A model generated the notes under the pieces. That model was not told the origin of the DNA. It saw only the letters and a list, made by a program, of their open reading frames with translations, and did no database searches. Shown here piece by piece: positions 1 to 64,000 of a DNA stretch of 64,000 nt. This DNA is from a virus. The stretch is taken from the IMG/VR virus record IMGVR_UViG_3300037993_001242, positions 32,001-96,000 of that record, one strand, 5' to 3'. The position numbers and the translations under genes were made by a program. The stretch's first letter is position 1; the number at the start of each line of letters is the position of its first letter.

Positions 1-862
1 GCGTCAAGATGTCATCAGCCACCGGCGGGATTTGCAGACCAAAAACTTCTTTCAATTGGGAGAGGATGGCGCTGTGCCGGGAATTTTGTTCGTGTTGTTC
101 TTCGCTCATACTGCGGTAATTGTTGATTTTTACTCGTATGGATAGAACAGCTTCTTCAAAAAGTTCGGGCGCTAAACCGATGCCCTTGGCCATGTGCTCG
201 TGCTTGATCTTGACCGAAGTTTTTCCGGGTTTCTTGTGGAAGTAGGCATCCAGCAGCGCGTAACCGTAGGCCAGATCGTTGGCCTGAATCAATTGCTTAA
301 AAACCAATTTCTCTACTTCGGTCAGCAAGACGGCATATTCATCGGCAACCTCATGCAGCGTTTCGTGAGGGCGGCTGCCTTCGTCAGGCACCTGCAAATT
401 CAAATCGGGATCGTCGAGGCTCAGTTCGACGCTCTTGTGGTATTCCGGCACCGGCGGGGCGTCATCGTCGGGATCGACCACCTTGGGCAGAAAGCGCTGT
501 CCCCGTGGCGGTGGTTTGACTCCAGTGCGCTTTTCGGTGAACCGATATTTTTGCACCCGGCTACGGGCCTGATTGTTGATGGACGCTTTGAAAAATTTGA
601 AGAAGTCGGCGCGACTGTGCTGGCGATCCAGTTCGCCGCGATGCAAAAGTTCGGCCAACTTTAACCGGCCCTCGCCCACCATTTCGTCAAATTGCAGGTG
701 GGGTGACGTGTGGTCGGAAAAGCGCTGGGCGACCGAGGCGATCAGTCGCGAAATGTCCGGCATCATTTCATCCAGCACCGGCGGTCGCAGCGTGGATTCT
801 TTAAAAATCAACGAATATCGGCGGATACTGGGCCGCATCTGCTCGAAAAGTTCAGATGTCAT
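1..862 (-). CDS. Sigma-factor-like protein, partial (runs off left edge)
   Basis: Not in the ORF track; translated by hand from ATG at 862: MTSELFEQMRPS...ISRLIASVAQRF...EGRLKLAELL...DFFKFFKASINNQARSRVQKYR. Resembles sigma70 region 2; open to base 1. Confidence 0.55.
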   Translation of the reverse strand, partial: MTSELFEQMRPSIRRYSLIFKESTLRPPVLDEMMPDISRLIASVAQRFSDHTSPHLQFDEMVGEGRLKLAELLHRGELDRQHSRADFFKFFKASINNQARSRVQKYRFTEKRTGVKPPPRGQRFLPKVVDPDDDAPPVPEYHKSVELSLDDPDLNLQVPDEGSRPHETLHEVADEYAVLLTEVEKLVFKQLIQANDLAYGYALLDAYFHKKPGKTSVKIKHEHMAKGIGLAPELFEEAVLSIRVKINNYRSMSEEQHEQNSRHSAILSQLKEVFGLQIPPVADDILT

Positions 863-1859
863 TATTCTCGTCATAGATCGAGTACTCTCCATAACGCCGG
901 GGATCGAGCGTGTCCACCATTTCTTCAAAAATTTGCTGCGCCGACCGGGGCGTCTTTTTGAATTTTTTGGCGATCTCCGCCACGGCATCCGGGTCTTGGT
1001 CGCTCTTGTCTACAGCGTGATACAGCGCGTAATTTTCCTTGAGCTTGGCCAGATGGTTGATCGTGGGAATCTTCAAGCGCTTGCCGCCCCAGATGGCGAT
1101 CAACTGCTTGATCTGCTCCCACGTGAGGATTTCCCGCAGGTCAACAATGTGATCGTAACTCTCCGCCGCCACAAACAAATCCTGTTCCGTAAATGGCATG
1201 TGGATGCGGTCGTACATGGCGTGCCGCAACGCCGACAGCGCCCATGAATAAAAGAATTTGGACAATTCGTGGCTAATGCCATAGGCGTAGGCCGCTGAAC
1301 GAATGGCCGCGTGCTTGTCGTGCTCGTCGTCGTCAATTACGCACTCGATCAGGTAGCGAATGGCTCCGATCTCCTGTGGATCACCCCAGCGGCAGGTCAT
1401 GTTTTCAATCTTGTCCCGGACTTCCTTGGCCAAATCATGCTTGTCGACCTCGTGATCCTCGACGCCATAAAACTTTTCCAGATGCTCACTGGTGACGTGG
1501 AAACGTTTCCGATACTGGTTGACCTTGACCAGTTCGGAGCGGAAGGCATTTTTGGCACACTTGCTAAACCACGAAAAAAGCCGTCCTTTTTTGGGCTGCC
1601 ACTTGATCAGCCACTTGACGACTTTTTCCTGCGCGGCTCCCACCAAGATCGGCAAATCAACGGTGTAATGAAAATCCTCGTACTGGGCCAACCGCTCGAA
1701 CATGGCCGTGGAACCCTCCACAATCTGCTCCAAGACCAGCATGGCCTCCTTGTGCCGCCCGGCGGCGGATAGTTCCTTCCACTTTACCGCCAGTGGCGTT
1801 AATTGCGAGGCAGGAAAAATGTGCTCGTTTACGTCTGCTTCTTTTTTAACCCTCGGCAT
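852..1859 (-). CDS. Phage sigma-factor-like protein with C-terminal Mor-like segment
   Basis: WQPKKGRLFSWFSKCAKNAFRSEL is region-2-like; C-terminal LTWEQIKQLIAIWGGKRLKIP resembles Mor/C activators. Confidence 0.6.
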   Translation of the reverse strand: MPRVKKEADVNEHIFPASQLTPLAVKWKELSAAGRHKEAMLVLEQIVEGSTAMFERLAQYEDFHYTVDLPILVGAAQEKVVKWLIKWQPKKGRLFSWFSKCAKNAFRSELVKVNQYRKRFHVTSEHLEKFYGVEDHEVDKHDLAKEVRDKIENMTCRWGDPQEIGAIRYLIECVIDDDEHDKHAAIRSAAYAYGISHELSKFFYSWALSALRHAMYDRIHMPFTEQDLFVAAESYDHIVDLREILTWEQIKQLIAIWGGKRLKIPTINHLAKLKENYALYHAVDKSDQDPDAVAEIAKKFKKTPRSAQQIFEEMVDTLDPRRYGEYSIYDENNDI

Positions 1860-1884
1860 ATCGATTTCATCCGCTACAGATGCG

Positions 1885-2661
1885 TTAACCTCGGCTGGCG
1901 CTGGGAATCACCGTCCGACGATTGATTTCATCGATAATTTTGTCCAGCCGTTCTTTGATCTCCTTACCTTCGAGTGTCCGGTCATGAATTTCAAGCAACT
2001 GGGACGCGCAGATCAAATTGCTGTTGACCGCGCAACCAACGGCAAAGGGCACCACGCTATTTTGCGCCTGCGTGGGCGGTGAAGCAACCGTCACCATGAT
2101 CGGCTCCGCCTGATGTGGCTTGGGGCGCTTGGGGCGTTCCGCTGGCGCTTTTTTCTCGGCGGGCGCTGGCGGCGCAGGCTCAACTTTCGGTTTTTCCGCC
2201 TCCACCGGTGCCGTTTTGGGAACCTCGACTTTGGACACGGACTGCCGTTTCCTTCCCGGCTTTTTTGGTTTTGCAGCGGTGGTTTCTGGAACGGCAGCCT
2301 TTTGAACCGCAGGCTTTTGAACTGCAACTTTGCGCCGTTTTTTTCTTGTCTTGGATGCGGCGGGTTCAATTTTCGGCTCAGCCTTGGGAAGTGCCGCCAT
2401 ACTGCCGTTGCCGCCGTGAAGAATCATATCAATTGCCAGTTGGACGATCTTGTCCTTGCCATAGAAACTGGCATCGTGGCCGTTGGCGTGAATACGCTCC
2501 GTCACGTCCACCACTTCCTTCGGAAACTCGACTTTATCCCCATTGGGTTTCAGGACTACCTCGGTTTTGCCGCCCATTCGTGCTTTGAGTGCAGGTTCGG
2601 TTGCGATCACGTCAGCCACCCGCTGGTATCGCATGAAGTTGGGTTTGGTCTCGTCGCTCAT
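1885..2661 (-). CDS. Hypothetical protein, Lys/Pro/Ala-rich linker
   Basis: 258-aa ORF in a co-oriented gene run. Confidence 0.7.
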   Translation of the reverse strand: MSDETKPNFMRYQRVADVIATEPALKARMGGKTEVVLKPNGDKVEFPKEVVDVTERIHANGHDASFYGKDKIVQLAIDMILHGGNGSMAALPKAEPKIEPAASKTRKKRRKVAVQKPAVQKAAVPETTAAKPKKPGRKRQSVSKVEVPKTAPVEAEKPKVEPAPPAPAEKKAPAERPKRPKPHQAEPIMVTVASPPTQAQNSVVPFAVGCAVNSNLICASQLLEIHDRTLEGKEIKERLDKIIDEINRRTVIPSASRG

Positions 2662-2764
2662 AAAAAATTTATTGCAACAGTGTTACTGTCGTTTGTAACT
2701 GGGTTAAAAATTTTCTCAAGAAATTTCGTGACGTATACATGACAAATTTATCCACACCTATTTA

Positions 2765-3298
2765 CTAATTGTCCACCGAGTTATCCACGGCCTCTTCCGC
2801 AACCTCTTCCACGGCCTCCACCGTCGGCAGAATGCGGTTGACTGAATTGCGAAAAGCTTCACGCAAATTAAGCAATTGCTCCGTATAGGCACCGAAGCGC
2901 TCCACCGTGCGAATAAATTCGACGATTTCCGGCGTGCGCGTACTCAGATGAATGCCGTCGTCATCTTTTTCAGCCACGAGTCGCATCAATCCCCGGTGCA
3001 ACATGATCTTGCGCCGCTGTTCGTCGGCGGCGCTCCATGCGCCATAATCAACGACCAGTATAAAATGTGGTTTCTTGGACATGAACAAACGCTCCACCGG
3101 CCCAATGCGCTTGACCGAAACCGCTTCACCTGTACACGGTTGGCTTTCGCCATCCTTGTCCATGCGTATGCGCATACACGGCAGCACAATGATGCTCAGT
3201 TCCCGCAAAGCCTCAAATTCGCTGAGGGCCGCGTCTTCGATCATGCTGGCCACGTCGTGTTCCAGTTCCTTGTCCATGTCGTATTCGATGTTTGCCAT
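2765..3298 (-). CDS. Phage metallopeptidase-like protein, degenerate HExxH
   Basis: FILVVDYGAWSAADEQRRKIMLHRGLMRL aligns by eye to the phage metallopeptidase pattern ending HELxH. Confidence 0.5.
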   Translation of the reverse strand: MANIEYDMDKELEHDVASMIEDAALSEFEALRELSIIVLPCMRIRMDKDGESQPCTGEAVSVKRIGPVERLFMSKKPHFILVVDYGAWSAADEQRRKIMLHRGLMRLVAEKDDDGIHLSTRTPEIVEFIRTVERFGAYTEQLLNLREAFRNSVNRILPTVEAVEEVAEEAVDNSVDN

Positions 3299-3301
3299 AA
3301 A

Positions 3302-4669
3302 TCAGGTCTCCTCTATGTCTTCCACCAGATCATCATCCGCGAGGACGGCCCCATCCAGTCCGGGCGTGTTAAACGTATAGACGACAGCCGCTTGCCAGAG
3401 TTTTTCAATGTCGTCCTTGTGCTCCGCGTAAAACTTGGGCCACTCGGAACGGTACTTGAAACCGGGGTCTTTGCGGCTGGCCCGCCGGGGCTTGACCGCG
3501 TCGTCGTCTTCGTCGAGCGTGGTTTTAACCTGCGCCTCGCCAAAGGTCGTGGGCACGATGCCATTCTTGGCAAATTTACACGTGAAATCCGTGCCCTTTT
3601 CCTTGCTCACTTCGATGAAGCCCGTGAAGATCAGGTTTTCCAGCAAGCTGAATTCGTTGTTCAACCCGCCGTGATCTTTGTCGTAAAGCAGAACCATGCG
3701 GCCATCCCTGTCCTGCGGACGCAGCCGGTTTTTGACCGAATGAAAGGCAATGAGCAGCCCTGCCGGAAACTTGGCGTCGGGCAGCAGCTTGTATTTAGAC
3801 GCCAGCGCTTGCACAAAAATCCGGTGCGTGCTGTAAAACTTCAAAGCATAACCGCCCGGACTCGAAAATTGCCAGCTTTGGGGCGCGCCACTGCCGCTGC
3901 GTCCGCCCGTGACCGGCGCGCCTTGTTGAAATTTGGTGCGCACCTGATTGGTGCAGATCATGCAGGCGTTCATCACGTTCAAGCGCCGGACGATCTTGCT
4001 GAAGCCCTTGCTGATTTCTCCGGGTACACGCGGGAAGTCGCGTTTGCCCCACGCTGCCGCCAGTTCTTCGCGGGAACTGGTGCTGGCAATCGTGTCAACA
4101 ATGATGACGAGAAATTGCAGTTTGGGTTCCTTGCCTGATTTTTCGGCGGCGTCGGCATTGGCGTCGGCCCTTGCTTCGGCACCATCCAGAAAATCGTTGG
4201 TCATCTTGAAAACCCCTTCGATGGTGTCGCAGCGGCCCGTGATGACATCCAGTTTTTTGCCGTCGACAATGAGCTTGTTGTCCTCGTCCAAGGAACCTTC
4301 GTTGTCGATGTAAAGCACCGCCACGTCGTAATCGTCCGGGTTCAGCGGGTGGTAGCTCAAAGTGCCGTTTTCATCCCGGACGACCTGACTGATGCAACCT
4401 TCACGAGCACGGATCGCCGTGCGGATCGCCATCGCGGTTTTGCCGCTGTTTTCCAGTCCGATGTATTCGACAATCCGGCCAAAGGGAAAACCGCCCGATA
4501 CTTCGTCGAATGACGCAATGCCCGTGGTCAGGACATACTTGATCTTCGACAAAATGAGTTTGTTACTGGCCGACACTTCGTACGTGCCCCATTCAGCACT
4601 GCTGGGGGCGTGTCGATTCATGCTGGCCAGCACGAAGTCCTGCAAATCTGCTGGTACTTTTTTGCTCAT
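3302..4669 (-). CDS. recA: RecA/UvsX-like recombinase
   Basis: Walker A GLENSGKT, Walker B IIVDT, ICTNQVR, GGYALKFY. Confidence 0.92.
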   Translation of the reverse strand: MSKKVPADLQDFVLASMNRHAPSSAEWGTYEVSASNKLILSKIKYVLTTGIASFDEVSGGFPFGRIVEYIGLENSGKTAMAIRTAIRAREGCISQVVRDENGTLSYHPLNPDDYDVAVLYIDNEGSLDEDNKLIVDGKKLDVITGRCDTIEGVFKMTNDFLDGAEARADANADAAEKSGKEPKLQFLVIIVDTIASTSSREELAAAWGKRDFPRVPGEISKGFSKIVRRLNVMNACMICTNQVRTKFQQGAPVTGGRSGSGAPQSWQFSSPGGYALKFYSTHRIFVQALASKYKLLPDAKFPAGLLIAFHSVKNRLRPQDRDGRMVLLYDKDHGGLNNEFSLLENLIFTGFIEVSKEKGTDFTCKFAKNGIVPTTFGEAQVKTTLDEDDDAVKPRRASRKDPGFKYRSEWPKFYAEHKDDIEKLWQAAVVYTFNTPGLDGAVLADDDLVEDIEET

Positions 4670-5967
4670 GCGCCACGCTTGGTTAAGCTGTCAATTTTGC
4701 CTTTGATTTGCGTGCCCATACCGCCTCGCCGGGTAACAGCGGGTGGTTCTGGCGCGCCCGCATCAGCTTGCTCCACCGGCGCGTCGGCGGGCGGAGCTTG
4801 ATCGGTCGCCTCTTCCGGCAAATCTTCCTCTTCGCCCACTTCTTCGGGCGGCGCAGCCGTTGCTTCGGAAGCGACGGCCCGTGTCCGATTGGGTGAAGGA
4901 GCCAACTTGGTTGCCGGGGCCGGAACCGAACGACGAACTGGCGGAGCCGGAGCTTCAACCACTTCTGCCGGGGCCGCCGCAGCCGCTGGACGGCGCGGAG
5001 CAGGCTTTTCCGGGTTTAATTCGGGATTGGAATCGTCTTCCGGCGGAGCTTCCGTGGATTCATCAACTGCCGCCGGTGCCGACGTGGGCCGCCGGGCGGG
5101 ACTGGCTGTTGTCCCCCGTGGACGAGTAACCGGCGCAGCCGGTTCGTCGTCGTGCTCCTGATAACCACCTTCACCACCCTCTTCGGCTTCTTCCGGTGCG
5201 GCGGATGTGCGGCGGCGGCGTGCGCCGCCTTCAGGAGCTTCACCGCCTTGCAGTTTGTCAGCCCATTCCTGAATTTTCTGCGAAAAGATGTAAAGTTGGT
5301 CGTTTGTCGGAATCGTAACTTTGGGCAGCTTGATCCCGGCCTCGATCTTCTCGATGTAAGACTTGAAATTGGGTTCTTTCAAATCAAAGATGGGGCCGCT
5401 GTCCTGCTTGTCGAGCTTCATGCCCTTACCCGTCCGTGTTACAACAAAGTCGTTGCCCATGCGGTAATCGAAGACGCTGTCGGGGCTGCGCCGCAGTCCG
5501 GCTTTGTAAAAAGCCATCAATTCCTCGAAACTGCTTTTGTAGTGGGCAAATTCGTACGGCAGCAAGACTTCCCGCATCATTTGAGCCACGCCGTCCTTTT
5601 CAAAAACCACGCAATAGGTCAACCACTGCGGCTGGCCGAACGATTTGAAACCAAACTTGGAAACATCCGGGTCAGGACTCTCGTTGAGCGCCGCTGCCAC
5701 GTCGCAGCACGGGCAATCTGCATCCGGGTCGCCGCCAAAATCCGGCGATGTATTGCGCGGACAGATGATGGGTTTCATGGACAGCCAGTGCTGGGCAACG
5801 CGGGCGAACCACGTACCTTTCGGCCCCAGCTTGGCGGGTAAAAAGCGGATTAACCACATTTTACCACGCTCCATTTTAATGCGACGGCGTGCGTTGGATT
5901 GCGCCTGCAAAAATTGTCCCTCGTAGTCACAGGCTGCGAGGATGTCGGGATTAACATTTGTGCTCAT
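4666..5967 (-). CDS. Single-stranded DNA-binding protein, T4 gp32-like
   Basis: IRFLPAK, CP...CPCCD Zn-like site, long acidic/Pro-Ala tail; lies between UvsY-like gene and recA. Start refined to MSTNVNPD. Confidence 0.7.
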   Translation of the reverse strand: MSTNVNPDILAACDYEGQFLQAQSNARRRIKMERGKMWLIRFLPAKLGPKGTWFARVAQHWLSMKPIICPRNTSPDFGGDPDADCPCCDVAAALNESPDPDVSKFGFKSFGQPQWLTYCVVFEKDGVAQMMREVLLPYEFAHYKSSFEELMAFYKAGLRRSPDSVFDYRMGNDFVVTRTGKGMKLDKQDSGPIFDLKEPNFKSYIEKIEAGIKLPKVTIPTNDQLYIFSQKIQEWADKLQGGEAPEGGARRRRTSAAPEEAEEGGEGGYQEHDDEPAAPVTRPRGTTASPARRPTSAPAAVDESTEAPPEDDSNPELNPEKPAPRRPAAAAAPAEVVEAPAPPVRRSVPAPATKLAPSPNRTRAVASEATAAPPEEVGEEEDLPEEATDQAPPADAPVEQADAGAPEPPAVTRRGGMGTQIKGKIDSLTKRGA

Positions 5968-5968
5968 T

Positions 5969-6466
5969 TTATGTATGTCTGGTTGATGGTGGTGTTGCTG
6001 ATTTTTCGAGGACATCCGGCGGCACTTCAATCAAGCGTCGTCGTGTGGCCTCGGACGTACGTACCAAATCCAATTTGGCGATTATCGCCTCGATCACGCT
6101 GTTGTATACTTCGAGCCAGCGCTTGGCCGAGGCATACTCCGCCGCTGCCTGCGAAACCGACTGATCCAGAAGAACGGCTTTCTTCAGCGCCTCTTCGGTC
6201 ATCTTGTCGCCGTAACCTTTTTCAATGAAACCGCCGTTACGCAACTCGAAATAGACGCGGGCCTCGGTCTCGTTCCATTCCTGTTCGGTAATGGTCAGCC
6301 GTTCGTAGGCATAACCCCGATGAAAACCCAGCCACGCAATGGCGGCGGGAAGCTGTTCGGAAGCCTCTCGAACATCCTCGAATTCGGAATTAAGCAAGTA
6401 ATCAATGTCCAACGTCTCGTTGCCGACCTTGATATTTTTGAGTTTGGGTACGACGATTTTTTTCAT
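5969..6466 (-). CDS. UvsY-like recombination mediator
   Basis: Helical protein with KMTEEALKKAVLLD...AIIAKLDLV; position next to SSB and RecA; ATGA overlap with upstream gene. Confidence 0.55.
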   Translation of the reverse strand: MKKIVVPKLKNIKVGNETLDIDYLLNSEFEDVREASEQLPAAIAWLGFHRGYAYERLTITEQEWNETEARVYFELRNGGFIEKGYGDKMTEEALKKAVLLDQSVSQAAAEYASAKRWLEVYNSVIEAIIAKLDLVRTSEATRRRLIEVPPDVLEKSATPPSTRHT

Positions 6467-7701
6467 TTGGCTTTGAACTGGCCGAGGGTGGCGTTTGCGC
6501 TTTCGACCATGTCCACCTTTTGTAGAACGTGCTTTGGTTCGACCGTGGCCAGAACTTCGCAAACTATTTGACCGCCTGCGCGGGGACATTTGTGGTGCGG
6601 AAATTCAGCGTAGGCAAAACAGGGCGCGTGATTGCAATCGTTCTCATTCCACACCGCCAAATCCATGTAAGTTTTGTCATAACCGATGCGCACCCCCGGA
6701 TCAAGGTTGCCCCACACCGAAACCGCCGGAGTATTGAGCGCCTGTGCGATATACAGCGGCGCGGAATCCAAGCACAACACGCAGGTTGCCTGTTTGATCA
6801 GGGCCATCAACACGCGCAAGGGCGTGGCGTCAATGGCGTTGATCACGCCGCCCCCCAGATTGGCCAGATGATTTTGAAACGAGCCGAAACTCATGTCCGT
6901 GTCCGGGACACGCAGTTTTGAATTGCCCACCACCAACGTCGGCCTGCGCTGGCCAAGTTGCTTGATGATCTCCAGCCATGTCTTGTAATTCATGCAGCGC
7001 AAGGACGAATTGGCCACGGGAGCCACCACGTAGTAACCCATGCGCCGCAGGTCAATTTTGCGCTGGTCAAAGATGGTTTTGAACACCGCGTCCAGATTCA
7101 AAAAATCATCACTGATAACCGTGGCCGAGGGCCGTTTCCAGCGCGGATCAATCTGCTCGTAATCAAAACCCAGTTGTTTGAAAAGCGCGTCGTATACATT
7201 AAGTTGATCCTGCTCCTCGTCGCACTCCGTTACCGATCCCACCAGCCAGTGGTAGTTGTAAAATTTAAGATGGTCGTACTCCAGCGGGCCGCACAACACC
7301 GTGCGGTGGTACAACAGGGGAGAATGCGACAGGACTGCGCCCCGGTCGCTGTAGGCATAGAGATCAACCTTGACATTGCCGCCGGTAACGTGATTCAAAT
7401 AGCCCAGCGGGCCGGTGAGAAAGAGCAGATCGCCGATGCCCCGTTCGCGAAACCGTTCGACCAGTATCTTGGCCCCGGTGATGTTCCGGCCCGCGTGCAA
7501 TTGATTGTGCAGCGGGGCTGAGTCAAATTCGGAAACCGATTCAATATATTGGTGGATGGAAGGAATGCGCGCTGCGTTGATGATGTACCGGCGGTTGGGG
7601 TTCAACAGCCACGTTTCCTCTTCGGTCTGGTGCCAAAGCATCGGTTGATTTACCGTGACAATGACATAATGCGAATTAGACGGCAGTTTGGATGCTTGCA
7701 T
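6463..7701 (-). CDS. Glycosyltransferase family 9-like
   Basis: RGIGDLLF, LIKQATCVLCLDSAPLYIAQALNTPAVSVWG. Confidence 0.8.
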   Translation of the reverse strand: MQASKLPSNSHYVIVTVNQPMLWHQTEEETWLLNPNRRYIINAARIPSIHQYIESVSEFDSAPLHNQLHAGRNITGAKILVERFRERGIGDLLFLTGPLGYLNHVTGGNVKVDLYAYSDRGAVLSHSPLLYHRTVLCGPLEYDHLKFYNYHWLVGSVTECDEEQDQLNVYDALFKQLGFDYEQIDPRWKRPSATVISDDFLNLDAVFKTIFDQRKIDLRRMGYYVVAPVANSSLRCMNYKTWLEIIKQLGQRRPTLVVGNSKLRVPDTDMSFGSFQNHLANLGGGVINAIDATPLRVLMALIKQATCVLCLDSAPLYIAQALNTPAVSVWGNLDPGVRIGYDKTYMDLAVWNENDCNHAPCFAYAEFPHHKCPRAGGQIVCEVLATVEPKHVLQKVDMVESANATLGQFKAK

Positions 7702-7719
7702 CGTCGTGAAAGAACGGAA

Positions 7720-9294
7720 TTACTTTGTGATGTTGTCCGGCAAACCAAGATAAGGATGCAAAGACACGGGAAGCTGTTGAATTTCATCGGAGCGCCAGTC
7801 GCGCACGGTTGGCCAAATCTGGTACTTCTTGTACATGTGGGCGTTCTTAAGGCCCGGCTTGACGTTGGGCAGGATGTTTTTCAGCCAACCCTCGAAATCG
7901 TAATCAGGATCGTCGTAATGACCGGAACGCCGATGTTTCCTGATGGTTTCCTCCATGGTGCGGCGCGTACCGGTGAAGTGATAAATGCGAGGAAAAGGAA
8001 TGACCGTCTGCCGGACGGTAGGCGTGCGGCAGGACTTGAAAATAATGGTACCACCGATGTATACGACAGCCAAGTCCTGCGCCATTTCAATGGGATAACC
8101 GGGCAGACCAATGACCGGAATCATGTAGGTACTGATCGCGGTGTGCCCCTGTTCAATGTAGGGTTGAAGCATTTCCAACGTCCCCCGCATCCAAAGTTCA
8201 TCGCCGTCGACTATCAAAATGTTGTGATAACCAAGGCTGCGCACCCAAGCCAAACTGTCATTGCGCACGCGGGTTTCGACCGTCAGCCGATCATCGCCGG
8301 TAAACCGGTATTTTTTAACGTCAAAAGTCTTTTGATGCACGGTCAGGCCCAGCGCCCGAACCTGCTCGGCCACCTTGTCGACTTCACCCGTGTATACAGT
8401 GTCTATGGCCTCCCCCGACCAGTACTCGTTGGGCTGGGCAAAAAAGAAAATTTTAACCCCTTCCTCGGCCAGTCGCTTGCAAACTTCCAGCAGGCACAGG
8501 TCATCCTGCGTCACTTGCATGTAGGCCACGAATTCATCATTCTTTTTAGCTTCGGGCTTGACCTCCGTTTCCGCTGTATACACCGGCGCTTTGGGGCCGT
8601 CATCCAGCGGAAAACCTCTGGCTTTGCGAAATTTGAAAAGCATTTCCCCGGCATTCCAGCGCTCTTGGGAGGCGTGAGCGCGATCCACGTCATCCCGCTC
8701 GCGTTTGCCACAATCCGGGTGGATGTGCTCAAACAACAGGTGCATGGCTTCAATCACCACACCGTCGCGGTAAGCGACTTCGGTAAACTCGGTGTCGTTG
8801 AACATCGACTGATACTTCGGATACCAGAGATAGCCAAATTTGTCGTAGCGGGTGCGGGTGAAAATGGCCAAGGTGCAAAGATCGCGCACATAACCGTCAT
8901 TGATGTGGATGACCCGGTCTTCGTCCAGCCACGTCTTGGGTTCGAGCGCCAGCAGGACTTCGTCCCAATTGGGTGGTGGCATGAAATCGTCGGCCACGGC
9001 AATGATAATCTTTCCGGTGGAAATCTCCGCTGCCGCATTCCACCCGGCATTGCAGTTTTTCGGCCCTTTATTGACTGTGGTTTTGGCCGAACGACAAGCT
9101 CCTGACAGGACGGCGGCATTGGTGGCTGAACTGGCAGCGGCCAACGAAGCGATGTCGCCATCGTCCACCGCCACGCACCATTCGATGTCATGAAGTTTGG
9201 AGCGCGAATTCCATAACTCCATTACTTGGGGGATCACCTTCGGTCTGACCGAAGTGTATACGAGAGAAAATAATGGGACGCTTGTCTCAGCCAT
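7720..9294 (-). CDS. Glycosyltransferase family 2-like, two domains
   Basis: AVDDGD, CNAGWNAAAEISTGKIIIAVADD, second IVDGDE motif. Confidence 0.75.
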   Translation of the reverse strand: MAETSVPLFSLVYTSVRPKVIPQVMELWNSRSKLHDIEWCVAVDDGDIASLAAASSATNAAVLSGACRSAKTTVNKGPKNCNAGWNAAAEISTGKIIIAVADDFMPPPNWDEVLLALEPKTWLDEDRVIHINDGYVRDLCTLAIFTRTRYDKFGYLWYPKYQSMFNDTEFTEVAYRDGVVIEAMHLLFEHIHPDCGKRERDDVDRAHASQERWNAGEMLFKFRKARGFPLDDGPKAPVYTAETEVKPEAKKNDEFVAYMQVTQDDLCLLEVCKRLAEEGVKIFFFAQPNEYWSGEAIDTVYTGEVDKVAEQVRALGLTVHQKTFDVKKYRFTGDDRLTVETRVRNDSLAWVRSLGYHNILIVDGDELWMRGTLEMLQPYIEQGHTAISTYMIPVIGLPGYPIEMAQDLAVVYIGGTIIFKSCRTPTVRQTVIPFPRIYHFTGTRRTMEETIRKHRRSGHYDDPDYDFEGWLKNILPNVKPGLKNAHMYKKYQIWPTVRDWRSDEIQQLPVSLHPYLGLPDNITK

Positions 9295-9318
9295 AAGTTC
9301 GTTCTTAAAAGAACAGCA

Positions 9319-9777
9319 ATGCGCGAAATTGACCTGACAAATACCGATAAAAAAGCTCTGATTGACGACTCCGACTTTGAGCGCGTCAACCAGTTTCGTT
9401 GGCTTTTGCTTAAAAACGGATATGTCATGTCGAATTCAGCAGAACATCTTTATCTACACCGATTCATTTTTGGCGTGAAGATAAAAGCAAGAGTTGATCA
9501 CAAGGATAGAAATCCTTTGAATAATCGGCGGCACAATCTTCGGTCGGCAACCAACAGCCAAAATCAAGCCAATGCAGCGAAACAACAATCCTACAACAAC
9601 CACGCTGTTACATCTAAGTTTAAAGGTGTTTCTTGGTATCCACGTCATGCCAAATGGCGAACAACCGTCGCAGGTAAACACGTCGGCTATTTTAACGAAG
9701 AATTAGAAGCTGCTGCGGCTTACAACGAAATAGCACTAGAAAAATTTGGAGAATTTGCACTTCTAAATGTATTTTAA
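9319..9777 (+). mobile_element. HNH homing endonuclease with AP2 domain
   Basis: YLHRFI, VDHKDRNPLNNRRHNLR, SKFKGVSW...GYFNEELEAAAAYN; AT-richer than flanks. Confidence 0.9.
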
Positions 9778-9778
9778 T

Positions 9779-10006
9779 ATGCGCACTGACTTTGAAAAAG
9801 AGCAGTTGGCCCTGAAGTTTCAGGCCAATGTCATCAGCAACCGGGGCATGGCCCTGCTGCTGGCCGCCGAACTGATTCAGGAATATCGGGCATTGGTGCA
9901 ACAACTGCTGGCTCACAACGAAAAATTACTGATGGCTTTGAATGAAAAAGAAAATCCTAAGCGAGATGGTGGAGCAGTACCAACAGCGCCAGCACAGGCT
10001 GCCTGA
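9779..10006 (+). CDS. Hypothetical coiled-coil protein
   Basis: 75-aa ORF directly after the HNH gene. Confidence 0.5.
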   Translation: MRTDFEKEQLALKFQANVISNRGMALLLAAELIQEYRALVQQLLAHNEKLLMALNEKENPKRDGGAVPTAPAQAA

Positions 10007-10196
10007 AAGGATTGTGATTCATCCGTTGGCGCTGGTGGCCCTTGGGATCAGGCGGTCGGTAGCTCCGGTATGGAATGGCATCCCGGTGGAATGCCGAGAA
10101 GTGTCACCGGCGGAAGGTAAAAAGGGAGGAAGTCGGCTGGGAGTATATTTGGAAGCAAAGAGGAAGGAAGCCGCGCTAGTTAGCTTTGACTGTTAA
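9966..10196 (+). CDS. Hypothetical protein
   Basis: Short ORF in the plus-strand run. Confidence 0.5.
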   Translation: MVEQYQQRQHRLPERIVIHPLALVALGIRRSVAPVWNGIPVECREVSPAEGKKGGSRLGVYLEAKRKEAALVSFDC

Positions 10197-10197
10197 T

Positions 10198-10551
10198 ATG
10201 CGCGCAAAACAACTCGTAGACATCCTGCTGGAGGACAAAAAAGTCATCGCCGTTGATCTGGACGGCACATTAGCCCGCCGCCTGCCCGGCAAGTTTGACC
10301 GGGAAAAGATCGGCAAACCGGTTCCAGAAATGGTGCGGAAAATCCGGCGGGCATTGGAAAGCGGCCACGAAGTCATCATCTTTACCGCTCGCGCAGCGGA
10401 GCCGATCAACATTCGTCCTATCAAGGCGTGGCTGAAGGAGCACGATCTTCCCGATCTGAAGATAACCCACGAAAAGACGCCCGACATCGACGAATTCTGG
10501 GACGACAAGGCCAAGGGCGTGGAGCAAAACAAAGGAACGTTCAAACACTGA
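10198..10551 (+). CDS. HAD-superfamily phosphatase with N-terminal LLE motif
   Basis: DLDGT motif I, IFTAR motif II, WDDK; starts MRAKQLVDILLED. Confidence 0.8.
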   Translation: MRAKQLVDILLEDKKVIAVDLDGTLARRLPGKFDREKIGKPVPEMVRKIRRALESGHEVIIFTARAAEPINIRPIKAWLKEHDLPDLKITHEKTPDIDEFWDDKAKGVEQNKGTFKH

Positions 10552-10668
10552 TGGTCGAGTCACGCATACCGCAAAAAAGCTATCCGTTGTCCTACCTGTG
10601 GAACCATATCCACATGAAGCCCCTTGCGGTCTCCAAAGCCAAAAAGCGGAAGACCGTCCTCCTCAAAA

Positions 10669-10974
10669 CTAATTGCGCCGATCCCGGATGAAATTCTGCG
10701 CAAACTTTTCGTTTTCCTGCTGTTCGTGCTCCGCTTCCTGTTCGGCGGTTTGGCCGATCCAGTAGGGTACGGCATAAGCCAGAAAATCGGGATCAAAACC
10801 TTTGGCCTCAAGCTGCTGGCGAAATTGCCCGTAATAGTCCTTGAGCATCTTGGTCTTTTCAATATCGGAAACAGGTCGCTGCATAATCTGGAGCGTCTGG
10901 GTGATCTGATCCTGATCAAGGATGCTTCCCAACGGCACCGTCTTCCAGCCTTTTGGCAATTTAGGTTTGGCCAT
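10669..10974 (-). CDS. Hypothetical protein
   Basis: 101-aa ORF immediately downstream of the neck gene. Confidence 0.6.
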   Translation of the reverse strand: MAKPKLPKGWKTVPLGSILDQDQITQTLQIMQRPVSDIEKTKMLKDYYGQFRQQLEAKGFDPDFLAYAVPYWIGQTAEQEAEHEQQENEKFAQNFIRDRRN

Positions 10975-10975
10975 A

Positions 10976-11740
10976 TTATTCGTCCAGCATGGCAGGAGCC
11001 ATCCGGCCCATACCTTTGAGCAGTTCCATCAATTTGTCCAGTTCCTGTTGTGCCGAATCCCGCCGCCCGGTGTCAAGCTGTAAATTTTGAAGGGGGCCGG
11101 GAATGGCTCCGCTGAACTTCATCCAGATGTCGGCCAGCTTGAACCGCGACAGCGCCAACGAGTAGCGTTTTACCCAATCCGCCCCGGTCGCGGTAAGCTG
11201 TTCTGTCCGGGTATGCGGCCAATAGGCAAATATACCGGCTTGATAACGCTCGATGGGATTGTGGATGTACAGTGCCTGCTCCATTTCATCATAAAACCAG
11301 TCGGGCCGAATACTGGTCACTCGCTGCCACGTCTTGCGCCAGCGTAGGAAGATGTCGTATTCATCGAGACCCAGCCGGAACAGCGGAGCCGGGTTGATCA
11401 GGTTGCCATAAAAGATTTCCGTCGGCACCGGGTTGGGTTCAACAAACTGGACGTTGGCAACACCCAGTCCTACATCAACGCCTTGGAGATATTTGAACTG
11501 ACCCCGGACGAGGATGATGTTGCCAACTTTGATCTTGGGAACCCACTGAGAATACAACGACATCGAATCCTGAATGGCATCCAGAATCTGCTGGTTGGTA
11601 AGCTCAACATTCCACACCGGCCCGCCCAAACTGCGGATGATGTAATTTTTTAACTGGTCAACCGTATAGCCACGAAGGGGCAGCGTATCCGGGCTGTCCT
11701 GACTGGTTTTGACTGGTTCACTGGCATTGCTTGTGGCCAT
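10976..11740 (-). CDS. Neck/head-completion protein, T4 gp13-like
   Basis: LKNYIIRSLGGPVWNVELTNQQILDAIQDSMSLY and WVKRYSLAL...KFSG..PG match the gp13 pattern. Confidence 0.8.
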   Translation of the reverse strand: MATSNASEPVKTSQDSPDTLPLRGYTVDQLKNYIIRSLGGPVWNVELTNQQILDAIQDSMSLYSQWVPKIKVGNIILVRGQFKYLQGVDVGLGVANVQFVEPNPVPTEIFYGNLINPAPLFRLGLDEYDIFLRWRKTWQRVTSIRPDWFYDEMEQALYIHNPIERYQAGIFAYWPHTRTEQLTATGADWVKRYSLALSRFKLADIWMKFSGAIPGPLQNLQLDTGRRDSAQQELDKLMELLKGMGRMAPAMLDE

Positions 11741-11752
11741 GCCCTAACTACT

Positions 11753-12784
11753 TCAGGTTGTCAGCGGGTATGGAGCCATGATGGCGTCGACCTGATCAGG
11801 ATGCTTTGATTCCGCGTGCTGTTTAAGCTGTGACCGGAATTTGCGTTCAATGTGGCAGATCGAGCACACAAATGGCTGATCAGTCTCTGGCGCGGGAGCC
11901 GCTTCATCCGGCGGAACCGGCGGCGTTTCATCCGTGGGCACCGGGGGCAGACTTCCACCTTCTGGCACTTCGTCCAGTTCCGGTTCCGGCAGGGGCACCA
12001 CTTCCGCAACAACCGCAACTTCAGGTAGCGGGGCGGATTCGGTTATGGCCGCCGGTTTGCCCGCCACCACCGGCGCGTTGGGGGGAGCCGTGCGCACGAT
12101 GGTATTCATAAAGCCTGTCTCGCTGTCGAGTTGAGCGTTGGTGGTCTCGGCCTTTTTGAGTTGCGCCAGCAATGGTTGTCGCTGGGTCGCAATCTCCGAC
12201 GGCATCTGGAGTAATTCTTTGGGCAAGTCGGCGGGACGCTTGGTCATCGAGGAATCGATGGCATACTTGATCATTGGCACGTCCGACAAGCGCGGCGGTG
12301 TTCCATCTGTATCCGTCACGCCGTAATTCTCCGGCACTTCCCTCGGCTTCTTGATCAAACCGGCGCGCCGCGCCTCGTCCATGGACATAGCAACGACCGA
12401 GGGCTTATTGATCGCCTGTTCCGGTATGTCTCTCGGCTTGGGCATCACCGGCTGACGGACACCGTGTTTGTCCTGCGTAAATTCCGTCACGGCGTGTACG
12501 GACAAGCCATCGCTTCGAGGAGCCACGTTCATGGTGGCCACGGGCACCCGGATCACGGGTACTGGTTTATCGGACATTTCCCGATGCAGTTGCTTGTTGT
12601 TGGCGTAAAGCTCGAAGAACGGGTCATTGATTTTTCGTCCTTGCCGGTCGAGGACATATTCGCCGGGCTGCAAAAAAAGCGTGATGCTCAATTTGGAAAT
12701 CACCAATTGCATGGGCCATTTATTGCCGTTGTAATATCCGACGACGTTGGTCGTGGGCACGGTTGCGGGCACAGTTTTGCTCAT
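11753..12784 (-). CDS. Hypothetical protein with C-terminal C2H2 zinc finger
   Basis: CSICHIERKFRSQLKQHAESKH; Pro-rich linker; start refined to MSKTVP. Confidence 0.7.
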   Translation of the reverse strand: MSKTVPATVPTTNVVGYYNGNKWPMQLVISKLSITLFLQPGEYVLDRQGRKINDPFFELYANNKQLHREMSDKPVPVIRVPVATMNVAPRSDGLSVHAVTEFTQDKHGVRQPVMPKPRDIPEQAINKPSVVAMSMDEARRAGLIKKPREVPENYGVTDTDGTPPRLSDVPMIKYAIDSSMTKRPADLPKELLQMPSEIATQRQPLLAQLKKAETTNAQLDSETGFMNTIVRTAPPNAPVVAGKPAAITESAPLPEVAVVAEVVPLPEPELDEVPEGGSLPPVPTDETPPVPPDEAAPAPETDQPFVCSICHIERKFRSQLKQHAESKHPDQVDAIMAPYPLTT

Positions 12785-12922
12785 GCTTTTTAAGAACGTA
12801 TTTTCGCAGGAGCAAATTGAAAAAATAAAACGGCGGTCGTTCCAACTACGACCGCCGTTAATCAGACTAACCACCAAACCCTCTATGAAACACTTAAACG
12901 GTAAGCCTGCCCTACCAAATCG

Positions 12923-13504
12923 TCAAGACCATTTCCGCGTGAACCACGCCAGCGTTGTCCGTTTCCGCGTTCCGCCCATGGGATAATAATGCGTCGGATA
13001 ACGGTTGTCTTTCAAAACAATGCCTTCATACATCGGGAGATTTCTGGCCCCGCGCAGCAGCCACGCTCTGGTCGGTTTGGGGAACATCCAGCGATGCTGG
13101 ATGAACCTGACCATCTGGAACGCCATGACCTCCCGCTCGTCCACCGACCGATACAACATAGATTTTCCGTCAAGGGCCAACAGGTCAAAAGGGTGAAATT
13201 CTTCTTCGTACACCACGCCGTCAAAAACCGTCCGGTTGGGCAATTTCAGAAAATCGTGCGTATGCTGGAGCGGCTTTTTGTACCACTTGCCAAAGCCATC
13301 CTGAACGTAGAGCCTCTTGTCGACGACCGCCAGACAGGCCCGTTCCCCGGCCAGCAGAGGCTGGGCGCACCACAAGCCCGGTTTGCTGATTTCTTGGTAT
13401 AAGTCCTCGATCAGACGCACAGCCCGCAGCGTGCGGCCCGTAGCGGGGCGCACCGGCTGAAAAGGAAACACCACGCCCGAAACGATGACAATCTTTTCCT
13501 GCAT
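12923..13504 (-). CDS. ATP-dependent ligase-like nucleotidyltransferase lacking the catalytic Lys
   Basis: FDGVV, FDLLALDG, EGIVLK motifs present; motif I reads QPLLAGER rather than xxKxDGxR. Confidence 0.7.
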   Translation of the reverse strand: MQEKIVIVSGVVFPFQPVRPATGRTLRAVRLIEDLYQEISKPGLWCAQPLLAGERACLAVVDKRLYVQDGFGKWYKKPLQHTHDFLKLPNRTVFDGVVYEEEFHPFDLLALDGKSMLYRSVDEREVMAFQMVRFIQHRWMFPKPTRAWLLRGARNLPMYEGIVLKDNRYPTHYYPMGGTRKRTTLAWFTRKWS

Positions 13505-13549
13505 ACACCCAAAATGTATACCGAAAACACCACTTGTCAATAGCAAAAT

Positions 13550-13771
13550 TTAATAGCGCTTGGGGGGCGGTTCCGGGAGCATCGCCACAGGAATTGGTTC
13601 AAAACGAACCACCACTTTGTTGGTCTTCGGATCGACCGCCTTCAAATCCTTCCCCTCCCGGCGCAGGGCCAGCCCGCGACGGCGGCAAAGCCATTTCAAT
13701 TCGTGATCCGAGTAGCGTTTGCTCCGCCGCCACACTCTGGAAAATTCACGATTGGTTAGCCGGTAATCCAT
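13550..13771 (-). CDS. Small basic hypothetical protein
   Basis: MDYRLTNREFSRVW... 73 aa. Confidence 0.45.
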   Translation of the reverse strand: MDYRLTNREFSRVWRRSKRYSDHELKWLCRRRGLALRREGKDLKAVDPKTNKVVVRFEPIPVAMLPEPPPKRY

Positions 13772-13802
13772 GATTTGTAGAACTGTTCCCCGTGGAACAT
13801 TT

Positions 13803-14225
13803 TTAAATGCCGCCTCCAATGTTTTGCTCGCGCTGTTTGAGCGCCCGGTCGGCGTGCTTGTAGTACAGACGCCTGCTCGGCGTGGGCCAGTCACGTTCCC
13901 GCGTGCTGTAGACATCGGTCGCGCCAAAAGACCGGCGGCGCAAATTCCGGTTGGTCGCCAGCGTGTGTGATTTACGGGGATAACCGGGCGGCTCCTCCGC
14001 TGCCGGTTGAAACACGTATTTGCGCCCGCCCTGAACAAACCAGTTAACGCCCAACCGGTGAGCCTCCGCTTTGGTCGTGGGCGGGTTGTTACGCAGTTGG
14101 TATCGTTGATACTGCGGGCTGCCGGGCTTGAAAACTTGGGAATAATCCCAAGGTTCGGCCCCTTCCAACGAATCCAATGAGTCGTCTTCCAGCAACGCGT
14201 CTACGATGTGCTCGGCTCTGGTCAC
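13803..14225 (-). CDS. LLE-motif hypothetical protein
   Basis: Starts MTRAEHIVDALLEDD; GTAATTA 4 nt upstream. Confidence 0.65.
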   Translation of the reverse strand: MTRAEHIVDALLEDDSLDSLEGAEPWDYSQVFKPGSPQYQRYQLRNNPPTTKAEAHRLGVNWFVQGGRKYVFQPAAEEPPGYPRKSHTLATNRNLRRRSFGATDVYSTRERDWPTPSRRLYYKHADRALKQREQNIGGGI

Positions 14226-14367
14226 AATTTAATTACGAAAATTTTCTTGTAAAAATAAAAAATCCAGTTCTGTAGTTACGTCGCGCACAAAGCGCACACC
14301 AGCGGGTGGCCGCCGTCGAGCCGCCCGGCTGAGAAAAACATCGACGAGAATGAAAGACTGAAAGAGC

Positions 14368-15255
14368 ATGAATGAAACAAACTGGAACGACCGCATGGCC
14401 GCTGCCGCTGCGGTATTGGGCCTCACCCCGGCTGTATTCGAGGAGGAATTCAAAAGGTTGACACGCATAACCACCGTCGAAGACATCGACGACGATGACG
14501 TGTTCAAATTTGGAGACTTCCGGGAAATCTACAAGTCACTGCCGGTGCCGGTGCTCCGCAAAGTGTTCAAAGCCCTGCGCGGCGGCAAATCCACCGACAA
14601 ACAAACTCCGGGCGGCGAAGGCACTGATCCCCGGATTCAGGAACTCAAAGCACTGGGCTTCAAAACCCGGCTCGAAGACGCTGATCCGGCGATCCTGCTC
14701 AAGTATTACCTGCCGGACAAACCGGCTGACCCAATCAGCACCGCGCTTAAAAAGCGCTTCGGCGACAAACCGTTGATCGCCTTCAAAGACGACGGCACCG
14801 TGGCGCTGACCGAAACGCTGCAATACCTCGCTGATCTGGAGCAGCATTACCCGGAGCAGGAAACCATCACCGTGGACGGCAAGCTGGCCAAATTGTGGCC
14901 TATCGGAGCCAAACCCGACACAATGGTCGAAGAAGACCCGCTCTTCCCCGGCCAACCGTTGCGGAACGGTTACAGCCTTGTCAACCACCGGAATTGGACA
15001 AAAGTCTCAATGGAAAACCGGCAGATGTGCCGCATCATCCTTGAGCGCGGCGAAATCGATCCCGACAACAAAGAAGCCGTCCTGCGGTTTCTGGAACGGG
15101 CCGAAACCAAAGACGGCCTCAACGCCGCCTACCCGGAAGCGGAACTCGAATTCCGCGAGAAAAAGAAAAAAGACGAACTGCCCAAACTGAAAGTCCAACT
15201 GGGTGCCGCTGGCACCAAGCCGAACAATCCGTTTGGCGTCCGCCGCCAGTACTAA
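14368..15255 (+). CDS. Hypothetical protein
   Basis: 295-aa ORF with natural composition. Confidence 0.75.
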   Translation: MNETNWNDRMAAAAAVLGLTPAVFEEEFKRLTRITTVEDIDDDDVFKFGDFREIYKSLPVPVLRKVFKALRGGKSTDKQTPGGEGTDPRIQELKALGFKTRLEDADPAILLKYYLPDKPADPISTALKKRFGDKPLIAFKDDGTVALTETLQYLADLEQHYPEQETITVDGKLAKLWPIGAKPDTMVEEDPLFPGQPLRNGYSLVNHRNWTKVSMENRQMCRIILERGEIDPDNKEAVLRFLERAETKDGLNAAYPEAELEFREKKKKDELPKLKVQLGAAGTKPNNPFGVRRQY

Positions 15256-15298
15256 CCAATCAACCGGAGGAGCGCGGCAACGCGCTCCCCTTTTGCCC

Positions 15299-16552
15299 AT
15301 GAATTATTTCGATACAACCGTAAATTCAACGGATTATCTGATGACCATCAACGGGTTGTCCGTTGGCCTGAATCTGCCCGAAGCCCTGCATTCCAAGGGC
15401 GAAGGCGAAGAGGAATTGACCCATGGTCTGCCGCCCTACCGACCACGCCGGGCGTATCTGGTCGACGAGTATCCGGCCTGCCCGGACAGTTGGCTGCGCA
15501 GCAGCGGGCGCATCAAAAGCTACTTCGTGCCCATCATGGCCGATACGGGCCTGTGGCTGGATTTTAACGCCTGCTCGCGCCACGCCAACCACACGGCCAT
15601 TGTCATCTCGGTGCAGGGCATCAATGCCGTAACTGGATTGCCTTGCAAAGATGCCCAACTGGAGCAGTACAAGGATCAATGCCCCAAGCACAAGGAACCG
15701 TTTGGCCCTGACCGTCTGTGCAAGAAGTGCAACTTCAAGTGGCCCAAACAAAATTACCTGTCCAGCACCGGCACTCCGTACGGCGCGCTGTGGTTGGATG
15801 GCTTCCGGGCGGAAGACGGCAAGGTGCGCCAGTACGTGTTTACGGAACAAAAACTACGCAGCGTGGCCAAGGCCATCATTGGCGAGGATCGCGTCTTTGC
15901 GCTGGGGATCAGCTACTTCCTGTCAAAGGAACCACGCCCGGTCACTGCTCCCAGCGTCACACGCGGCTACCACGGCATAAAAATGAACTACCTCGCAGGG
16001 GGTGATGAAATTGGGGCAATTGAAGGTGATACTAGCATTGAGGCTGATACTTGCAGTTTTGGCGATATGCCACTCAACTCCGATACCTCGGTCAACACGG
16101 CAGACATGTCGTCCGTCCATGTATACAACATGTCAATGGGCACACCAACCGCCTCGCTGGGGTCGAGTGGTTCCAAGGGAATGAGCGCCGGTAAACTGTA
16201 CTCTGGAAGTTTGAATGCAAACACGAGGAAGTATTCCGGCGGCACACTTGCCAAAAAGCATTTCTTGTCCGCAATGCCCAAAAGCTCATCGCTCGATGCG
16301 CCAGTAACCACAGCGGCTTTTCACAAACTCGCAGCGGTAAAACAAATGGAAATCGCCGCCGGGGCGCGCATTGACCAGCAAGTGCATGACGATCCAAACG
16401 ATCTGGAATTCTGGCAGAAGGAACCGGAGGGATTAATCGTGATCAACTACTGCACCCAGTCCGAGGCAATGAAGATCATCCGGGCGGGCAAGGTCGACGT
16501 GTCCGGCAGCAAGGAAGGCTTCTTGCAAAACGTACCCAAGGGCAACCCCTAA
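15299..16552 (+). CDS. Hypothetical protein with Cys-rich segment
   Basis: GLWLDF...IVISVQGINAVTG, CPKH...CKKC; start refined to MNYFDT. Confidence 0.75.
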   Translation: MNYFDTTVNSTDYLMTINGLSVGLNLPEALHSKGEGEEELTHGLPPYRPRRAYLVDEYPACPDSWLRSSGRIKSYFVPIMADTGLWLDFNACSRHANHTAIVISVQGINAVTGLPCKDAQLEQYKDQCPKHKEPFGPDRLCKKCNFKWPKQNYLSSTGTPYGALWLDGFRAEDGKVRQYVFTEQKLRSVAKAIIGEDRVFALGISYFLSKEPRPVTAPSVTRGYHGIKMNYLAGGDEIGAIEGDTSIEADTCSFGDMPLNSDTSVNTADMSSVHVYNMSMGTPTASLGSSGSKGMSAGKLYSGSLNANTRKYSGGTLAKKHFLSAMPKSSSLDAPVTTAAFHKLAAVKQMEIAAGARIDQQVHDDPNDLEFWQKEPEGLIVINYCTQSEAMKIIRAGKVDVSGSKEGFLQNVPKGNP

Positions 16553-16558
16553 GCGGTC

Positions 16559-17095
16559 GTGAATGTCCGCTTCGTCTCAGCCGACAGCCGCAAGGAAATC
16601 CAAGCGGCTGTCGGTTTTTTGGCCAAACAATCCTTGGGTTATCCCCGATACAATGACTGGGTGGGCCGGGCGGAAGCGGAACTTCATACCGGGTACAAGC
16701 GCGCCATACTGGCGTTCAGCGAAGACTGTCTGGTGGGTAATCTGGTCTGGCAGCCGCACAAAGCCATTCAAGGTGCGGTGGAGTGGAAGAACCTGCGGGT
16801 GCATCCCGCCGTCAAACGGCGGCTCTTTGGGAGATTCATTATCCGGCAGGCTGAAGAAATTTGTGGTTTTCCGGCGGCCATCTGTGACGTGCGCTCGGAT
16901 CAAAAAGATACCATCCAGTTCCTGCTGGTTTGTGGCTACACCATCGCCGCGACATTGCCGCTTTATGATTCGGAAAAACCGGACACGGTCATGGTGAAGT
17001 GGCTACGGCCATCAACTCAGGATTTGAAAACCGCTTTTACCTCCGCCGCTTCAAAGTCGTTATTTGACGCCAAGTACTCGATCCGTCGAGATTGA
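16559..17095 (+). CDS. GNAT-family acetyltransferase
   Basis: WKNLRVHPAVKRRLFGRFII (motif A), TIQFLLVCGY (motif B). Confidence 0.75.
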   Translation: MNVRFVSADSRKEIQAAVGFLAKQSLGYPRYNDWVGRAEAELHTGYKRAILAFSEDCLVGNLVWQPHKAIQGAVEWKNLRVHPAVKRRLFGRFIIRQAEEICGFPAAICDVRSDQKDTIQFLLVCGYTIAATLPLYDSEKPDTVMVKWLRPSTQDLKTAFTSAASKSLFDAKYSIRRD

Positions 17096-17340
17096 CGACG
17101 TTCCGCCCGGTGCGTCCATACCTTAGTAAAGCGTCCCGGTGAGGAGCCACATATATTGCCGGGCCGCCGCGTCCAGTATTCGTAGCCCGCTGCTTTCGTC
17201 TTTTTGATCGTTTTGGACATCGGGACGTGGTGCTTCAGCAACATCACCCTCTAAACCCAAATAGTGATTCGGGTGGCAAAACTCACAACTGCATGGATGT
17301 TGTTCGATAACGGCTTCCATGCCGCAAACCTAAACCATGT

Positions 17341-17377
17341 TGTAGACGCCTACAAGTAAAATTTGTAGGCGTCTACA
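17341..17377. terminator. Perfect 15-bp inverted repeat, probable terminator
   Basis: TGTAGACGCCTACAA-gtaaaat-TTGTAGGCGTCTACA just downstream of the HNH gene. Confidence 0.7.
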
Positions 17378-17382
17378 CGTAA

Positions 17383-17946
17383 TCAGCCCCGGCCAAAAAG
17401 GAACGGCTTCCAGTCCTCGTGCAGCGGACGAATCCGCGTGCAGGCCGGAACCGACTTCGGGCGAAACGGCTGCCGCCGGAGCTTCAGGCCCGCCTCCTGC
17501 GGCGTCTTGTTGCCCTTCCGGTGGTTCAAGTCCTTCCGACTCCAAGAAACGTTGTCCCACGCGTTCCGGCCACCCCGGCTGCGGGGAATGACGTGATCGA
17601 TGGTACCGTCGGGCGCGTATTCGCCCGTGTACTGGCAAATGAAACCGTCCCGTTCGCCGACGCCCCGCCGGTTGAACTTGGGCACCCGCTTGGGCATCTG
17701 GGCGTAGCTGGACTTGCAAATGACCGTGGGCACCCGGATGGGGCCATGGATCGTCCGCAGGAACCGGTCGCCATCGCGAATGGGCAGCACGGCCCACTCC
17801 GACCACGGCACGGCGCGCATCTCGCCCATCTCAATGCCCGTGGCGACGCCGCGCACCATGTCGCACATGGCCGTCTGGACGTTCGTCTCGTCAATGGCCT
17901 GCCACAGCCGGTTGACCACAAGCACTTTTTGTTTCAGCAGTTTCAT
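17383..17946 (-). CDS. HNH endonuclease, McrA/HNH_5-like
   Basis: VLVVN..WQAI, RDGFICQYTG, TIDHVIPRSRGGRNAWDNV...NHRKGNKTP. Confidence 0.9.
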   Translation of the reverse strand: MKLLKQKVLVVNRLWQAIDETNVQTAMCDMVRGVATGIEMGEMRAVPWSEWAVLPIRDGDRFLRTIHGPIRVPTVICKSSYAQMPKRVPKFNRRGVGERDGFICQYTGEYAPDGTIDHVIPRSRGGRNAWDNVSWSRKDLNHRKGNKTPQEAGLKLRRQPFRPKSVPACTRIRPLHEDWKPFLFGRG

Positions 17947-17961
17947 AAAGTAATTAGGTGT

Positions 17962-18354
17962 TTATTCACATTGCTTCTTAAATAACGGTAAATGCTGCCA
18001 TTGGGTTACACCTTCTGGAGTTTCAGCATCATAAAATCGATCCATAAACCGGATAAAGACATGGCCTGATAAAGAATCATTTGGATCACCCGTCAGATTG
18101 CCGGGATCAAGGACTTCAACATCGTCTTGACCTGTTACTGCCTTGTAGCGTCGCCTGACATCTTCGGCCCATTCTTCGCACAAACCACAGTTAACATCGT
18201 AAGCATCAACTGCTCGTCGTGAATCTGGCCGCCCACCGCCAAATAACTTCACGGCGGGGTCGTTTAAAATAGCCGCCGTAGCATCTCGCATGGCTTCCTG
18301 AAAAGCATTTTCATTCATCTCAAGAAGACTGTATACAACTTGTTTAGCGTTCAC
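17962..18354 (-). CDS. LLE-motif hypothetical protein
   Basis: Starts MNAKQVVYSLLEM; GTAATTA upstream. Confidence 0.7.
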   Translation of the reverse strand: MNAKQVVYSLLEMNENAFQEAMRDATAAILNDPAVKLFGGGRPDSRRAVDAYDVNCGLCEEWAEDVRRRYKAVTGQDDVEVLDPGNLTGDPNDSLSGHVFIRFMDRFYDAETPEGVTQWQHLPLFKKQCE

Positions 18355-18369
18355 AAACTAATTACAAAA

Positions 18370-18443
18370 TGGCACCGGTGGCCCGAATCGGACGGGAACT
18401 AAGCAGTCCAAAGCTGCCTGTGCTGCCATTACACCACACCGGT
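18370..18443 (-). tRNA. tRNA-Gln(TTG)
   Basis: Cloverleaf, loop CTTTGGA, CCA encoded; T-loop TCCGATT. Confidence 0.85.
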
Positions 18444-18449
18444 ATAAAT

Positions 18450-18525
18450 TGGTACCTCCGGTGGGGCATGATCCCACAACTCCCGCATTAAAAGTGCGGT
18501 ACTCTACCAATTGAGTTACGGAGGT
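18450..18525 (-). tRNA. tRNA-Lys(TTT)
   Basis: Loop CTTTTAA; T-loop ATCATGC; CCA. Confidence 0.9.
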
Positions 18526-18531
18526 ATGAAA

Positions 18532-18615
18532 TGGTCGGCGCGGGGAGAATTGGACTCCCAAGGCTCACTCCCTCTCAAGGAGGCCGGTCTGCCATTCCCG
18601 GTAAACCACGCGCCG
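18532..18615 (-). tRNA. tRNA-Leu(GAG), atypical D and variable arms
   Basis: Loop TTGAGAG; T-loop TCCAATT; CCA. Confidence 0.8.
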
Positions 18616-18616
18616 T

Positions 18617-18692
18617 TGGTTGGCCCGGTGGGGTACAATCCCACGACCTGACGATTATGAGTCGACTGCTCTATCAACTGAGCTACGGGCCA
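18617..18692 (-). tRNA. tRNA-CAT, probably Ile2
   Basis: Loop CTCATAA; C4/C5 in acceptor stem (TilS determinants); T-loop ATTGTAC. Confidence 0.8.
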
Positions 18693-18858
18693 CTCTTGAA
18701 ATTTTCCAGCCTTTGCGTTTGGCGTACAGGTATACATCGTCGTAGGACTTGCCCACCATCCAATGAATGATCGGGGCCGCTCGCGTGCAAATCAGCAGGC
18801 TGCCTTCAAATTCGGCTCCAGCGCAAAAATAACCGCTGTCGAATTGCAGCATGAACAT
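18655..18858 (-). CDS. Small hypothetical protein
   Basis: FCAGAEF...AAPIIHWMVGK; 3' end overlaps the tRNA. Confidence 0.5.
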   Translation of the reverse strand: MFMLQFDSGYFCAGAEFEGSLLICTRAAPIIHWMVGKSYDDVYLYAKRKGWKISRVARSSVDRAVDS

Positions 18859-18862
18859 AAAA

Positions 18863-18952
18863 TGGCGGAGGGTGCAGGCTTCGATCCTGCGCAGGTGTTA
18901 CCCCGACTTCTGGTTAGCAACCAGATACTTTACCAGACTCAGTCAACCCTCC
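18863..18952 (-). tRNA. tRNA-Ser(GCT)
   Basis: Loop TTGCTAA, long variable arm; T-loop ATCGAAG. Confidence 0.9.
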
Positions 18953-19263
18953 AAATACACTTCAAAACCACGACGCTCACCGTCCTCAACCCAGATGCCG
19001 TTGATGATGATTTCCTTGCCGATATTTTTTTGCGTCACTTTTTCCAGTTCGCCGTCTTCGCTCCCGACGTATTCCCATTTGCCGTGTCCGGCACCGGGCC
19101 ACAACTGCGCTTTATAGCGTCGGGGGCCACGGGTGCGTTCGTCCAGCTTGTCGTTGAAAGTGATGGTGACGCCGCTCGGCAAGTTTTCCGCCGTCTGCAA
19201 AAAGATAATCTCGTCGGGCCGCTTGTTGTTCAGGTCTTTGAATGTGATGGTGTTCATGCTCAT
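18943..19263 (-). CDS. Hypothetical protein
   Basis: MSMNTITF... 106 aa. Confidence 0.5.
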   Translation of the reverse strand: MSMNTITFKDLNNKRPDEIIFLQTAENLPSGVTITFNDKLDERTRGPRRYKAQLWPGAGHGKWEYVGSEDGELEKVTQKNIGKEIIINGIWVEDGERRGFEVYLEG

Positions 19264-19282
19264 GTTCCCAAGAACACGATTT

Positions 19283-19546
19283 TCAAATTTTGAACGGATG
19301 CAGCGGCGCGCCTTGTGCCATGCAATCATGCGCCCAATTTTGCGTATAGTCACAAACCGGACACACCCAACCTTTTTCTGTGGCGATTAAAATCCCGTGA
19401 TCGCCTTCATGATGTTCTTCAGCGTATTTGTGGTGGGCGTCATCGTTGCGGTTGCTACAGGTGAAGGGATGCACCCAGTCACACTGCTGCCACGCATTCA
19501 AACCCTTTACTTGCTGTTTATCCCATGGCGCGTAAATTTTGCCCAT
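19283..19546 (-). CDS. Hypothetical Cys/His-containing protein
   Basis: WQQCDWVHPFTC...GWVCPVCDYTQNWAH. Confidence 0.65.
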   Translation of the reverse strand: MGKIYAPWDKQQVKGLNAWQQCDWVHPFTCSNRNDDAHHKYAEEHHEGDHGILIATEKGWVCPVCDYTQNWAHDCMAQGAPLHPFKI

Positions 19547-19550
19547 AAGA

Positions 19551-19847
19551 TCATCGGGTTACCCAAAGCCCCATTCGCTCACAATGACGTTCGTTCAACG
19601 GAAACGGCCCCGTCCAGCCAACCTGTTTCAAATCCGAAAGAATATGCTGCCGTGCAGCTTCAGCGGCCTTCGGCCCCCACAGGTGCGCTACTTCGGCGAT
19701 CCCGGCTTCATGATGGCGTTTACGCCGGTGAGCAACGCCGCCACAGCCGGGCAGATCGTGGCAGGCATCCAACCACACGTGGACTTCGCGAAAACCTTGA
19801 CCATACGTGCTGATCGATTCAGCGCAATGTTCTTCCAAAGTTGGCAT
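19551..19847 (-). CDS. Hypothetical His-rich protein
   Basis: EEHC...EVHVWLD...HRRKRHH...AARQHILSD. Confidence 0.65.
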   Translation of the reverse strand: MPTLEEHCAESISTYGQGFREVHVWLDACHDLPGCGGVAHRRKRHHEAGIAEVAHLWGPKAAEAARQHILSDLKQVGWTGPFPLNERHCERMGLWVTR

Positions 19848-19850
19848 AAA

Positions 19851-20078
19851 TTAAGAATACCGGTCGGGCAGACGGGCGCGCCAGTTGTCCTCCCAGTTTG
19901 CTGCTGCTTCAAATTGAGCGCGCACTTCTTCCAAAGTGGGCGGTGGTAAATTGCGCAGGTTTTCCATGCGTTGTTTCAGCCATAACGGAGCACCGAGACC
20001 GTCATCATAGTCACCGGTGCTGAGCGCTGTCAGCGCACAATGCTTAAAATCTTCATGTGTGCCTTCTTCAATTATCAT
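19851..20078 (-). CDS. Hypothetical protein
   Basis: 75-aa ORF in a co-oriented run. Confidence 0.5.
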   Translation of the reverse strand: MIIEEGTHEDFKHCALTALSTGDYDDGLGAPLWLKQRMENLRNLPPPTLEEVRAQFEAAANWEDNWRARLPDRYS

Positions 20079-20088
20079 CGAAATAAAA

Positions 20089-20118
20089 GCGGCTGGACGG
20101 AAATATCCATCCAGCCGC
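20089..20118 (-). terminator. Intrinsic terminator after the Ro60 gene
   Basis: GCGGCTGGA/TCCAGCCGC stem followed by a T-run on the minus strand. Confidence 0.7.
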
Positions 20119-20132
20119 CGTGATTGTCTACG

Positions 20133-21848
20133 CTAATCTTCGGCTTCGTCGGCAGCAACCTTGCGGTCGCCCCGGATGAAGTCGGCGATTACCGGCGGAG
20201 CCGACGCGTCGAAACCGACCACGTCCATGCCCCACTTGTCCTCCGGGTCGTTGACCGTGAAGTCGTTGGCGCAGGTACCCACGAACACTGACCGGGTATC
20301 CGGCACGAACTTTTCACGGTACTCCCGCAGGCGCAGAGTTGGATGCGGGCCTTGGTTGACCTCGCCGTCGGTCATAACGATCAGACCGCCGATCTTCAGA
20401 CGGTTTTGCAGTGCGTACTCGATTGCCAAGCTGATGTTGGTCGAACCGAAGTTGTTCACCTGTGCCCGACGGCACGCCGTTTCCAGCGTCATGCCCTTGC
20501 GGATGCCAAGCTCGCGGAAGGTATCCGCGAATCCGAAGATATGGCATTCCGGCTCGACGCTGGCGTGAACCAGCGACAGGGCGGCGACGGCCTCACACGA
20601 AGACAGGGGAGTTCCTGCCATCGCCGAGGACATCGAACCGGACACGTCCAGCGCGATCAACAGCGGCTTGCCGCACGGTTCAACGTTCGGGAACGCCGCG
20701 TAAAAGGCTTCGTCCAGCGCCGTCATGATTGACGGAACCGGCGTCCAGCTTAGCTTACCCTTGTCACCATGGCCTTGACCGTAAATCTTGGTCGCGATCA
20801 AGACCTGCATCGGGTGAACGCGTGACTTCTTCAGGAACGCGCCGTCCTGCAACCGCTTCTGGACGAGCTTGGTGGCTTCGCCCAGCGGCTTCAGGAGACC
20901 GAGGCTGGTCATCTTGCCAAGATTACGGATCGTCGCCGTCAACGGCATCTTCTGCAACAGGGCTTCCCAGACCGCGAGGCTGTTGAGCTTCTCGGTCGGT
21001 ACGGCCTCACGCGGCAGGTTGTGCTCGGTGATCAGCTTGACCAGCGCCTTTTCGTCGGCAGTCTTGGCTTCCTCGAACGCGCCGATGATGTCCGGCAGAT
21101 ACTTTTTGACGGAAGGATACTTCCGAATACGCGGGATGTCCGGTGCCATTGACTTCGGCAGGTTGGGAAACTTTCGGGTGACCTCGCGGGCACCCAGCGC
21201 GTCCTTGCCGCCGATGATCCAGCGGAAGACGGCCTGCTGTGCCTTGACCTCGGTGACCGGGTGGGCCACGCGAAGCACGTCACGAGCCGACCAGCCGTCG
21301 CGCTGCTGATACTTGACGACCTGCGCCGCCAAACGGTCAGCGGGCATGTCCGTGAACCAGCGGGCGATAGCGCGCCGGAAACCAGAGCCGCCGCCCCGCA
21401 TCGCCGAACAGTACTGCATGAAGTGGTACAGGTGCGTACCAATCCGGCAGACCTTCGGCAGCGCGGCATAAGCTGCCTGCCGGGCTTCCGCGTCACCGTG
21501 GGTGGCGACCAGCGCCAGTGCAAAAATGGCCGGGTCGTTCTTGTAGGCGCGTCCCTTGACGGACACATCTACAATCTCCTTGACCGTCCGCACACCGCTG
21601 GCCTTGATACACTGCAACACCGCGTCGTGGCCCTGCTTGAGCAAGTCCTTTTCGTCGATGTAATAGGTGCCGCCTTCGGTACCGAGAATCAAAAACCGCG
21701 CCAGCTTGTCCCAGATGCTGACCTTCCAGACGTACGCGCCGTCCGAGTCCTGAACCTGATTCTTGCCCGGCAACGGAGTGTATACAGAGGTCGTGCGCGA
21801 ACGCTTGGCTGACCGGGTGTCGAACTGCTTGGTGCTGATGAGTGCCAT
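20133..21848 (-). CDS. rsr: Ro60/TROVE-domain RNA-binding protein with C-terminal vWA
   Basis: LARFLILGTEGGTYY, KYQQRDGWSARDVLRVAHP, MPLTATIRNLGKMT, RVHPM, LIALDVSGSM (MIDAS), IVMTDGE, DVVGFDASAP; start MALISTK with AAGGA upstream. Confidence 0.95.
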   Translation of the reverse strand: MALISTKQFDTRSAKRSRTTSVYTPLPGKNQVQDSDGAYVWKVSIWDKLARFLILGTEGGTYYIDEKDLLKQGHDAVLQCIKASGVRTVKEIVDVSVKGRAYKNDPAIFALALVATHGDAEARQAAYAALPKVCRIGTHLYHFMQYCSAMRGGGSGFRRAIARWFTDMPADRLAAQVVKYQQRDGWSARDVLRVAHPVTEVKAQQAVFRWIIGGKDALGAREVTRKFPNLPKSMAPDIPRIRKYPSVKKYLPDIIGAFEEAKTADEKALVKLITEHNLPREAVPTEKLNSLAVWEALLQKMPLTATIRNLGKMTSLGLLKPLGEATKLVQKRLQDGAFLKKSRVHPMQVLIATKIYGQGHGDKGKLSWTPVPSIMTALDEAFYAAFPNVEPCGKPLLIALDVSGSMSSAMAGTPLSSCEAVAALSLVHASVEPECHIFGFADTFRELGIRKGMTLETACRRAQVNNFGSTNISLAIEYALQNRLKIGGLIVMTDGEVNQGPHPTLRLREYREKFVPDTRSVFVGTCANDFTVNDPEDKWGMDVVGFDASAPPVIADFIRGDRKVAADEAED

Positions 21849-21940
21849 ATCCTTGGAATGACAATCACACTCCAACTACGATGTGTTTTCGGGTTTTCAC
21901 CGTTGGCCCATGCCATGGGCCTGATTCTGTTTTTGTTGGA

Positions 21941-21963
21941 CGCAGGCAAGTTGGCGGCCTGCG
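21941..21963 (-). promoter_or_regulatory. Miniature Y-RNA-like bulged-C stem in the Ro60 leader
   Basis: Minus strand CGCAGGC-C-GCCAAC-TTGCCTGCG mirrors the GGGC-C-GA/TTGCCC stems of the Y RNAs. Confidence 0.45.
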
Positions 21964-21992
21964 AATGTCTACATTGCTGAGAACTGCATTTT

Positions 21993-22367
21993 TTAAGATT
22001 TGTTTACGAAAAAATTACAGGTTGACGTTGGCTCAACCCTGAACCGGTGTAAAAGGCATCTTGGCGGAAACCGATGCCAACCTTGTGCTTTTTTATAATA
22101 CACACAACAAATACATCCTAGTACGTCGCCCGGTGCCCGTTTTCTACTGGAACTAAGATAACCAACTTCTTCCTGTTGCCCGCGTTTGAACAATCTTTTG
22201 ACTGTGCCGACTGACCGCTGTTGAATTTTGGCTATCTTTACCCACGAAACTCCGGTTCTGCGAAGCTCGATAATGTAGGCCCAGCGCCGCCGCATCATTT
22301 TTCGGCCATTTTCAGGGGAAAGAATGCGCAGAACTTCTCGTTTGCTGACAACGTCTGGATCAAACAT
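21993..22367 (-). CDS. Helix-turn-helix protein
   Basis: LRRTGVSWVKIAKIQQRSVGTVKRLF. Confidence 0.6.
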   Translation of the reverse strand: MFDPDVVSKREVLRILSPENGRKMMRRRWAYIIELRRTGVSWVKIAKIQQRSVGTVKRLFKRGQQEEVGYLSSSRKRAPGDVLGCICCVYYKKAQGWHRFPPRCLLHRFRVEPTSTCNFFVNKS

Positions 22368-22380
22368 GCAGTAAATAAAA

Positions 22381-22517
22381 GCGGGCAAGGGTTTGGGTCG
22401 GAGATGGCTTTCGCCAAACCACTGCTCTGCCAATTGAGCTACCCCGGCATTTGCGCCGGAGGCTGGAATCGAACCAGCAACCAACGGTTTTATGATAACC
22501 AACCACAGTCGGCCCGC
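22381..22517 (-). ncRNA. Y RNA 1, YrlA-like with permuted tRNA module
   Basis: GCGGGCCGA...GGTTATC...T-arm GCTGGTTCGATTCCAGC, acceptor CTCCGGC/GCCGGGG closed by a loop, D-arm TAGCTCAATTGGCAGAGC...CCTTGCCCGC; ~530 nt upstream of Ro60, same strand. Confidence 0.85.
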
Positions 22518-22523
22518 TAAAGT

Positions 22524-22835
22524 TTATGGCCCGCGCAGGCGGTTTAACCGCCAATCAGTTGGTGTCGAATCCGCAATCTCTTCACCGCTGACTGTGCTGA
22601 TCGTGCCGTCTTCGTTATGCACGGTTAAAATTCTATTTTCGTAATCCCACTCCCAGCTTTCATCCCAATTACCGGTAGCACTACTGCTATCCCTGACCCA
22701 ACGCGCAATGCCGTCCAATTCAACCGCATGACTTGGCATCTGATTGTCCAGATGCTGAAGATAATCCTTCGGTCGAATCACATCAGGATCATCTTCCAGC
22801 AAAAAATCAACAAGCTGTTTTGGTGCCAAACCCAC
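22524..22835 (-). CDS. LLE-motif hypothetical protein
   Basis: LAPKQLVDFLLEDDPDVIRPKDYL; GTAGTTA upstream. Confidence 0.7.
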   Translation of the reverse strand: MGLAPKQLVDFLLEDDPDVIRPKDYLQHLDNQMPSHAVELDGIARWVRDSSSATGNWDESWEWDYENRILTVHNEDGTISTVSGEEIADSTPTDWRLNRLRGP

Positions 22836-22940
22836 GCCGTAACTACTAAAGGCACAGGCGGGGCGTTCTCATGGGGGTGGGAGCCACCACGCCCGAATCT
22901 CAGTTCCACCCTGAACTGCTTTCAATACCTGTGCCAAAAA

Positions 22941-23017
22941 TGGTGCCAAGGGCTGGTTTCGATCCAGCGACACCGACCTCTTCAGGGTCGTGCTCTACCA
23001 ATCTGAGCTACCTTGGC
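22941..23017 (-). tRNA. tRNA-Phe(GAA) copy 1
   Basis: Loop CTGAAGA; T-loop ATCGAAA. Confidence 0.9.
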
Positions 23018-23019
23018 AA

Positions 23020-23265
23020 TGGTGCTGTCTTGGAACCTTCAGCAGTGGGTCGCAGTTCCGCCGTTGCTTAAATAAGCCGCAGTACTAACGCTAATGAGCG
23101 TCTGGAACACACTGCGACCCCCAGTCACGCTATTGACGACAACTTGTACTTGTCTCCCACAACCGGGTCAGCGCATTCCGCTCAAGATGGTATTGGTATC
23201 AAGCCGTGGTAGTTTACGTGATTTTCCCACACTTACGGGCAGATTTTACGATCTGCAACAGCACC
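23020..23265 (-). ncRNA. Candidate structured ncRNA, ~245 nt, unknown class
   Basis: Ends pair (GGTGCTGTT/GACAGCACC); internal GGGTCGCAGT/ACTGCGACCC helix and several hairpins; no ORF. Confidence 0.5.
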
Positions 23266-23345
23266 AAAAATAACGTCCGGGAAGCCCTCAGAAAGGTCGG
23301 TGCGAACGACGCACCGTGATGTTAAAAACGAGCCACCCGGACACA

Positions 23346-23771
23346 TGGTGGAGGCGGCGAGAGTTGAACTCGCGTCTTTGACTCCGTTGCATGTTGCCAC
23401 TACACGCTTATCCCGTTTTGTACAAGCTCAGCCAGTTGGGCATCTATGTGAAAAAATCTGAGCAGGTTCGGTTGATCCAACCGTAGAAGCGCCGACATTG
23501 CTCGGCACTCACACGATCCTGCTGCATCGCTCGACCCGCCGTAGCAGGCATCCAGCGGCGAACGGTGTGGCGCTTTAGGCCACAGCAAGTTCGGCATTCA
23601 GGACGGCATCAGGGTTGGCGAAAATCGCTTCCGCCTGAGCCAGCAAGCCTGCCGGACAATCATTTGCTTCGTCAGCATTTGAGTTTTGATCCGAGTTTTT
23701 AGCGAGGCCAACGAATCATCCTCGGCGTGCAACAGCATACTTCAGTTTCAAATCGAAACCAGTACGCCCCC
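23346..23771 (-). ncRNA. ssrA: tmRNA
   Basis: 5' GGGGGCGTACTGGTTTCGA; 3' GCGAGTTCAACTCTCGCCGCCTCCACCA with G3-U70; tag frame 23575-23676 ADEANDCPAGLLAQAEAIFANPDAVLNAELAVA*. Confidence 0.93.
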
Positions 23772-23790
23772 ATTTCAAAGATCAAAAAAC

Positions 23791-23852
23791 GATGGGCAAG
23801 GTGGTGCAGGAAGGGTTGTCCAAGGATGATAACCTTCCAACTTCGGCCCATC
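23791..23852 (-). ncRNA. Y RNA 2, short (62 nt)
   Basis: GATGGGCCGA-AGTTGGAA-GGTTATC...CCTTGCCCATC. Confidence 0.75.
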
Positions 23853-23954
23853 AATTCGACCCGGCCCCGTCGTCAGTTCGTGCCGGAACGCACAAGAATG
23901 TCCATGCCCGGCTGATCAATTCCGGGCGCTGACCCAGTTGTACCTGTGCCAAAT

Positions 23955-24031
23955 TGGTTGCGGGGGAAGGATTCCAACCTCCGACCTCTTGGTTATGAGC
24001 CAAGCGCGCTTGCGGACTGCGCCACCCCGCG
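23955..24031 (-). tRNA. tRNA-fMet(CAT)
   Basis: C1:A72 mismatch, CGCGGGG acceptor; only two G-C pairs at the anticodon stem base; T-loop TTGGAAT. Confidence 0.85.
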
Positions 24032-24097
24032 ATCAAAAAGAACACGATATTTGTAATCCTGCTGATTAAAAACGTCAACAAAATTTTCACAGGAAAT

Positions 24098-24181
24098 TGG
24101 TCGGCGCGAAGGGACTTGAACCCCCAAGGATCACTCATTTTGAATGAGGTCAGTCTGCCATTCCTGATGAACCACGCGCCG
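24098..24181 (-). tRNA. tRNA-Leu(CAA)
   Basis: Loop TTCAAAA; expanded D region, short variable arm. Confidence 0.85.
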
Positions 24182-24185
24182 AAAA

Positions 24186-24494
24186 TCAATCTTCGCCGGT
24201 GACCTGCCGCAAAAGTTTTTTGGCGTAGTCCGCCGCGATCCACACTTCCGCTTCGTCGTCGTCGATGTAAACTTCAAAACCAACGTCGTTTTTATTGCAG
24301 TAGTCGTAGACCGCTTTAACCTCTGGATTGGTTTGGGCAATGTATTCGGCTACATAATCGGCAGCATAATTCCCGGCAAATCCGATTTTGCGCAAATCGA
24401 TTAGTTGGTCATACGTGGCCTGTTGAAACCACGGTTCAGCATCGAAGCTAACCTCCATGGCATTGTCATCGGATATGATTGTCGCCGGGATCAT
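24186..24494 (-). CDS. Hypothetical protein
   Basis: MIPATIISD...; GTATTTA 5 nt upstream. Confidence 0.65.
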   Translation of the reverse strand: MIPATIISDDNAMEVSFDAEPWFQQATYDQLIDLRKIGFAGNYAADYVAEYIAQTNPEVKAVYDYCNKNDVGFEVYIDDDEAEVWIAADYAKKLLRQVTGED

Positions 24495-24506
24495 CGTCTT
24501 AAATAC

Positions 24507-24591
24507 TGGTCGCCGGAGCGGGACTCGAACCCGCAAGGCTGCTGGATTTTAAGTCCAGTGGGTCTGCCAATTCCACCTTAACCACCCGGCG
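24507..24591 (-). tRNA. tRNA-Leu(TAA)
   Basis: Loop CTTAAAA; expanded D region, short variable arm. Confidence 0.85.
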
Positions 24592-24632
24592 AATACTCCA
24601 AAAAGTTTCTGATGAACGGAAGTAGTTAAGCC

Positions 24633-25646
24633 GTGAGAACAAAACACAAGATTCTGTTCATCCTGAAACGGCATCACTATGGGCCGTCCTACGGATTGCT
24701 GAATTCCTGCCAGTTCGTCGCCGAAGCTCTCCGCAGGGAAGGCGTCGAGACCAAAATCATCGAAGTTGTAGACAACAACAGCATTGACCGTGAAGTCACG
24801 CGCTATTTGCCGACGCACGTAATCATCGAAGCTTTGTGGGTTGTTCCCCAAAAATTTCCCGTCTTGCTCCAACTTCATCCCGCCATCCAGTGGGCCGTTC
24901 GCATTCACAGTAACGCACCGTTTCTTTCCGGCGAAGGCATGGCGCTGGAATGGCTGTACGGCTACGGCAAGGTGGCCAAAACTTTCAGTAATTTCCATGT
25001 CGGAGCCAACAGCCGCAAAATGTCCACGGAACTTGATCTGGCGTTGGGTATGGACTCCCTTTATCTGCCAAACATTTACACCGACAGCCTGACCCAGAAA
25101 CGACTGCCTCCGCCATTTGAAAAATCACATCAGGCGCACGTGAACATCGGCTGCTTTGGCGCGATCCGACCGCTCAAAAATCACTTGGAGCAGGCGCTGG
25201 CCGCGATTATTTTTGCCCGTTCAATTGGGCGGCCATTACGATTCCACATCAACGCCACCCGTGTTGAACAAAATTCCGATCCGATTTTGCGCAACTTGAT
25301 CAGCCTGTTCGCCCACGGGCCAAATCATTTGGTACAGCATCCGTGGATGCCGCACGATCAATTCATCGAAGTGCTGCGCCGCATGGATTATGGAATGCAG
25401 GTCAGTTTCTCGGAAACCTTCAACATCGTGGCCGCCGACTTCGTATACAACGAAATCCCGTTCGTTGGATCAAAGGAAATTGAATGGCTGGCATCCCACA
25501 GTATTGCCGATCCAACCAACTGGGAAAGCATTGTTGACCGGCTAAACCAAAGCTACTCGCACCACATCATTCACGAAAACAAACACGCCCTGCATTCTTT
25601 CAGTATTCAATCACTGAAAGAATGGCTGGAATACATCGACGATTAA
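24633..25646 (+). CDS. Glycosyltransferase, GT-B/GT4-like
   Basis: IGCFGAIRPLKN, MQVSFSETFNIVAAD. Confidence 0.75.
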   Translation: MRTKHKILFILKRHHYGPSYGLLNSCQFVAEALRREGVETKIIEVVDNNSIDREVTRYLPTHVIIEALWVVPQKFPVLLQLHPAIQWAVRIHSNAPFLSGEGMALEWLYGYGKVAKTFSNFHVGANSRKMSTELDLALGMDSLYLPNIYTDSLTQKRLPPPFEKSHQAHVNIGCFGAIRPLKNHLEQALAAIIFARSIGRPLRFHINATRVEQNSDPILRNLISLFAHGPNHLVQHPWMPHDQFIEVLRRMDYGMQVSFSETFNIVAADFVYNEIPFVGSKEIEWLASHSIADPTNWESIVDRLNQSYSHHIIHENKHALHSFSIQSLKEWLEYIDD

Positions 25647-25650
25647 AATT

Positions 25651-26445
25651 ATGGCCTTTAGACACAACACCAAATACGGCTGGCGGCGCGACCGCCCGGA
25701 CATCCGCGACTTCAAATTCGAGCGCATGGTCACGCTCAAAACCCTGCGCACCACGGCGCTTCCGGCGCACGTTTATCTGCGCCGTTTTTGCTCACAAATT
25801 ACAGATCAGGGCCAACTTGGGTCTTGCACTGCCAACGCATTGACCAATCTGCTGGAATACAACGAATGTGCCAACGGACGCGGCGGTAAACAGTTCAAGG
25901 ATTTGAGCCGTCTTTTTGTTTATTACAACGAACGGACACTGGAAGGTACTGCTGGTCAGGACGCCGGAGCCGAACTGCGTGATGGCATCAAATCATTGGC
26001 CACCTACGGGGTCTGCCCGGAAACCGAATGGCCTTACGTCGAAAATAAATTTGCCATGCCTCCCACGACACAATGCTACGGCGACGCCATTCCTTACAAA
26101 ATCCACAGCTACTACACCCTGAACACCCTTACTGACATGCGCGTTAGCTTGGCTAACGGCAATCCCTTCGTCTTCGGATTCACTGTATACGAATCGTTTG
26201 AATCTGACGAAGTCGCCAGCACCGGAATCGTCCAGATGCCCAAAGCGGGCGAACAAGTTTTAGGTGGTCATGCGGTCATGGCCATGGGCTACAACGACGC
26301 CCAGCAGCGGTTCCTCGTCAAAAACTCGTGGGGCAAAGACTGGGGTCTCAAAGGCGAATTGGGCGGCTATTTCACCTTGCCCTACGGCTATTTTACCGAC
26401 CCAAACCTGTCGTCCGACTTTTGGACGGTGGTCAAGGACATCTGA
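25651..26445 (+). CDS. Papain-like C1A cysteine peptidase
   Basis: DQGQLGSCTANA, GGHAV, KNSWGKDWG. Confidence 0.92.
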   Translation: MAFRHNTKYGWRRDRPDIRDFKFERMVTLKTLRTTALPAHVYLRRFCSQITDQGQLGSCTANALTNLLEYNECANGRGGKQFKDLSRLFVYYNERTLEGTAGQDAGAELRDGIKSLATYGVCPETEWPYVENKFAMPPTTQCYGDAIPYKIHSYYTLNTLTDMRVSLANGNPFVFGFTVYESFESDEVASTGIVQMPKAGEQVLGGHAVMAMGYNDAQQRFLVKNSWGKDWGLKGELGGYFTLPYGYFTDPNLSSDFWTVVKDI

Positions 26446-26448
26446 AAT

Positions 26449-26533
26449 TGGTGCCGGTGAAGGGACTCGAACCCCCAAGGCTGCGGCGTCCTAAGCGCCG
26501 TGGGTCTGCCAATTCCCCGTTAACCACACCGGC
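26449..26533 (-). tRNA. tRNA-Leu(TAG)
   Basis: Loop CTTAGGA. Confidence 0.85.
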
Positions 26534-26539
26534 ATAAAT

Positions 26540-26623
26540 TGGTCGCGCTGAGTGGACTTGAACCACCAAGGATCACCGCCTCTGAAGCGGGCCGGTCTGC
26601 CATTCCCGGTAAACCACAGCGCG
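26540..26623 (-). tRNA. tRNA-Leu(CAG)
   Basis: Loop TTCAGAG. Confidence 0.85.
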
Positions 26624-26635
26624 TAATTAAATCAG

Positions 26636-27244
26636 ATGAAACGAAATCCAAAGCCGCTGCCAGATCGTGGCGATCCGGCGCATGATCCGCATCTCCCGCA
26701 CACGACGCGGTATCAAAAACGCGACATTGAGCACCTGATCCCACCAGAAGCCAATGCCGTTATCGAGCAGCAGTGGCCGGAGGTTATTCGTACGTTCCAG
26801 CAATACGATGAAGGCGCTGGAATGCTGATGCTTTTTGGCCTCGTCCGCGACGCGTGCAAAGCAGCAAAGTGGCCTGACACCATGGCCTATCAGATGCGCG
26901 ATTATCTGCTCACCAAGCTCAATGCCGAAAAAGTCAAAACATACACCGGGAGCGATGACCGCCCCGGTGACTGGAAGGTTTTCAACATGAAAGAGTCCGC
27001 CGAACAAATTGTCGACCGTCTGCTGGAATACGGCCTACCCAATACTCCCACAAGCGCCGATCTTAAAATCGAAAATCACGGCAGCATCGTTTTGGTTCGG
27101 CCCTTAACCGACGCCGGTAAAGAAGGGCTGCGAAGAACCGCCCCTGAAGATGCACAATTCATGGGCGACGCCATGGCGGTCGAACCCCGCTACGTCGAAG
27201 GCGTCACTGACGCCGCGCAAGAGGATGGTCTGACCGTTTCGTAG
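26636..27244 (+). CDS. Hypothetical protein with internal LLE motif
   Basis: Internal ESAEQIVDRLLEYG; GTAATTA upstream. Confidence 0.7.
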   Translation: MKRNPKPLPDRGDPAHDPHLPHTTRYQKRDIEHLIPPEANAVIEQQWPEVIRTFQQYDEGAGMLMLFGLVRDACKAAKWPDTMAYQMRDYLLTKLNAEKVKTYTGSDDRPGDWKVFNMKESAEQIVDRLLEYGLPNTPTSADLKIENHGSIVLVRPLTDAGKEGLRRTAPEDAQFMGDAMAVEPRYVEGVTDAAQEDGLTVS

Positions 27245-27255
27245 TTAACATCGGT

Positions 27256-27789
27256 ATGAACATCGACGAACGAGAAGCCAAACTGAGCACCGGCAAACGC
27301 TTTGCCAAACTGGAGCGGCCATCGACCCGCAAAAAAAGCACCCAAGACACAGGTGCAAGCTGGATGCCACACGGCGGCCAAAAAACATCCAGCAAAGAAC
27401 GCCTTCAAAAAAGTGGCGCAAGCTGGCTACCACATCACGAATCTGCCGCCCAGATCGTGGCCCGCCTGCTGGAATATGAAAATGTTGCCAGCACGGGAGG
27501 GCCGGGCAACACCGGTACTGGTTACAACCCGGAAACTCTGCACCAAACCATTCGCTATTTGATGCAGACGCTCGGTATCGACTATCCAGAAGCGCGTGAT
27601 ATTGCCATGCAGCATCACGATCCCAAAGCGGGCGGTACACGTGAACCAATGCAGGCGGCTGAACCTGAAGCGGCGGAACCACCGCCTGAACGACCGTTGA
27701 TGACGCAACGGCCTGAAACTCATTGCGGTCGCTGTGGATCGAGACATCACCACACCGCCAATTGCCACTTGAGCGGCATACCGCTGTAA
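27256..27789 (+). CDS. Hypothetical protein with internal LLE motif and C-terminal Zn knuckle
   Basis: ESAAQIVARLLEYE; CGRCGSRHHHTANC. Confidence 0.7.
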   Translation: MNIDEREAKLSTGKRFAKLERPSTRKKSTQDTGASWMPHGGQKTSSKERLQKSGASWLPHHESAAQIVARLLEYENVASTGGPGNTGTGYNPETLHQTIRYLMQTLGIDYPEARDIAMQHHDPKAGGTREPMQAAEPEAAEPPPERPLMTQRPETHCGRCGSRHHHTANCHLSGIPL

Positions 27790-27791
27790 AA

Positions 27792-27866
27792 TGGTACGCC
27801 CGACTGGACTTTAACCAGTAACCTGTGGTTCCGAAGACCACTGCTCTATCATTGAGCTACGAGCGC
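27792..27866 (-). tRNA. tRNA-Arg(TCG)
   Basis: Loop CTTCGGA; T-loop TTAAAGT. Confidence 0.85.
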
Positions 27867-28088
27867 ATGAAAGCCGAACAAATCGTTAACATCCTTCTGG
27901 AAGCCGGGCCAGATGAAGTCCCGCCCAAGGACTATCTTAAAAAAGTCCCTCCGCCTCCACGTTGTCCGATGTGTGACAGCTTTAACGTCAAGGTCGTGCG
28001 CCGCCCGGAAGACAATTCCATCGATTACGCGGAATGTTTGGACTGCGGCGAAATCGGGCTGTCTTTCTTTAGCGACGAGAATAGTTAA
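27867..28088 (+). CDS. LLE-motif Zn-ribbon protein
   Basis: MKAEQIVNILLEAGPDEVPPKDYL; CPMC...CLDC. Confidence 0.7.
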   Translation: MKAEQIVNILLEAGPDEVPPKDYLKKVPPPPRCPMCDSFNVKVVRRPEDNSIDYAECLDCGEIGLSFFSDENS

Positions 28089-28092
28089 AGTG

Positions 28093-28362
28093 ATGAATGC
28101 AAAACAGATTGTAACTGTGCTTCTTGAACTGGAGCACCCCATTGCCCGTTGCCCCGTTTGCAGCGGAAACAGTATGCACGAAATCATGGGTCTTGAACAC
28201 GGCTGGCGTTGTAATATCTGCGGACACGAATTCCAGTGGCCACCACCAGAGCATCCTCCTTTGGCTGGAGAAAAAACCAAATCAAAAATCCCACCCAAAG
28301 CCATGATGATGGCCGTCACTGGCGGTTCGGACTTCCCGATTGCAGGCGGCGGTCAGGGCTGA
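28093..28362 (+). CDS. LLE-motif Zn-ribbon protein
   Basis: MNAKQIVTVLLELE; CPVC...CNIC. Confidence 0.7.
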   Translation: MNAKQIVTVLLELEHPIARCPVCSGNSMHEIMGLEHGWRCNICGHEFQWPPPEHPPLAGEKTKSKIPPKAMMMAVTGGSDFPIAGGGQG

Positions 28363-28376
28363 CGTAGTTAAGATAT

Positions 28377-28790
28377 ATGGCAGACAGCACAACAACCAAC
28401 GGTGTGGTTCTTCAAACGCCTTACGCGTACCTGAAGAATTTCGTAAGAGTGCGCCCGTTTACGGTATCAGTGATCGGCGTCAATCCGCTGCTCAATCAAA
28501 ACAGCGACAATTTGCGAGTCTTCCCCACCAACTACCAGAGCCAACTATACGGTGTCGCCAATGGCATCATTGTATACGTCGGTGACAAAATTCATTTCGA
28601 CCTTCAAGCCCCTTGCAACGATGCCACGGCCCCTGCCTTTGACCTCATTCAAGTCAACCCATCGACTGGTGTCGAGACGACGCAGGAAACGGCGCGGTTT
28701 ACCGCCAAATGGCAGCGCAGCATGGTCATCACCGTCACGGCCATCAACGCCTCAACGGGAGCCATTACGTACACTGTCGCTTATCGGTAA
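28377..28790 (+). CDS. Hypothetical beta-rich protein, possibly virion-associated
   Basis: 137 aa, Thr/Val-rich; GTAGTTA upstream. Confidence 0.7.
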   Translation: MADSTTTNGVVLQTPYAYLKNFVRVRPFTVSVIGVNPLLNQNSDNLRVFPTNYQSQLYGVANGIIVYVGDKIHFDLQAPCNDATAPAFDLIQVNPSTGVETTQETARFTAKWQRSMVITVTAINASTGAITYTVAYR

Positions 28791-28791
28791 A

Positions 28792-28868
28792 TGGTGCGGC
28801 GAGCAGGCTTCGATCCTGCGACTTCCACGATGTCAACGTGGCGATCTACCGGGCTGATCTACCGCCGC
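28792..28868 (-). tRNA. tRNA-Val(GAC)
   Basis: Loop TTGACAT; T-loop ATCGAAG. Confidence 0.9.
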
Positions 28869-28872
28869 AAAA

Positions 28873-28948
28873 TGGAGCCAGCAGAGGGCTTCGATCCCCC
28901 GACATTCAGTTTACAGAACTGACGCTCTACCAACTGAGCTATGCTGGC
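28873..28948 (-). tRNA. tRNA-Thr(TGT), C33
   Basis: Stem TCAGT/ACTGA, loop TCTGTAA; acceptor GCC.../...GGC-T like the other two Thr tRNAs. Confidence 0.75.
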
Positions 28949-28954
28949 CTAAAT

Positions 28955-29030
28955 TGGTGCGTTGGGTGGGCAACGATCCCACAATCTTCCGGGTAAGGGC
29001 CGGGTGCTCTGCCAATTGAGCTACCAACGC
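28955..29030 (-). tRNA. tRNA-Lys(CTT), C33
   Basis: Loop CCCTTAC; T-loop ATCGTTG. Confidence 0.8.
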
Positions 29031-29035
29031 AAAAA

Positions 29036-29111
29036 TGGTCGCTGTGGGCGGGTACGATCCGCCGACCTTTTCCTTATGAGGGAACTGCGCTACCAACTGC
29101 GCCACACAGCG
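29036..29111 (-). tRNA. tRNA-Met(CAT), elongator
   Basis: Loop CTCATAA; C1-G72 paired; T-loop ATCGTAC. Confidence 0.8.
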
Positions 29112-29118
29112 TGAAAAA

Positions 29119-29685
29119 TCAATTTATAGCGCTAAAAGCTTCGCTTAACTGCTCTCCAAGTTCCGGCGTGATTCTGTTCGCCGGAACAAACGCCTGTACG
29201 GCATAGCGCCCATTAAAAACATGCGGGCCAACCGTTATAGAAAATTCAGCTTGCGGAAACCGAGTTTCCAGCGCGCTCATTCTGTGCCAAAGGTCTCGTT
29301 CAATTTCCTCCGTCGTCACGGGGCCTTCCCACGCGTCGCGGATGGCCTGTTCATCGTCGCTTCCCTCTGGATTAAGAAATTTTTCTTCAAAAAGAACACC
29401 ATACTGCCCGTCCATTATCCGCTGTACGATGAAATTGTTTTCCCAGCCACCAATACACCGCTGTAGACGCTGAATGATATTTTTTACTTTTCGGGATGCA
29501 CCGGGAATTTTCGGCACACCTTCGCCGGATTCCAAATCTTGACCCCAACGATCACTGAGATACTTAAATTCCTCGGCGCGCTTAATCTTGTCCCGCCAAC
29601 CGGGCAGCCGCATCACTTCCGCTTTGGCGGGCAGTTCATCCGGCCCAACCTCAAGCAGTCGATTCACTAACGCCTTTGCATTCAT
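29119..29685 (-). CDS. LLE-motif hypothetical protein
   Basis: MNAKALVNRLLEVGPDELP. Confidence 0.75.
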   Translation of the reverse strand: MNAKALVNRLLEVGPDELPAKAEVMRLPGWRDKIKRAEEFKYLSDRWGQDLESGEGVPKIPGASRKVKNIIQRLQRCIGGWENNFIVQRIMDGQYGVLFEEKFLNPEGSDDEQAIRDAWEGPVTTEEIERDLWHRMSALETRFPQAEFSITVGPHVFNGRYAVQAFVPANRITPELGEQLSEAFSAIN

Positions 29686-29689
29686 AACA

Positions 29690-29765
<76 letters not shown>

Positions 29766-29769
29766 AAAA

Positions 29770-29845
29770 TGGAGCGAACGACGGGAAACGATCCCGCAAC
29801 ATCCGCGTTGGAAGCGCGGTGCTCTGCCAATTGAGCTACGTTCGC
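29770..29845 (-). tRNA. tRNA-Gly(TCC)
   Basis: Loop CTTCCAA; T-loop ATCGTTT. Confidence 0.9.
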
Positions 29846-29857
29846 AAAAATTCAAGA

Positions 29858-30214
29858 TCATGGATGGCCTTCGTTGGCCTTTTTGGCGGCAGCTTCACGC
29901 TGCTGTTGTTCCACCCATTGCTCCCATTCTATAAAACTTGGGATATGACCAATGATTTGATCACCATTTCTCAGCATACCGTGACTAAAATCTTTGGTCA
30001 CCGTTTTATAACCAACGGACGGCGTGGGCTGGCCAGTGAGGCTCATATCCGCCGGATAATAACCTGTAAAGACACCGTCAGTGACTGAACCATCGGGATG
30101 CTGAATTTTGATCGGAATTTCAAGATGCTTAATGCGTCCATATTCCAACAGCAAATCCACGATGTTGCGCGCATTTTCTTGGATGCGGGCGTTTTTTTCA
30201 GCACTGTCACTCAT
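29858..30214 (-). CDS. LLE-motif hypothetical protein
   Basis: MSDSAEKNARIQENARNIVDLLLEYGRI; GTAATTA upstream. Confidence 0.7.
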   Translation of the reverse strand: MSDSAEKNARIQENARNIVDLLLEYGRIKHLEIPIKIQHPDGSVTDGVFTGYYPADMSLTGQPTPSVGYKTVTKDFSHGMLRNGDQIIGHIPSFIEWEQWVEQQQREAAAKKANEGHP

Positions 30215-30236
30215 TACTTTAATTACCAAAGCAAAT

Positions 30237-30312
30237 TGGAGACCAACCAGAGACTCGAACTCTGCTAAATCGGTTTTGCAGACCGTTCCGTTCACCCGCT
30301 CGGTCGTTGGCC
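30237..30312 (-). tRNA. tRNA-Cys(GCA)
   Basis: Loop CTGCAAA; canonical T-loop TTCGAGT. Confidence 0.9.
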
Positions 30313-30341
30313 GTTATTGGAGAAATTATGTTCTCCAATGT

Positions 30342-30738
30342 ATGAAATTGAAAGTAAAAATCTTAAAATTAAAAACGCAAAGGAATTTGCAACAAAGAGA
30401 TAGCGGAAAAACTCGGATGCAGTCCAACAACCATAACGTATCATTGCAACGAAGCTTATCGTAAACGGCACACTTTTAACAGGCAACGACGACGTTCTGA
30501 AATAAAAACCCAGATTGTAAATCAATTTGGTGGCAAGTGCAAAATTTGTGGTTACGACCGTTGCGTCGATGCCTTGGAGTTTCACCATACCAAAGATAAA
30601 GACTCGGTTATTTTACTAAAAGGAAGCGCGGGTTTATCAAGATTACCATTCAAAATCTTAATGGCTGAACTCAAAAAGTGTATACTTTTGTGCTGTCGCT
30701 GCCATCGTGAAGTCCATGCCGGTGTTGTTTCTATTTAA
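30342..30738 (+). pseudogene. HTH-HNH endonuclease with +1 frameshift
   Basis: MKLKVKILKLK, then a shift in the A5 run 30371-30375 to RKGICNKEIAEKLGCS...GGKCKICGYDRCVDALEFHH...CILLCCRCHREVH*; absent from the ORF track. Confidence 0.75.
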
Positions 30739-30740
30739 AT

Positions 30741-30815
30741 TGGGGTGACGTACGAGATTCGGACTCGTGCTTTTTGTTCCACAAACAAAGGTGCTACCAC
30801 TACACCAACGCCACC
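30741..30815 (-). tRNA. tRNA-His(GTG)
   Basis: Loop TTGTGGA; G-1:C73 encoded; T-loop TCCGAAT. Confidence 0.9.
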
Positions 30816-30825
30816 ATTAAAGAAC

Positions 30826-30901
30826 TGGAGCCTGTGGCCGGTGACGATCCGACAACCTGCGCATTACGAATGCGCCGCTCTGCCAATTGAGCTACACAGG
30901 C
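30826..30901 (-). tRNA. tRNA-Thr(CGT)
   Basis: Loop TTCGTAA; T-loop ATCGTCA. Confidence 0.9.
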
Positions 30902-30905
30902 AAAA

Positions 30906-30982
30906 TGGTAGGGGATGCAGCGTGACGTGCTGCGACCTCCTCGGTGTAGGCGAGGCGCTCTTGGCATCTGAGCTAATCCCCC
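30906..30982 (-). tRNA. tRNA-Val(TAC), highly atypical
   Basis: Loop CCTACAC (C33); T-loop ACGTCAC; D-loop lacks GG. Confidence 0.7.
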
Positions 30983-30989
30983 GTTAAAA

Positions 30990-31066
30990 TGGCGTTCCCG
31001 ACTGGACTTTAACCAGTGGCCTCCGCCTTCGCAGAGCGGCGCTCTATACAACTGAGCTACGGGAAC
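30990..31066 (-). tRNA. tRNA-Arg(GCG)
   Basis: Loop CTGCGAA; T-loop TTAAAGT. Confidence 0.85.
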
Positions 31067-31150
31067 AAAGTGGGCAAAAATCGTCGGAGGACATTGACAG
31101 AAACGCTTAATAGGCATTTGTTGATAACCCTCAGACAGCGGCCCACAAAA

Positions 31151-31227
31151 TGGTACTTCCGGCTGGAGTTTAACCAGTAACCTCTTCCTTCGGAGGGAAG
31201 CGCTCTATACAATTGAGCTACGGAAGC
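31151..31227 (-). tRNA. tRNA-Arg(CCG)
   Basis: Loop CTCCGAA; T-loop TTAAACT. Confidence 0.85.
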
Positions 31228-31234
31228 GTCAAAA

Positions 31235-31630
31235 TTAAAGTTCAAAATCCTTGGCAAATCGGATGCGCTTTGATTGATTATTTACAGTGGGATCAACGCG
31301 TAAATATGCAATACTGCTGCCGGGAACAGAATCAACAGGAACCAAATAACAGCAACCTGTGTCAGGACAGTAAACTCCAAAAAGTTCAGCTTGACCTTTG
31401 TAATCACGCCGACCTGTTTTCCAACTGAAACCGCTGGCAGTATTAAAAACTATTGAACCGTTCCTAAGCCGACCTGTTTTACACTGTATACGCTTAAAAA
31501 TACCACCTTCATCCAAGAGCAAATCGTAACGGCTACCTTCTCCAAACGGACGCAACACATTCTTCCCAAGCTCTGTTAGCCTAACAGCAATTTTTAGCTC
31601 GGACAAATTTCCTTTTTGGGCCGTATTCAC
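31235..31630 (-). mobile_element. PD-(D/E)XK endonuclease, group I intron-associated type
   Basis: KGNLSE, PFGEGSRYDLL, RIQCKTG; AT-richer; inserted between tRNAs. Confidence 0.85.
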
Positions 31631-31646
31631 GCAACAAAGAACAAAG

Positions 31647-31725
31647 TGGCAGCCCATACCGGTGTCGATCCGGTTTCTGCTGCTTGAGAAGCAGCCATCC
31701 TAAGCCAAACGTAGACGAATGGGCC
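31647..31725 (-). tRNA. tRNA-Glu(CTC)
   Basis: Loop TTCTCAA; T-loop ATCGACA. Confidence 0.85.
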
Positions 31726-31733
31726 AAATTAAA

Positions 31734-31797
31734 TACGGGCAAGGTGTCAGACTGGGATGGTTCATTTCAAGTGATAACCCAATCAATTCGGCCCGTA
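31734..31797 (-). ncRNA. Y RNA 3, short (64 nt)
   Basis: TACGGGCCGA-ATTGATTG-GGTTATC...CCTTGCCCGTA. Confidence 0.75.
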
Positions 31798-31800
31798 AAA

Positions 31801-32043
31801 TCATCGGCTGGTACCGAATATGACCGGCTGGCCGGTACCAAAGGGCGCACGTTCTTCGCTCGGCTGCGAAGCTTGTCCGGTCGGGCCAACCAGCACCGGC
31901 TGGCCCCATGGCTGGAACGTGCCGCGTAAAAACGGACTGCCAAAGCGTATACCAAGCTGCCGCCACGCATCGACCCAATCCGTGGCCGTGACCGACTGCG
32001 TGGCCTTGGTCTGGTAATTGTAAAACGTGAAGCTGTACAGCAC
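31801..32043 (-). CDS. Small hypothetical protein
   Basis: GTG start with GTAGTTA upstream; GQPV repeat. Confidence 0.5.
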   Translation of the reverse strand: MLYSFTFYNYQTKATQSVTATDWVDAWRQLGIRFGSPFLRGTFQPWGQPVLVGPTGQASQPSEERAPFGTGQPVIFGTSR

Positions 32044-32058
32044 GCCTTAACTACGAAA

Positions 32059-32137
32059 TGGCGGCCTGACGCTGGTTTTACTCCAGCGTGTTAGCCCGTC
32101 GCTCGTGCCCGTAAGCAGTTGCGTTGGGTTTCAGACC
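32059..32137 (-). other. tRNA-like element with intact acceptor/T-arm but scrambled D/anticodon region
   Basis: GGTCTGA/TCAGGCC-G-CCA, T-arm GCTGG-AGTAAAA-CCAGC; no anticodon hairpin found. Confidence 0.55.
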
Positions 32138-32141
32138 ATAA

Positions 32142-32218
32142 TGGTAGCCCGGATGGGTTTCGATCCCATGATCTCTGCCTTGAAGGGGCAGCGTGTTAGC
32201 CAGCTACACTACCGGGCC
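32142..32218 (-). tRNA. tRNA-Glu(TTC), C33, Asp-like body
   Basis: Loop CCTTCAA; T-loop ATCGAAA. Confidence 0.8.
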
Positions 32219-32224
32219 GTAAAA

Positions 32225-32301
32225 TGGTGCCAAGGGGTGGCTTCGATCCACCGACACAAAGATTTTCAGTCTTCTGCTCTACCGGGCTGAGCTACCTTGA
32301 C
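32225..32301 (-). tRNA. tRNA-Phe(GAA) copy 2
   Basis: Loop CTGAAAA; T-loop ATCGAAG. Confidence 0.9.
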
Positions 32302-32305
32302 AAAG

Positions 32306-32382
32306 TGGTCGTCACGGTTGGCTTCGATCCAACGGCCTGTCGGTTATCGACCGACTGCTCTACCGGGCTGAGCTACGTGACG
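32306..32382 (-). tRNA. tRNA-Ile(GAT), C33
   Basis: Loop TCGATAA; T-loop ATCGAAG. Confidence 0.85.
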
Positions 32383-32387
32383 AAATA

Positions 32388-32520
32388 TAACGGGCAAGGA
32401 TCGGCGTGGATGTTTTTAGCGCTCTACCGTTGAGCTATCCCGGCATTGGAGCCGGGAACAGGACTCGAACCTGTATCTCCTCATTAGCATTGAGATAACC
32501 CACAACACTTCGGCCCGTTA
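32388..32520 (-). ncRNA. Y RNA 4, YrlA-like with permuted tRNA module
   Basis: TAACGGGCCGAAGTGTTGTGGGTTATCTCAAT...T-arm ACAGGTTCGAGTCCTGT, TCCCGGC-TCCAAT-GCCGGGA, D-arm TAGCTCAACGGTAGAGC...CCTTGCCCGTTA. Confidence 0.85.
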
Positions 32521-32523
32521 AAA

Positions 32524-32611
32524 TGGCGGCGGGTAAAGGAATCCAACCTCTGCTGCTGTTACGCAGGCCACAGTTTTCGGAACTGGCACCTTAGCGCTCG
32601 GTCAACCCGCC
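32524..32611 (-). tRNA. tRNA-Ser(CGA), C33
   Basis: Loop TCCGAAA; long variable arm; T-loop TTGGATT. Confidence 0.85.
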
Positions 32612-32626
32612 AAAAATCAATTACGG

Positions 32627-32716
32627 TGGCGGAGGGGCAAGGATTTGAACCTTGGCACGTATTACCGTGGCCTCAACTTTCCAAGCTGGCACCTTACCGG
32701 ACTCGGTCAACCCTCC
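32627..32716 (-). tRNA. tRNA-Ser(GGA)
   Basis: Loop TTGGAAA; canonical T-loop TTCAAAT. Confidence 0.9.
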
Positions 32717-32718
32717 AC

Positions 32719-33072
32719 TCAGGCGATGATCGCGTACTGAAGCTCGTATCCGCGCTCTTTAACAAAATCATCAACTGCTTCCCGTTGCATGGGATTTAGT
32801 GCTTCCGTGTTAGCGTACATAACGCGCCGCTCCACCGTGGCACGCACCCAACCAAGCTGTTTCATGTGCGAATACACATTCATGACTTTAGGATTTTTGA
32901 TGACGTTCTCCTGTGCCCATTTTTGGTGGCCACCCACCTTGGTTATTTTGCCCTCTGGGCTGATCCAGTAATTGTCGGGCATAGGCTGCCACATGGTGCG
33001 CCCGTATACATCTTTACCGTAATCGATGCGCCCATATTCGAGCAGTGCGTCCACGACTTGTTTTGCGTCCAC
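32719..33072 (-). CDS. LLE-motif hypothetical protein
   Basis: GTG start VDAKQVVDALLEYGRI; GTAGTTA 4 nt upstream. Confidence 0.7.
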   Translation of the reverse strand: MDAKQVVDALLEYGRIDYGKDVYGRTMWQPMPDNYWISPEGKITKVGGHQKWAQENVIKNPKVMNVYSHMKQLGWVRATVERRVMYANTEALNPMQREAVDDFVKERGYELQYAIIA

Positions 33073-33087
33073 GTCGTAACTACAAAA

Positions 33088-33175
33088 TGGCGGAGGGTAC
33101 AGGGATTCAACCTGTGCCGGTTTTACCCGGTCGACGGTTTTCAAGACCGTAGCATTCGCGCTCTGCCAACCCTCC
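33088..33175 (-). tRNA. tRNA-Ser(TGA)
   Basis: Loop CTTGAAA; T-loop TTGAATC. Confidence 0.9.
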
Positions 33176-33176
33176 G

Positions 33177-33253
33177 TGGCGTCCCCGGCAGGAGTCCAAC
33201 CTGCGACACAGTCGTTTAGGAAACGACGGCTCTTGCAACTGAGCTACGGGGAC
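33177..33253 (-). tRNA. tRNA-Arg(CCT)
   Basis: Loop TTCCTAA; T-loop TTGGACT. Confidence 0.9.
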
Positions 33254-33257
33254 AAAA

Positions 33258-33875
33258 TCAAGTGACCAGATAACCACCACGCAGGAAACCGTGCCAGCCG
33301 CCACACACGATTGATCCGGCACCGGCGGCGCAGGTGTTCCCGTTCTTGTCTACGGTCAAATCTGGCGCAATGCCATGGCGCACCCAACATTCGTGCGGTT
33401 CCTTGGGCCGGGTGCAGTTGGAAGCCTGACTGTCAATCGACCACTCGCCGCCCGGCGTCCGGCAGACATAGTAATGCCCGTCCGAGCGTTTATAGCTGTC
33501 CGGCATCCACGCGGCGTCCCAGATAGCCCCCACGGGCGGCTGGCGCAGCGATGCAAGCTCCTGCGTGTCCGAACGCTGGTACAGCCGGTCGTAATTGACC
33601 TGCCATTCGTCACTTTCCAGAAACACATAGCCGCAGGCACATTGGCGGGGCCAGCGGAGATCATCGTGCGGAAACTGTTTCTCGTCATCGCCGCACGTCG
33701 GATGCTCGGCGTATTCAATCTTGGGATTGATTTCGGTGCTCACGTCGTGGTAGCCCTGTGGCAACGGGCATGGATTTTTGGGCGTATCCTCGCGCCAGTC
33801 CGACCGATACCGGCGCAGGGACAGGTTGTAAAAATTTGTGGGCGTCAGCAGAAAGCAACGGATCGGTTTACACAT
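33258..33875 (-). CDS. Cys/His/Trp-rich hypothetical protein
   Basis: CACG, CRTPGGEWSIDSQASNC...HECWVRHG...CGGWHGFL. Confidence 0.7.
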   Translation of the reverse strand: MCKPIRCFLLTPTNFYNLSLRRYRSDWREDTPKNPCPLPQGYHDVSTEINPKIEYAEHPTCGDDEKQFPHDDLRWPRQCACGYVFLESDEWQVNYDRLYQRSDTQELASLRQPPVGAIWDAAWMPDSYKRSDGHYYVCRTPGGEWSIDSQASNCTRPKEPHECWVRHGIAPDLTVDKNGNTCAAGAGSIVCGGWHGFLRGGYLVT

Positions 33876-33914
33876 GCCTTAAATACCGGCGATTATGACT
33901 GTATTTAGGTAGCT

Positions 33915-34373
33915 ATGATGCCTGAAAGTCGTTCGATTGCGCTTCAGCTTGCGCAGCGGTTCGTCGAATACAAGGACAGGATCGAGGAGGTTGCCGCGCA
34001 GGTGCGCCGCCACAAACGAATCCTCGATCTTTGCCCGGTGCCGATGTTTTTGACGGATGAACACGGGAAATGCGTCTACGTCAATCCCGCCAAACTCAAA
34101 CTCGTCGGGGGCACCCTTGGCGAAATGCAGTACGACGGTTGGCAGCACTTTGTTTACCCGGAAGACCTGCCCCACTTGCTGAACGCGTGGACTCAATTCG
34201 TTTTAGACCACAACCAGCACACTTTTTCGTATACGTACCGGTATCAGCGCGCTGATGGCTCGGTGCTGGAAGTTGTGACCGAAGCCAGAATGCTGGACGA
34301 CCACAGCATTGTCGGTTTTGTGCTGCCCGTGAAATGCAGCGGCTGTTTCGATTTTTTCACTGTACACGGATAA
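33915..34373 (+). CDS. Stand-alone PAS-domain protein
   Basis: MFLTDEHGKCVYVNPA...GWQHFVYPEDL...YRYQRADGS. Confidence 0.85.
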   Translation: MMPESRSIALQLAQRFVEYKDRIEEVAAQVRRHKRILDLCPVPMFLTDEHGKCVYVNPAKLKLVGGTLGEMQYDGWQHFVYPEDLPHLLNAWTQFVLDHNQHTFSYTYRYQRADGSVLEVVTEARMLDDHSIVGFVLPVKCSGCFDFFTVHG

Positions 34374-34447
34374 TGCCTTTTTCATTTGGTGTATTTACTC
34401 CACAAGGTGTTTTTCCTTGAAGTTAAAATACGCAAAATCCATATAAA

Positions 34448-34903
34448 ATGAACAACATAATCAAAGCAACAACTGTCGGTTTGATCTGCACTGCGTCGCT
34501 GCTGGTCTGTCCGCTGTCCACGAAGGCGCAGTTCGTAACCAATCTCGTCACCTTCAGCAATGTGGTCATTCGGTCATCATCAGATGTCACCGGCCCTTAC
34601 ACTAATTTGTTTACGTTGCCGGATGTTACCCTTGAGTACCGGTATCACGTGGGATCGCTTCAACCGTTTTTTTATCATTTTAAGCTGAGCACGCCGGTCA
34701 TTGATGCTGATCTGTTTGAAACCAGCTTGACGCTCCAATATGCCTTCAATGCGGGCGGCCCTTACGATGACATTTATACTTATCCAACCATTGCTGTTAC
34801 CAATCCGGCAGGAAACGCCTTTTTCCGTTCTGCTTTCGATTTGACCGACACTAATTTTGTGTTCGTTGACCCTTACACCGTTCAGTTTGTACCGCCGCCA
34901 TAA
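34448..34903 (+). CDS. Secreted protein
   Basis: Signal peptide ending AKA/Q-like; SSSDVTGPYTNL and NAFFRS motifs. Confidence 0.7.
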   Translation: MNNIIKATTVGLICTASLLVCPLSTKAQFVTNLVTFSNVVIRSSSDVTGPYTNLFTLPDVTLEYRYHVGSLQPFFYHFKLSTPVIDADLFETSLTLQYAFNAGGPYDDIYTYPTIAVTNPAGNAFFRSAFDLTDTNFVFVDPYTVQFVPPP

Positions 34904-34906
34904 AAT

Positions 34907-34983
34907 TGGCACTCCCGGCAGGATTCCAACCTGCGACCTTGAATTTAGAAAATTCCTGCTCTATGCAACTGAGCTACGGGAGC
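34907..34983 (-). tRNA. tRNA-Arg(TCT)
   Basis: Loop TTTCTAA; T-loop TTGGAAT. Confidence 0.9.
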
Positions 34984-34987
34984 AAAA

Positions 34988-35015
34988 ACGCGCAGCCGAA
35001 TCAACGGCTGCGCGT
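34988..35015. terminator. Bidirectional terminator
   Basis: ACGCGCAGCCG-aatcaa-CGGCTGCGCGT flanked by A runs. Confidence 0.65.
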
Positions 35016-35035
35016 AAAATAGGCACAGCAACGAG

Positions 35036-35923
35036 TCAAGGTGAAGCTAACCTGTAAAATTTATGTGGTACTGACGGGGAAGCAGGAATAATGACTCCTG
35101 ATGCCGAAGTCATCGTCGTCGCGTAACCATCACTATTAGTCACTGTATATCCACATGAGCCATTGGTCACGATTGGAATCCCTTGTGAATCATACACGAC
35201 GTAAACGATATTAGCCAATTTAGACGCACTATAGCCAAAATACGTACCCCAATCAGAAACTGGTTGGGATACCCAGTTGGGAATAGACGTATAGCTTACC
35301 CAACCGGTGGCCGAATAAATTTCCTGACTCCATTGTACCAAATCAGTGGTGGACTCAAGATGTGCCGTGGTCATGGGATTGCCCTGTGTATCAAGGATTC
35401 CGGCCCGTGGAACAAAATTGGTAAAAGTGGTGCTGAATGACCAAATGTAAATGTTCGTCTGCCAGTCAGTCCATCCATTGTCAATGGCGCTCCAATAGTA
35501 AACAGTAGAATTGTTGGTCGCTATCAGGGCTTGACTGCTGTTGGTCTGGCCACTATTCTCCGCTGCCGGTTGCATTATAGCCTGCTGTTTAAGCAGGGGA
35601 GGGAAAAACGGCGGCATTGGAGGGAAAAACGGCGGTGGTGGAGGCGCTGGAGTCGGGGGCGGCTGCGCCGGAGTCGGTGCCGGAGTCGCTGGCGCAGACG
35701 GAAGACAACTGTTCAACCACATTACAAGGACTACGCCGCCTGCCGTTACAATCACTATCATAATTGCACCACATATTTGCACCGTTTGGTTGGGCTGTAC
35801 GGGGTTAGCCGCAAGCTGTTTGTTGGTATTCTCAGCATACACAGGCAGTATAAGCAGGATGACCATGAGGCTGACTGCGATCAAACGACACATTATTGAT
35901 TGAGTGAATTTTGATGTTTTCAT
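35036..35923 (-). CDS. Membrane/secreted protein with Pro-rich linker
   Basis: Two hydrophobic segments, PPPPPP linker, LESTTDLVQWS, C-terminal KFYRLASP. Confidence 0.7.
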   Translation of the reverse strand: MKTSKFTQSIMCRLIAVSLMVILLILPVYAENTNKQLAANPVQPNQTVQICGAIMIVIVTAGGVVLVMWLNSCLPSAPATPAPTPAQPPPTPAPPPPPFFPPMPPFFPPLLKQQAIMQPAAENSGQTNSSQALIATNNSTVYYWSAIDNGWTDWQTNIYIWSFSTTFTNFVPRAGILDTQGNPMTTAHLESTTDLVQWSQEIYSATGWVSYTSIPNWVSQPVSDWGTYFGYSASKLANIVYVVYDSQGIPIVTNGSCGYTVTNSDGYATTMTSASGVIIPASPSVPHKFYRLASP

Positions 35924-35927
35924 AGAC

Positions 35928-36173
35928 TTACTTTTTGAGCAATGCTGCGAGCGCCATCAAGAAACAGCCTGCATTCACACAGTGAAGACCAATCTGACCG
36001 ACTTTGGGTGAAACCCACGGGGAGACAAAAAACCCCACTATTAGAATGTAAGCAATCCAGCAGGCAGTAAATATGACAAGCCGATTTTGGTGCTCCTTAC
36101 ACCAATTTCCGTAAGCTTGCCATCCGCGTTGGAGCGGCGCACGCACCGACCTGATTAGTTTTTCAGGTTTCAT
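35928..36173 (-). CDS. Small membrane protein
   Basis: Two hydrophobic helices; sigma70-like promoter upstream. Confidence 0.55.
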   Translation of the reverse strand: MKPEKLIRSVRAPLQRGWQAYGNWCKEHQNRLVIFTACWIAYILIVGFFVSPWVSPKVGQIGLHCVNAGCFLMALAALLKK

Positions 36174-36266
36174 ACCCAAACTGTATGCGTCCAACAGGCG
36201 ATTGTCAACAGGAAATTACAAGACTGTAAGCATACGGTGTAAACGATTTGTATACAATAAGTTAAA

Positions 36267-36342
36267 TGGCTCCAGAGGCTGGGCACGATCCAGCAACATC
36301 CCGGTTAACAGCCGGGTACTCTACCAATTGAGCTACTCTGGA
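36267..36342 (-). tRNA. tRNA-Asn(GTT)
   Basis: Loop CTGTTAA; T-loop ATCGTGC. Confidence 0.9.
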
Positions 36343-36445
36343 ATAAAAAGCTTTTCAGCGACGGCAGTGCCTATGCCTGCGGCCCTGTAGGGGCGGCTTT
36401 GCACACAGTAGGCTTGCCGTGTGCAATCTTTACGCCGCTGAAAAA

Positions 36446-36518
36446 TGGTCGCGCCGGACGGAGTTGAACACGTCATCTCGCACTTCCGGGTGCCGCTCTA
36501 ACATTAAGCTACGGCGCG
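36446..36518 (-). tRNA. Degenerate Pro-like tRNA with 6-nt anticodon loop
   Basis: CGCGCCG/CGGCGCG-A-CCA acceptor; GCAC-CCGGAA-GTGC; bulged T-stem. Confidence 0.55.
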
Positions 36519-36526
36519 TTTTAAAA

Positions 36527-36602
36527 TGGTCGGGACAACCGGGCACGATCCGGCAACCTCTCGGCCCCAAACCGAGCGCTCTACCAATTGAGCTATGCCC
36601 CG
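36527..36602 (-). tRNA. tRNA-Pro(TGG)
   Basis: Loop TTTGGGG; T-loop ATCGTGC. Confidence 0.9.
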
Positions 36603-36796
36603 TCAGCAATGTAAAAATTGTTTTCTTCTCGCGGACATTCCTCATTCAAAAGAACCAAGCATCGCCGTATGCTTACATCGGACGTTCCATAACTTTCCGT
36701 GCAATGATCGCAGCGAGAACACGTCACAATAACGCTTGGTACCGGCCCGTGATCACCGTCCAATTCTGTTTCTTCAACAGTACATTCAACACGCAT
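36593..36796 (-). CDS. Small Cys-rich hypothetical protein
   Basis: VTCSRCDH...IRRCL...ECPREENNFY. Confidence 0.55.
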   Translation of the reverse strand: MRVECTVEETELDGDHGPVPSVIVTCSRCDHCTESYGTSDVSIRRCLVLLNEECPREENNFYIADGA

Positions 36797-36814
36797 ACAG
36801 CGTAGAACTGAAAA

Positions 36815-36891
36815 TGGTCTGGGTGACAGGCTTCGATCCTGCAACCTCGTGTACCCGAAACACGCGCTCTACCAGATTGAGCTACACCCAG
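36815..36891 (-). tRNA. tRNA-Pro(CGG)
   Basis: Loop TTCGGGT; T-loop ATCGAAG. Confidence 0.9.
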
Positions 36892-36900
36892 TTGAAATGG

Positions 36901-37200
36901 TCAGTCAATGATGACCGGAGAATCTGAATTAAGCCATGCAAAAAGAGTTGATCCTTTGTGCTGCTGAATAAGCAAACGCGACTGATGCCCGCAGCACGAG
37001 CAGTCAAAATTGATTATTATTGCGTTTCTACGCCCCTGCATTTTTGTTTCTGGAACTGCCTCACTTTTTGGAGGATACGTACCTTGGATGGTCATCTTAA
37101 TTCCGTCGCCATCTTCAAAATGGGGTCTCTCATATATTTCGATCATGCTGTGGTGCATGTCGGCTGTTTCCCGACAGTTTGGACAAGCTAGTGCGTTCAT
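36901..37200 (-). CDS. Zn-ribbon hypothetical protein
   Basis: CPNC...CSCC, QHKGST; CGTTCTT upstream. Confidence 0.65.
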   Translation of the reverse strand: MNALACPNCRETADMHHSMIEIYERPHFEDGDGIKMTIQGTYPPKSEAVPETKMQGRRNAIIINFDCSCCGHQSRLLIQQHKGSTLFAWLNSDSPVIID

Positions 37201-37220
37201 ACGCCCACAAGAACGTAAAA

Positions 37221-37297
37221 TGGTCGGGATGACGGGCTTCGATCCCGTGACCTCCAGTCCCCCAGACTGGCGCGCTACCTGACTGCGCTACATCCCG
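37221..37297 (-). tRNA. tRNA-Pro(GGG)
   Basis: Loop CTGGGGG; T-loop ATCGAAG. Confidence 0.9.
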
Positions 37298-37298
37298 G

Positions 37299-37586
37299 TT
37301 AAGATTTGGTTGGTATGGCATCAGCCAGCCGCGCCAAAACATCACCATGACAGGGCATCGGCCAGCACCAGCAACCCAACGTTTTGTCCTTCAATTCGTG
37401 CAGGCTGGCCAACAACTCTGGCTGAGTTTTAATCCAGTCTTCATACATGGCGATGACTTCGTCGCGGGTGCCGTCGGCTCCGATCCGGTAGGGGTTGCCC
37501 CACTTTGAACCTTCTGGAAAATCACGCGTACCTCGTCCGATGTATACATCGAATTTACTGTGCTTGCAATGGACAACTTTAGTCAT
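37299..37586 (-). CDS. DUF4326-like protein
   Basis: DVYIGRG, SKWGNPY, LKDKTLGCWCWPMPCHGDVL. Confidence 0.85.
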   Translation of the reverse strand: MTKVVHCKHSKFDVYIGRGTRDFPEGSKWGNPYRIGADGTRDEVIAMYEDWIKTQPELLASLHELKDKTLGCWCWPMPCHGDVLARLADAIPTKS

Positions 37587-37761
37587 ACTCCACAAGAACC
37601 AAAAGTTCCCCAAGCGGCAGGAGCACCGCCCGCCCGCGTTACTTCGTCACTGCCTGACTAACAGACCGTTGCGATGCTCAGCTTGGGTAAATTGGCGGCC
37701 CTCGATATTACGGCGGCTGCGCCGCCACAAGAAGTGGCCACTTCTTGTATCTCAGGCCAAA

Positions 37762-37839
37762 TGGCGGGACGTACGGGCTTCGATCCCGTGACCTTCCGGT
37801 AGACAGCCGGTTGCTCTAGCCAGACTGAGCTAACGTCCC
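37762..37839 (-). tRNA. tRNA-Asp(GTC)
   Basis: Loop CTGTCTA; T-loop ATCGAAG. Confidence 0.9.
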
Positions 37840-37844
37840 AAAAA

Positions 37845-38150
37845 TTATGATCCGACGAGTTCGTCAGTGCCTTCCCACGTAAACTCCGAAACCGGCAGGT
37901 GCATTCCACACTGACAACAGTAGGTCGCACCGTAAAATTTTGGGTCGCGAGCGTAAGTTTCAGCGATGGCCAAGGCCATGGTCGTTTTCGCCCGGCAGGT
38001 ATTGTGGATGTACGACTGACGTACCGGTCGAATGAATCCTTTGGCGCGCTCCTCTTCGGACAGCACGAGGTATTTTTTCATCTGCGGTGTCGGCACTTTG
38101 TCCGCACCGTATCCTAAATCGGGGTCTTTTGGATCAGTTGTCAAACTCAT
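37845..38150 (-). CDS. Hypothetical Cys-containing phage protein
   Basis: True start MSLTTDPKDP (GTAGTTA upstream); GFIRPVRQSYIH..C...TYCCQCG. Confidence 0.7.
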   Translation of the reverse strand: MSLTTDPKDPDLGYGADKVPTPQMKKYLVLSEEERAKGFIRPVRQSYIHNTCRAKTTMALAIAETYARDPKFYGATYCCQCGMHLPVSEFTWEGTDELVGS

Positions 38151-38231
38151 ACCTTTAACTACGTTGGCGGGCTTGGCTGTTAATTCAGCCCGTAGCGCGC
38201 CACGCGGCGGATCAGGCCGCAAGCCCATAAA

Positions 38232-38322
38232 TGGTGGCAACGGCTGGAGTCGAACCAGCGGTGTTTTCCTCTTGGGTAGCGCTTTTACAGAGCGTTGTCT
38301 TCGCCACTTGACGCACGTTGCC
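38232..38322 (-). tRNA. tRNA-Tyr(GTA)
   Basis: Loop CTGTAAA, long variable arm; canonical T-loop TTCGACT. Confidence 0.9.
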
Positions 38323-38333
38323 GTATTTAAAAC

Positions 38334-38846
38334 ATGAAAATCATTTACGCTATGGTTGTGGCTCTTGTCCTGACTGGCTGTGCAACTCAGCGGGGATTCC
38401 CGCCGAATAACGGCATCGGCAACTTTGACCGCTTGGACGACAAAGTCTATCGCGGCGCACAACCCTCGCACGAAGCCATTGCCAAACTGGCAAAAGCTGG
38501 CGTGACCAGAGTAATCAATCTCCGCCTGCCCGGCGATACGGCACCGTACGAAAAATCGGCGTGTCGGGCCGAAGGCATCGAATACTTCAACGTACCCATT
38601 GGTGGTTTTTCCGCTCCCACTGATGCCCAAGTACACCGGGTATTTTCTTTGATTGAGACCGCCCATGGGCCGGTCTACATCCATTGCCAGTGGGGCTGTG
38701 ACCGCACCGGAACCATGTGCGCCTGCTGGCGAATCCATCACGATGGCTGGAGCAATGCACAGGCACTACAGGAAGCCGTCATTTACGGCCTGTCACCTTG
38801 GGAACAGAGCATGAGGTACTACATCCTGCATTACCACGAAAAATAA
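38334..38846 (+). CDS. Dual-specificity/tyrosine phosphatase with lipoprotein signal
   Basis: Lipobox LVLTGC; YRGAQP; P-loop HCQWGCDRTG. Confidence 0.85.
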   Translation: MKIIYAMVVALVLTGCATQRGFPPNNGIGNFDRLDDKVYRGAQPSHEAIAKLAKAGVTRVINLRLPGDTAPYEKSACRAEGIEYFNVPIGGFSAPTDAQVHRVFSLIETAHGPVYIHCQWGCDRTGTMCACWRIHHDGWSNAQALQEAVIYGLSPWEQSMRYYILHYHEK

Positions 38847-38931
38847 CGGGCAAGGTTTTGGCATCGGGTATGCTGGGTTTCCCCGGCGGTTTGTATCAAT
38901 AACAAGATAACCGACAGTCCATTCGGCCCGT
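38846..38931 (-). ncRNA. Y RNA 5 (86 nt)
   Basis: ACGGGCCGA-ATGGACTGTC-GGTTATC...CCTTGCCCGT. Confidence 0.75.
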
Positions 38932-38935
38932 AAAA

Positions 38936-39011
<76 letters not shown>

Positions 39012-39016
39012 AAAAG

Positions 39017-39457
39017 TTATTCTTCATCTGCTGATTCCCAGTTGTTGCAGCAACCGCCCCAAAAAATCGGGCCGGTTACTTCTTTGCAGGAGCCTTCGTC
39101 CTTGCCGCCGGAATAATACTCGCAGTTGCCACAATGTGTCGGCCCATCCTCGATGTATCCGACGGCTTCTTTGGGCAGCAACTCCAGTGGCGTCGCACCT
39201 TCTTTCAGGAAAGTTTTGCCCCCGATGAAGGCTGCGCACACGCCATGTTCACCATCACAAGCTGGCGGCGTTGTGACGAAGCACTCACTCTTGGGCGTGT
39301 TAAAGAATATGCACTTGCCACAACGCGCACCGGGATCGGTTTGACCGGATTTGTTGAGCATGTCCGGGGTCATGTATACAACCTGTGCTTGGAGCATTTT
39401 GCCATCTTCGGCTTCATGCTCTTGCAGTCCCATCACCCGGCGCAAAATCGGATTCAT
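39017..39457 (-). CDS. Tandem HiPIP-like Fe-S protein
   Basis: Two CxxC...C...G.C repeats: RCGKCIFF...ECF...HGVCAAF and HCGNCEYY...SCK...GGCCNNW. Confidence 0.55.
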   Translation of the reverse strand: MNPILRRVMGLQEHEAEDGKMLQAQVVYMTPDMLNKSGQTDPGARCGKCIFFNTPKSECFVTTPPACDGEHGVCAAFIGGKTFLKEGATPLELLPKEAVGYIEDGPTHCGNCEYYSGGKDEGSCKEVTGPIFWGGCCNNWESADEE

Positions 39458-39483
39458 GCCCTAAATACCGGTCTGAAAATAGA

Positions 39484-39513
39484 AGGCCGGGGGGCTTCCA
39501 CGCTCCCCGGCCT
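39484..39513 (-). terminator. Terminator after the long ncRNA
   Basis: AGGCCGGGG/CCCCGGCCT stem followed by a T-rich run on the minus strand. Confidence 0.65.
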
Positions 39514-39524
39514 AAGTTTTATAC

Positions 39525-39767
39525 CAAGGCGTTTTTGAACTTTGATCGCCAACAGCCTGCTGTCCTTAGCTTAATCCCGGCGCTTTACCGCTGAGCTACA
39601 CCGCCATAGTTTTATGGGGGCGGTGACTGGATTTGAACCAGCGACTCCGGTTTGTTAGACAACACCTGTCAGGTCACGTCTTGCTATTGTGTAACGCACT
39701 AGGTGCGCTACGGTTGAGCCTTCGGGTGATAGCCTGACATTGAACTTTAATTTTAACCATCACCTTG
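39525..39767 (-). ncRNA. ~245-nt structured RNA with circularly permuted tRNA module
   Basis: Terminal CAAGGTG/CGCCTTG; TGTCAGG/CCTGACA and TGTTGTC/GACAGCA helices; T-arm, acceptor with CCCA, and D-arm at 39577-39650; AAAGTTCAA repeated on both sides. Confidence 0.7.
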
Positions 39768-39818
39768 AGCTTGGGCGAGCGGCCCGTAAAATCAATTTAC
39801 AGGCCGCCGCACCCGAAA

Positions 39819-40013
39819 TTATGGTTTGCCCTCCAGTTGTTTCAGCCGTTCTTTATAGATTTTTTCAATCTCGCTTTCCCTTATACCCCGAAGATTGCGG
39901 CCACCGGCATTCATACACGTCGCGTGCTCTTGCGTATTCGTGGTCAGCCTCTGCGCTTTTTCCATTTCAGCACGCCGCCACACGTCCAGTCTGCGTTTTG
40001 CGCTTTCGTCCAT
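39819..40013 (-). CDS. Small hypothetical protein
   Basis: MDESAKRRLDVW...; co-transcribed with the 254-aa gene. Confidence 0.5.
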   Translation of the reverse strand: MDESAKRRLDVWRRAEMEKAQRLTTNTQEHATCMNAGGRNLRGIRESEIEKIYKERLKQLEGKP

Positions 40014-40017
40014 AAGA

Positions 40018-40782
40018 CTATTTGTTGCCACTGAACACGAAGCTCAGCAACTGCTTGCCGATCTTCTTGGTCAGGTCGACTTCTTCGTCGTTGGCCCGTG
40101 AGCGCGCCCGGCGGACGGCTCGCGTCAGGATTTCGATCCGGTCGAGCAGTTCGGCTTTTTCCGCCGGGGTGATCAACGAAGACCACTCCTTTTCCTCAAC
40201 CTTGCCTACCGGCACATCGATGGCCAGCAACTGAGTCTGAGCCGGATGTTCCTTGGTGGCGTCGTACAGCACAATCGGCTTGGACTGTTTCTGCGTGCGA
40301 ATCTTGATCACTTCGCGTGCTTTGTAAACACCAGCGCCGCGCTGCGCATCCGCCACGAAACCCTTGGCCGGATCGAGCGTCGGGATGACCGCGATCAACT
40401 GCTGGATTTCCGTGCAGCGCTTTTCAAGCTCCAGCAGCGCCGTCGCCGGGACATCCTTAATTAGCACGGTACCCGCGTCGTCATCAAGCACGATGTCGGC
40501 CTTCGCCCGTGTATTGGCGTCAGCCACCTGATACGAGGCGTCGAGTGCCTTGGTCAGATGACCCTGAATCCATGTCAGTTCCTTGCCGACCGAGGTCTGC
40601 AAGAAGGACTGGGCTTCGGTCTGCGGCTCGGCTTTTTCCGCGTCGGGTTTGAAGACGACGTGCTTTTCCTCGAAAAGATGCCGCTTCTTTTCAAAGGTGT
40701 TGGCCTGATCGGTGCGGCACTTTTCGGCCTGCTGTTTCAGGCTGGTTTCAACTGCCAAAAGTTCATGTAGTTTGGTTGACAT
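40018..40782 (-). CDS. Helical/coiled-coil hypothetical protein
   Basis: 254 aa, MSTKLHELLAVE...ANTRAKADIV...PATALLELEK...AVRRARSRAND; strong sigma70-like promoter upstream. Confidence 0.8.
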   Translation of the reverse strand: MSTKLHELLAVETSLKQQAEKCRTDQANTFEKKRHLFEEKHVVFKPDAEKAEPQTEAQSFLQTSVGKELTWIQGHLTKALDASYQVADANTRAKADIVLDDDAGTVLIKDVPATALLELEKRCTEIQQLIAVIPTLDPAKGFVADAQRGAGVYKAREVIKIRTQKQSKPIVLYDATKEHPAQTQLLAIDVPVGKVEEKEWSSLITPAEKAELLDRIEILTRAVRRARSRANDEEVDLTKKIGKQLLSFVFSGNK

Positions 40783-40791
40783 AGTGGTTGG

Positions 40792-40819
40792 AGTGTATAC
40801 GCGTTAGATTTCTTGTCAA
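40792..40819 (-). promoter_or_regulatory. sigma70-like promoter TTGACA-N16-TACACT
   Basis: Upstream of the 254-aa gene; the same architecture occurs near 13520, 36185, 54565 and 57705. Confidence 0.7.
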
Positions 40820-40829
40820 CTTAAAATTT

Positions 40830-40905
40830 TGGTGGAGCCGAGGGGGTACGATCCCCTGACCTCCTGAATGCCATTCAGGCGCTCTGCCAACTGAGCTACG
40901 ACCCC
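40830..40905 (-). tRNA. tRNA-Ala(GGC)
   Basis: G3-U70; loop ATGGCAT; T-loop ATCGTAC. Confidence 0.9.
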
Positions 40906-41184
40906 AAAAGGGTGCTGCTGCCCGTTTTTCGCAGGCGTCGCCTTCCCGTTCACGGCTGGTTAGGTCTCAATTCTCCAGACGCTTATGGACTTGGCGCAAT
41001 AGTTGGCATCACGCACACGCCGCCCAAGACCGGGGCGTGCTCCGCGCTTAGTACACCAACCCGCAGCATAAATTAAAGAGCCGGGCCGAGTTTGCGACAG
41101 CGATTGCAACCGCCGCGCCTGATCGTGTGGCCTCTGCGTCCACCTTCCGGTGCGCAACCGGAATACTCCCCGGATACCGTCGTC

Positions 41185-41259
41185 TGGTGGAGCCGATGGG
41201 GATTCAACCCACGACCTCCCGCGTGCGAGGCGGGCGCTCTGGCGCTGAGCTACGACCCC
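41185..41259 (-). tRNA. tRNA-Ala(CGC)
   Basis: G3-U70; loop CTCGCAC; T-loop TTGAATC; D-loop lacks GG. Confidence 0.85.
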
Positions 41260-41280
41260 AAATGAATTCCCCAGATGTCA

Positions 41281-41499
41281 GGAATCACCCAACATAGTCG
41301 CAAACGTGAGTCTTTATGAGTATTCGGCCATTTGGCTCCATCGGTAGCACTCCGACTTCGATACCAAAGCAGGGCTTTACCTGCAATACGGGTTGGTTTG
41401 ATTGGCACTTCCCGTAAACGACGTTAGCTGACCGAGCTACCTAATCAGCCTTAGCCACATTACGTTTGCCATGCTCTTCCCACGCTACGAGACGATTCC
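41281..41499 (-). ncRNA. Candidate structured ncRNA, ~220 nt, unknown class
   Basis: GGAATC/GATTCC ends, GCAAACGT/ACGTTTGC helix, hairpins TAGCT/AGCTA, GCAGG/CCTGC, TCGG/CCGA; no ORF. Confidence 0.5.
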
Positions 41500-41555
41500 A
41501 AGCTTACGGAACCTGCCTTTGCCCCCACCAAAGAGGCTTCAGCCACTGGAGAAAT

Positions 41556-41631
41556 TGGTGGAATCGACCGGGAACGATCCGGCAACTTTCGGCTTGCAAA
41601 ACCGACGCTCTACCGATTGAGCTACGACCCC
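41556..41631 (-). tRNA. tRNA-Ala(TGC)
   Basis: G3-U70; loop TTTGCAA; T-loop ATCGTTC. Confidence 0.9.
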
Positions 41632-42071
41632 TTTGAAATTGATGCGCGATACGCTTTGAGTTTGACCCGCCGGTCATCGTCAAACGGAATTTCACCGCCC
41701 AAATGGACGCCTTCGTAAATGGCCTCCCGGAGCAGCAGTTCAACGTTCAGCGATTCCATGGCTTCGAGCAGCAGGTTGTCGCTTTGGTCTCTGGTCAACG
41801 TCGCCAACGTCCACGTACCGTCGCTGTTCAAAACTTGCAGGACGTTGCGGTAAGCGCCGTCGTGCAGGACGGTTCCCATCCAATAGGTGCCGAAAGGCGG
41901 AATGAGATTCCAGATCGCTTTGGGCGTGCTGGCCCCATCCGACGGGGAACCGGTCGGCATCATGTATTGGACGCCGTTTTTGGCCACGTACACGAGGTCT
42001 TCCAGCAGAACGATATGCCTGCCGTCACTGGTTTCGTTGGCAATCGTCGGCTTTTTGAATCCATATTCCAT
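41622..42071 (-). CDS. DUF1353-like protein
   Basis: LLEDLVY, SDGASTP, GTVLHDGAY, SDNLLLEAM; GTAGTTA upstream. Confidence 0.8.
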   Translation of the reverse strand: MEYGFKKPTIANETSDGRHIVLLEDLVYVAKNGVQYMMPTGSPSDGASTPKAIWNLIPPFGTYWMGTVLHDGAYRNVLQVLNSDGTWTLATLTRDQSDNLLLEAMESLNVELLLREAIYEGVHLGGEIPFDDDRRVKLKAYRASISKGS

Positions 42072-42091
42072 GCCCTAACTACGCAACAAAA

Positions 42092-42165
42092 TGGAGCGAG
42101 TGAACGGTGTCGATCCGTCGTATCAGCCTTGGCAAGGCCGCGCTCTACCGTTGAGCTACACCCGC
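42092..42165 (-). tRNA. tRNA-Gly(GCC)
   Basis: Loop TTGCCAA; T-loop ATCGACA. Confidence 0.9.
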
Positions 42166-42231
42166 GTCACGCCGCGACATAACCGCGCTAAATCACGTTT
42201 CTAACACGTGCCAATCATGCAGCGGCAAAAA

Positions 42232-42307
42232 TGGCTGCCCGAAGTGGGGACGATCCACTACTCTTCTGATCCAGAGTCAGACGTGTTACCAGTTACACCA
42301 TCGGGCA
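42232..42307 (-). tRNA. tRNA-Gln(CTG)
   Basis: Loop CTCTGGA; T-loop ATCGTCC. Confidence 0.9.
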
Positions 42308-42308
42308 T

Positions 42309-42623
42309 TTAAACAAAATCGTTTTCGGTACGAAAGACTGCGTAATTCTCGATGACGCTGGATTCGAGTTTGGGCTGGTTCGTACCGTAAAAAGCCATGT
42401 TGCGTTTGGGATCGGCGAATTCGTCGTAAACTTGTCGATTGGCAACGGCAATCTTAAAAGCTTCCTCGCGGTCGACAAATCGGCCCGTGTCCGTCACGTA
42501 ACCGTCCTCGGTTTTGGCTTCCGCCATACCGGGTAAATCAATGAATTTCCTCGACGCTTCAAAATGGGTTGATCCGATGTAAATGGTGCGCCCTATGCGC
42601 ACCGCCGCTGCCGCGATCTTCAT
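42309..42623 (-). CDS. Hypothetical phage protein
   Basis: STH...DGYVTDTGRFVDREEAFKIA. Confidence 0.7.
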   Translation of the reverse strand: MKIAAAAVRIGRTIYIGSTHFEASRKFIDLPGMAEAKTEDGYVTDTGRFVDREEAFKIAVANRQVYDEFADPKRNMAFYGTNQPKLESSVIENYAVFRTENDFV

Positions 42624-42828
42624 ATAGCACTAAGTACCCTGACCCCCCAGCCAAAGATCGCCGGACGGGGTCAGGGTCTTTTAGTGAATAAACACCCTAT
42701 CGCATCTTTCGATGCACCCACAGGTTTTCCGCCGGAATGAGCTTCCCTCGCTCGTCCCGACCTTCACGGTGGTCTTTACCGGATTATCGGCCCGGCTCTC
42801 GGCTCCTCGCGGAGCATAAACTGTAAAA

Positions 42829-42870
42829 TGAAAAACCCCTGCTTACTTTTTGGTAAGCAGGGGTTTTTCA
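42829..42870. terminator. Perfect 18-bp inverted repeat, bidirectional terminator
   Basis: TGAAAAACCCCTGCTTAC-tttttg-GTAAGCAGGGGTTTTTCA at the upstream boundary of the RNA island. Confidence 0.75.
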
Positions 42871-43154
42871 CCAAGTATACGTCCGTTACCTGCTTACCTC
42901 CAGACCGGGTTCCTGTGTACGGACGGACAACGATATGACACAGGCTTTCGCCCAATCATGGTTGAGGGCAAAATTATACCCTCTACCCGTAATTGGGGTT
43001 TGCACTGACGGCATGTTTGCTAACCTGTTCAAAATGTTTATTCGTTGCCTCCGACGCACCATGCGCCGAAGTGTGATTAGAGATAGCACACCCTGCGGCA
43101 TGTATGCAAGAACTTTCTTAAAAAATCTTTTGGCGGCTGAAACGCCCGCCGCCA

Positions 43155-43490
43155 TTACTGATTCAAGCGGGCCGACGCAAACGGCGCAAATTTCGGCGCG
43201 ATATTTTCCCTCACCACCACCGCCGCCATCCTTGTGATGACCGGCAATGCGCGCTGGGCAAAATCGCTGGTGCCATTCCGAAACTCCGCCCGTTTCACGC
43301 GGGCTTTGTGCAGCCGGTAAATGACCTGACTCTCCGTCAGTCCGGTCTGCTCCATGATGGCTCGCGTGCTTTGCCCGCACAGGGCAAGCCGGGCGGCAAT
43401 ATCCTCGTCGCTCCCGTTTTTGAAAACCACGATGTGGGTGTGCAGCTTACCGGCAGCCTGTTTAAACCTGCTGAGCTTGGTTGCTTTCAT
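43155..43490 (-). CDS. Helix-turn-helix protein
   Basis: STRAIMEQTGLTESQVIYRL. Confidence 0.6.
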   Translation of the reverse strand: MKATKLSRFKQAAGKLHTHIVVFKNGSDEDIAARLALCGQSTRAIMEQTGLTESQVIYRLHKARVKRAEFRNGTSDFAQRALPVITRMAAVVVRENIAPKFAPFASARLNQ

Positions 43491-43522
43491 AGTGTTTTAG
43501 AGTGGACTTTTGAACCGATGGA

Positions 43523-43921
43523 TTAAACGTACTTGGTCAAAAGCTTTTCAACCTTGGCGCGCAGTTTGGGATTGCTGCGCATCAATCCGGCGAGCACATG
43601 ACCTTCAGCCTGTGCTTCAATCGAAGCACCGCATTTGTTACAGAAGTTAATTCTTACTTCCACACCGTTGGTCGCAGCCACCGCCGCCGGTGTAGCCGTT
43701 GGATGCTGACGGCGCGTATACGGGCGTCTGGCCGACTTGACGGGCGCGGGAACCGGCGATTCAGCGACGGCAGGAACTGTGTGCCGGTGCTTGGGCGTGC
43801 GGATGGTGTGGCTGTGTACGCGCCCGGTGTGCATACGTACGGCTTGTTCGGCCAGTACTTTGGTTTGTTTGGGTGTGCCTATCCAATTACAGCCTGCGTG
43901 ATTACATCTTGGTGTGAACAT
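43523..43921 (-). CDS. Hypothetical Zn-binding protein
   Basis: CNHAGC...MHTGRVH, FCNKCG. Confidence 0.6.
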   Translation of the reverse strand: MFTPRCNHAGCNWIGTPKQTKVLAEQAVRMHTGRVHSHTIRTPKHRHTVPAVAESPVPAPVKSARRPYTRRQHPTATPAAVAATNGVEVRINFCNKCGASIEAQAEGHVLAGLMRSNPKLRAKVEKLLTKYV

Positions 43922-43939
43922 ATAGTTGATTTTTGATGG

Positions 43940-46102
<2,163 letters not shown>

Positions 46103-46173
46103 TCATAAAGCCGTTCTTTTACTATGTCGGTCTAATTGTATGCAATCACTTTGAAATGTAAACAACAAAATTT

Positions 46174-46548
46174 ATGCAATACATTGAACCCATTTTGGCT
46201 GTTTTGGCGGCTTTGGCTCTCGTAGAACTAATCGCCTTTGTTGGCCTGCTGATTATTGTCATTGTCCTCTTCATAAAGCGGTACCTGCCGCCCGACGCGC
46301 CCATGGTTTACTGCACGCCCACCGTCACCACCGGAACAACTCCAGTCGAGTTCAAGATGACTCCTTTGCCGGACATCAAAGCGGCAGTCGCCGCCCGGAA
46401 AGAACCGCTGGGACGAAGCTGCGGCCACTGCGGTACGCGCATCAAAACCGATCCCGTAAGAGGCGTCGTGGTGGGAGAAAACTCTTACCATGTATACGCC
46501 TGTCCGGCCTGCAAGCGAGAGACGTTGCTGCCTGCCAAACTTGTTTAG
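46174..46548 (+). CDS. Membrane-anchored Zn-ribbon protein
   Basis: N-terminal TM helix; CGHC...CPAC. Confidence 0.6.
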   Translation: MQYIEPILAVLAALALVELIAFVGLLIIVIVLFIKRYLPPDAPMVYCTPTVTTGTTPVEFKMTPLPDIKAAVAARKEPLGRSCGHCGTRIKTDPVRGVVVGENSYHVYACPACKRETLLPAKLV

Positions 46549-47654
46549 CCCTGTTTGGAACGCAGCTTTTGAACAAGATCGCGGATGTAGCGTTGGCCTT
46601 CCGGGTCGCCGCGTATAACTTGGGTGACGATGCGCTTGAATTCCCGTGGGGGCTGATGGATTAAATAGTCGTAAACGTGGGGCAACATGGCCTGATCTTC
46701 CTCCGTGTCGCCGAAAGCGCGCATGAAGCGCCGCCAAGCGCCGGGGCCGAGCATCACATCCCATTGTTCGTCGGTCAGCGTGTCAGCCTTGCCCCGGACA
46801 TACTTTCGTGTTTCCGGGTCGGCATCGTCTTCGTAGGACAGGTACTCCATCAGACCTTTCACGATTTCCTGCACCAAGACCGGAAAGACCACCGCTTGCG
46901 CCCGGATCAAAGGCACGCCATCGTGGTCTTTGGTCAAGCTCACGCTGCCGCCCGCCGGAGCTTCGCTCATAAACGCTTTCCAGTGTTCTTCGGGAATGGC
47001 CCAATAGGCGAACTCGCCGACGGAAACCATCGTGCCGTACATGTTAAGTAAACGCGGATCAATCTGATTAAGCCGGTCGGCGGCGAGATGGAATGCGTAA
47101 TTTTTGTTTATCGCGTTGCCCTGAATCATCATGTTAACAAACCGCCGCTTGGCAACTTCGTCACCCAACTGCTGCGCGATTTCAGGTATCTGAAGATCGG
47201 TGCGTTCCGGGTCGTCCGGCTCCGGCTCCAGATGCTTGCGGCTCAAGGTGACGTTCTCCGTCAGTTCGGCTTGAATCTTCAAATCGCCGCTTTCAATGGC
47301 CTTTCTGGCTCCCCGGAATTCCGGCAGGTCGAGCACTAAATTGACGGCAAGCTGTTGCAGTTCATCCCGGTGTTCCTCTTCGATGCGCATGGCCGTCATC
47401 ACCGACTGCATCATCTGGCCCATCACCTGCTGAACATCAGCCCGGCTGCGGGGATGCACGCCGGTATAATGCTCGATCTTGCGGATCAGGGCCGGATAAG
47501 ACTCCGAAGCCGCCACGTCGCCGGGGAAGTCCGGGCCGTAAGGGTGCTCCCCGTGCTCGATCCGGCGCTTTTTCTCCGGGTCGATGTAATCGGGTTGGCC
47601 ACCAAAGTCAATGGGAGCCTCGGTGAGAATCCGTCTGGCCAGTGGCTTGGGCAT
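46545..47654 (-). CDS. Hypothetical protein
   Basis: True start MPKPLARRILTEAP; 369 aa helical. Confidence 0.75.
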   Translation of the reverse strand: MPKPLARRILTEAPIDFGGQPDYIDPEKKRRIEHGEHPYGPDFPGDVAASESYPALIRKIEHYTGVHPRSRADVQQVMGQMMQSVMTAMRIEEEHRDELQQLAVNLVLDLPEFRGARKAIESGDLKIQAELTENVTLSRKHLEPEPDDPERTDLQIPEIAQQLGDEVAKRRFVNMMIQGNAINKNYAFHLAADRLNQIDPRLLNMYGTMVSVGEFAYWAIPEEHWKAFMSEAPAGGSVSLTKDHDGVPLIRAQAVVFPVLVQEIVKGLMEYLSYEDDADPETRKYVRGKADTLTDEQWDVMLGPGAWRRFMRAFGDTEEDQAMLPHVYDYLIHQPPREFKRIVTQVIRGDPEGQRYIRDLVQKLRSKQG

Positions 47655-47920
47655 TAACAGCCTTTGTCGTCTTCCAACAGGTTGGCGATTACCTGCCGGG
47701 CATTGGAATCCGTGTAGGTTTGATCCATGCCGTAGGCCGCCTTGGGGGCTGGTTCTTGGCCCGGCTCCACGTCGCGCCGCCGCCATGGGGTTTCCGGCTC
47801 GTCAGGGCTTTTATCCGGTCGGGCTGGCTCAACACCGGGTTTAGTTGTGGGCGGAGCTTCCGTTGGAGCTTCAGTCCCACCAGCGGTCAACGGGCGTTTA
47901 AAAAATTGTCGTGCATTCAT
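47654..47920 (-). CDS. Small Pro-rich protein with C-terminal LLE motif
   Basis: MNARQFF...NARQVIANLLEDD; GTAGTTA upstream. Confidence 0.6.
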   Translation of the reverse strand: MNARQFFKRPLTAGGTEAPTEAPPTTKPGVEPARPDKSPDEPETPWRRRDVEPGQEPAPKAAYGMDQTYTDSNARQVIANLLEDDKGC

Positions 47921-47924
47921 TGAC

Positions 47925-50900
47925 TTAACTACCTTTCTCTTCGGTGGCCAGCAATTTGTCCCAATCAACGTTCTCCGGCGGTATCTTTTTGGTGTTCAGA
48001 TAATCCAGCCCAACTTCCGCATCCCCGCTGAAGGGCACCAACATCCAACTGGTATCGTAATTTTCACCAAAAACCACCGGCAAAACAATGTCAAAATGGT
48101 TCAACACCGACATTACAATATCGTGAACTTTTGGCAACTCTGATTGTATACAGTCAATCAGCAGCGAATCATGGACGGTGGACACCAGCAAGGACTCCAA
48201 ATCTTCCTCCCGCATCATCTGCTCAATCACGTGGAGGGCCATGAGCATCATGTCGGAGGCCGTGGATTGAATCAGGTGGTTACATCCGGCGCGTAGCGCC
48301 TTGGCCTTGGCTTCTTCATCCCCGCCAAAAACTTCCTCGAAAATACGTACCCGCCCGAAAATGGAAACCGCCACGCCGGTATCCAAAATGAACCGTTTGT
48401 AGTACTGCAACAGGCGGCGCAACGCCGGATACGAATCGAAAAAGGAATCAATGATGGATTCGCATTCTTCCAGCGGCAGGTAAATGGATTGATTGGCCAG
48501 CACATTTTGCAACCCGAACGCGCCACCGCCATAGCCCGTCAGGAAGTTGGTCGTTTTTGCGAGCACGCGCTTGAGTTCGAGGTCTTTGGCTTCCTTGTCC
48601 CGTTTGTTGGACTGGAGCCATTTCATGTGCTCCTTCGTGAACTGCTCGTACGGGATTTTGTAAATGCGGCTGGCCGTCAGGGAATGCAGGTCGATACCGT
48701 CGAAATATGCTTTGACCATCGTCGGATCGCCACACGCCGCCGCCATCAACCGCAATTCGATCTGGCTCAGGTCGGCGGCGTACAGGCAGCCGCGCTCCCC
48801 AAACCGGGACGTGTACAGAGATTTGACCTCGCCGTCACGGGGAAGCTGCTGCAAATTCGGATCGCGACAGGAAAGGCGTCCACCCCGCGTACCCGTGAGC
48901 ATGAAACTAGCATGGATGCACTGGTCAAAACACAGGTGCGGGTCTTTGCCTCTGGCCTTTTTGTCGATGCCCGCCGCTTGAATGTTGCGCAGCGGGCGCA
49001 CGTAGGTCGAATACAATTTGTATGCCTTCCGGTACTCCTGTAACGGGCGGATGTTCGCGTGGTCGACCGCCAGCCGGTTGAGCGTCCACTTGTCCATCGC
49101 GGCATATTTAAGCTGGTCTTCCCGCGACATCCTTTTGAATGCTTCCTCCGTGTCGCCGAAAAGTTTTTTACCGCCCTTGGTCAGCCGCTGCACCGGAAGA
49201 TTCAGCATGGCCTCGTCGAACAGGATGCGCTTCAAGTCCGCTTTGTTTTCCAAATCCAGATGCCATTCCTCGCCTTTGGCGGTCGCTTCCCTCTCCTTGG
49301 CGATGCACCAATCGACGATGTTCGGATTCACGTCCCGCAGCTTGTCGCGCAATTTGCCGACCTCCAGCGGCAGGCGCACTTCCATCTCGTTCAACTCCTT
49401 TTCGTTTACGAACATGCCCCGGCCCATCATTTTCATCAGCACCTTGGCTGCTGGAGACATGATGTTTTGGTAAACCCACATGCGGGGCGGCGGGGCAAAT
49501 TCACGAAAACGGCCCGCCTCGCCGGGCTTGGCCAGCGGCATCTTGTAGAGAGGCGTTTTTTCCAGCTTGGACTTGATCTGCTCAAAAGCCCGGTAGCAAA
49601 CCTCCACGTCACCCATGACGTAGGGAACAAGGTGCGATGCCCATTTGTCCCTCGGACAGTTCAGGTAATGACCGCCTTTGTTGTTGCCGGGGTGCATCAA
49701 ATCAGCGTGCAGATCAATCAGCAGGGTCATCTCCTCTTCGTACCCGGCCAGATCAGGCACAAAATCGTAGGCGATGGCTTCCAAGCCGAGCGAGCCGCGC
49801 TGCTGCCGGTTGGTGTAGGCCATGTGCCATGTATCGTAATCAGCCGCATCCGCCAATTGGCACAGCAACCCGTCACGCTGCCGGTTGTGCGCCGAATCGC
49901 TCCAGTCGATGAATTTCCCGTCCTTGACGTACTGGTCTTTCCAGAGGCACGCGTAGGTGAACAAAACGTCGAAGGTCAGGTTGTGCCCGATCAAACCGGA
50001 CTGGGTTAAAACTTTCCAGATCAAGGGCCGGAGCCGGGCCATGTGCGGGCGCACGGCGCTGCCTTCAAAATCCCACGGAAAACCAACGGACTGCGGCCCC
50101 GTCGCCGGATCAAGCCAGCGAAACATCATGCTGACGATGGCCGCACCTTGGCCCCACGGGCGCAGCCCCGTCGTTTCCGTGTCGTAGCAGAGCTTTATTT
50201 TCGGATGCCGAAGAATATCTTTCAGCGCCGCTTCGATCTCCTCGATATTTTCCGTAAATCGGTACCAATCTCGTGTATACACGTTCGGTTTGACGCCGTG
50301 CTTGGCCATCCACAACCCGTCGAGCAGGTTTTGTTTCCAGCGCCCAAAGACGTAGGGGTTGTTAATGGCGTGAATGATCCGGGGTGCCTGAATGGGCAGC
50401 ATGGGAATGCGCACGTCCGGCTTGGCCCCCATGACTGGATGGCCCAGCACCGTCTTGGTCGGATCAGCCGGATGGGGCTGGGGCAGATTGAAATCCGGCT
50501 TGGTAATCCAGTCGTCCGGCCAACCGCGCCACGTCAGCAGGCGTCCACCCCAATCCTGCGCGTTTGATTTATGGCTCAGCAATCCCAGTACCTGCGTGCC
50601 CACCGGCATGATCAAGTTGGGTGGGTGCAGCAACAAATCCTGAATGACGTGATACCGGCACCAGTTGCCCTTGATCTTGTAATTGACGAGTTTGTCCGCC
50701 CAATTGGCGCACCGGGTGATCGGCACCCACCGAACATCCTTGGGGGTCACTCCCGTTACGTCCGAAGTTTCATGGATGATGCGCTTCAAAACCGAAGCCG
50801 ATCCACCTGACGCCAGCGTGCCGTAGGTATCCTCATGACGGCTCACGCTGTCGTAAATAATCGTCACCAGCGGGTTGGTCGGCCCGGCATAGTCAATGAA

Positions 50901-51215
50901 CGGATGTTGCGCCCCATTATCCTTCAATCCGCATTTGGCGCACACTGGAGACATTTCGCCGGGCTTGAGCAACTTGCCCTGCAATGGATTTTTTGGGTCG
51001 TATACAATCTTGTGGTAAAGCTTTTTTGCGGTCACCGCCCCCTTTTTATTTTTTTTCTCCTCCTCCACGACTTCATAACCCGTGGCATAAACCACCATGC
51101 TCCGAAAAAATGAATCGACGTTCTCGCTCTTGAAAACCGTGCCGTCAGGCAGGGTAAAAACCTTCTTGATCGTATGGCGTTTGGGCTTTGATTCGATTTG
51201 TGCGGCGGCGTCCAT
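47925..51215 (-). CDS. polA: DNA polymerase family A with N-terminal uracil-DNA-glycosylase-like and 3'-5' exonuclease domains
   Basis: YDTETTGL, HNLTFD, ADLSQIELR, AKTTNFLTGYG (Phe at the 762-equivalent), NHLIQSTASD, VHDS; N-terminal CAKC...ITRC...WCRYHV...IMPVG. Confidence 0.93.
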   Translation of the reverse strand: MDAAAQIESKPKRHTIKKVFTLPDGTVFKSENVDSFFRSMVVYATGYEVVEEEKKNKKGAVTAKKLYHKIVYDPKNPLQGKLLKPGEMSPVCAKCGLKDNGAQHPFIDYAGPTNPLVTIIYDSVSRHEDTYGTLASGGSASVLKRIIHETSDVTGVTPKDVRWVPITRCANWADKLVNYKIKGNWCRYHVIQDLLLHPPNLIMPVGTQVLGLLSHKSNAQDWGGRLLTWRGWPDDWITKPDFNLPQPHPADPTKTVLGHPVMGAKPDVRIPMLPIQAPRIIHAINNPYVFGRWKQNLLDGLWMAKHGVKPNVYTRDWYRFTENIEEIEAALKDILRHPKIKLCYDTETTGLRPWGQGAAIVSMMFRWLDPATGPQSVGFPWDFEGSAVRPHMARLRPLIWKVLTQSGLIGHNLTFDVLFTYACLWKDQYVKDGKFIDWSDSAHNRQRDGLLCQLADAADYDTWHMAYTNRQQRGSLGLEAIAYDFVPDLAGYEEEMTLLIDLHADLMHPGNNKGGHYLNCPRDKWASHLVPYVMGDVEVCYRAFEQIKSKLEKTPLYKMPLAKPGEAGRFREFAPPPRMWVYQNIMSPAAKVLMKMMGRGMFVNEKELNEMEVRLPLEVGKLRDKLRDVNPNIVDWCIAKEREATAKGEEWHLDLENKADLKRILFDEAMLNLPVQRLTKGGKKLFGDTEEAFKRMSREDQLKYAAMDKWTLNRLAVDHANIRPLQEYRKAYKLYSTYVRPLRNIQAAGIDKKARGKDPHLCFDQCIHASFMLTGTRGGRLSCRDPNLQQLPRDGEVKSLYTSRFGERGCLYAADLSQIELRLMAAACGDPTMVKAYFDGIDLHSLTASRIYKIPYEQFTKEHMKWLQSNKRDKEAKDLELKRVLAKTTNFLTGYGGGAFGLQNVLANQSIYLPLEECESIIDSFFDSYPALRRLLQYYKRFILDTGVAVSIFGRVRIFEEVFGGDEEAKAKALRAGCNHLIQSTASDMMLMALHVIEQMMREEDLESLLVSTVHDSLLIDCIQSELPKVHDIVMSVLNHFDIVLPVVFGENYDTSWMLVPFSGDAEVGLDYLNTKKIPPENVDWDKLLATEEKGS

Positions 51216-51248
51216 CACCCGGAATAGAACGCAGTTCTTAAAAAGCGT

Positions 51249-52289
51249 ATGACCGAATTGGTGCCGGTGCAAAAACCGCTTCCCTGCTACAGCCTTGAAT
51301 ACAACAAGGCTGATCCGCGCTGCCAAGCGTGCCCGCATCAATCCGGGTGCATCCAGCATTCAGGCCGCCGGGCCACCCAAGTTCCGCTGTCCAAGGCCAA
51401 GTTCAAACTGATCCCGGACGGCTACGAGAAAGCTTACGATTTCGATCTTGAAGACCCGGAACTGCCGCACGTCCAGCGCACCTATTTCGATTGCTACGAG
51501 ACCATCTTCAACCGGGCGACCCCCGATGACGTGACCCGCTTCGCCAAAGAGCTTTTGGCCGCCGCCCGCCAGACGCAGTGTTCCTTGCGGCTTTACCTTC
51601 TGGCTAACATGGTCGGCCACCGGGAATCGCAAAAAACCCGGATCGTCAAAACCGAGCAGGCGTTGCCCCGGCCTTTCCGGGCCAAAATGCTGCTGGGAAC
51701 AACCGCCCTCAAACGCGCCCGCATGTACGCCGAAATGTGCAACCGGGAATTCGGGACTTTCGCCCTGTCATCCCTGTCCTGTCTGGTGGAGGAAAACTTT
51801 ACCGACAAATCGCTCGAAAAGCACATGCTCCACAGCGAGACGGTCGTGGGAAAATATGTCGTCGGCTATAAAATTCTCCACGGCGGCCCGGCGTGGGATT
51901 CGCTCTTTGACGCCCACGAACTGACGCTTGATCCGTACTGGCTGGCAATTGACGAAACCTACCTGTTCACAAAACTGCAACCTTATTTAGAGAAGAAATG
52001 CGGCACGGAGCAAATTCAGCAGCATCGTTTTTCCGTTACCCAAGTACTGGGATACCTGAAGAAGCACAGCACCGCCGCCATCAACACTTTTCATGTCCGC
52101 GAAGCCATTATGCCTCAAGCTGTAGCCGAAGTACTTCACCACTATGGACACCATCCTGATGATTTCAACATTGACCCGGAACCCATCGTCAAACCACTGG
52201 AATTTTGGGTCTATCTGGGCCGGGCACTCCAGCAGTTTCAGTGTCTACTTTACCTCGAAGGAAAGCCCTCGCTCCTCACGCGCCGGTAA
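51249..52289 (+). CDS. Hypothetical protein with N-terminal Cys cluster
   Basis: PCY...RCQACPHQSGC; divergent from the polymerase, upstream of the helicase. Confidence 0.7.
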   Translation: MTELVPVQKPLPCYSLEYNKADPRCQACPHQSGCIQHSGRRATQVPLSKAKFKLIPDGYEKAYDFDLEDPELPHVQRTYFDCYETIFNRATPDDVTRFAKELLAAARQTQCSLRLYLLANMVGHRESQKTRIVKTEQALPRPFRAKMLLGTTALKRARMYAEMCNREFGTFALSSLSCLVEENFTDKSLEKHMLHSETVVGKYVVGYKILHGGPAWDSLFDAHELTLDPYWLAIDETYLFTKLQPYLEKKCGTEQIQQHRFSVTQVLGYLKKHSTAAINTFHVREAIMPQAVAEVLHHYGHHPDDFNIDPEPIVKPLEFWVYLGRALQQFQCLLYLEGKPSLLTRR

Positions 52290-52317
52290 ACTTTTTAACT
52301 CACGTTCTTAATGCTGC

Positions 52318-53742
52318 ATGACGTGGGAAACGTACAATTTCTCGGATGATTTTCAGGACGCGATTCTCGCCTGCCTGATCCGATTTCCAGAGAAGTTCTG
52401 GCGCTTCGGGGAGATCGTAAAACCGGAGTACTTCAACGGCCCCAGCGCGGTTGAAGTCGTCTTCCGGCTCAAAGATCACGTGGCCAAATACGGCGCGTAT
52501 CCCAACTTCACCACACTGGGCAATTACGTCTTTGTCAGGACGGAGCGCAAAAACCCGGAACGGGCCAAGGAACTGATCGAGTACGTGGTCAAGCTGTCAC
52601 AGGTTGACTGCGCCGACGTGGATACCATCCTTGATCTATCGCTCAAATTTGCCAAGGAGCGCGCCATCTTCGACGCCCTGCGCAAAATCCATCTGGCCCA
52701 GCAGGAAGGCAAGGAAGAGACCGTCGATGCCGTCAAAGTCATGGAAGAGGCGATGAACGTCGGCTTCGATTACGAGGATTTGGGCATCGAATTGCGCCGT
52801 GACCTTGAAAAGATCATCGATAAGATGACCAACGTTAATCATGGCATCCACACGGGCTATCGTGAGTTTGACAAGCTTTGGAAGACCGGCTGGGCCGCCG
52901 GGCACCTGATCGTGCTCCTTGCCCCGCCCAAGGGCTATAAAACGACCTTTGCCGTCAATCTGGCGCTGAACATGGCCTCCAGCCACGCTATTGACGCCGA
53001 CGTGCTGTACTACGCCTGTGAAATCAAACAGGAAGAGGCGGCAATGCGCGCCATCTACAACCTGACGGGTACGACCGAAGCTATCCTGTGGGAAGGCGTT
53101 GAGAAGTTCAAACTTAACGCCCGAAAAGTTGTAGACGAGAAAATGTGGGGACACTTCTTTTTCAAAAGCTTCCCGGCCAAAACTACCACTATCGGCCAGA
53201 TCAAGGCCCACGCCAAACAGGCCATCCGCACGTTTGGCTTGAAACCCAAAGCTATTTTCATTGATTACGCCGACACAGTAAAGCCGGGCAACACCGGCAA
53301 GAACGTCCCGGATTACCGCCAGCAAGCGGACATCTACACCGAGGCCCGCGCCATGGGCGATGATCTGGGCTGCTGCATCGTTATGCCCGACCGCTGCAAC
53401 AAGGAAACTGTCGGTCGCACAGTTCCCAGCGTCGCTTCTTTTCAAGGTTCATTTGAAAAGGGCGGCGTCGTGGACGCGGCCATCGGCCTGTGTGCTACGG
53501 ATGCCGAGTACAAGCAGAATAAAATGCGGTTTTTTGTTTTCTTAAACCGCTCCGGCCCGCAAAACAAACATTACATCGGCACGGTCGACCGCGAAAAATA
53601 TCAAATCACCGTGGACGGCGAAATTGACTACAACCCGGAAGAAGACGAAGAACAAACCCGGTTTGTTAAAGGGCACGGCAAAAACCGAACCAAGGTGCAA
53701 AAAGAATTGACGCCCAACGCAGGCGCGACCCAGTGGGATTAA
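52318..53742 (+). CDS. DnaB-like replicative helicase
   Basis: Walker A APPKGYKT, YYACE, FIDYAD, SFEKGGVVD. Confidence 0.85.
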   Translation: MTWETYNFSDDFQDAILACLIRFPEKFWRFGEIVKPEYFNGPSAVEVVFRLKDHVAKYGAYPNFTTLGNYVFVRTERKNPERAKELIEYVVKLSQVDCADVDTILDLSLKFAKERAIFDALRKIHLAQQEGKEETVDAVKVMEEAMNVGFDYEDLGIELRRDLEKIIDKMTNVNHGIHTGYREFDKLWKTGWAAGHLIVLLAPPKGYKTTFAVNLALNMASSHAIDADVLYYACEIKQEEAAMRAIYNLTGTTEAILWEGVEKFKLNARKVVDEKMWGHFFFKSFPAKTTTIGQIKAHAKQAIRTFGLKPKAIFIDYADTVKPGNTGKNVPDYRQQADIYTEARAMGDDLGCCIVMPDRCNKETVGRTVPSVASFQGSFEKGGVVDAAIGLCATDAEYKQNKMRFFVFLNRSGPQNKHYIGTVDREKYQITVDGEIDYNPEEDEEQTRFVKGHGKNRTKVQKELTPNAGATQWD

Positions 53743-54557
53743 GGTACTGGAAAAGTCAAACCGGTGACGGCCACCAGCGGCTTGGATTCATCCAGCTTTT
53801 TGTCATGGACGTAATCGTAACGTACCGCTCCCAAAGCCGCAATCAACTCCGTGGCCATTTCCAGTGAATTGGCCGTGTCGCTGACTTTGACACATTCGTT
53901 ATGGCTATGCCAGTTGTAGTAACCGCTCGGCAGGTTCATACAGGAAAAGCTGAACCGCTGGCGCAACGCCATCACGTCCGTAAACGGATGATGCTGCCAC
54001 TTGTTCACGCCCCATTTGTTGAGAACGGGCAGACCGGCCCGGATGAAATCGCCCGCATTATCAAACAGACGCATCCCGCTCGACGTGTAGGAAAACATGT
54101 CGCGGGCCGGGCAATCAAATTCCAACACGTAACCGATGCCATCGAACATCTTGGCCTCCGCGCTGAACGCGCCCCGGCAGCCGATTTCCTCGGCGGCAAA
54201 GAAAGCTGCCGCGATATTGGGAAAGCGGTCAAGCAGTTCAAGGCAGATGTAAACACCAGCCTTATCGTCGCCGCCAAAGCCCACCTGCTTGCATTTGCGG
54301 TCGTAACCGATCAAGGTGCCGTTCTTCTGGACGATCCGAAAATACCGTTCCACCGGTTGCACCGAATCAATGTGCGCCGCCACGCACGGGAAAAATTGAG
54401 CGGTACCTTTCCTCAAAAAGACATTGTTGTAGCTGTCGACCGTGCAGGTAACGCCGGGGCGGCTGGCCACTTGCGCCTTCAGGAATTCGACCATCTGGTC
54501 TTCCCGCATAGATTGAGTGGGGACAGCCAGCACCTGTTTGAGTCGATCAACGTTCAT
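53739..54557 (-). CDS. M20/M28-family metallopeptidase
   Basis: AAHIDSV, GGDDKAG, AEEIG, FTDV, GYYNWH. Confidence 0.85.
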   Translation of the reverse strand: MNVDRLKQVLAVPTQSMREDQMVEFLKAQVASRPGVTCTVDSYNNVFLRKGTAQFFPCVAAHIDSVQPVERYFRIVQKNGTLIGYDRKCKQVGFGGDDKAGVYICLELLDRFPNIAAAFFAAEEIGCRGAFSAEAKMFDGIGYVLEFDCPARDMFSYTSSGMRLFDNAGDFIRAGLPVLNKWGVNKWQHHPFTDVMALRQRFSFSCMNLPSGYYNWHSHNECVKVSDTANSLEMATELIAALGAVRYDYVHDKKLDESKPLVAVTGLTFPVP

Positions 54558-54657
54558 GCTTCCAATGTACTGGCTTCTGCCGCGCTGTCAACAGAAAAAT
54601 TTAATACGGCCAATGACGCCGAAACGCCATTGGCCGTACACCAAAAGCAGCAACTGT

Positions 54658-55209
54658 TTACCACGTCAGACCGATACCAAGCTTCCAGAGGAATCCGCTA
54701 TCGCCTCGGCTGGGCAGATCGAAGTTACCCCCGGCAAAGAGGAAGGAACTGTCACCGATGTAGTATTCAAAACTGGCTTCCGGGCCGGTGTGCCAGATAA
54801 CCGACGAGGTTGTGTCATAGGAAACTCCAGCGCTCCACCCGGTGTTCAACCACAGTTGCTTGTAAAGATGCCACGAATAATCGGAAAAAATGTCCGTTTC
54901 ACCAGCGAAGGCAGGTTCCCACGACAAGCTTTGTGCCGCGCCCACCCAGACGTTGGGAGCCTTCTTGAACGGGTCAACCGAGAGGGAAACATCAATGCCA
55001 AACTGCGTGTCGCCAGTTTTGGGCGAGGTAACTCCGGTACCACCGAGCGTCAGTTCGTAAGAACCGTACTCCTTTCCCGCATCGCTGCTCGCAGTGTTGG
55101 TGCTGAGGGTTGGAGCCGCTGGGGTATTGGTGGTTATGTCATTTGTCTGGGCATTCAGGCCGACCTGTGCCCCGGCCAACAGGGCGAATGCAATAAAAAT
55201 TCGTTTCAT
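54658..55209 (-). CDS. Outer-membrane beta-barrel-like protein
   Basis: Signal peptide, amphipathic beta strands, C-terminal LGIGLTW. Confidence 0.75.
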   Translation of the reverse strand: MKRIFIAFALLAGAQVGLNAQTNDITTNTPAAPTLSTNTASSDAGKEYGSYELTLGGTGVTSPKTGDTQFGIDVSLSVDPFKKAPNVWVGAAQSLSWEPAFAGETDIFSDYSWHLYKQLWLNTGWSAGVSYDTTSSVIWHTGPEASFEYYIGDSSFLFAGGNFDLPSRGDSGFLWKLGIGLTW

Positions 55210-55243
55210 AATTTTACGGTGTTAATAATTGGTTGCTGCTGAT

Positions 55244-56359
55244 TTAGTCGGAATTCACGGGAACCACGGAGACGAATATAAGCATCTTGCCAAGAATCAT
55301 CGTCTCCTGTTTTGTGATGCCGTTGCCGCTGAGATCAATGGTAACCGCAGAAGTTAAAGTTGTAGCGTTCTTGCCGGTTGGATCGTTGACGGCGTCGACC
55401 GTACCTTGCTTAAAGCTGTCCTTATAGCTCATACTGCCAGTCAGCGCTGGAACCGAAGTGTCAACTTCAGTAAATGCTGCTTCATCCGACACCGCAGCGG
55501 AACTAGCCGACATTTCATTTGGGATTGGCTCATTAACGCGGACATCAAACACGTATTGTCCAAGGCCGCTGGTTGCACGATGGGCATCGGGCATCCAACG
55601 AATGGTGCCAGTCAAGCGATCAACCTTCGGCACATAACCACTACCGTCGGGTGCCGGAATTGAATAATTAACATTTACCTCTTTGATGAACCACTCTTCT
55701 TTTTTGTAGTCGTAGTACAGTTCACCGTTGGCAGTAGCGGTTTGATACATCGGAATTGGCCCGGCAGCCAACGTAAGCTGCTGGAATTCCATCTTATCAT
55801 ACTTTGTAACAACAACCTGCTGCTTTTTACCGTTGATCTGGCGAGTAATGTAAACAGGTGCAAGCTTGACCTTGGTGAACCAGTCTTCCGGCCTGTTCAA
55901 CGGTTTGCCTGCGGCAAGCCCGCTAAATTTGCTGTCGGAACCGGCACGCTTGTCCAGCACGCTGAACTGCAAATCGCCGGAATTGTAGTTGTAAACGCCA
56001 TCCAACCCGATGGGCACTCTTCCGCATAAGTGGCTGATATTTTTACCGATGACCTGACCGGTCTTGGGATTCATAACATCACAGGAAAGGTCATAATAGA
56101 GGCTGCGGGGGCGAGTGACCGCTTTGGTGATGTAGCCGCCCATGATCAGCGGAGTATCAGTGATGGTGCCGTGAAAGCCGCCGCTATTGCAGACATTGAT
56201 GTTCAAGGTGTAAACATCCTTTGCCGTCGGGCCGGGGTTGACCTTCGAGTTAAAATTAATCTGCATGTCCCCCCGGATGAAAGTGGGCGGATTGGTATTT
56301 TGGGCTGGCACGGCACAGGCGACGACCAGCATGATTGCGATGGTGAGTAGTGATTTCAT
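55244..56359 (-). CDS. Secreted beta-rich protein
   Basis: Signal peptide MKSLLTIAIMLVVACAVPA. Confidence 0.75.
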   Translation of the reverse strand: MKSLLTIAIMLVVACAVPAQNTNPPTFIRGDMQINFNSKVNPGPTAKDVYTLNINVCNSGGFHGTITDTPLIMGGYITKAVTRPRSLYYDLSCDVMNPKTGQVIGKNISHLCGRVPIGLDGVYNYNSGDLQFSVLDKRAGSDSKFSGLAAGKPLNRPEDWFTKVKLAPVYITRQINGKKQQVVVTKYDKMEFQQLTLAAGPIPMYQTATANGELYYDYKKEEWFIKEVNVNYSIPAPDGSGYVPKVDRLTGTIRWMPDAHRATSGLGQYVFDVRVNEPIPNEMSASSAAVSDEAAFTEVDTSVPALTGSMSYKDSFKQGTVDAVNDPTGKNATTLTSAVTIDLSGNGITKQETMILGKMLIFVSVVPVNSD

Positions 56360-56389
56360 GTGTTTTAACTGTTTATGGTTTGATGATTG

Positions 56390-56563
56390 TTAAGTGTTCT
56401 TCGCGGCAGGTTTGCGTTTCGCGATGTTTATCCTGATGCTGATGCGCCCATTCCACAGTTCACCAAGATTTTTGTTGATGCGATTCCGCAGCCGGTTTAA
56501 GCTTTCCTTGGTAGCTTCAAACTTTTTGCTCGGCTCGATTACAATTCTTATGTCGCGTTTCAT
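56390..56563 (-). CDS. Small basic protein
   Basis: Hand-translated 57-aa ORF in an operon gap. Confidence 0.35.
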   Translation of the reverse strand: MKRDIRIVIEPSKKFEATKESLNRLRNRINKNLGELWNGRISIRINIAKRKPAAKNT

Positions 56564-56612
56564 ATTTTGACTTCGGTTTACTGAAGTTGAGAAGTCGTTT
56601 GGTTATTTGAGA

Positions 56613-56744
56613 TTATTGCTGTTGTTGACCGTCCGGTTGTGCGTCGTCGGTGTCGATTGCCCCGCCTCCAAATACGAAGGTTAGGATAATAAAGAATACG
56701 ACCAGAACGATGCCCGCGATGATTGCGAATTTTCTTTTGTTCAT
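56613..56744 (-). CDS. Small membrane peptide
   Basis: MNKRKFAIIAGIVLVVFFIILTFVFG..., 43 aa. Confidence 0.5.
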   Translation of the reverse strand: MNKRKFAIIAGIVLVVFFIILTFVFGGGAIDTDDAQPDGQQQQ

Positions 56745-56774
56745 GTACCTGTGGTGTTGATTTGGTGTTGTCGG

Positions 56775-57596
56775 TTATTTCCTGCCACGACGTTCCGGGA
56801 TCACTTCGGCGTCAACTGTGTTGTCGCTGCCCAAATCCAGATTAAGGTCGGGCGGAGCGTTCAGTTCCTTGGTGGACTGTGCTTTGGCAATGGGTGTCGC
56901 AGTGGGTGTGGTGGAAATGGTGGGCTGATTGCCCTGCGCTTCCATCAGACTGGAGTCAATTTGAGCAAAGGCCGTGTTGATGCCAGTTCTTACGGCGTCC
57001 AGTGCCGCATCGTGCATCAGCTTGGTCTGGAAAGTCTCCGTGGCTTTGGCCTGCTTCATTGCCTTGGCTACGCTTTGGGCAATCTTCCATTCCGACCGCT
57101 GTTCATCGAGCCAATCGGCATAGTCGGCGAGGTTTTTCTTCGCCACGACATACTGGTCGTTTTGGAAAACCAGAAGCTGGCGCAACTTCTGGTAATTTTC
57201 CATTTGCTGACTTGGTGTATTTGGATGAAGCCGGTCGTGTTCCTGAATTTGCCGCCAAATATCCCTCAAAGAAACGTTGATTTGCATGATGCTGTCCGCC
57301 TTGCCTCGTAACGCAACCATGCTGGCCTCATATTCCTTCTCGAACTGCTCAATCGGGTTCTGCGCTGCCACGGCTTTCAATGCCTTCAACCGCCAAGTGG
57401 CGACTAACTCGGCAAAGGCCGGAATGAATTTGCTGGTAACGAAAAGCGCCGCGACGGTGAATCCCAAAGCCGCCAATGCACCGATCCCGTGTAAAATTGT
57501 AATAAACAACGGGCCAAGGATGACCAAGGCCACCAATAGCGCGCCGGAGCCGACGATGATTTCCCAGCGTTTCTGTTTTTGTTCCAAGTCAGTCAT
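56775..57596 (-). CDS. Membrane-anchored coiled-coil protein, PspA-like architecture
   Basis: Two TM helices then a long coiled coil. Confidence 0.65.
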   Translation of the reverse strand: MTDLEQKQKRWEIIVGSGALLVALVILGPLFITILHGIGALAALGFTVAALFVTSKFIPAFAELVATWRLKALKAVAAQNPIEQFEKEYEASMVALRGKADSIMQINVSLRDIWRQIQEHDRLHPNTPSQQMENYQKLRQLLVFQNDQYVVAKKNLADYADWLDEQRSEWKIAQSVAKAMKQAKATETFQTKLMHDAALDAVRTGINTAFAQIDSSLMEAQGNQPTISTTPTATPIAKAQSTKELNAPPDLNLDLGSDNTVDAEVIPERRGRK

Positions 57597-57758
57597 AAGT
57601 TTAATTCGGGACAATTCCCGGTTTGTTTTTCAGTTCTTCAGGTGTAGCGCATTTGCGCCCGTATGTCAGTTACAGTCCAGAACAACATTTGTAATCATAG
57701 ATTTGTATACAATGACCGGCCAAGTGTCAACAACAAATTTTAGCAACGTAAGGCACGC

Positions 57759-58454
57759 ATGAGCAACGAACAAAAGATGCTTGAGGATTTGCCGGAAATT
57801 CTGCCCACTTTTGGCGATCCGGTGCGCATCGTTGAACTGGGCGTCAATGACGGATACCACACCCGCGCCATCATCGACTGGCTCGACGGCCTGCACCGTC
57901 GTTTCATTTACGTTGGCCTTGAACCCGATCCTCGCATCCACCCGATCCTGCCCACCACCGTCAATTTCGTACGCGCCGCCATCGCGAGCGAAGACAAAAT
58001 GATGGCGCTCCACCTGTCTGAAGGCGTCAGCGATGACGGCGCGATTTACAGTGGCTCGTCCTCGTTGCATCCGCCGGGAGAACTGATCCATCAGTACTGG
58101 CCCAAGATGAAGTTCCTGAAGACCACGCAGGTCATGGGCGTCACCTACGACACACTTTGCGCGCATCACGGGCTGGATGAAGTTGACTTCGTGTGGTGTG
58201 ACACCCAAGGCTGCGAAGTGGACGCCATCAAGGGCGGTTCGCAGTTTTTTCCCAAAACAAAATGGTTCTTCACCGAGTATGCCGACGCCCGTATTTACAG
58301 CGGGCAAGCAACTTTTAAGGAACTGTGCGCGATGCTCCCGGACTGGGAGGTCTACACGGATTACGGCGGTGACGCCTTGCTCAGAAATAAACACTATGAT
58401 CATCCTCTGCGAGTACTGGAAAGACAAAAATGCGGAGCGCCAAAAGGAACTTGA
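57759..58454 (+). CDS. FkbM-family methyltransferase
   Basis: IVELGVNDG, GLEPDP, VDFVWCDTQGCEVDAIKG. Confidence 0.85.
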   Translation: MSNEQKMLEDLPEILPTFGDPVRIVELGVNDGYHTRAIIDWLDGLHRRFIYVGLEPDPRIHPILPTTVNFVRAAIASEDKMMALHLSEGVSDDGAIYSGSSSLHPPGELIHQYWPKMKFLKTTQVMGVTYDTLCAHHGLDEVDFVWCDTQGCEVDAIKGGSQFFPKTKWFFTEYADARIYSGQATFKELCAMLPDWEVYTDYGGDALLRNKHYDHPLRVLERQKCGAPKGT

Positions 58455-58998
58455 TTTCGCGCTGTCCATCAATCAAAGCCTGCCGTTCGTCAGCAAAATT
58501 ATTTTGTTCACGGAAAACGGCGCAACTTTTGACGGCCCAAAAATCGAGCACATCCCCTGCCCGAAGCGACCGACCTATTTTGAAATTTTTCAAGTAGCCA
58601 ACCGGTATTCAGACACTTGCGCGGTCATCAACACCGACATCCACTTTTTGCCTGAAACGGAGGAATGTCTGAAACGTTTCGACCTGAATATCCACGTCCT
58701 TTGCCTTTCGCGGTGGGATGCGCAGCGCGACGGCTCGCTCGTGCCGTTTACCACCGGCGGCTCGTACGACACCTACATTTTCAAAAGCCCGCTGCCCATC
58801 AGAGAGCAGTTCAGCAACCACACCGCCGGTATTCCGGGATGCGACGCCAAGCTCTGCTTCGCCATGAATCAAATTCGTTCCGCGCTCAATCCTGCCATGA
58901 CGGTGGTCACTGTCCATGTTCACATGAGCGGCATCCGCAATCTCGACTGCAACACCCGTCTCTTTGGAAACTATCACGTTGTCCCGGTTTCCAAATGA
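58396..58998 (+). CDS. Glycosyltransferase-like hypothetical protein
   Basis: RQKELDFAL, INTDIHF, LSRWD, GIPGCD. Confidence 0.6.
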   Translation: MIILCEYWKDKNAERQKELDFALSINQSLPFVSKIILFTENGATFDGPKIEHIPCPKRPTYFEIFQVANRYSDTCAVINTDIHFLPETEECLKRFDLNIHVLCLSRWDAQRDGSLVPFTTGGSYDTYIFKSPLPIREQFSNHTAGIPGCDAKLCFAMNQIRSALNPAMTVVTVHVHMSGIRNLDCNTRLFGNYHVVPVSK

Positions 58999-59774
58999 AC
59001 TACGACTATTTTAACAACTGGCATCTTGGCGACTGCCTGTGGCAATGCGTGTTCCTGCGCAAAGCCGCGACGGCGCATCCCGATCACAGTTTTACTTTTT
59101 ACTGCCGGGCCGATTACCTCAATCAGCTACAGGAAGTCATCGCCGATCTACCCAACGTCACACTTAAACCACTGGAGCAAAAGACACCGGGCGCTATTGA
59201 CTGCTGGATGGGCACTGGAGCCTACAACGGCAAGCAGTACTGGCACAATCATCCGCAGCGGAACGATGTCGTTTTCTTTTTCATCGACTGGTTCAACCGC
59301 CTGTGCGAGCAATCCAAAATAGAGCCGCTCTTTCGTGACCGAACGGACTGTCTTTTCGAGTATCCGGCGCTCCACAGCATCAATGCCCCGACCCCGGACT
59401 TTGATTATCTGGTCATCAATTCCGCACCCCTGAGCGGCCAATTTAACTGGAACCCGACCGCCATGAACCATCTGATCCAGCGGCTGTCGCAAAAACAACG
59501 CGTCATCACAACCAACGCCTCCGCTGTAACCCATTTATTCTGCACGGAAAAACAAGGCATGACGGTGACACAGATTGGCAACATTTCTTTGCGCGCCAAA
59601 GGCATTGTGATGGTGGCCAACGGCCCTTGCTGGCCCACTTACAATGTCCAGAATTTATCCAAACCACGCGTCGTTTTGCTAAATCAGGTAAAAATTGATT
59701 ATGGCGCTCCCAATCCACACTTCAACAGTACGGAAGCGGCTGAAGCATATCTTCAACAACAAGGACTGCTATGA
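58995..59774 (+). CDS. Glycosyltransferase-like hypothetical protein
   Basis: WHLGDCLW, INSAPLSGQF, IGNISL...GP. Confidence 0.55.
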   Translation: MNYDYFNNWHLGDCLWQCVFLRKAATAHPDHSFTFYCRADYLNQLQEVIADLPNVTLKPLEQKTPGAIDCWMGTGAYNGKQYWHNHPQRNDVVFFFIDWFNRLCEQSKIEPLFRDRTDCLFEYPALHSINAPTPDFDYLVINSAPLSGQFNWNPTAMNHLIQRLSQKQRVITTNASAVTHLFCTEKQGMTVTQIGNISLRAKGIVMVANGPCWPTYNVQNLSKPRVVLLNQVKIDYGAPNPHFNSTEAAEAYLQQQGLL

Positions 59775-60307
59775 CCTATAAAGACGAACTTTGCCGAGCG
59801 ATGAAACACCTTTCAGCCCAACCTAAGATGCGTTTCATCGGCTACAATGTACGTTACAGCCACCGGGCGGAAGGAACCTTGGTTGATATTCCAGAGCAGC
59901 AATTGATCGAAACGCCGGTGGCCGAGAATTTGATCATTGGACTGGCAACCGGCTACGCCCTGCAAAATTTTACCGTCATGGCTTACATCGAGCGCTTCGA
60001 TTTTGTCCTTAACGCGCTTGATGCCCTGATCAATCACCTGTCCAAAATCAAAAGCATGTCGGGCGGCCAATTCAATCCGAACATCCTCATTCGCACCCTC
60101 GTTGGAAATAGAAAATATCCGCTTTTTAGCGGCATGACGCACACACAGGATTTTTCAGAACCTCTTAGCCAGATGTTAAGATTTCCTGTTGTTCAGCTTC
60201 ATACGCCCGATGCGGTATTTAGGGAATATGCCCGCGCTATCGATGAATTGCAGGAGCATTCAACGCTATTGGTCGAATATCGCGACAATTATACACTCGA
60301 ATGTTAA
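59771..60307 (+). CDS. TPP-dependent enzyme E1 beta/transketolase pyrimidine-binding subunit
   Basis: ETPVAENLIIGLATGYAL, RFDFVLNALD, HTQDF. Confidence 0.85.
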   Translation: MTYKDELCRAMKHLSAQPKMRFIGYNVRYSHRAEGTLVDIPEQQLIETPVAENLIIGLATGYALQNFTVMAYIERFDFVLNALDALINHLSKIKSMSGGQFNPNILIRTLVGNRKYPLFSGMTHTQDFSEPLSQMLRFPVVQLHTPDAVFREYARAIDELQEHSTLLVEYRDNYTLEC

Positions 60308-62424
60308 CCAACAAGTACAGCGACCTGAAGATCGTCGGGTTTCCCGACAAACTTCAATCTTTTCGTGATGGGACGATCACGGCTCCCATCTACGTGCGCT
60401 TAAAGCCGATAAATCGTTGCAATCACGATTGTTTTTTCTGCCTCGTTGCGGGCACTCGTGTAGTTACAGAAAATGGTGAAAGTGCAATCGAAAACATTAA
60501 AACTGGCGACCGCGTATTCGCGCCTGATGGAAGCCTGAACACAGTAACCGCCGTAAGCAAACGCCTTGTACATGAAACAGTTATCCTCAAATGCGGCAGT
60601 TATTCCATCGAAGCTTCTCCTGAACACCCGCTACTCACGCTGGAAAGCTGGAAGGCTGCTGGTGAATTTCACAAAGGGGATACCGCCTTTGTGCGCGTGC
60701 GGATGCGGACAAATAGTGAAAGCACACCGCCAAACGTGGAATCTTTACGTGGTAAAACACCAACCAAGAATGGCAGCTTCCGAGGAACATTACCGGCGCA
60801 TATCAAAATTGATGACAGCCAACAACCCAATGAAACGCCCAGAAGTAGCCCAAAAAATGGCGTTATCACGCAGAGGCGTAAAAACAAAATTCAGCCCAGC
60901 ACACCGCGAATTTTTATCAAAAACAGCCCGCCAACGAATGTTGTCCGACAAAAATCCAATGAAAAATCCAAAAATAGCTCAAAAAGCTTTTCGGAATCGA
61001 GTGCAGCGACCAACATCGTTGCACGAATCCGCCTTCAAAGACTGGCTGGAAGCAAACAACTTTCCAATTCAGCACACGGGCAACAATTTCATGTGGATCA
61101 ATCGAAGGAACCCGGATTTCAGAGTAACTGGACAGAAAAAAGCAATCGAATTAACACAAGGCCAGTGCTTCAACAATCATCGTATATTGCGAACAATGGA
61201 GAATTATGCCAGACCAACAATTCAACATTACCAAGCCAGCAAATGGCAATGTCTTGTGATATTCTTAAAAAAGAACACCGAACCTTGTCTACAACTGAAA
61301 AACGCGCTGATAAATTTTATGCTGCCGGAATGCAACTGGAGCGGGGTCTGGAACTACGACAAATTGATTCTGTTCGGAAAATTGCAAAAACTAAATTAGT
61401 CTATAACTTTTCTTGCAGCCCTATTGAAGCTTACGAAGCCAACGGATTTGTGGTTCATAACTGTGTATACGCACAAAGCAACCGCAAAGAAATTCCCGCC
61501 ACCGAAGACGGTCTGGATCACATTATATCCAAAATGCACGAGGACATGAATGAAGCCGACGTGATCCCAACCGACAAAATGCTGGAAGTGCTCGATGACT
61601 TCAAAGAAATCGGCGTGCGCGCCGTGACCTACTCCGGCGGCGGCGAACCGCTGATGCACCGTGACATCGTTCTTTTTATGGAGCGCACCCTGCAATACGG
61701 CATCGATCTTTCGATCATCACCAACGGTCAGTTGTTGCGCGGACGGCGGGCCGAGGTTCTGGCAGCGGCAAAATGGGTTCGCGTCAGCGTCGATTACACC
61801 ACCGCCGGACAGATGGCCTTGTCCCGCCGCGTACCCGAACGCCTTTTTGACGAAGTGCTTGATAATATCCGGCAGTTTGCAAAAATCAAACAACCGGCCT
61901 GCGACCTTGGCGTCAATTACATCATCCACCGCCAAAATTATCACGGGTTGGTGCCTTTCACCAAAGCGCTCAAAGACTGCGGCGTCACCAACGTCCGTTT
62001 CAGCCCCATGTGGATGCCTGATTTCATCAACTACCATGCACCCATTAAAGACGAGGTTGGTGCCCAGTTGCGTGAAGCCCAAAAGCTTGTGGATCATGCG
62101 TTCACGGTCAATTCAACCTTCGATCTCGGCAGCAGCGCGCATCTGCCAAATCGAAGCTATACCCGCTGTTTTTTCATGCAGATGGTGCCCGTGATCGGTG
62201 CAGACCAGAAAGTATACGCCTGCCACAACAAAGCCTACGACCATACTGGATGCCTCGGCTCCATCGCAGACAAACGTTTCAAAGACCTTTGGTTCAGCAA
62301 TGAAACCAAGCGCTTTTTTGAAACACTGAATCCGATGGAGACTTGTCGCCATCAGTGCGCCAACGACTCCAAAAACCGCAACATCCTTAACCTGATAGAC
62401 GCGCACATTGATAATTTCGTATGA
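60301..62424 (+). CDS. Radical SAM/SPASM enzyme containing an intein
   Basis: After splicing CNHDCFF|CVY restores CxxxCxxC; SGGGEPL, ITNG, C-terminal YACH...C. Confidence 0.9.
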   Translation: MLTNKYSDLKIVGFPDKLQSFRDGTITAPIYVRLKPINRCNHDCFFCLVAGTRVVTENGESAIENIKTGDRVFAPDGSLNTVTAVSKRLVHETVILKCGSYSIEASPEHPLLTLESWKAAGEFHKGDTAFVRVRMRTNSESTPPNVESLRGKTPTKNGSFRGTLPAHIKIDDSQQPNETPRSSPKNGVITQRRKNKIQPSTPRIFIKNSPPTNVVRQKSNEKSKNSSKSFSESSAATNIVARIRLQRLAGSKQLSNSAHGQQFHVDQSKEPGFQSNWTEKSNRINTRPVLQQSSYIANNGELCQTNNSTLPSQQMAMSCDILKKEHRTLSTTEKRADKFYAAGMQLERGLELRQIDSVRKIAKTKLVYNFSCSPIEAYEANGFVVHNCVYAQSNRKEIPATEDGLDHIISKMHEDMNEADVIPTDKMLEVLDDFKEIGVRAVTYSGGGEPLMHRDIVLFMERTLQYGIDLSIITNGQLLRGRRAEVLAAAKWVRVSVDYTTAGQMALSRRVPERLFDEVLDNIRQFAKIKQPACDLGVNYIIHRQNYHGLVPFTKALKDCGVTNVRFSPMWMPDFINYHAPIKDEVGAQLREAQKLVDHAFTVNSTFDLGSSAHLPNRSYTRCFFMQMVPVIGADQKVYACHNKAYDHTGCLGSIADKRFKDLWFSNETKRFFETLNPMETCRHQCANDSKNRNILNLIDAHIDNFV
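60439..61461 (+). mobile_element. Intein (341 aa)
   Basis: Block A CLVAGTRV, block B ASPEHPLL, block F VYNF, block G VVHN followed by Cys+1. Confidence 0.92.
60662..61399 (+). CDS. Vsr/DUF559-like endonuclease nested in the +1 frame of the intein
   Basis: LCACGCG, NUMOD3-like NPMK repeats, PTSLHE...NPDF...KAIE...WQCLVIF; GGAAGG 6 nt before the GTG. Confidence 0.75.
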   Translation: MNFTKGIPPLCACGCGQIVKAHRQTWNLYVVKHQPRMAASEEHYRRISKLMTANNPMKRPEVAQKMALSRRGVKTKFSPAHREFLSKTARQRMLSDKNPMKNPKIAQKAFRNRVQRPTSLHESAFKDWLEANNFPIQHTGNNFMWINRRNPDFRVTGQKKAIELTQGQCFNNHRILRTMENYARPTIQHYQASKWQCLVIFLKKNTEPCLQLKNALINFMLPECNWSGVWNYDKLILFGKLQKLN

Positions 62425-63161
62425 GCAACGCACATCCCAGCACCCATATTCCCAATATCCGTCGTCTTGAAATCCACATCACGTATCGGTGCAACCTGCG
62501 CTGTACCCACTGTTCAAACAACATCTCGCAAGCTCCCAGTCAGGAGATCATGCCCGCCGAACGAATCGAAAACCTGCTCAATGAGTCGGCGCGGCTAAAC
62601 TGGCTGTGGGACTGGCTGGTCTTGCACGGCGGCGAACCCACACTGCATCCAGAGTTTGAGCGCATCTGTGCCCTGCTGGCCGATTACAAAAAGCGCTCAA
62701 ATCCCGCCGTGAATCTGTTTGTATGCACCAACGGTCACGGCGAGTTCGTGCGCAAGCAGCTTGCCGTAACGCAACAATACGGCATTACAAACTGCAACAG
62801 CGACAAAAACGGCAGTCCACTCATAGTGTACCACGTTCCGCTTAGCGTCAGTCCTGAAGACTGCGGCGAGGACTACTACCTCGGATGCTTTCAAACCAGC
62901 CGCTGCGGCATATCCTATACCAACAGCGGATTTTACGAATGCTCCCCCGCCGGAGCTTCGGAACGTCTTTTCGGTTATCCACCGCTGGTCGCGGAACTCA
63001 AAGACTTAACCGCAGAAAAATTAGCCGAAGGTTTTAAAGTTCATTGCAAGCACTGCGGATATTCCAGACTGCAATTGATACCCCATCCCGACGCACCCAT
63101 GAGCAAAACTTGGCTCGAAGCCATCGAACGATACAAAAACCGACATGAAACAGCGCACTAA
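62421..63161 (+). CDS. Radical SAM protein
   Basis: CNLRCTHC, HGGEPTLHP, TNG. Confidence 0.88.
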   Translation: MSNAHPSTHIPNIRRLEIHITYRCNLRCTHCSNNISQAPSQEIMPAERIENLLNESARLNWLWDWLVLHGGEPTLHPEFERICALLADYKKRSNPAVNLFVCTNGHGEFVRKQLAVTQQYGITNCNSDKNGSPLIVYHVPLSVSPEDCGEDYYLGCFQTSRCGISYTNSGFYECSPAGASERLFGYPPLVAELKDLTAEKLAEGFKVHCKHCGYSRLQLIPHPDAPMSKTWLEAIERYKNRHETAH

Positions 63162-63795
63162 AGAGCAACTCATTGCGTTTGAAAAGCATATCCAAGACCT
63201 CTTTGAGAACGGCCAGCTACCTTTTAAAATTCATCTGGCTGGGGGCAACGAGGAACAGTTGATCGAGCTTTTCGGGCACATTCAAAGCGATGACTGGATT
63301 TTTTCCAATCACCGATCCCATTACCACTACTTGCTGGCGGGTGGAACCGAAGAAAAACTCGAAAAGATGATTCGAGCAGGCGACAGCATGTTTGTCTTCG
63401 ACCGAAGCGTAAACTTCCTGACCTCCTCGGTTCTGGCAGGCTCTTCTTGCATCGCGGCGGGCGTGGCTGCCGCGATCAAGGAACAAAACGGCAAGAACCA
63501 CGTCTGGTGCTTTATCGGCGACGGCGGAGAAGATGAAGGCCATTTTTACGAAGCCGTGCGCTACGTTGATGGCCATGATCTTCCGTGTACTTTCGTAATC
63601 GAGGACAACGACCGCAGTTGCGACGCCACCAAATTACAACGGCGAGGGCACTCGGAAATCACATGGCCACGATGCGTCTGGCGTTACCACTACGTAGCCA
63701 CCTTTCCACACGGCGGCACCGGCTGCAAACAATGGATAAAATTTGATCCCGAAATTTTAAAAGCGCAAGAAACCGCGAACAAGCATCAACTATGA
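63145..63795 (+). CDS. TPP-dependent enzyme E1 alpha subunit
   Basis: HRSHYH, TPP motif GDGGEDEG...FVIEDN. Confidence 0.88.
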   Translation: MKQRTKEQLIAFEKHIQDLFENGQLPFKIHLAGGNEEQLIELFGHIQSDDWIFSNHRSHYHYLLAGGTEEKLEKMIRAGDSMFVFDRSVNFLTSSVLAGSSCIAAGVAAAIKEQNGKNHVWCFIGDGGEDEGHFYEAVRYVDGHDLPCTFVIEDNDRSCDATKLQRRGHSEITWPRCVWRYHYVATFPHGGTGCKQWIKFDPEILKAQETANKHQL

Positions 63796-64000
63796 ATACC
63801 GCAGAAATTCAGATAGAAATCGGCAAATATAAATGGTACCACTGTATCGAGGTTGGCGGTTGTATGACGCCGGGCATCGAAGGATTCATGCCTGTGTGTC
63901 ACTGGGCGCTCAATCTGCTCAAGAAGTATGACCTGAATGGCAAAAACGTGCTCGACGTTGGAGCGCGGGACTGCTTTTTCAGCCTGAATATCGAGCGCAT
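63792..64000 (+). CDS. SAM-dependent methyltransferase, partial
   Basis: WYHCIEV...TPG, VLDVGARDCFFS; runs off the right edge. Confidence 0.75.
   Translation, partial: MNTAEIQIEIGKYKWYHCIEVGGCMTPGIEGFMPVCHWALNLLKKYDLNGKNVLDVGARDCFFSLNIER

Follow-up and report, generated by a model that had tools for sequence, protein, structure and literature searches.

A class-1 intein in a phage radical SAM/SPASM gene and the predicted Vsr-like nuclease nested in its +1 frame

How an intein can carry a homing endonuclease that its own reading frame does not spell out is the question raised by positions 60439–61461 of a 64,000-nt stretch of viral DNA (positions 32,001 to 96,000 of IMG/VR record IMGVR_UViG_3300037993_001242, here called the window). 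At issue are whether both overlapping frames genuinely code, what selection acts on each of them, and how the product of the inner frame might be made.

The intein and its radical SAM host

The host gene has both hallmarks of a radical SAM/SPASM enzyme, a CxxxCxxC motif and a SPASM domain (Pfam Radical_SAM, 7.9e-17; SPASM, 2.8e-5), and conceptual splicing is needed to complete the CxxxCxxC. The first cysteine of the intein (60439–60441) is Cys47 of the host ORF, the intein ends in ...VVHN at 61461, and its conceptual excision joins the N-extein to the cysteine at 61462–61464 to give CNHDCFF-CVYAQ (the hyphen marking the junction). The original prediction placed the intein within CxxxCxxC, with the +1 cysteine as the third Fe-S ligand, and the junction of three intein-free alleles (P0168–P0170; 366 aa, 77–81% identical), which reads CNHDC(Y/F)F-CVY(A/S)Q, agrees with this placement. 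Because the insertion divides the Fe-S ligand motif, any enzymatic activity of the host requires splicing.

With a cysteine at position 1 and another heading the C-extein, the intein is of class 1, and its two ends are predicted to build the Hint fold. AF2 models the intein frame as ordered only at residues 1–91 and 290–341 (pLDDT 76–98, all beta), the linker between them having pLDDT below 50 and lacking secondary structure, and the Pfam Hint and intein models match the intein ends only, Hint_2 scoring above its cut-off at 33.7 bits. Block B contains SPEH in the window and TGEH, SQEH or TAEH in homologues, and across eight loci H63 and the C-terminal pair H340 and N341 do not vary. An intein frame open for 341 codons with low-complexity text in its middle had been described, and the ORF is indeed open throughout, with some 200 middle residues predicted to be disordered; among the loci compared, no amino-acid conservation was found in this linker.

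Table 1. Features of the intein locus (positions in the window)
Feature	Position	Strand	Remarks
Radical SAM/SPASM host gene	60301..62424	+	precursor 707 aa, 366 aa once spliced; uninterrupted ORF
N-extein	60301..60438	+	last residues ...CNHDCFF, Cys 1 and 2 of CxxxCxxC
Class-1 intein	60439..61461	+	341 codons; Cys1 ... His-Asn, then Cys+1
Hint N-terminal splicing part	60439..60711	+	intein residues 1–91; block B SPEHPLLT; AF2 pLDDT 87–98, beta strands; Pfam Hint_2, PT-HINT; kept in 8 loci
Homing-endonuclease ORF (predicted)	60662..61399	+	+1 frame; exact start uncertain, upstream of conserved PLCACGCG at 60686
5' dual-coded junction	60676..60709	+	Hint strand (D)TAFVRVRMR in frame 0, PLCACGCG in frame +1; both frames conserved in all loci
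Putative zinc motif CxCGCG...H	60692..60760	+	C43, C45, G46, C47, H65 invariant or nearly so in alignment A1
Intein-frame linker	60712..61305	+	residues 92–289, the nuclease gene read in its -1 frame; predicted disordered, stop-free
Two NUMOD3-like repeats, NPM(K/R)xP(E/K)(V/I)AxK	60824..60985 (60824–60856, 60953–60985)	+	N98, P99, M100 nearly invariant
Vsr-like catalytic domain (predicted)	61013..61378	+	restriction-endonuclease fold; Asp152 at 61115–61117, Glu163 at 61148–61150
Hint C-terminal splicing part	61306..61461	+	LERGLELRQIDS...VYNFSC...GFVVHN; pLDDT 76–97; conserved; also in mini-intein allele P0209
3' dual-coded junction	61337..61360	+	Hint LERGLELR in frame 0, nuclease WSGVWNYD in frame +1
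C-extein	61462..62424	+	first residue is the third Fe-S cysteine (CVYAQ...)

The +1-frame nuclease and selection on the overlap

Free of stops over 60558–61399, the +1 frame spells out CACGCG, a pair of NPMK repeats and an NPDF...IE segment. Its product, for which 526 homologues were collected (18 of them close), yields an AF2 model of pLDDT 93.5, whose best Foldseek matches are 3r3p, 1cw0 and 1vsr (probability 1.00 for the first two). Residues 118–239 of the model superpose on Vsr (1cw0) with Z 10.5 and rmsd 3.5 over 116 aligned residues, and on I-Bth0305I (3r3p) with Z 8.9 and rmsd 3.3 over 97 of 97 residues, so that the coherent Vsr-type nuclease first proposed for this frame is borne out by model confidence and fold matches. 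Sequence profiles contributed little: the window protein has no significant Pfam match and no NCBIfam match, a PHROGs search gave insignificant matches only, comparison of the family profile with PDB sequences returned nothing useful, and Pfam NUMOD3 produced weak matches in 4 of 56 homologues, each below its cut-off, and in the related protein P0062, leaving the window protein unmatched. The CxCGCG motif is present in two or three copies in loci L003, L004 and L007–L009. Within the putative active site D152 is invariant and E122 and E163 are nearly so throughout the family, and Glu163 stands 11 residues past Asp152 (itself within PDF), as at Vsr position 62. The family consensus contains no conserved histidine seven residues past Glu163, where the EDxHD/Vsr active site has one, and reads F-N-G-G there; since that histidine is absent at the expected spacing, the catalytic competence of the predicted nuclease is not certain.

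When the nuclease ORF was shuffled among synonymous codons and stops were counted in the intein frame, the shuffles held on average 7.3–7.9 stops, against none in the window (P(0) <=5e-5), whose third frame contains 17–20. Every homologous locus tested likewise has no stop in the intein frame, against shuffle means of 3.2–11.9 (per-locus P(0) from <2.5e-4 to 0.02) and 3–17 stops in the third frame. The claim that a stop-free second frame would be unlikely by chance is thereby supported, in the window and across the homologues. The same nucleotides encode amino acids that are 35–69% identical in the nuclease frame and 12–48% identical in the intein frame, and position 3 is the most variable codon position of the nuclease frame. 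Selection on both frames, as originally envisaged, is thus upheld at the protein level for the nuclease, while the intein frame is under stop avoidance only. By sequence comparison the middle of 60439–61461 is confirmed as truly dual-coded, with the nuclease frame under purifying protein-level selection. Nucleotide identity peaks where structured protein is encoded twice, reaching 0.81 at the 5' junction and 0.91, the highest value in the intein, at the 3' junction, where the model shows the end of the nuclease as a beta-hairpin lying within the Vsr-aligned span.

Distribution, expression and rival readings

Another 11 or 12 loci, metagenomic and viral, keep the nested +1 layout, at nuclease identities of 35–69%. 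The group comprises the window (W), L001–L005, L007–L009 and L013–L015, of which L015 ends at a contig edge and resembles L013; L006 and L012 duplicate L005. Wherever a contig holds the complete nuclease ORF, the host ORF spans it, always with the +1 offset. The gene calls of the source collections break these loci into an N-terminal fragment, the nuclease and a radical SAM fragment, and in practice gene callers can be expected to split or mis-annotate nested intein-nuclease loci. The intein-free alleles sit on syntenic contigs of 85–236 kb, and the mini-intein allele P0209 carries a 149-aa intein at the same site, without the nuclease. Two insertion points are known in the family, at the neighbouring second and third Cys codons of CxxxCxxC; L001 and L008 differ in insertion site even though their exteins are 63% identical, and L003 and L008 share 42% identity in the extein against 69–91% in the Hint parts. 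This sporadic distribution, together with the disagreement of intein and extein similarities, argues for a continuing mobility of the intein as judged from sequence. A megablast search of GenBank phages with the gene gave no match, and no relative of the nuclease turned up when GTDB species genomes were scanned, hence no cellular copy at that sensitivity. In a quick tree (FastTree only, 145 columns, moderate support) the nested +1 group and the in-frame proteins P0062, P0077, P0081 and P0094 fall into separate clades, a hint that the nested nucleases may form a single clade.

Our reading, which we consider probable, is that a phage radical SAM/SPASM enzyme has a mobile class-1 intein in its Fe-S motif, and that the nuclease of this intein is a nested gene on the same strand in the +1 frame. 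We infer splicing activity, the activity and target of the nuclease, and the route of its translation as follows. The homing nuclease would be a nested gene in its own right and not part of the intein protein chain; during translation of the host gene, ribosomes would pass through it in the wrong frame and leave some 200 disordered residues as a linker, across which the two Hint halves may assemble and then splice, linking CNHDCFF to CVYAQ and restoring the CxxxCxxC needed by the enzyme. The nuclease itself most likely arises as a separate product, in small amounts, from ribosomes that initiate internally in the +1 frame, and most likely cleaves intein-free radical SAM alleles, leading to homing.

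Expression of the nuclease independently of the host protein is plausible, but the start signal first put forward for it does not survive comparison. GGAAGG at 60650–60655, followed after 6 nt by GTG at 60662, had been read as the nuclease's own start; the motif derives from Trp-Lys codons of the Hint frame, no positionally conserved nuclease start codon or ribosome-binding signal was found among the homologues, and SD-like motifs are not typical of gene starts in the phage window (6 of 61 ORFs against a background of 11%, not enriched). GGAAGG-N6-GTG is accordingly ruled out as a conserved start signal by the homologues and the window-wide count. Candidate +1-frame start codons are ATG at 60578, GTG at 60662 and TTG at 60689. 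A scan for sigma-70 promoters and terminators over 59700–62500 found nothing beyond shuffle expectation upstream of the nuclease.

The lack of a conserved start codon is one of several observations that would suit programmed recoding, in which a +1 frameshift near 60680–60700, perhaps followed by a -1 return near 61337–61360, would yield a Hint-N/nuclease fusion or a small amount of a canonical in-frame intein-nuclease. No part of the element is better conserved in nucleotide sequence than the two junctions, the +1 frame has no stop for 18–78 codons upstream of the first CxCGCG in the loci, and the nuclease is in frame in more distant relatives. Conserved structured protein in both frames nevertheless suffices to explain the frozen nucleotides, the nuclease-less mini-intein allele being free to vary at synonymous sites of the same Hint segment, and recoding would need no stop-free intein frame across 200 codons. 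Nor is any slippery heptamer conserved: the -1 candidate A_AAT_TTT, in the nuclease frame eight codons before WSGVW, occurs in the window only and is missing from all eight other loci examined. We regard recoding as unlikely, and the specific version in which 60676–60709 and 61337–61360 act as recoding signals, some ribosomes entering by +1 and leaving by -1, as highly improbable. Were the latter true, one DNA segment would give rise to a spliceable precursor without nuclease, a nuclease on its own and an intein-nuclease fusion of canonical type, three products in all, and the element would be a present-day link between free-standing nucleases and those in frame with an intein.

Two further readings deny the overlap its function or its existence. 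The inner ORF might be a decaying relic, an inactive nuclease open only through its overlap with a required frame, in an intein now inherited vertically, and the lack of the expected active-site histidine at its canonical position would fit such decay. Selection on the intein frame, however, can neither hold the +1 frame open nor conserve its protein, and the variability of the third codon position, the conservation of the three acidic residues, the confidently predicted nuclease fold and the signs of ongoing mobility all speak against a relic, which we find very unlikely. Alternatively, two compensating single-base errors of assembly or sequencing could mask an ordinary in-frame intein nuclease, and a change of +1 base near 60690 with one of -1 base near 61340 would indeed give a canonical architecture like that of P0062 or P0081. 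Yet the same offset with both frames open recurs in 11 or 12 independent assemblies from different samples across that same range of nuclease divergence, and sequencing errors cannot create stop depletion in the intein frame. The original conclusion against compensating assembly errors therefore holds, because independent loci share the nested layout, and an artefact is almost inconceivable. Under the favoured reading, a nested gene within a mobile intein, the family presents side by side an intein-free, a mini-intein, a nested +1 and, in distant relatives, an in-frame nuclease stage, with two insertion points. It would be a good system in which to test the model of a free-standing nuclease invading a mini-intein, and can show how cis-splicing tolerates a 200-residue nonsense linker.

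Comparison with known systems

The architecture is atypical, as had been claimed, but precedents exist in preprints of 2025 and 2026 (bioRxiv 10.1101/2025.01.02.630785; 10.64898/2026.09.14.751524). What is new here is a sense-strand, +1-frame Vsr-like nuclease in the intein of a radical SAM host, out-of-frame intein nucleases themselves having been reported, and the locus is a well-supported, deeply conserved addition to a very short list of inteins with an overlapping separate nuclease gene. Two traits that define such inteins are present: a host frame that stays open and unstructured through the nuclease region, and a second ORF that is folded and under purifying selection. For a third, a nuclease that would be expressed and active in homing, the intein-free alleles and the differing similarities of intein and extein offer indirect support.

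Non-canonical inteins of actinobacteriophages encode the nuclease in a separate reading frame, for which an origin by invasion of the intein by a free-standing nuclease gene has been proposed (Gosselin, Arsenault, Gogarten, bioRxiv 10.1101/2025.01.02.630785). They share with the present case a contiguous intein, an unstructured middle and a nuclease nested in another frame (there also on the other strand). A VSR-like nuclease is among the types they carry, but it is antisense, and their same-strand case is endonuclease VII-like and in frame 3, whereas the nuclease here is Vsr-like, on the sense strand and in frame +1. Their hosts are terminase, DNA polymerase, minor capsid and thymidylate synthase genes, in contrast to a radical SAM gene in a ~200-kb phage record and its metagenomic relatives. 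In cyanobacteria, a dnaX intein has a LAGLIDADG nuclease out of frame (Phillips, DeSimone, Gogarten, bioRxiv 10.64898/2026.09.14.751524, which credits the first notice of that nuclease to Gorbalenya 1998). That intein is similar in having a confidently folded nuclease from an overlapping ORF over a disordered part of the intein, in its frame-dependent selection and in a sporadic distribution with intein-free and mini-intein alleles; it differs in nuclease family, in its '+2 ORF' and in its cellular host gene, the host here being a phage radical SAM gene.

Fractured genes, in which a free-standing Vsr-like nuclease lies between the halves of a split intein (Dassa et al. 2009, PMC2677866), resemble the present locus in their phage setting, Vsr-like nuclease and NUMOD-type DNA-binding repeats (putative and NUMOD3-like here), and the 3' end of the nuclease overlaps the C-terminal intein coding sequence in both (6–69 bp there, ~80 nt here). 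There the host is divided into two ORFs, each with an intein half, and trans-splicing is required; here the host ORF is unbroken on every contig that contains the whole region and, with no stop in the host frame across the entire nuclease gene, the precursor is a single chain that is predicted to splice in cis. I-Bth0305I, of the EDxHD homing endonuclease family (Taylor et al. 2011, PMC3239194), has a similar bipartite plan of N-terminal NUMOD-type repeats (putative in the nested family) and a C-terminal Vsr-fold domain, but is encoded by a group I intron and has NUMOD2-like repeats without CxCGCG, while the EDxHD histidine is not placed in the nested family. The canonical radical SAM inteins P0062, P0077, P0081 and P0094 belong to the same nuclease family (32–41% identity) and have a similar Hint C-terminal block (VYNF.C...), with P0062 and P0094 inserted at the third cysteine of CxxxCxxC as in the window; in all four, however, the nuclease is an in-frame intein domain without CxCGCG.

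Host gene, intein and the two reading frames

The host reading frame runs through CNHDCFF, is followed by the insert CLVAGT...GFVVHN and resumes as CVYAQ. Since the intein-free homologues P0168, P0169 and P0170 (366 aa each, the expected spliced length, and 77–81% identical to the host protein) read CNHDC(Y/F)F-CVY(A/S)Q at this junction, the boundaries assigned to the window intein are judged exact, and the same junction bears out the original prediction that Cys+1 supplies the third ligand in CxxxCxxC. P0168, found in 85- and 236-kb contigs among the same neighbours (TPP E1 beta, methyltransferases, E1 alpha, baseplate J), represents the empty allele, carried by a large phage related to that of the window. 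The IMG/VR virus record containing the window measures 199 kb. A 922-aa DEAD/ResIII helicase on the P0168 contig shows a faint LAGLIDADG_3 match, and may be another intein carrier in this phage genome. The gene 3' of the window host gene, overlapping its stop by 4 nt, encodes a second, shorter radical SAM protein.

Coordinates of the features discussed (window positions, unless a locus or contig is named)
Feature	Position	Strand	Remarks
Radical SAM/SPASM host ORF	60301-62424	+	707 aa; Radical_SAM and SPASM domains
Window intein	60439-61461		341 codons
Open stretch of the nuclease (+1) frame	60558-61399
GGAAGG-N6-GTG	60650-60664
Second radical SAM gene	62421-63161		CNLRCTHC; without intein
Second-Cys intein with nuclease, L003	2838-3920		CNQD/C...HN/CxFC
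Second-Cys intein with nuclease, L007	2167-3423		CNQD/C...HN/CxFC
Second-Cys intein with nuclease, L008	2332-3417		CNQD/C...HN/CxFC
Second-Cys intein with nuclease, L009			CNQD/C...HN/CxFC
Mini-intein P0209, L011	1639-2085		149 aa; third-Cys site
Helicase gene call, P0168 contig	12428-13101		of the reported stretch; continues past its end

Intein/Hint models of Pfam and NCBIfam cover the two ends of the insert only (its first ~85 and its last residues), and its middle is of odd composition in the intein frame. The AF2 model of this frame (from an 8-sequence alignment) shows order in two segments alone, residues 1-91 and 290-341, the N- and C-parts of the Hint domain (pLDDT 76-98, all beta), while residues 92-289 fall below pLDDT 50 and are devoid of secondary structure. 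The +1 frame, for which 526 homologues (18 close) were found, gave a model of mean pLDDT 93.5, in which residues 118-239 align with E. coli Vsr (1cw0, Z 10.5, 116 residues aligned) and with the catalytic domain of I-Bth0305I (3r3p, Z 8.9, 97/97 aligned), the family prototype characterised by Taylor et al. 2011 (PMC3239194); both structures also lead the Foldseek matches. The catalytic domain is preceded by a conserved CxCGCG...H motif and by two NPM(K/R)xP repeats. These repeats resemble the NUMOD3 motif, as had been proposed, but because Pfam matches to NUMOD3, Vsr and DUF559 are weak and confined to a few homologues, the 'NUMOD3-like' label denotes motif resemblance only. In L003, L004, L007, L008 and L009 a CxCGCG...GH module occurs twice at the nuclease N-terminus (three times in L007), ~52 codons apart, its first copy always overlapping the last Hint-N strand.

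Selection on overlapping frames and dual-coded junctions

When synonymous codons were shuffled within the nuclease ORF and intein-frame stops counted, 7.3-7.9 stops were expected in the window, where there are none (P(0) = 5e-5 or less); its third frame contains 17-20. Each of ten loci tested likewise has no intein-frame stop across the nuclease core (shuffle means 3.2-11.9, per-locus P(0) from <2.5e-4 to 0.02), with 3-17 stops in the third frame, upholding the claim of stop depletion beyond chance. Because amino-acid identity over the same nucleotide columns is 35-69% in the nuclease frame vs 12-48% in the intein frame, and variation is greatest at nuclease codon position 3, the nuclease frame is under protein-level selection, whereas between the Hint parts the intein frame is under hardly any constraint beyond a ban on stops. 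The suggestion of selection on both frames rather than compensating errors thus holds in full for the nuclease protein, and for the intein frame as a stop ban.

Readable locus DNA was available for L001-L009 and L012-L015 (L006 and L012 duplicate L005; L015 ends at a contig edge and resembles L013), and all share the nested layout. Wherever a contig holds the whole nuclease ORF, this lies fully inside a 630-820-codon radical SAM frame, always at +1. Two compensating assembly errors are ruled out by this layout together with stop depletion and nuclease-frame conservation across loci, comparative evidence carrying more weight than the single-window shuffle test.

At the 5' junction (D)SAVVRVRMR, which closes the Hint N-part, and nuclease PLCACGCG are read from the same nucleotides in all loci. 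At the 3' junction the Hint C-part opens with LERGLELRxIDS, and the nuclease tail, (N)WSGVWNYD, is read from the same nucleotides. Nowhere else in the element is nucleotide conservation as high (0.81 and 0.91 mean pairwise identity at the two junctions vs 0.35-0.7 elsewhere). The Hint strands here are confidently modelled by AF2 and the nuclease tail is modelled as a beta-hairpin within the span aligned to Vsr, so that both readings appear structural. Mini-intein P0209, in a radical SAM gene 56% identical, has the Hint segments of the nested form but encodes them with different synonymous codons, in keeping with the view that dual coding is what freezes these nucleotides; a nuclease remnant was sought in both its other frames, and only many stops were found.

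Translation of the nested nuclease

How the nuclease would be translated is most simply read as low-level internal initiation. Every locus offers a start codon 5-41 codons before the first CxCGCG, at varying positions. The predicted dedicated start, GGAAGG-N6-GTG, did not survive comparison: its GGAAGG derives from Hint-frame Trp-Lys codons, it is not conserved in homologous loci, and SD-like motifs show no excess at window gene starts (6/61 ORFs of >=150 aa vs 11% at random positions). Together with the A/T-rich appearance of regions upstream of window genes, this suggests SD-independent initiation in the phage's host. A frameshift route, for which the window does offer a -1 slippery heptamer, is a minor alternative, since the heptamer is confined to the window and no conserved recoding signal was found among the loci.

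Mobility and relation to known systems

The insertion lies at the third Cys codon in the window, L001, L002, L004, L005 and L013, and 9 nt upstream, at the second Cys codon of the same CxxxCxxC motif, in L003, L007, L008 and L009. Between L003 and L008, identity is 42% for the extein but 69-91% for the Hint parts and 69% for the nuclease, while L001 and L008, with exteins 63% identical, nevertheless differ in insertion site. This disagreement between intein and extein similarities, and the existence of intein-free and mini-intein alleles, argues that Hint parts and nested nuclease move as one unit. More distant nuclease relatives (32-41% identity) have the usual intein arrangement, as in-frame domains, in NrdD, in radical SAM proteins other than the host and elsewhere, and two of these (P0062, P0094) are inserted at the same third Cys. 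A quick FastTree analysis, suggestive only, groups the nested forms as a single clade (52 rows, support 89) adjoining a clade with in-frame radical SAM inteins.

Automatic gene calling in the source collections breaks these loci up, giving a nuclease ORF and a truncated radical SAM ORF, sometimes with a short N-terminal ORF (in the window, P0004 is called from a Met at 60770, without the zinc motif), so that intact genes bearing nested inteins escape notice in public protein sets.

The original prediction stands as to the observation and most of its interpretation, but not as to the start signal or novelty. The precedent it had flagged for checking exists: out-of-frame nucleases in contiguous inteins, though rare, are known from two Gogarten-lab preprints. 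The actinophage cases comprise antisense LAGLIDADG, antisense VSR-like and frame-3 endonuclease VII-like nucleases (bioRxiv 10.1101/2025.01.02.630785), and the cyanobacterial dnaX case is a '+2 ORF' LAGLIDADG nuclease with frame-dependent dN/dS support (bioRxiv 10.64898/2026.09.14.751524). Phage 'fractured genes' carry free-standing Vsr-like nucleases between split-intein halves, the nuclease 3' end overlapping the C-terminal intein part (Dassa et al. 2009, PMC2677866), much as the window nuclease tail shares nucleotides with the Hint C-part. What is new is the combination of a Vsr-like nuclease, on the sense strand rather than antisense and in the +1 frame, with a radical SAM Fe-S motif, as well as how deeply the layout is conserved, its pair of dual-coded junctions, the use of two insertion points, and the occurrence side by side of intein-free, mini, nested and in-frame states.
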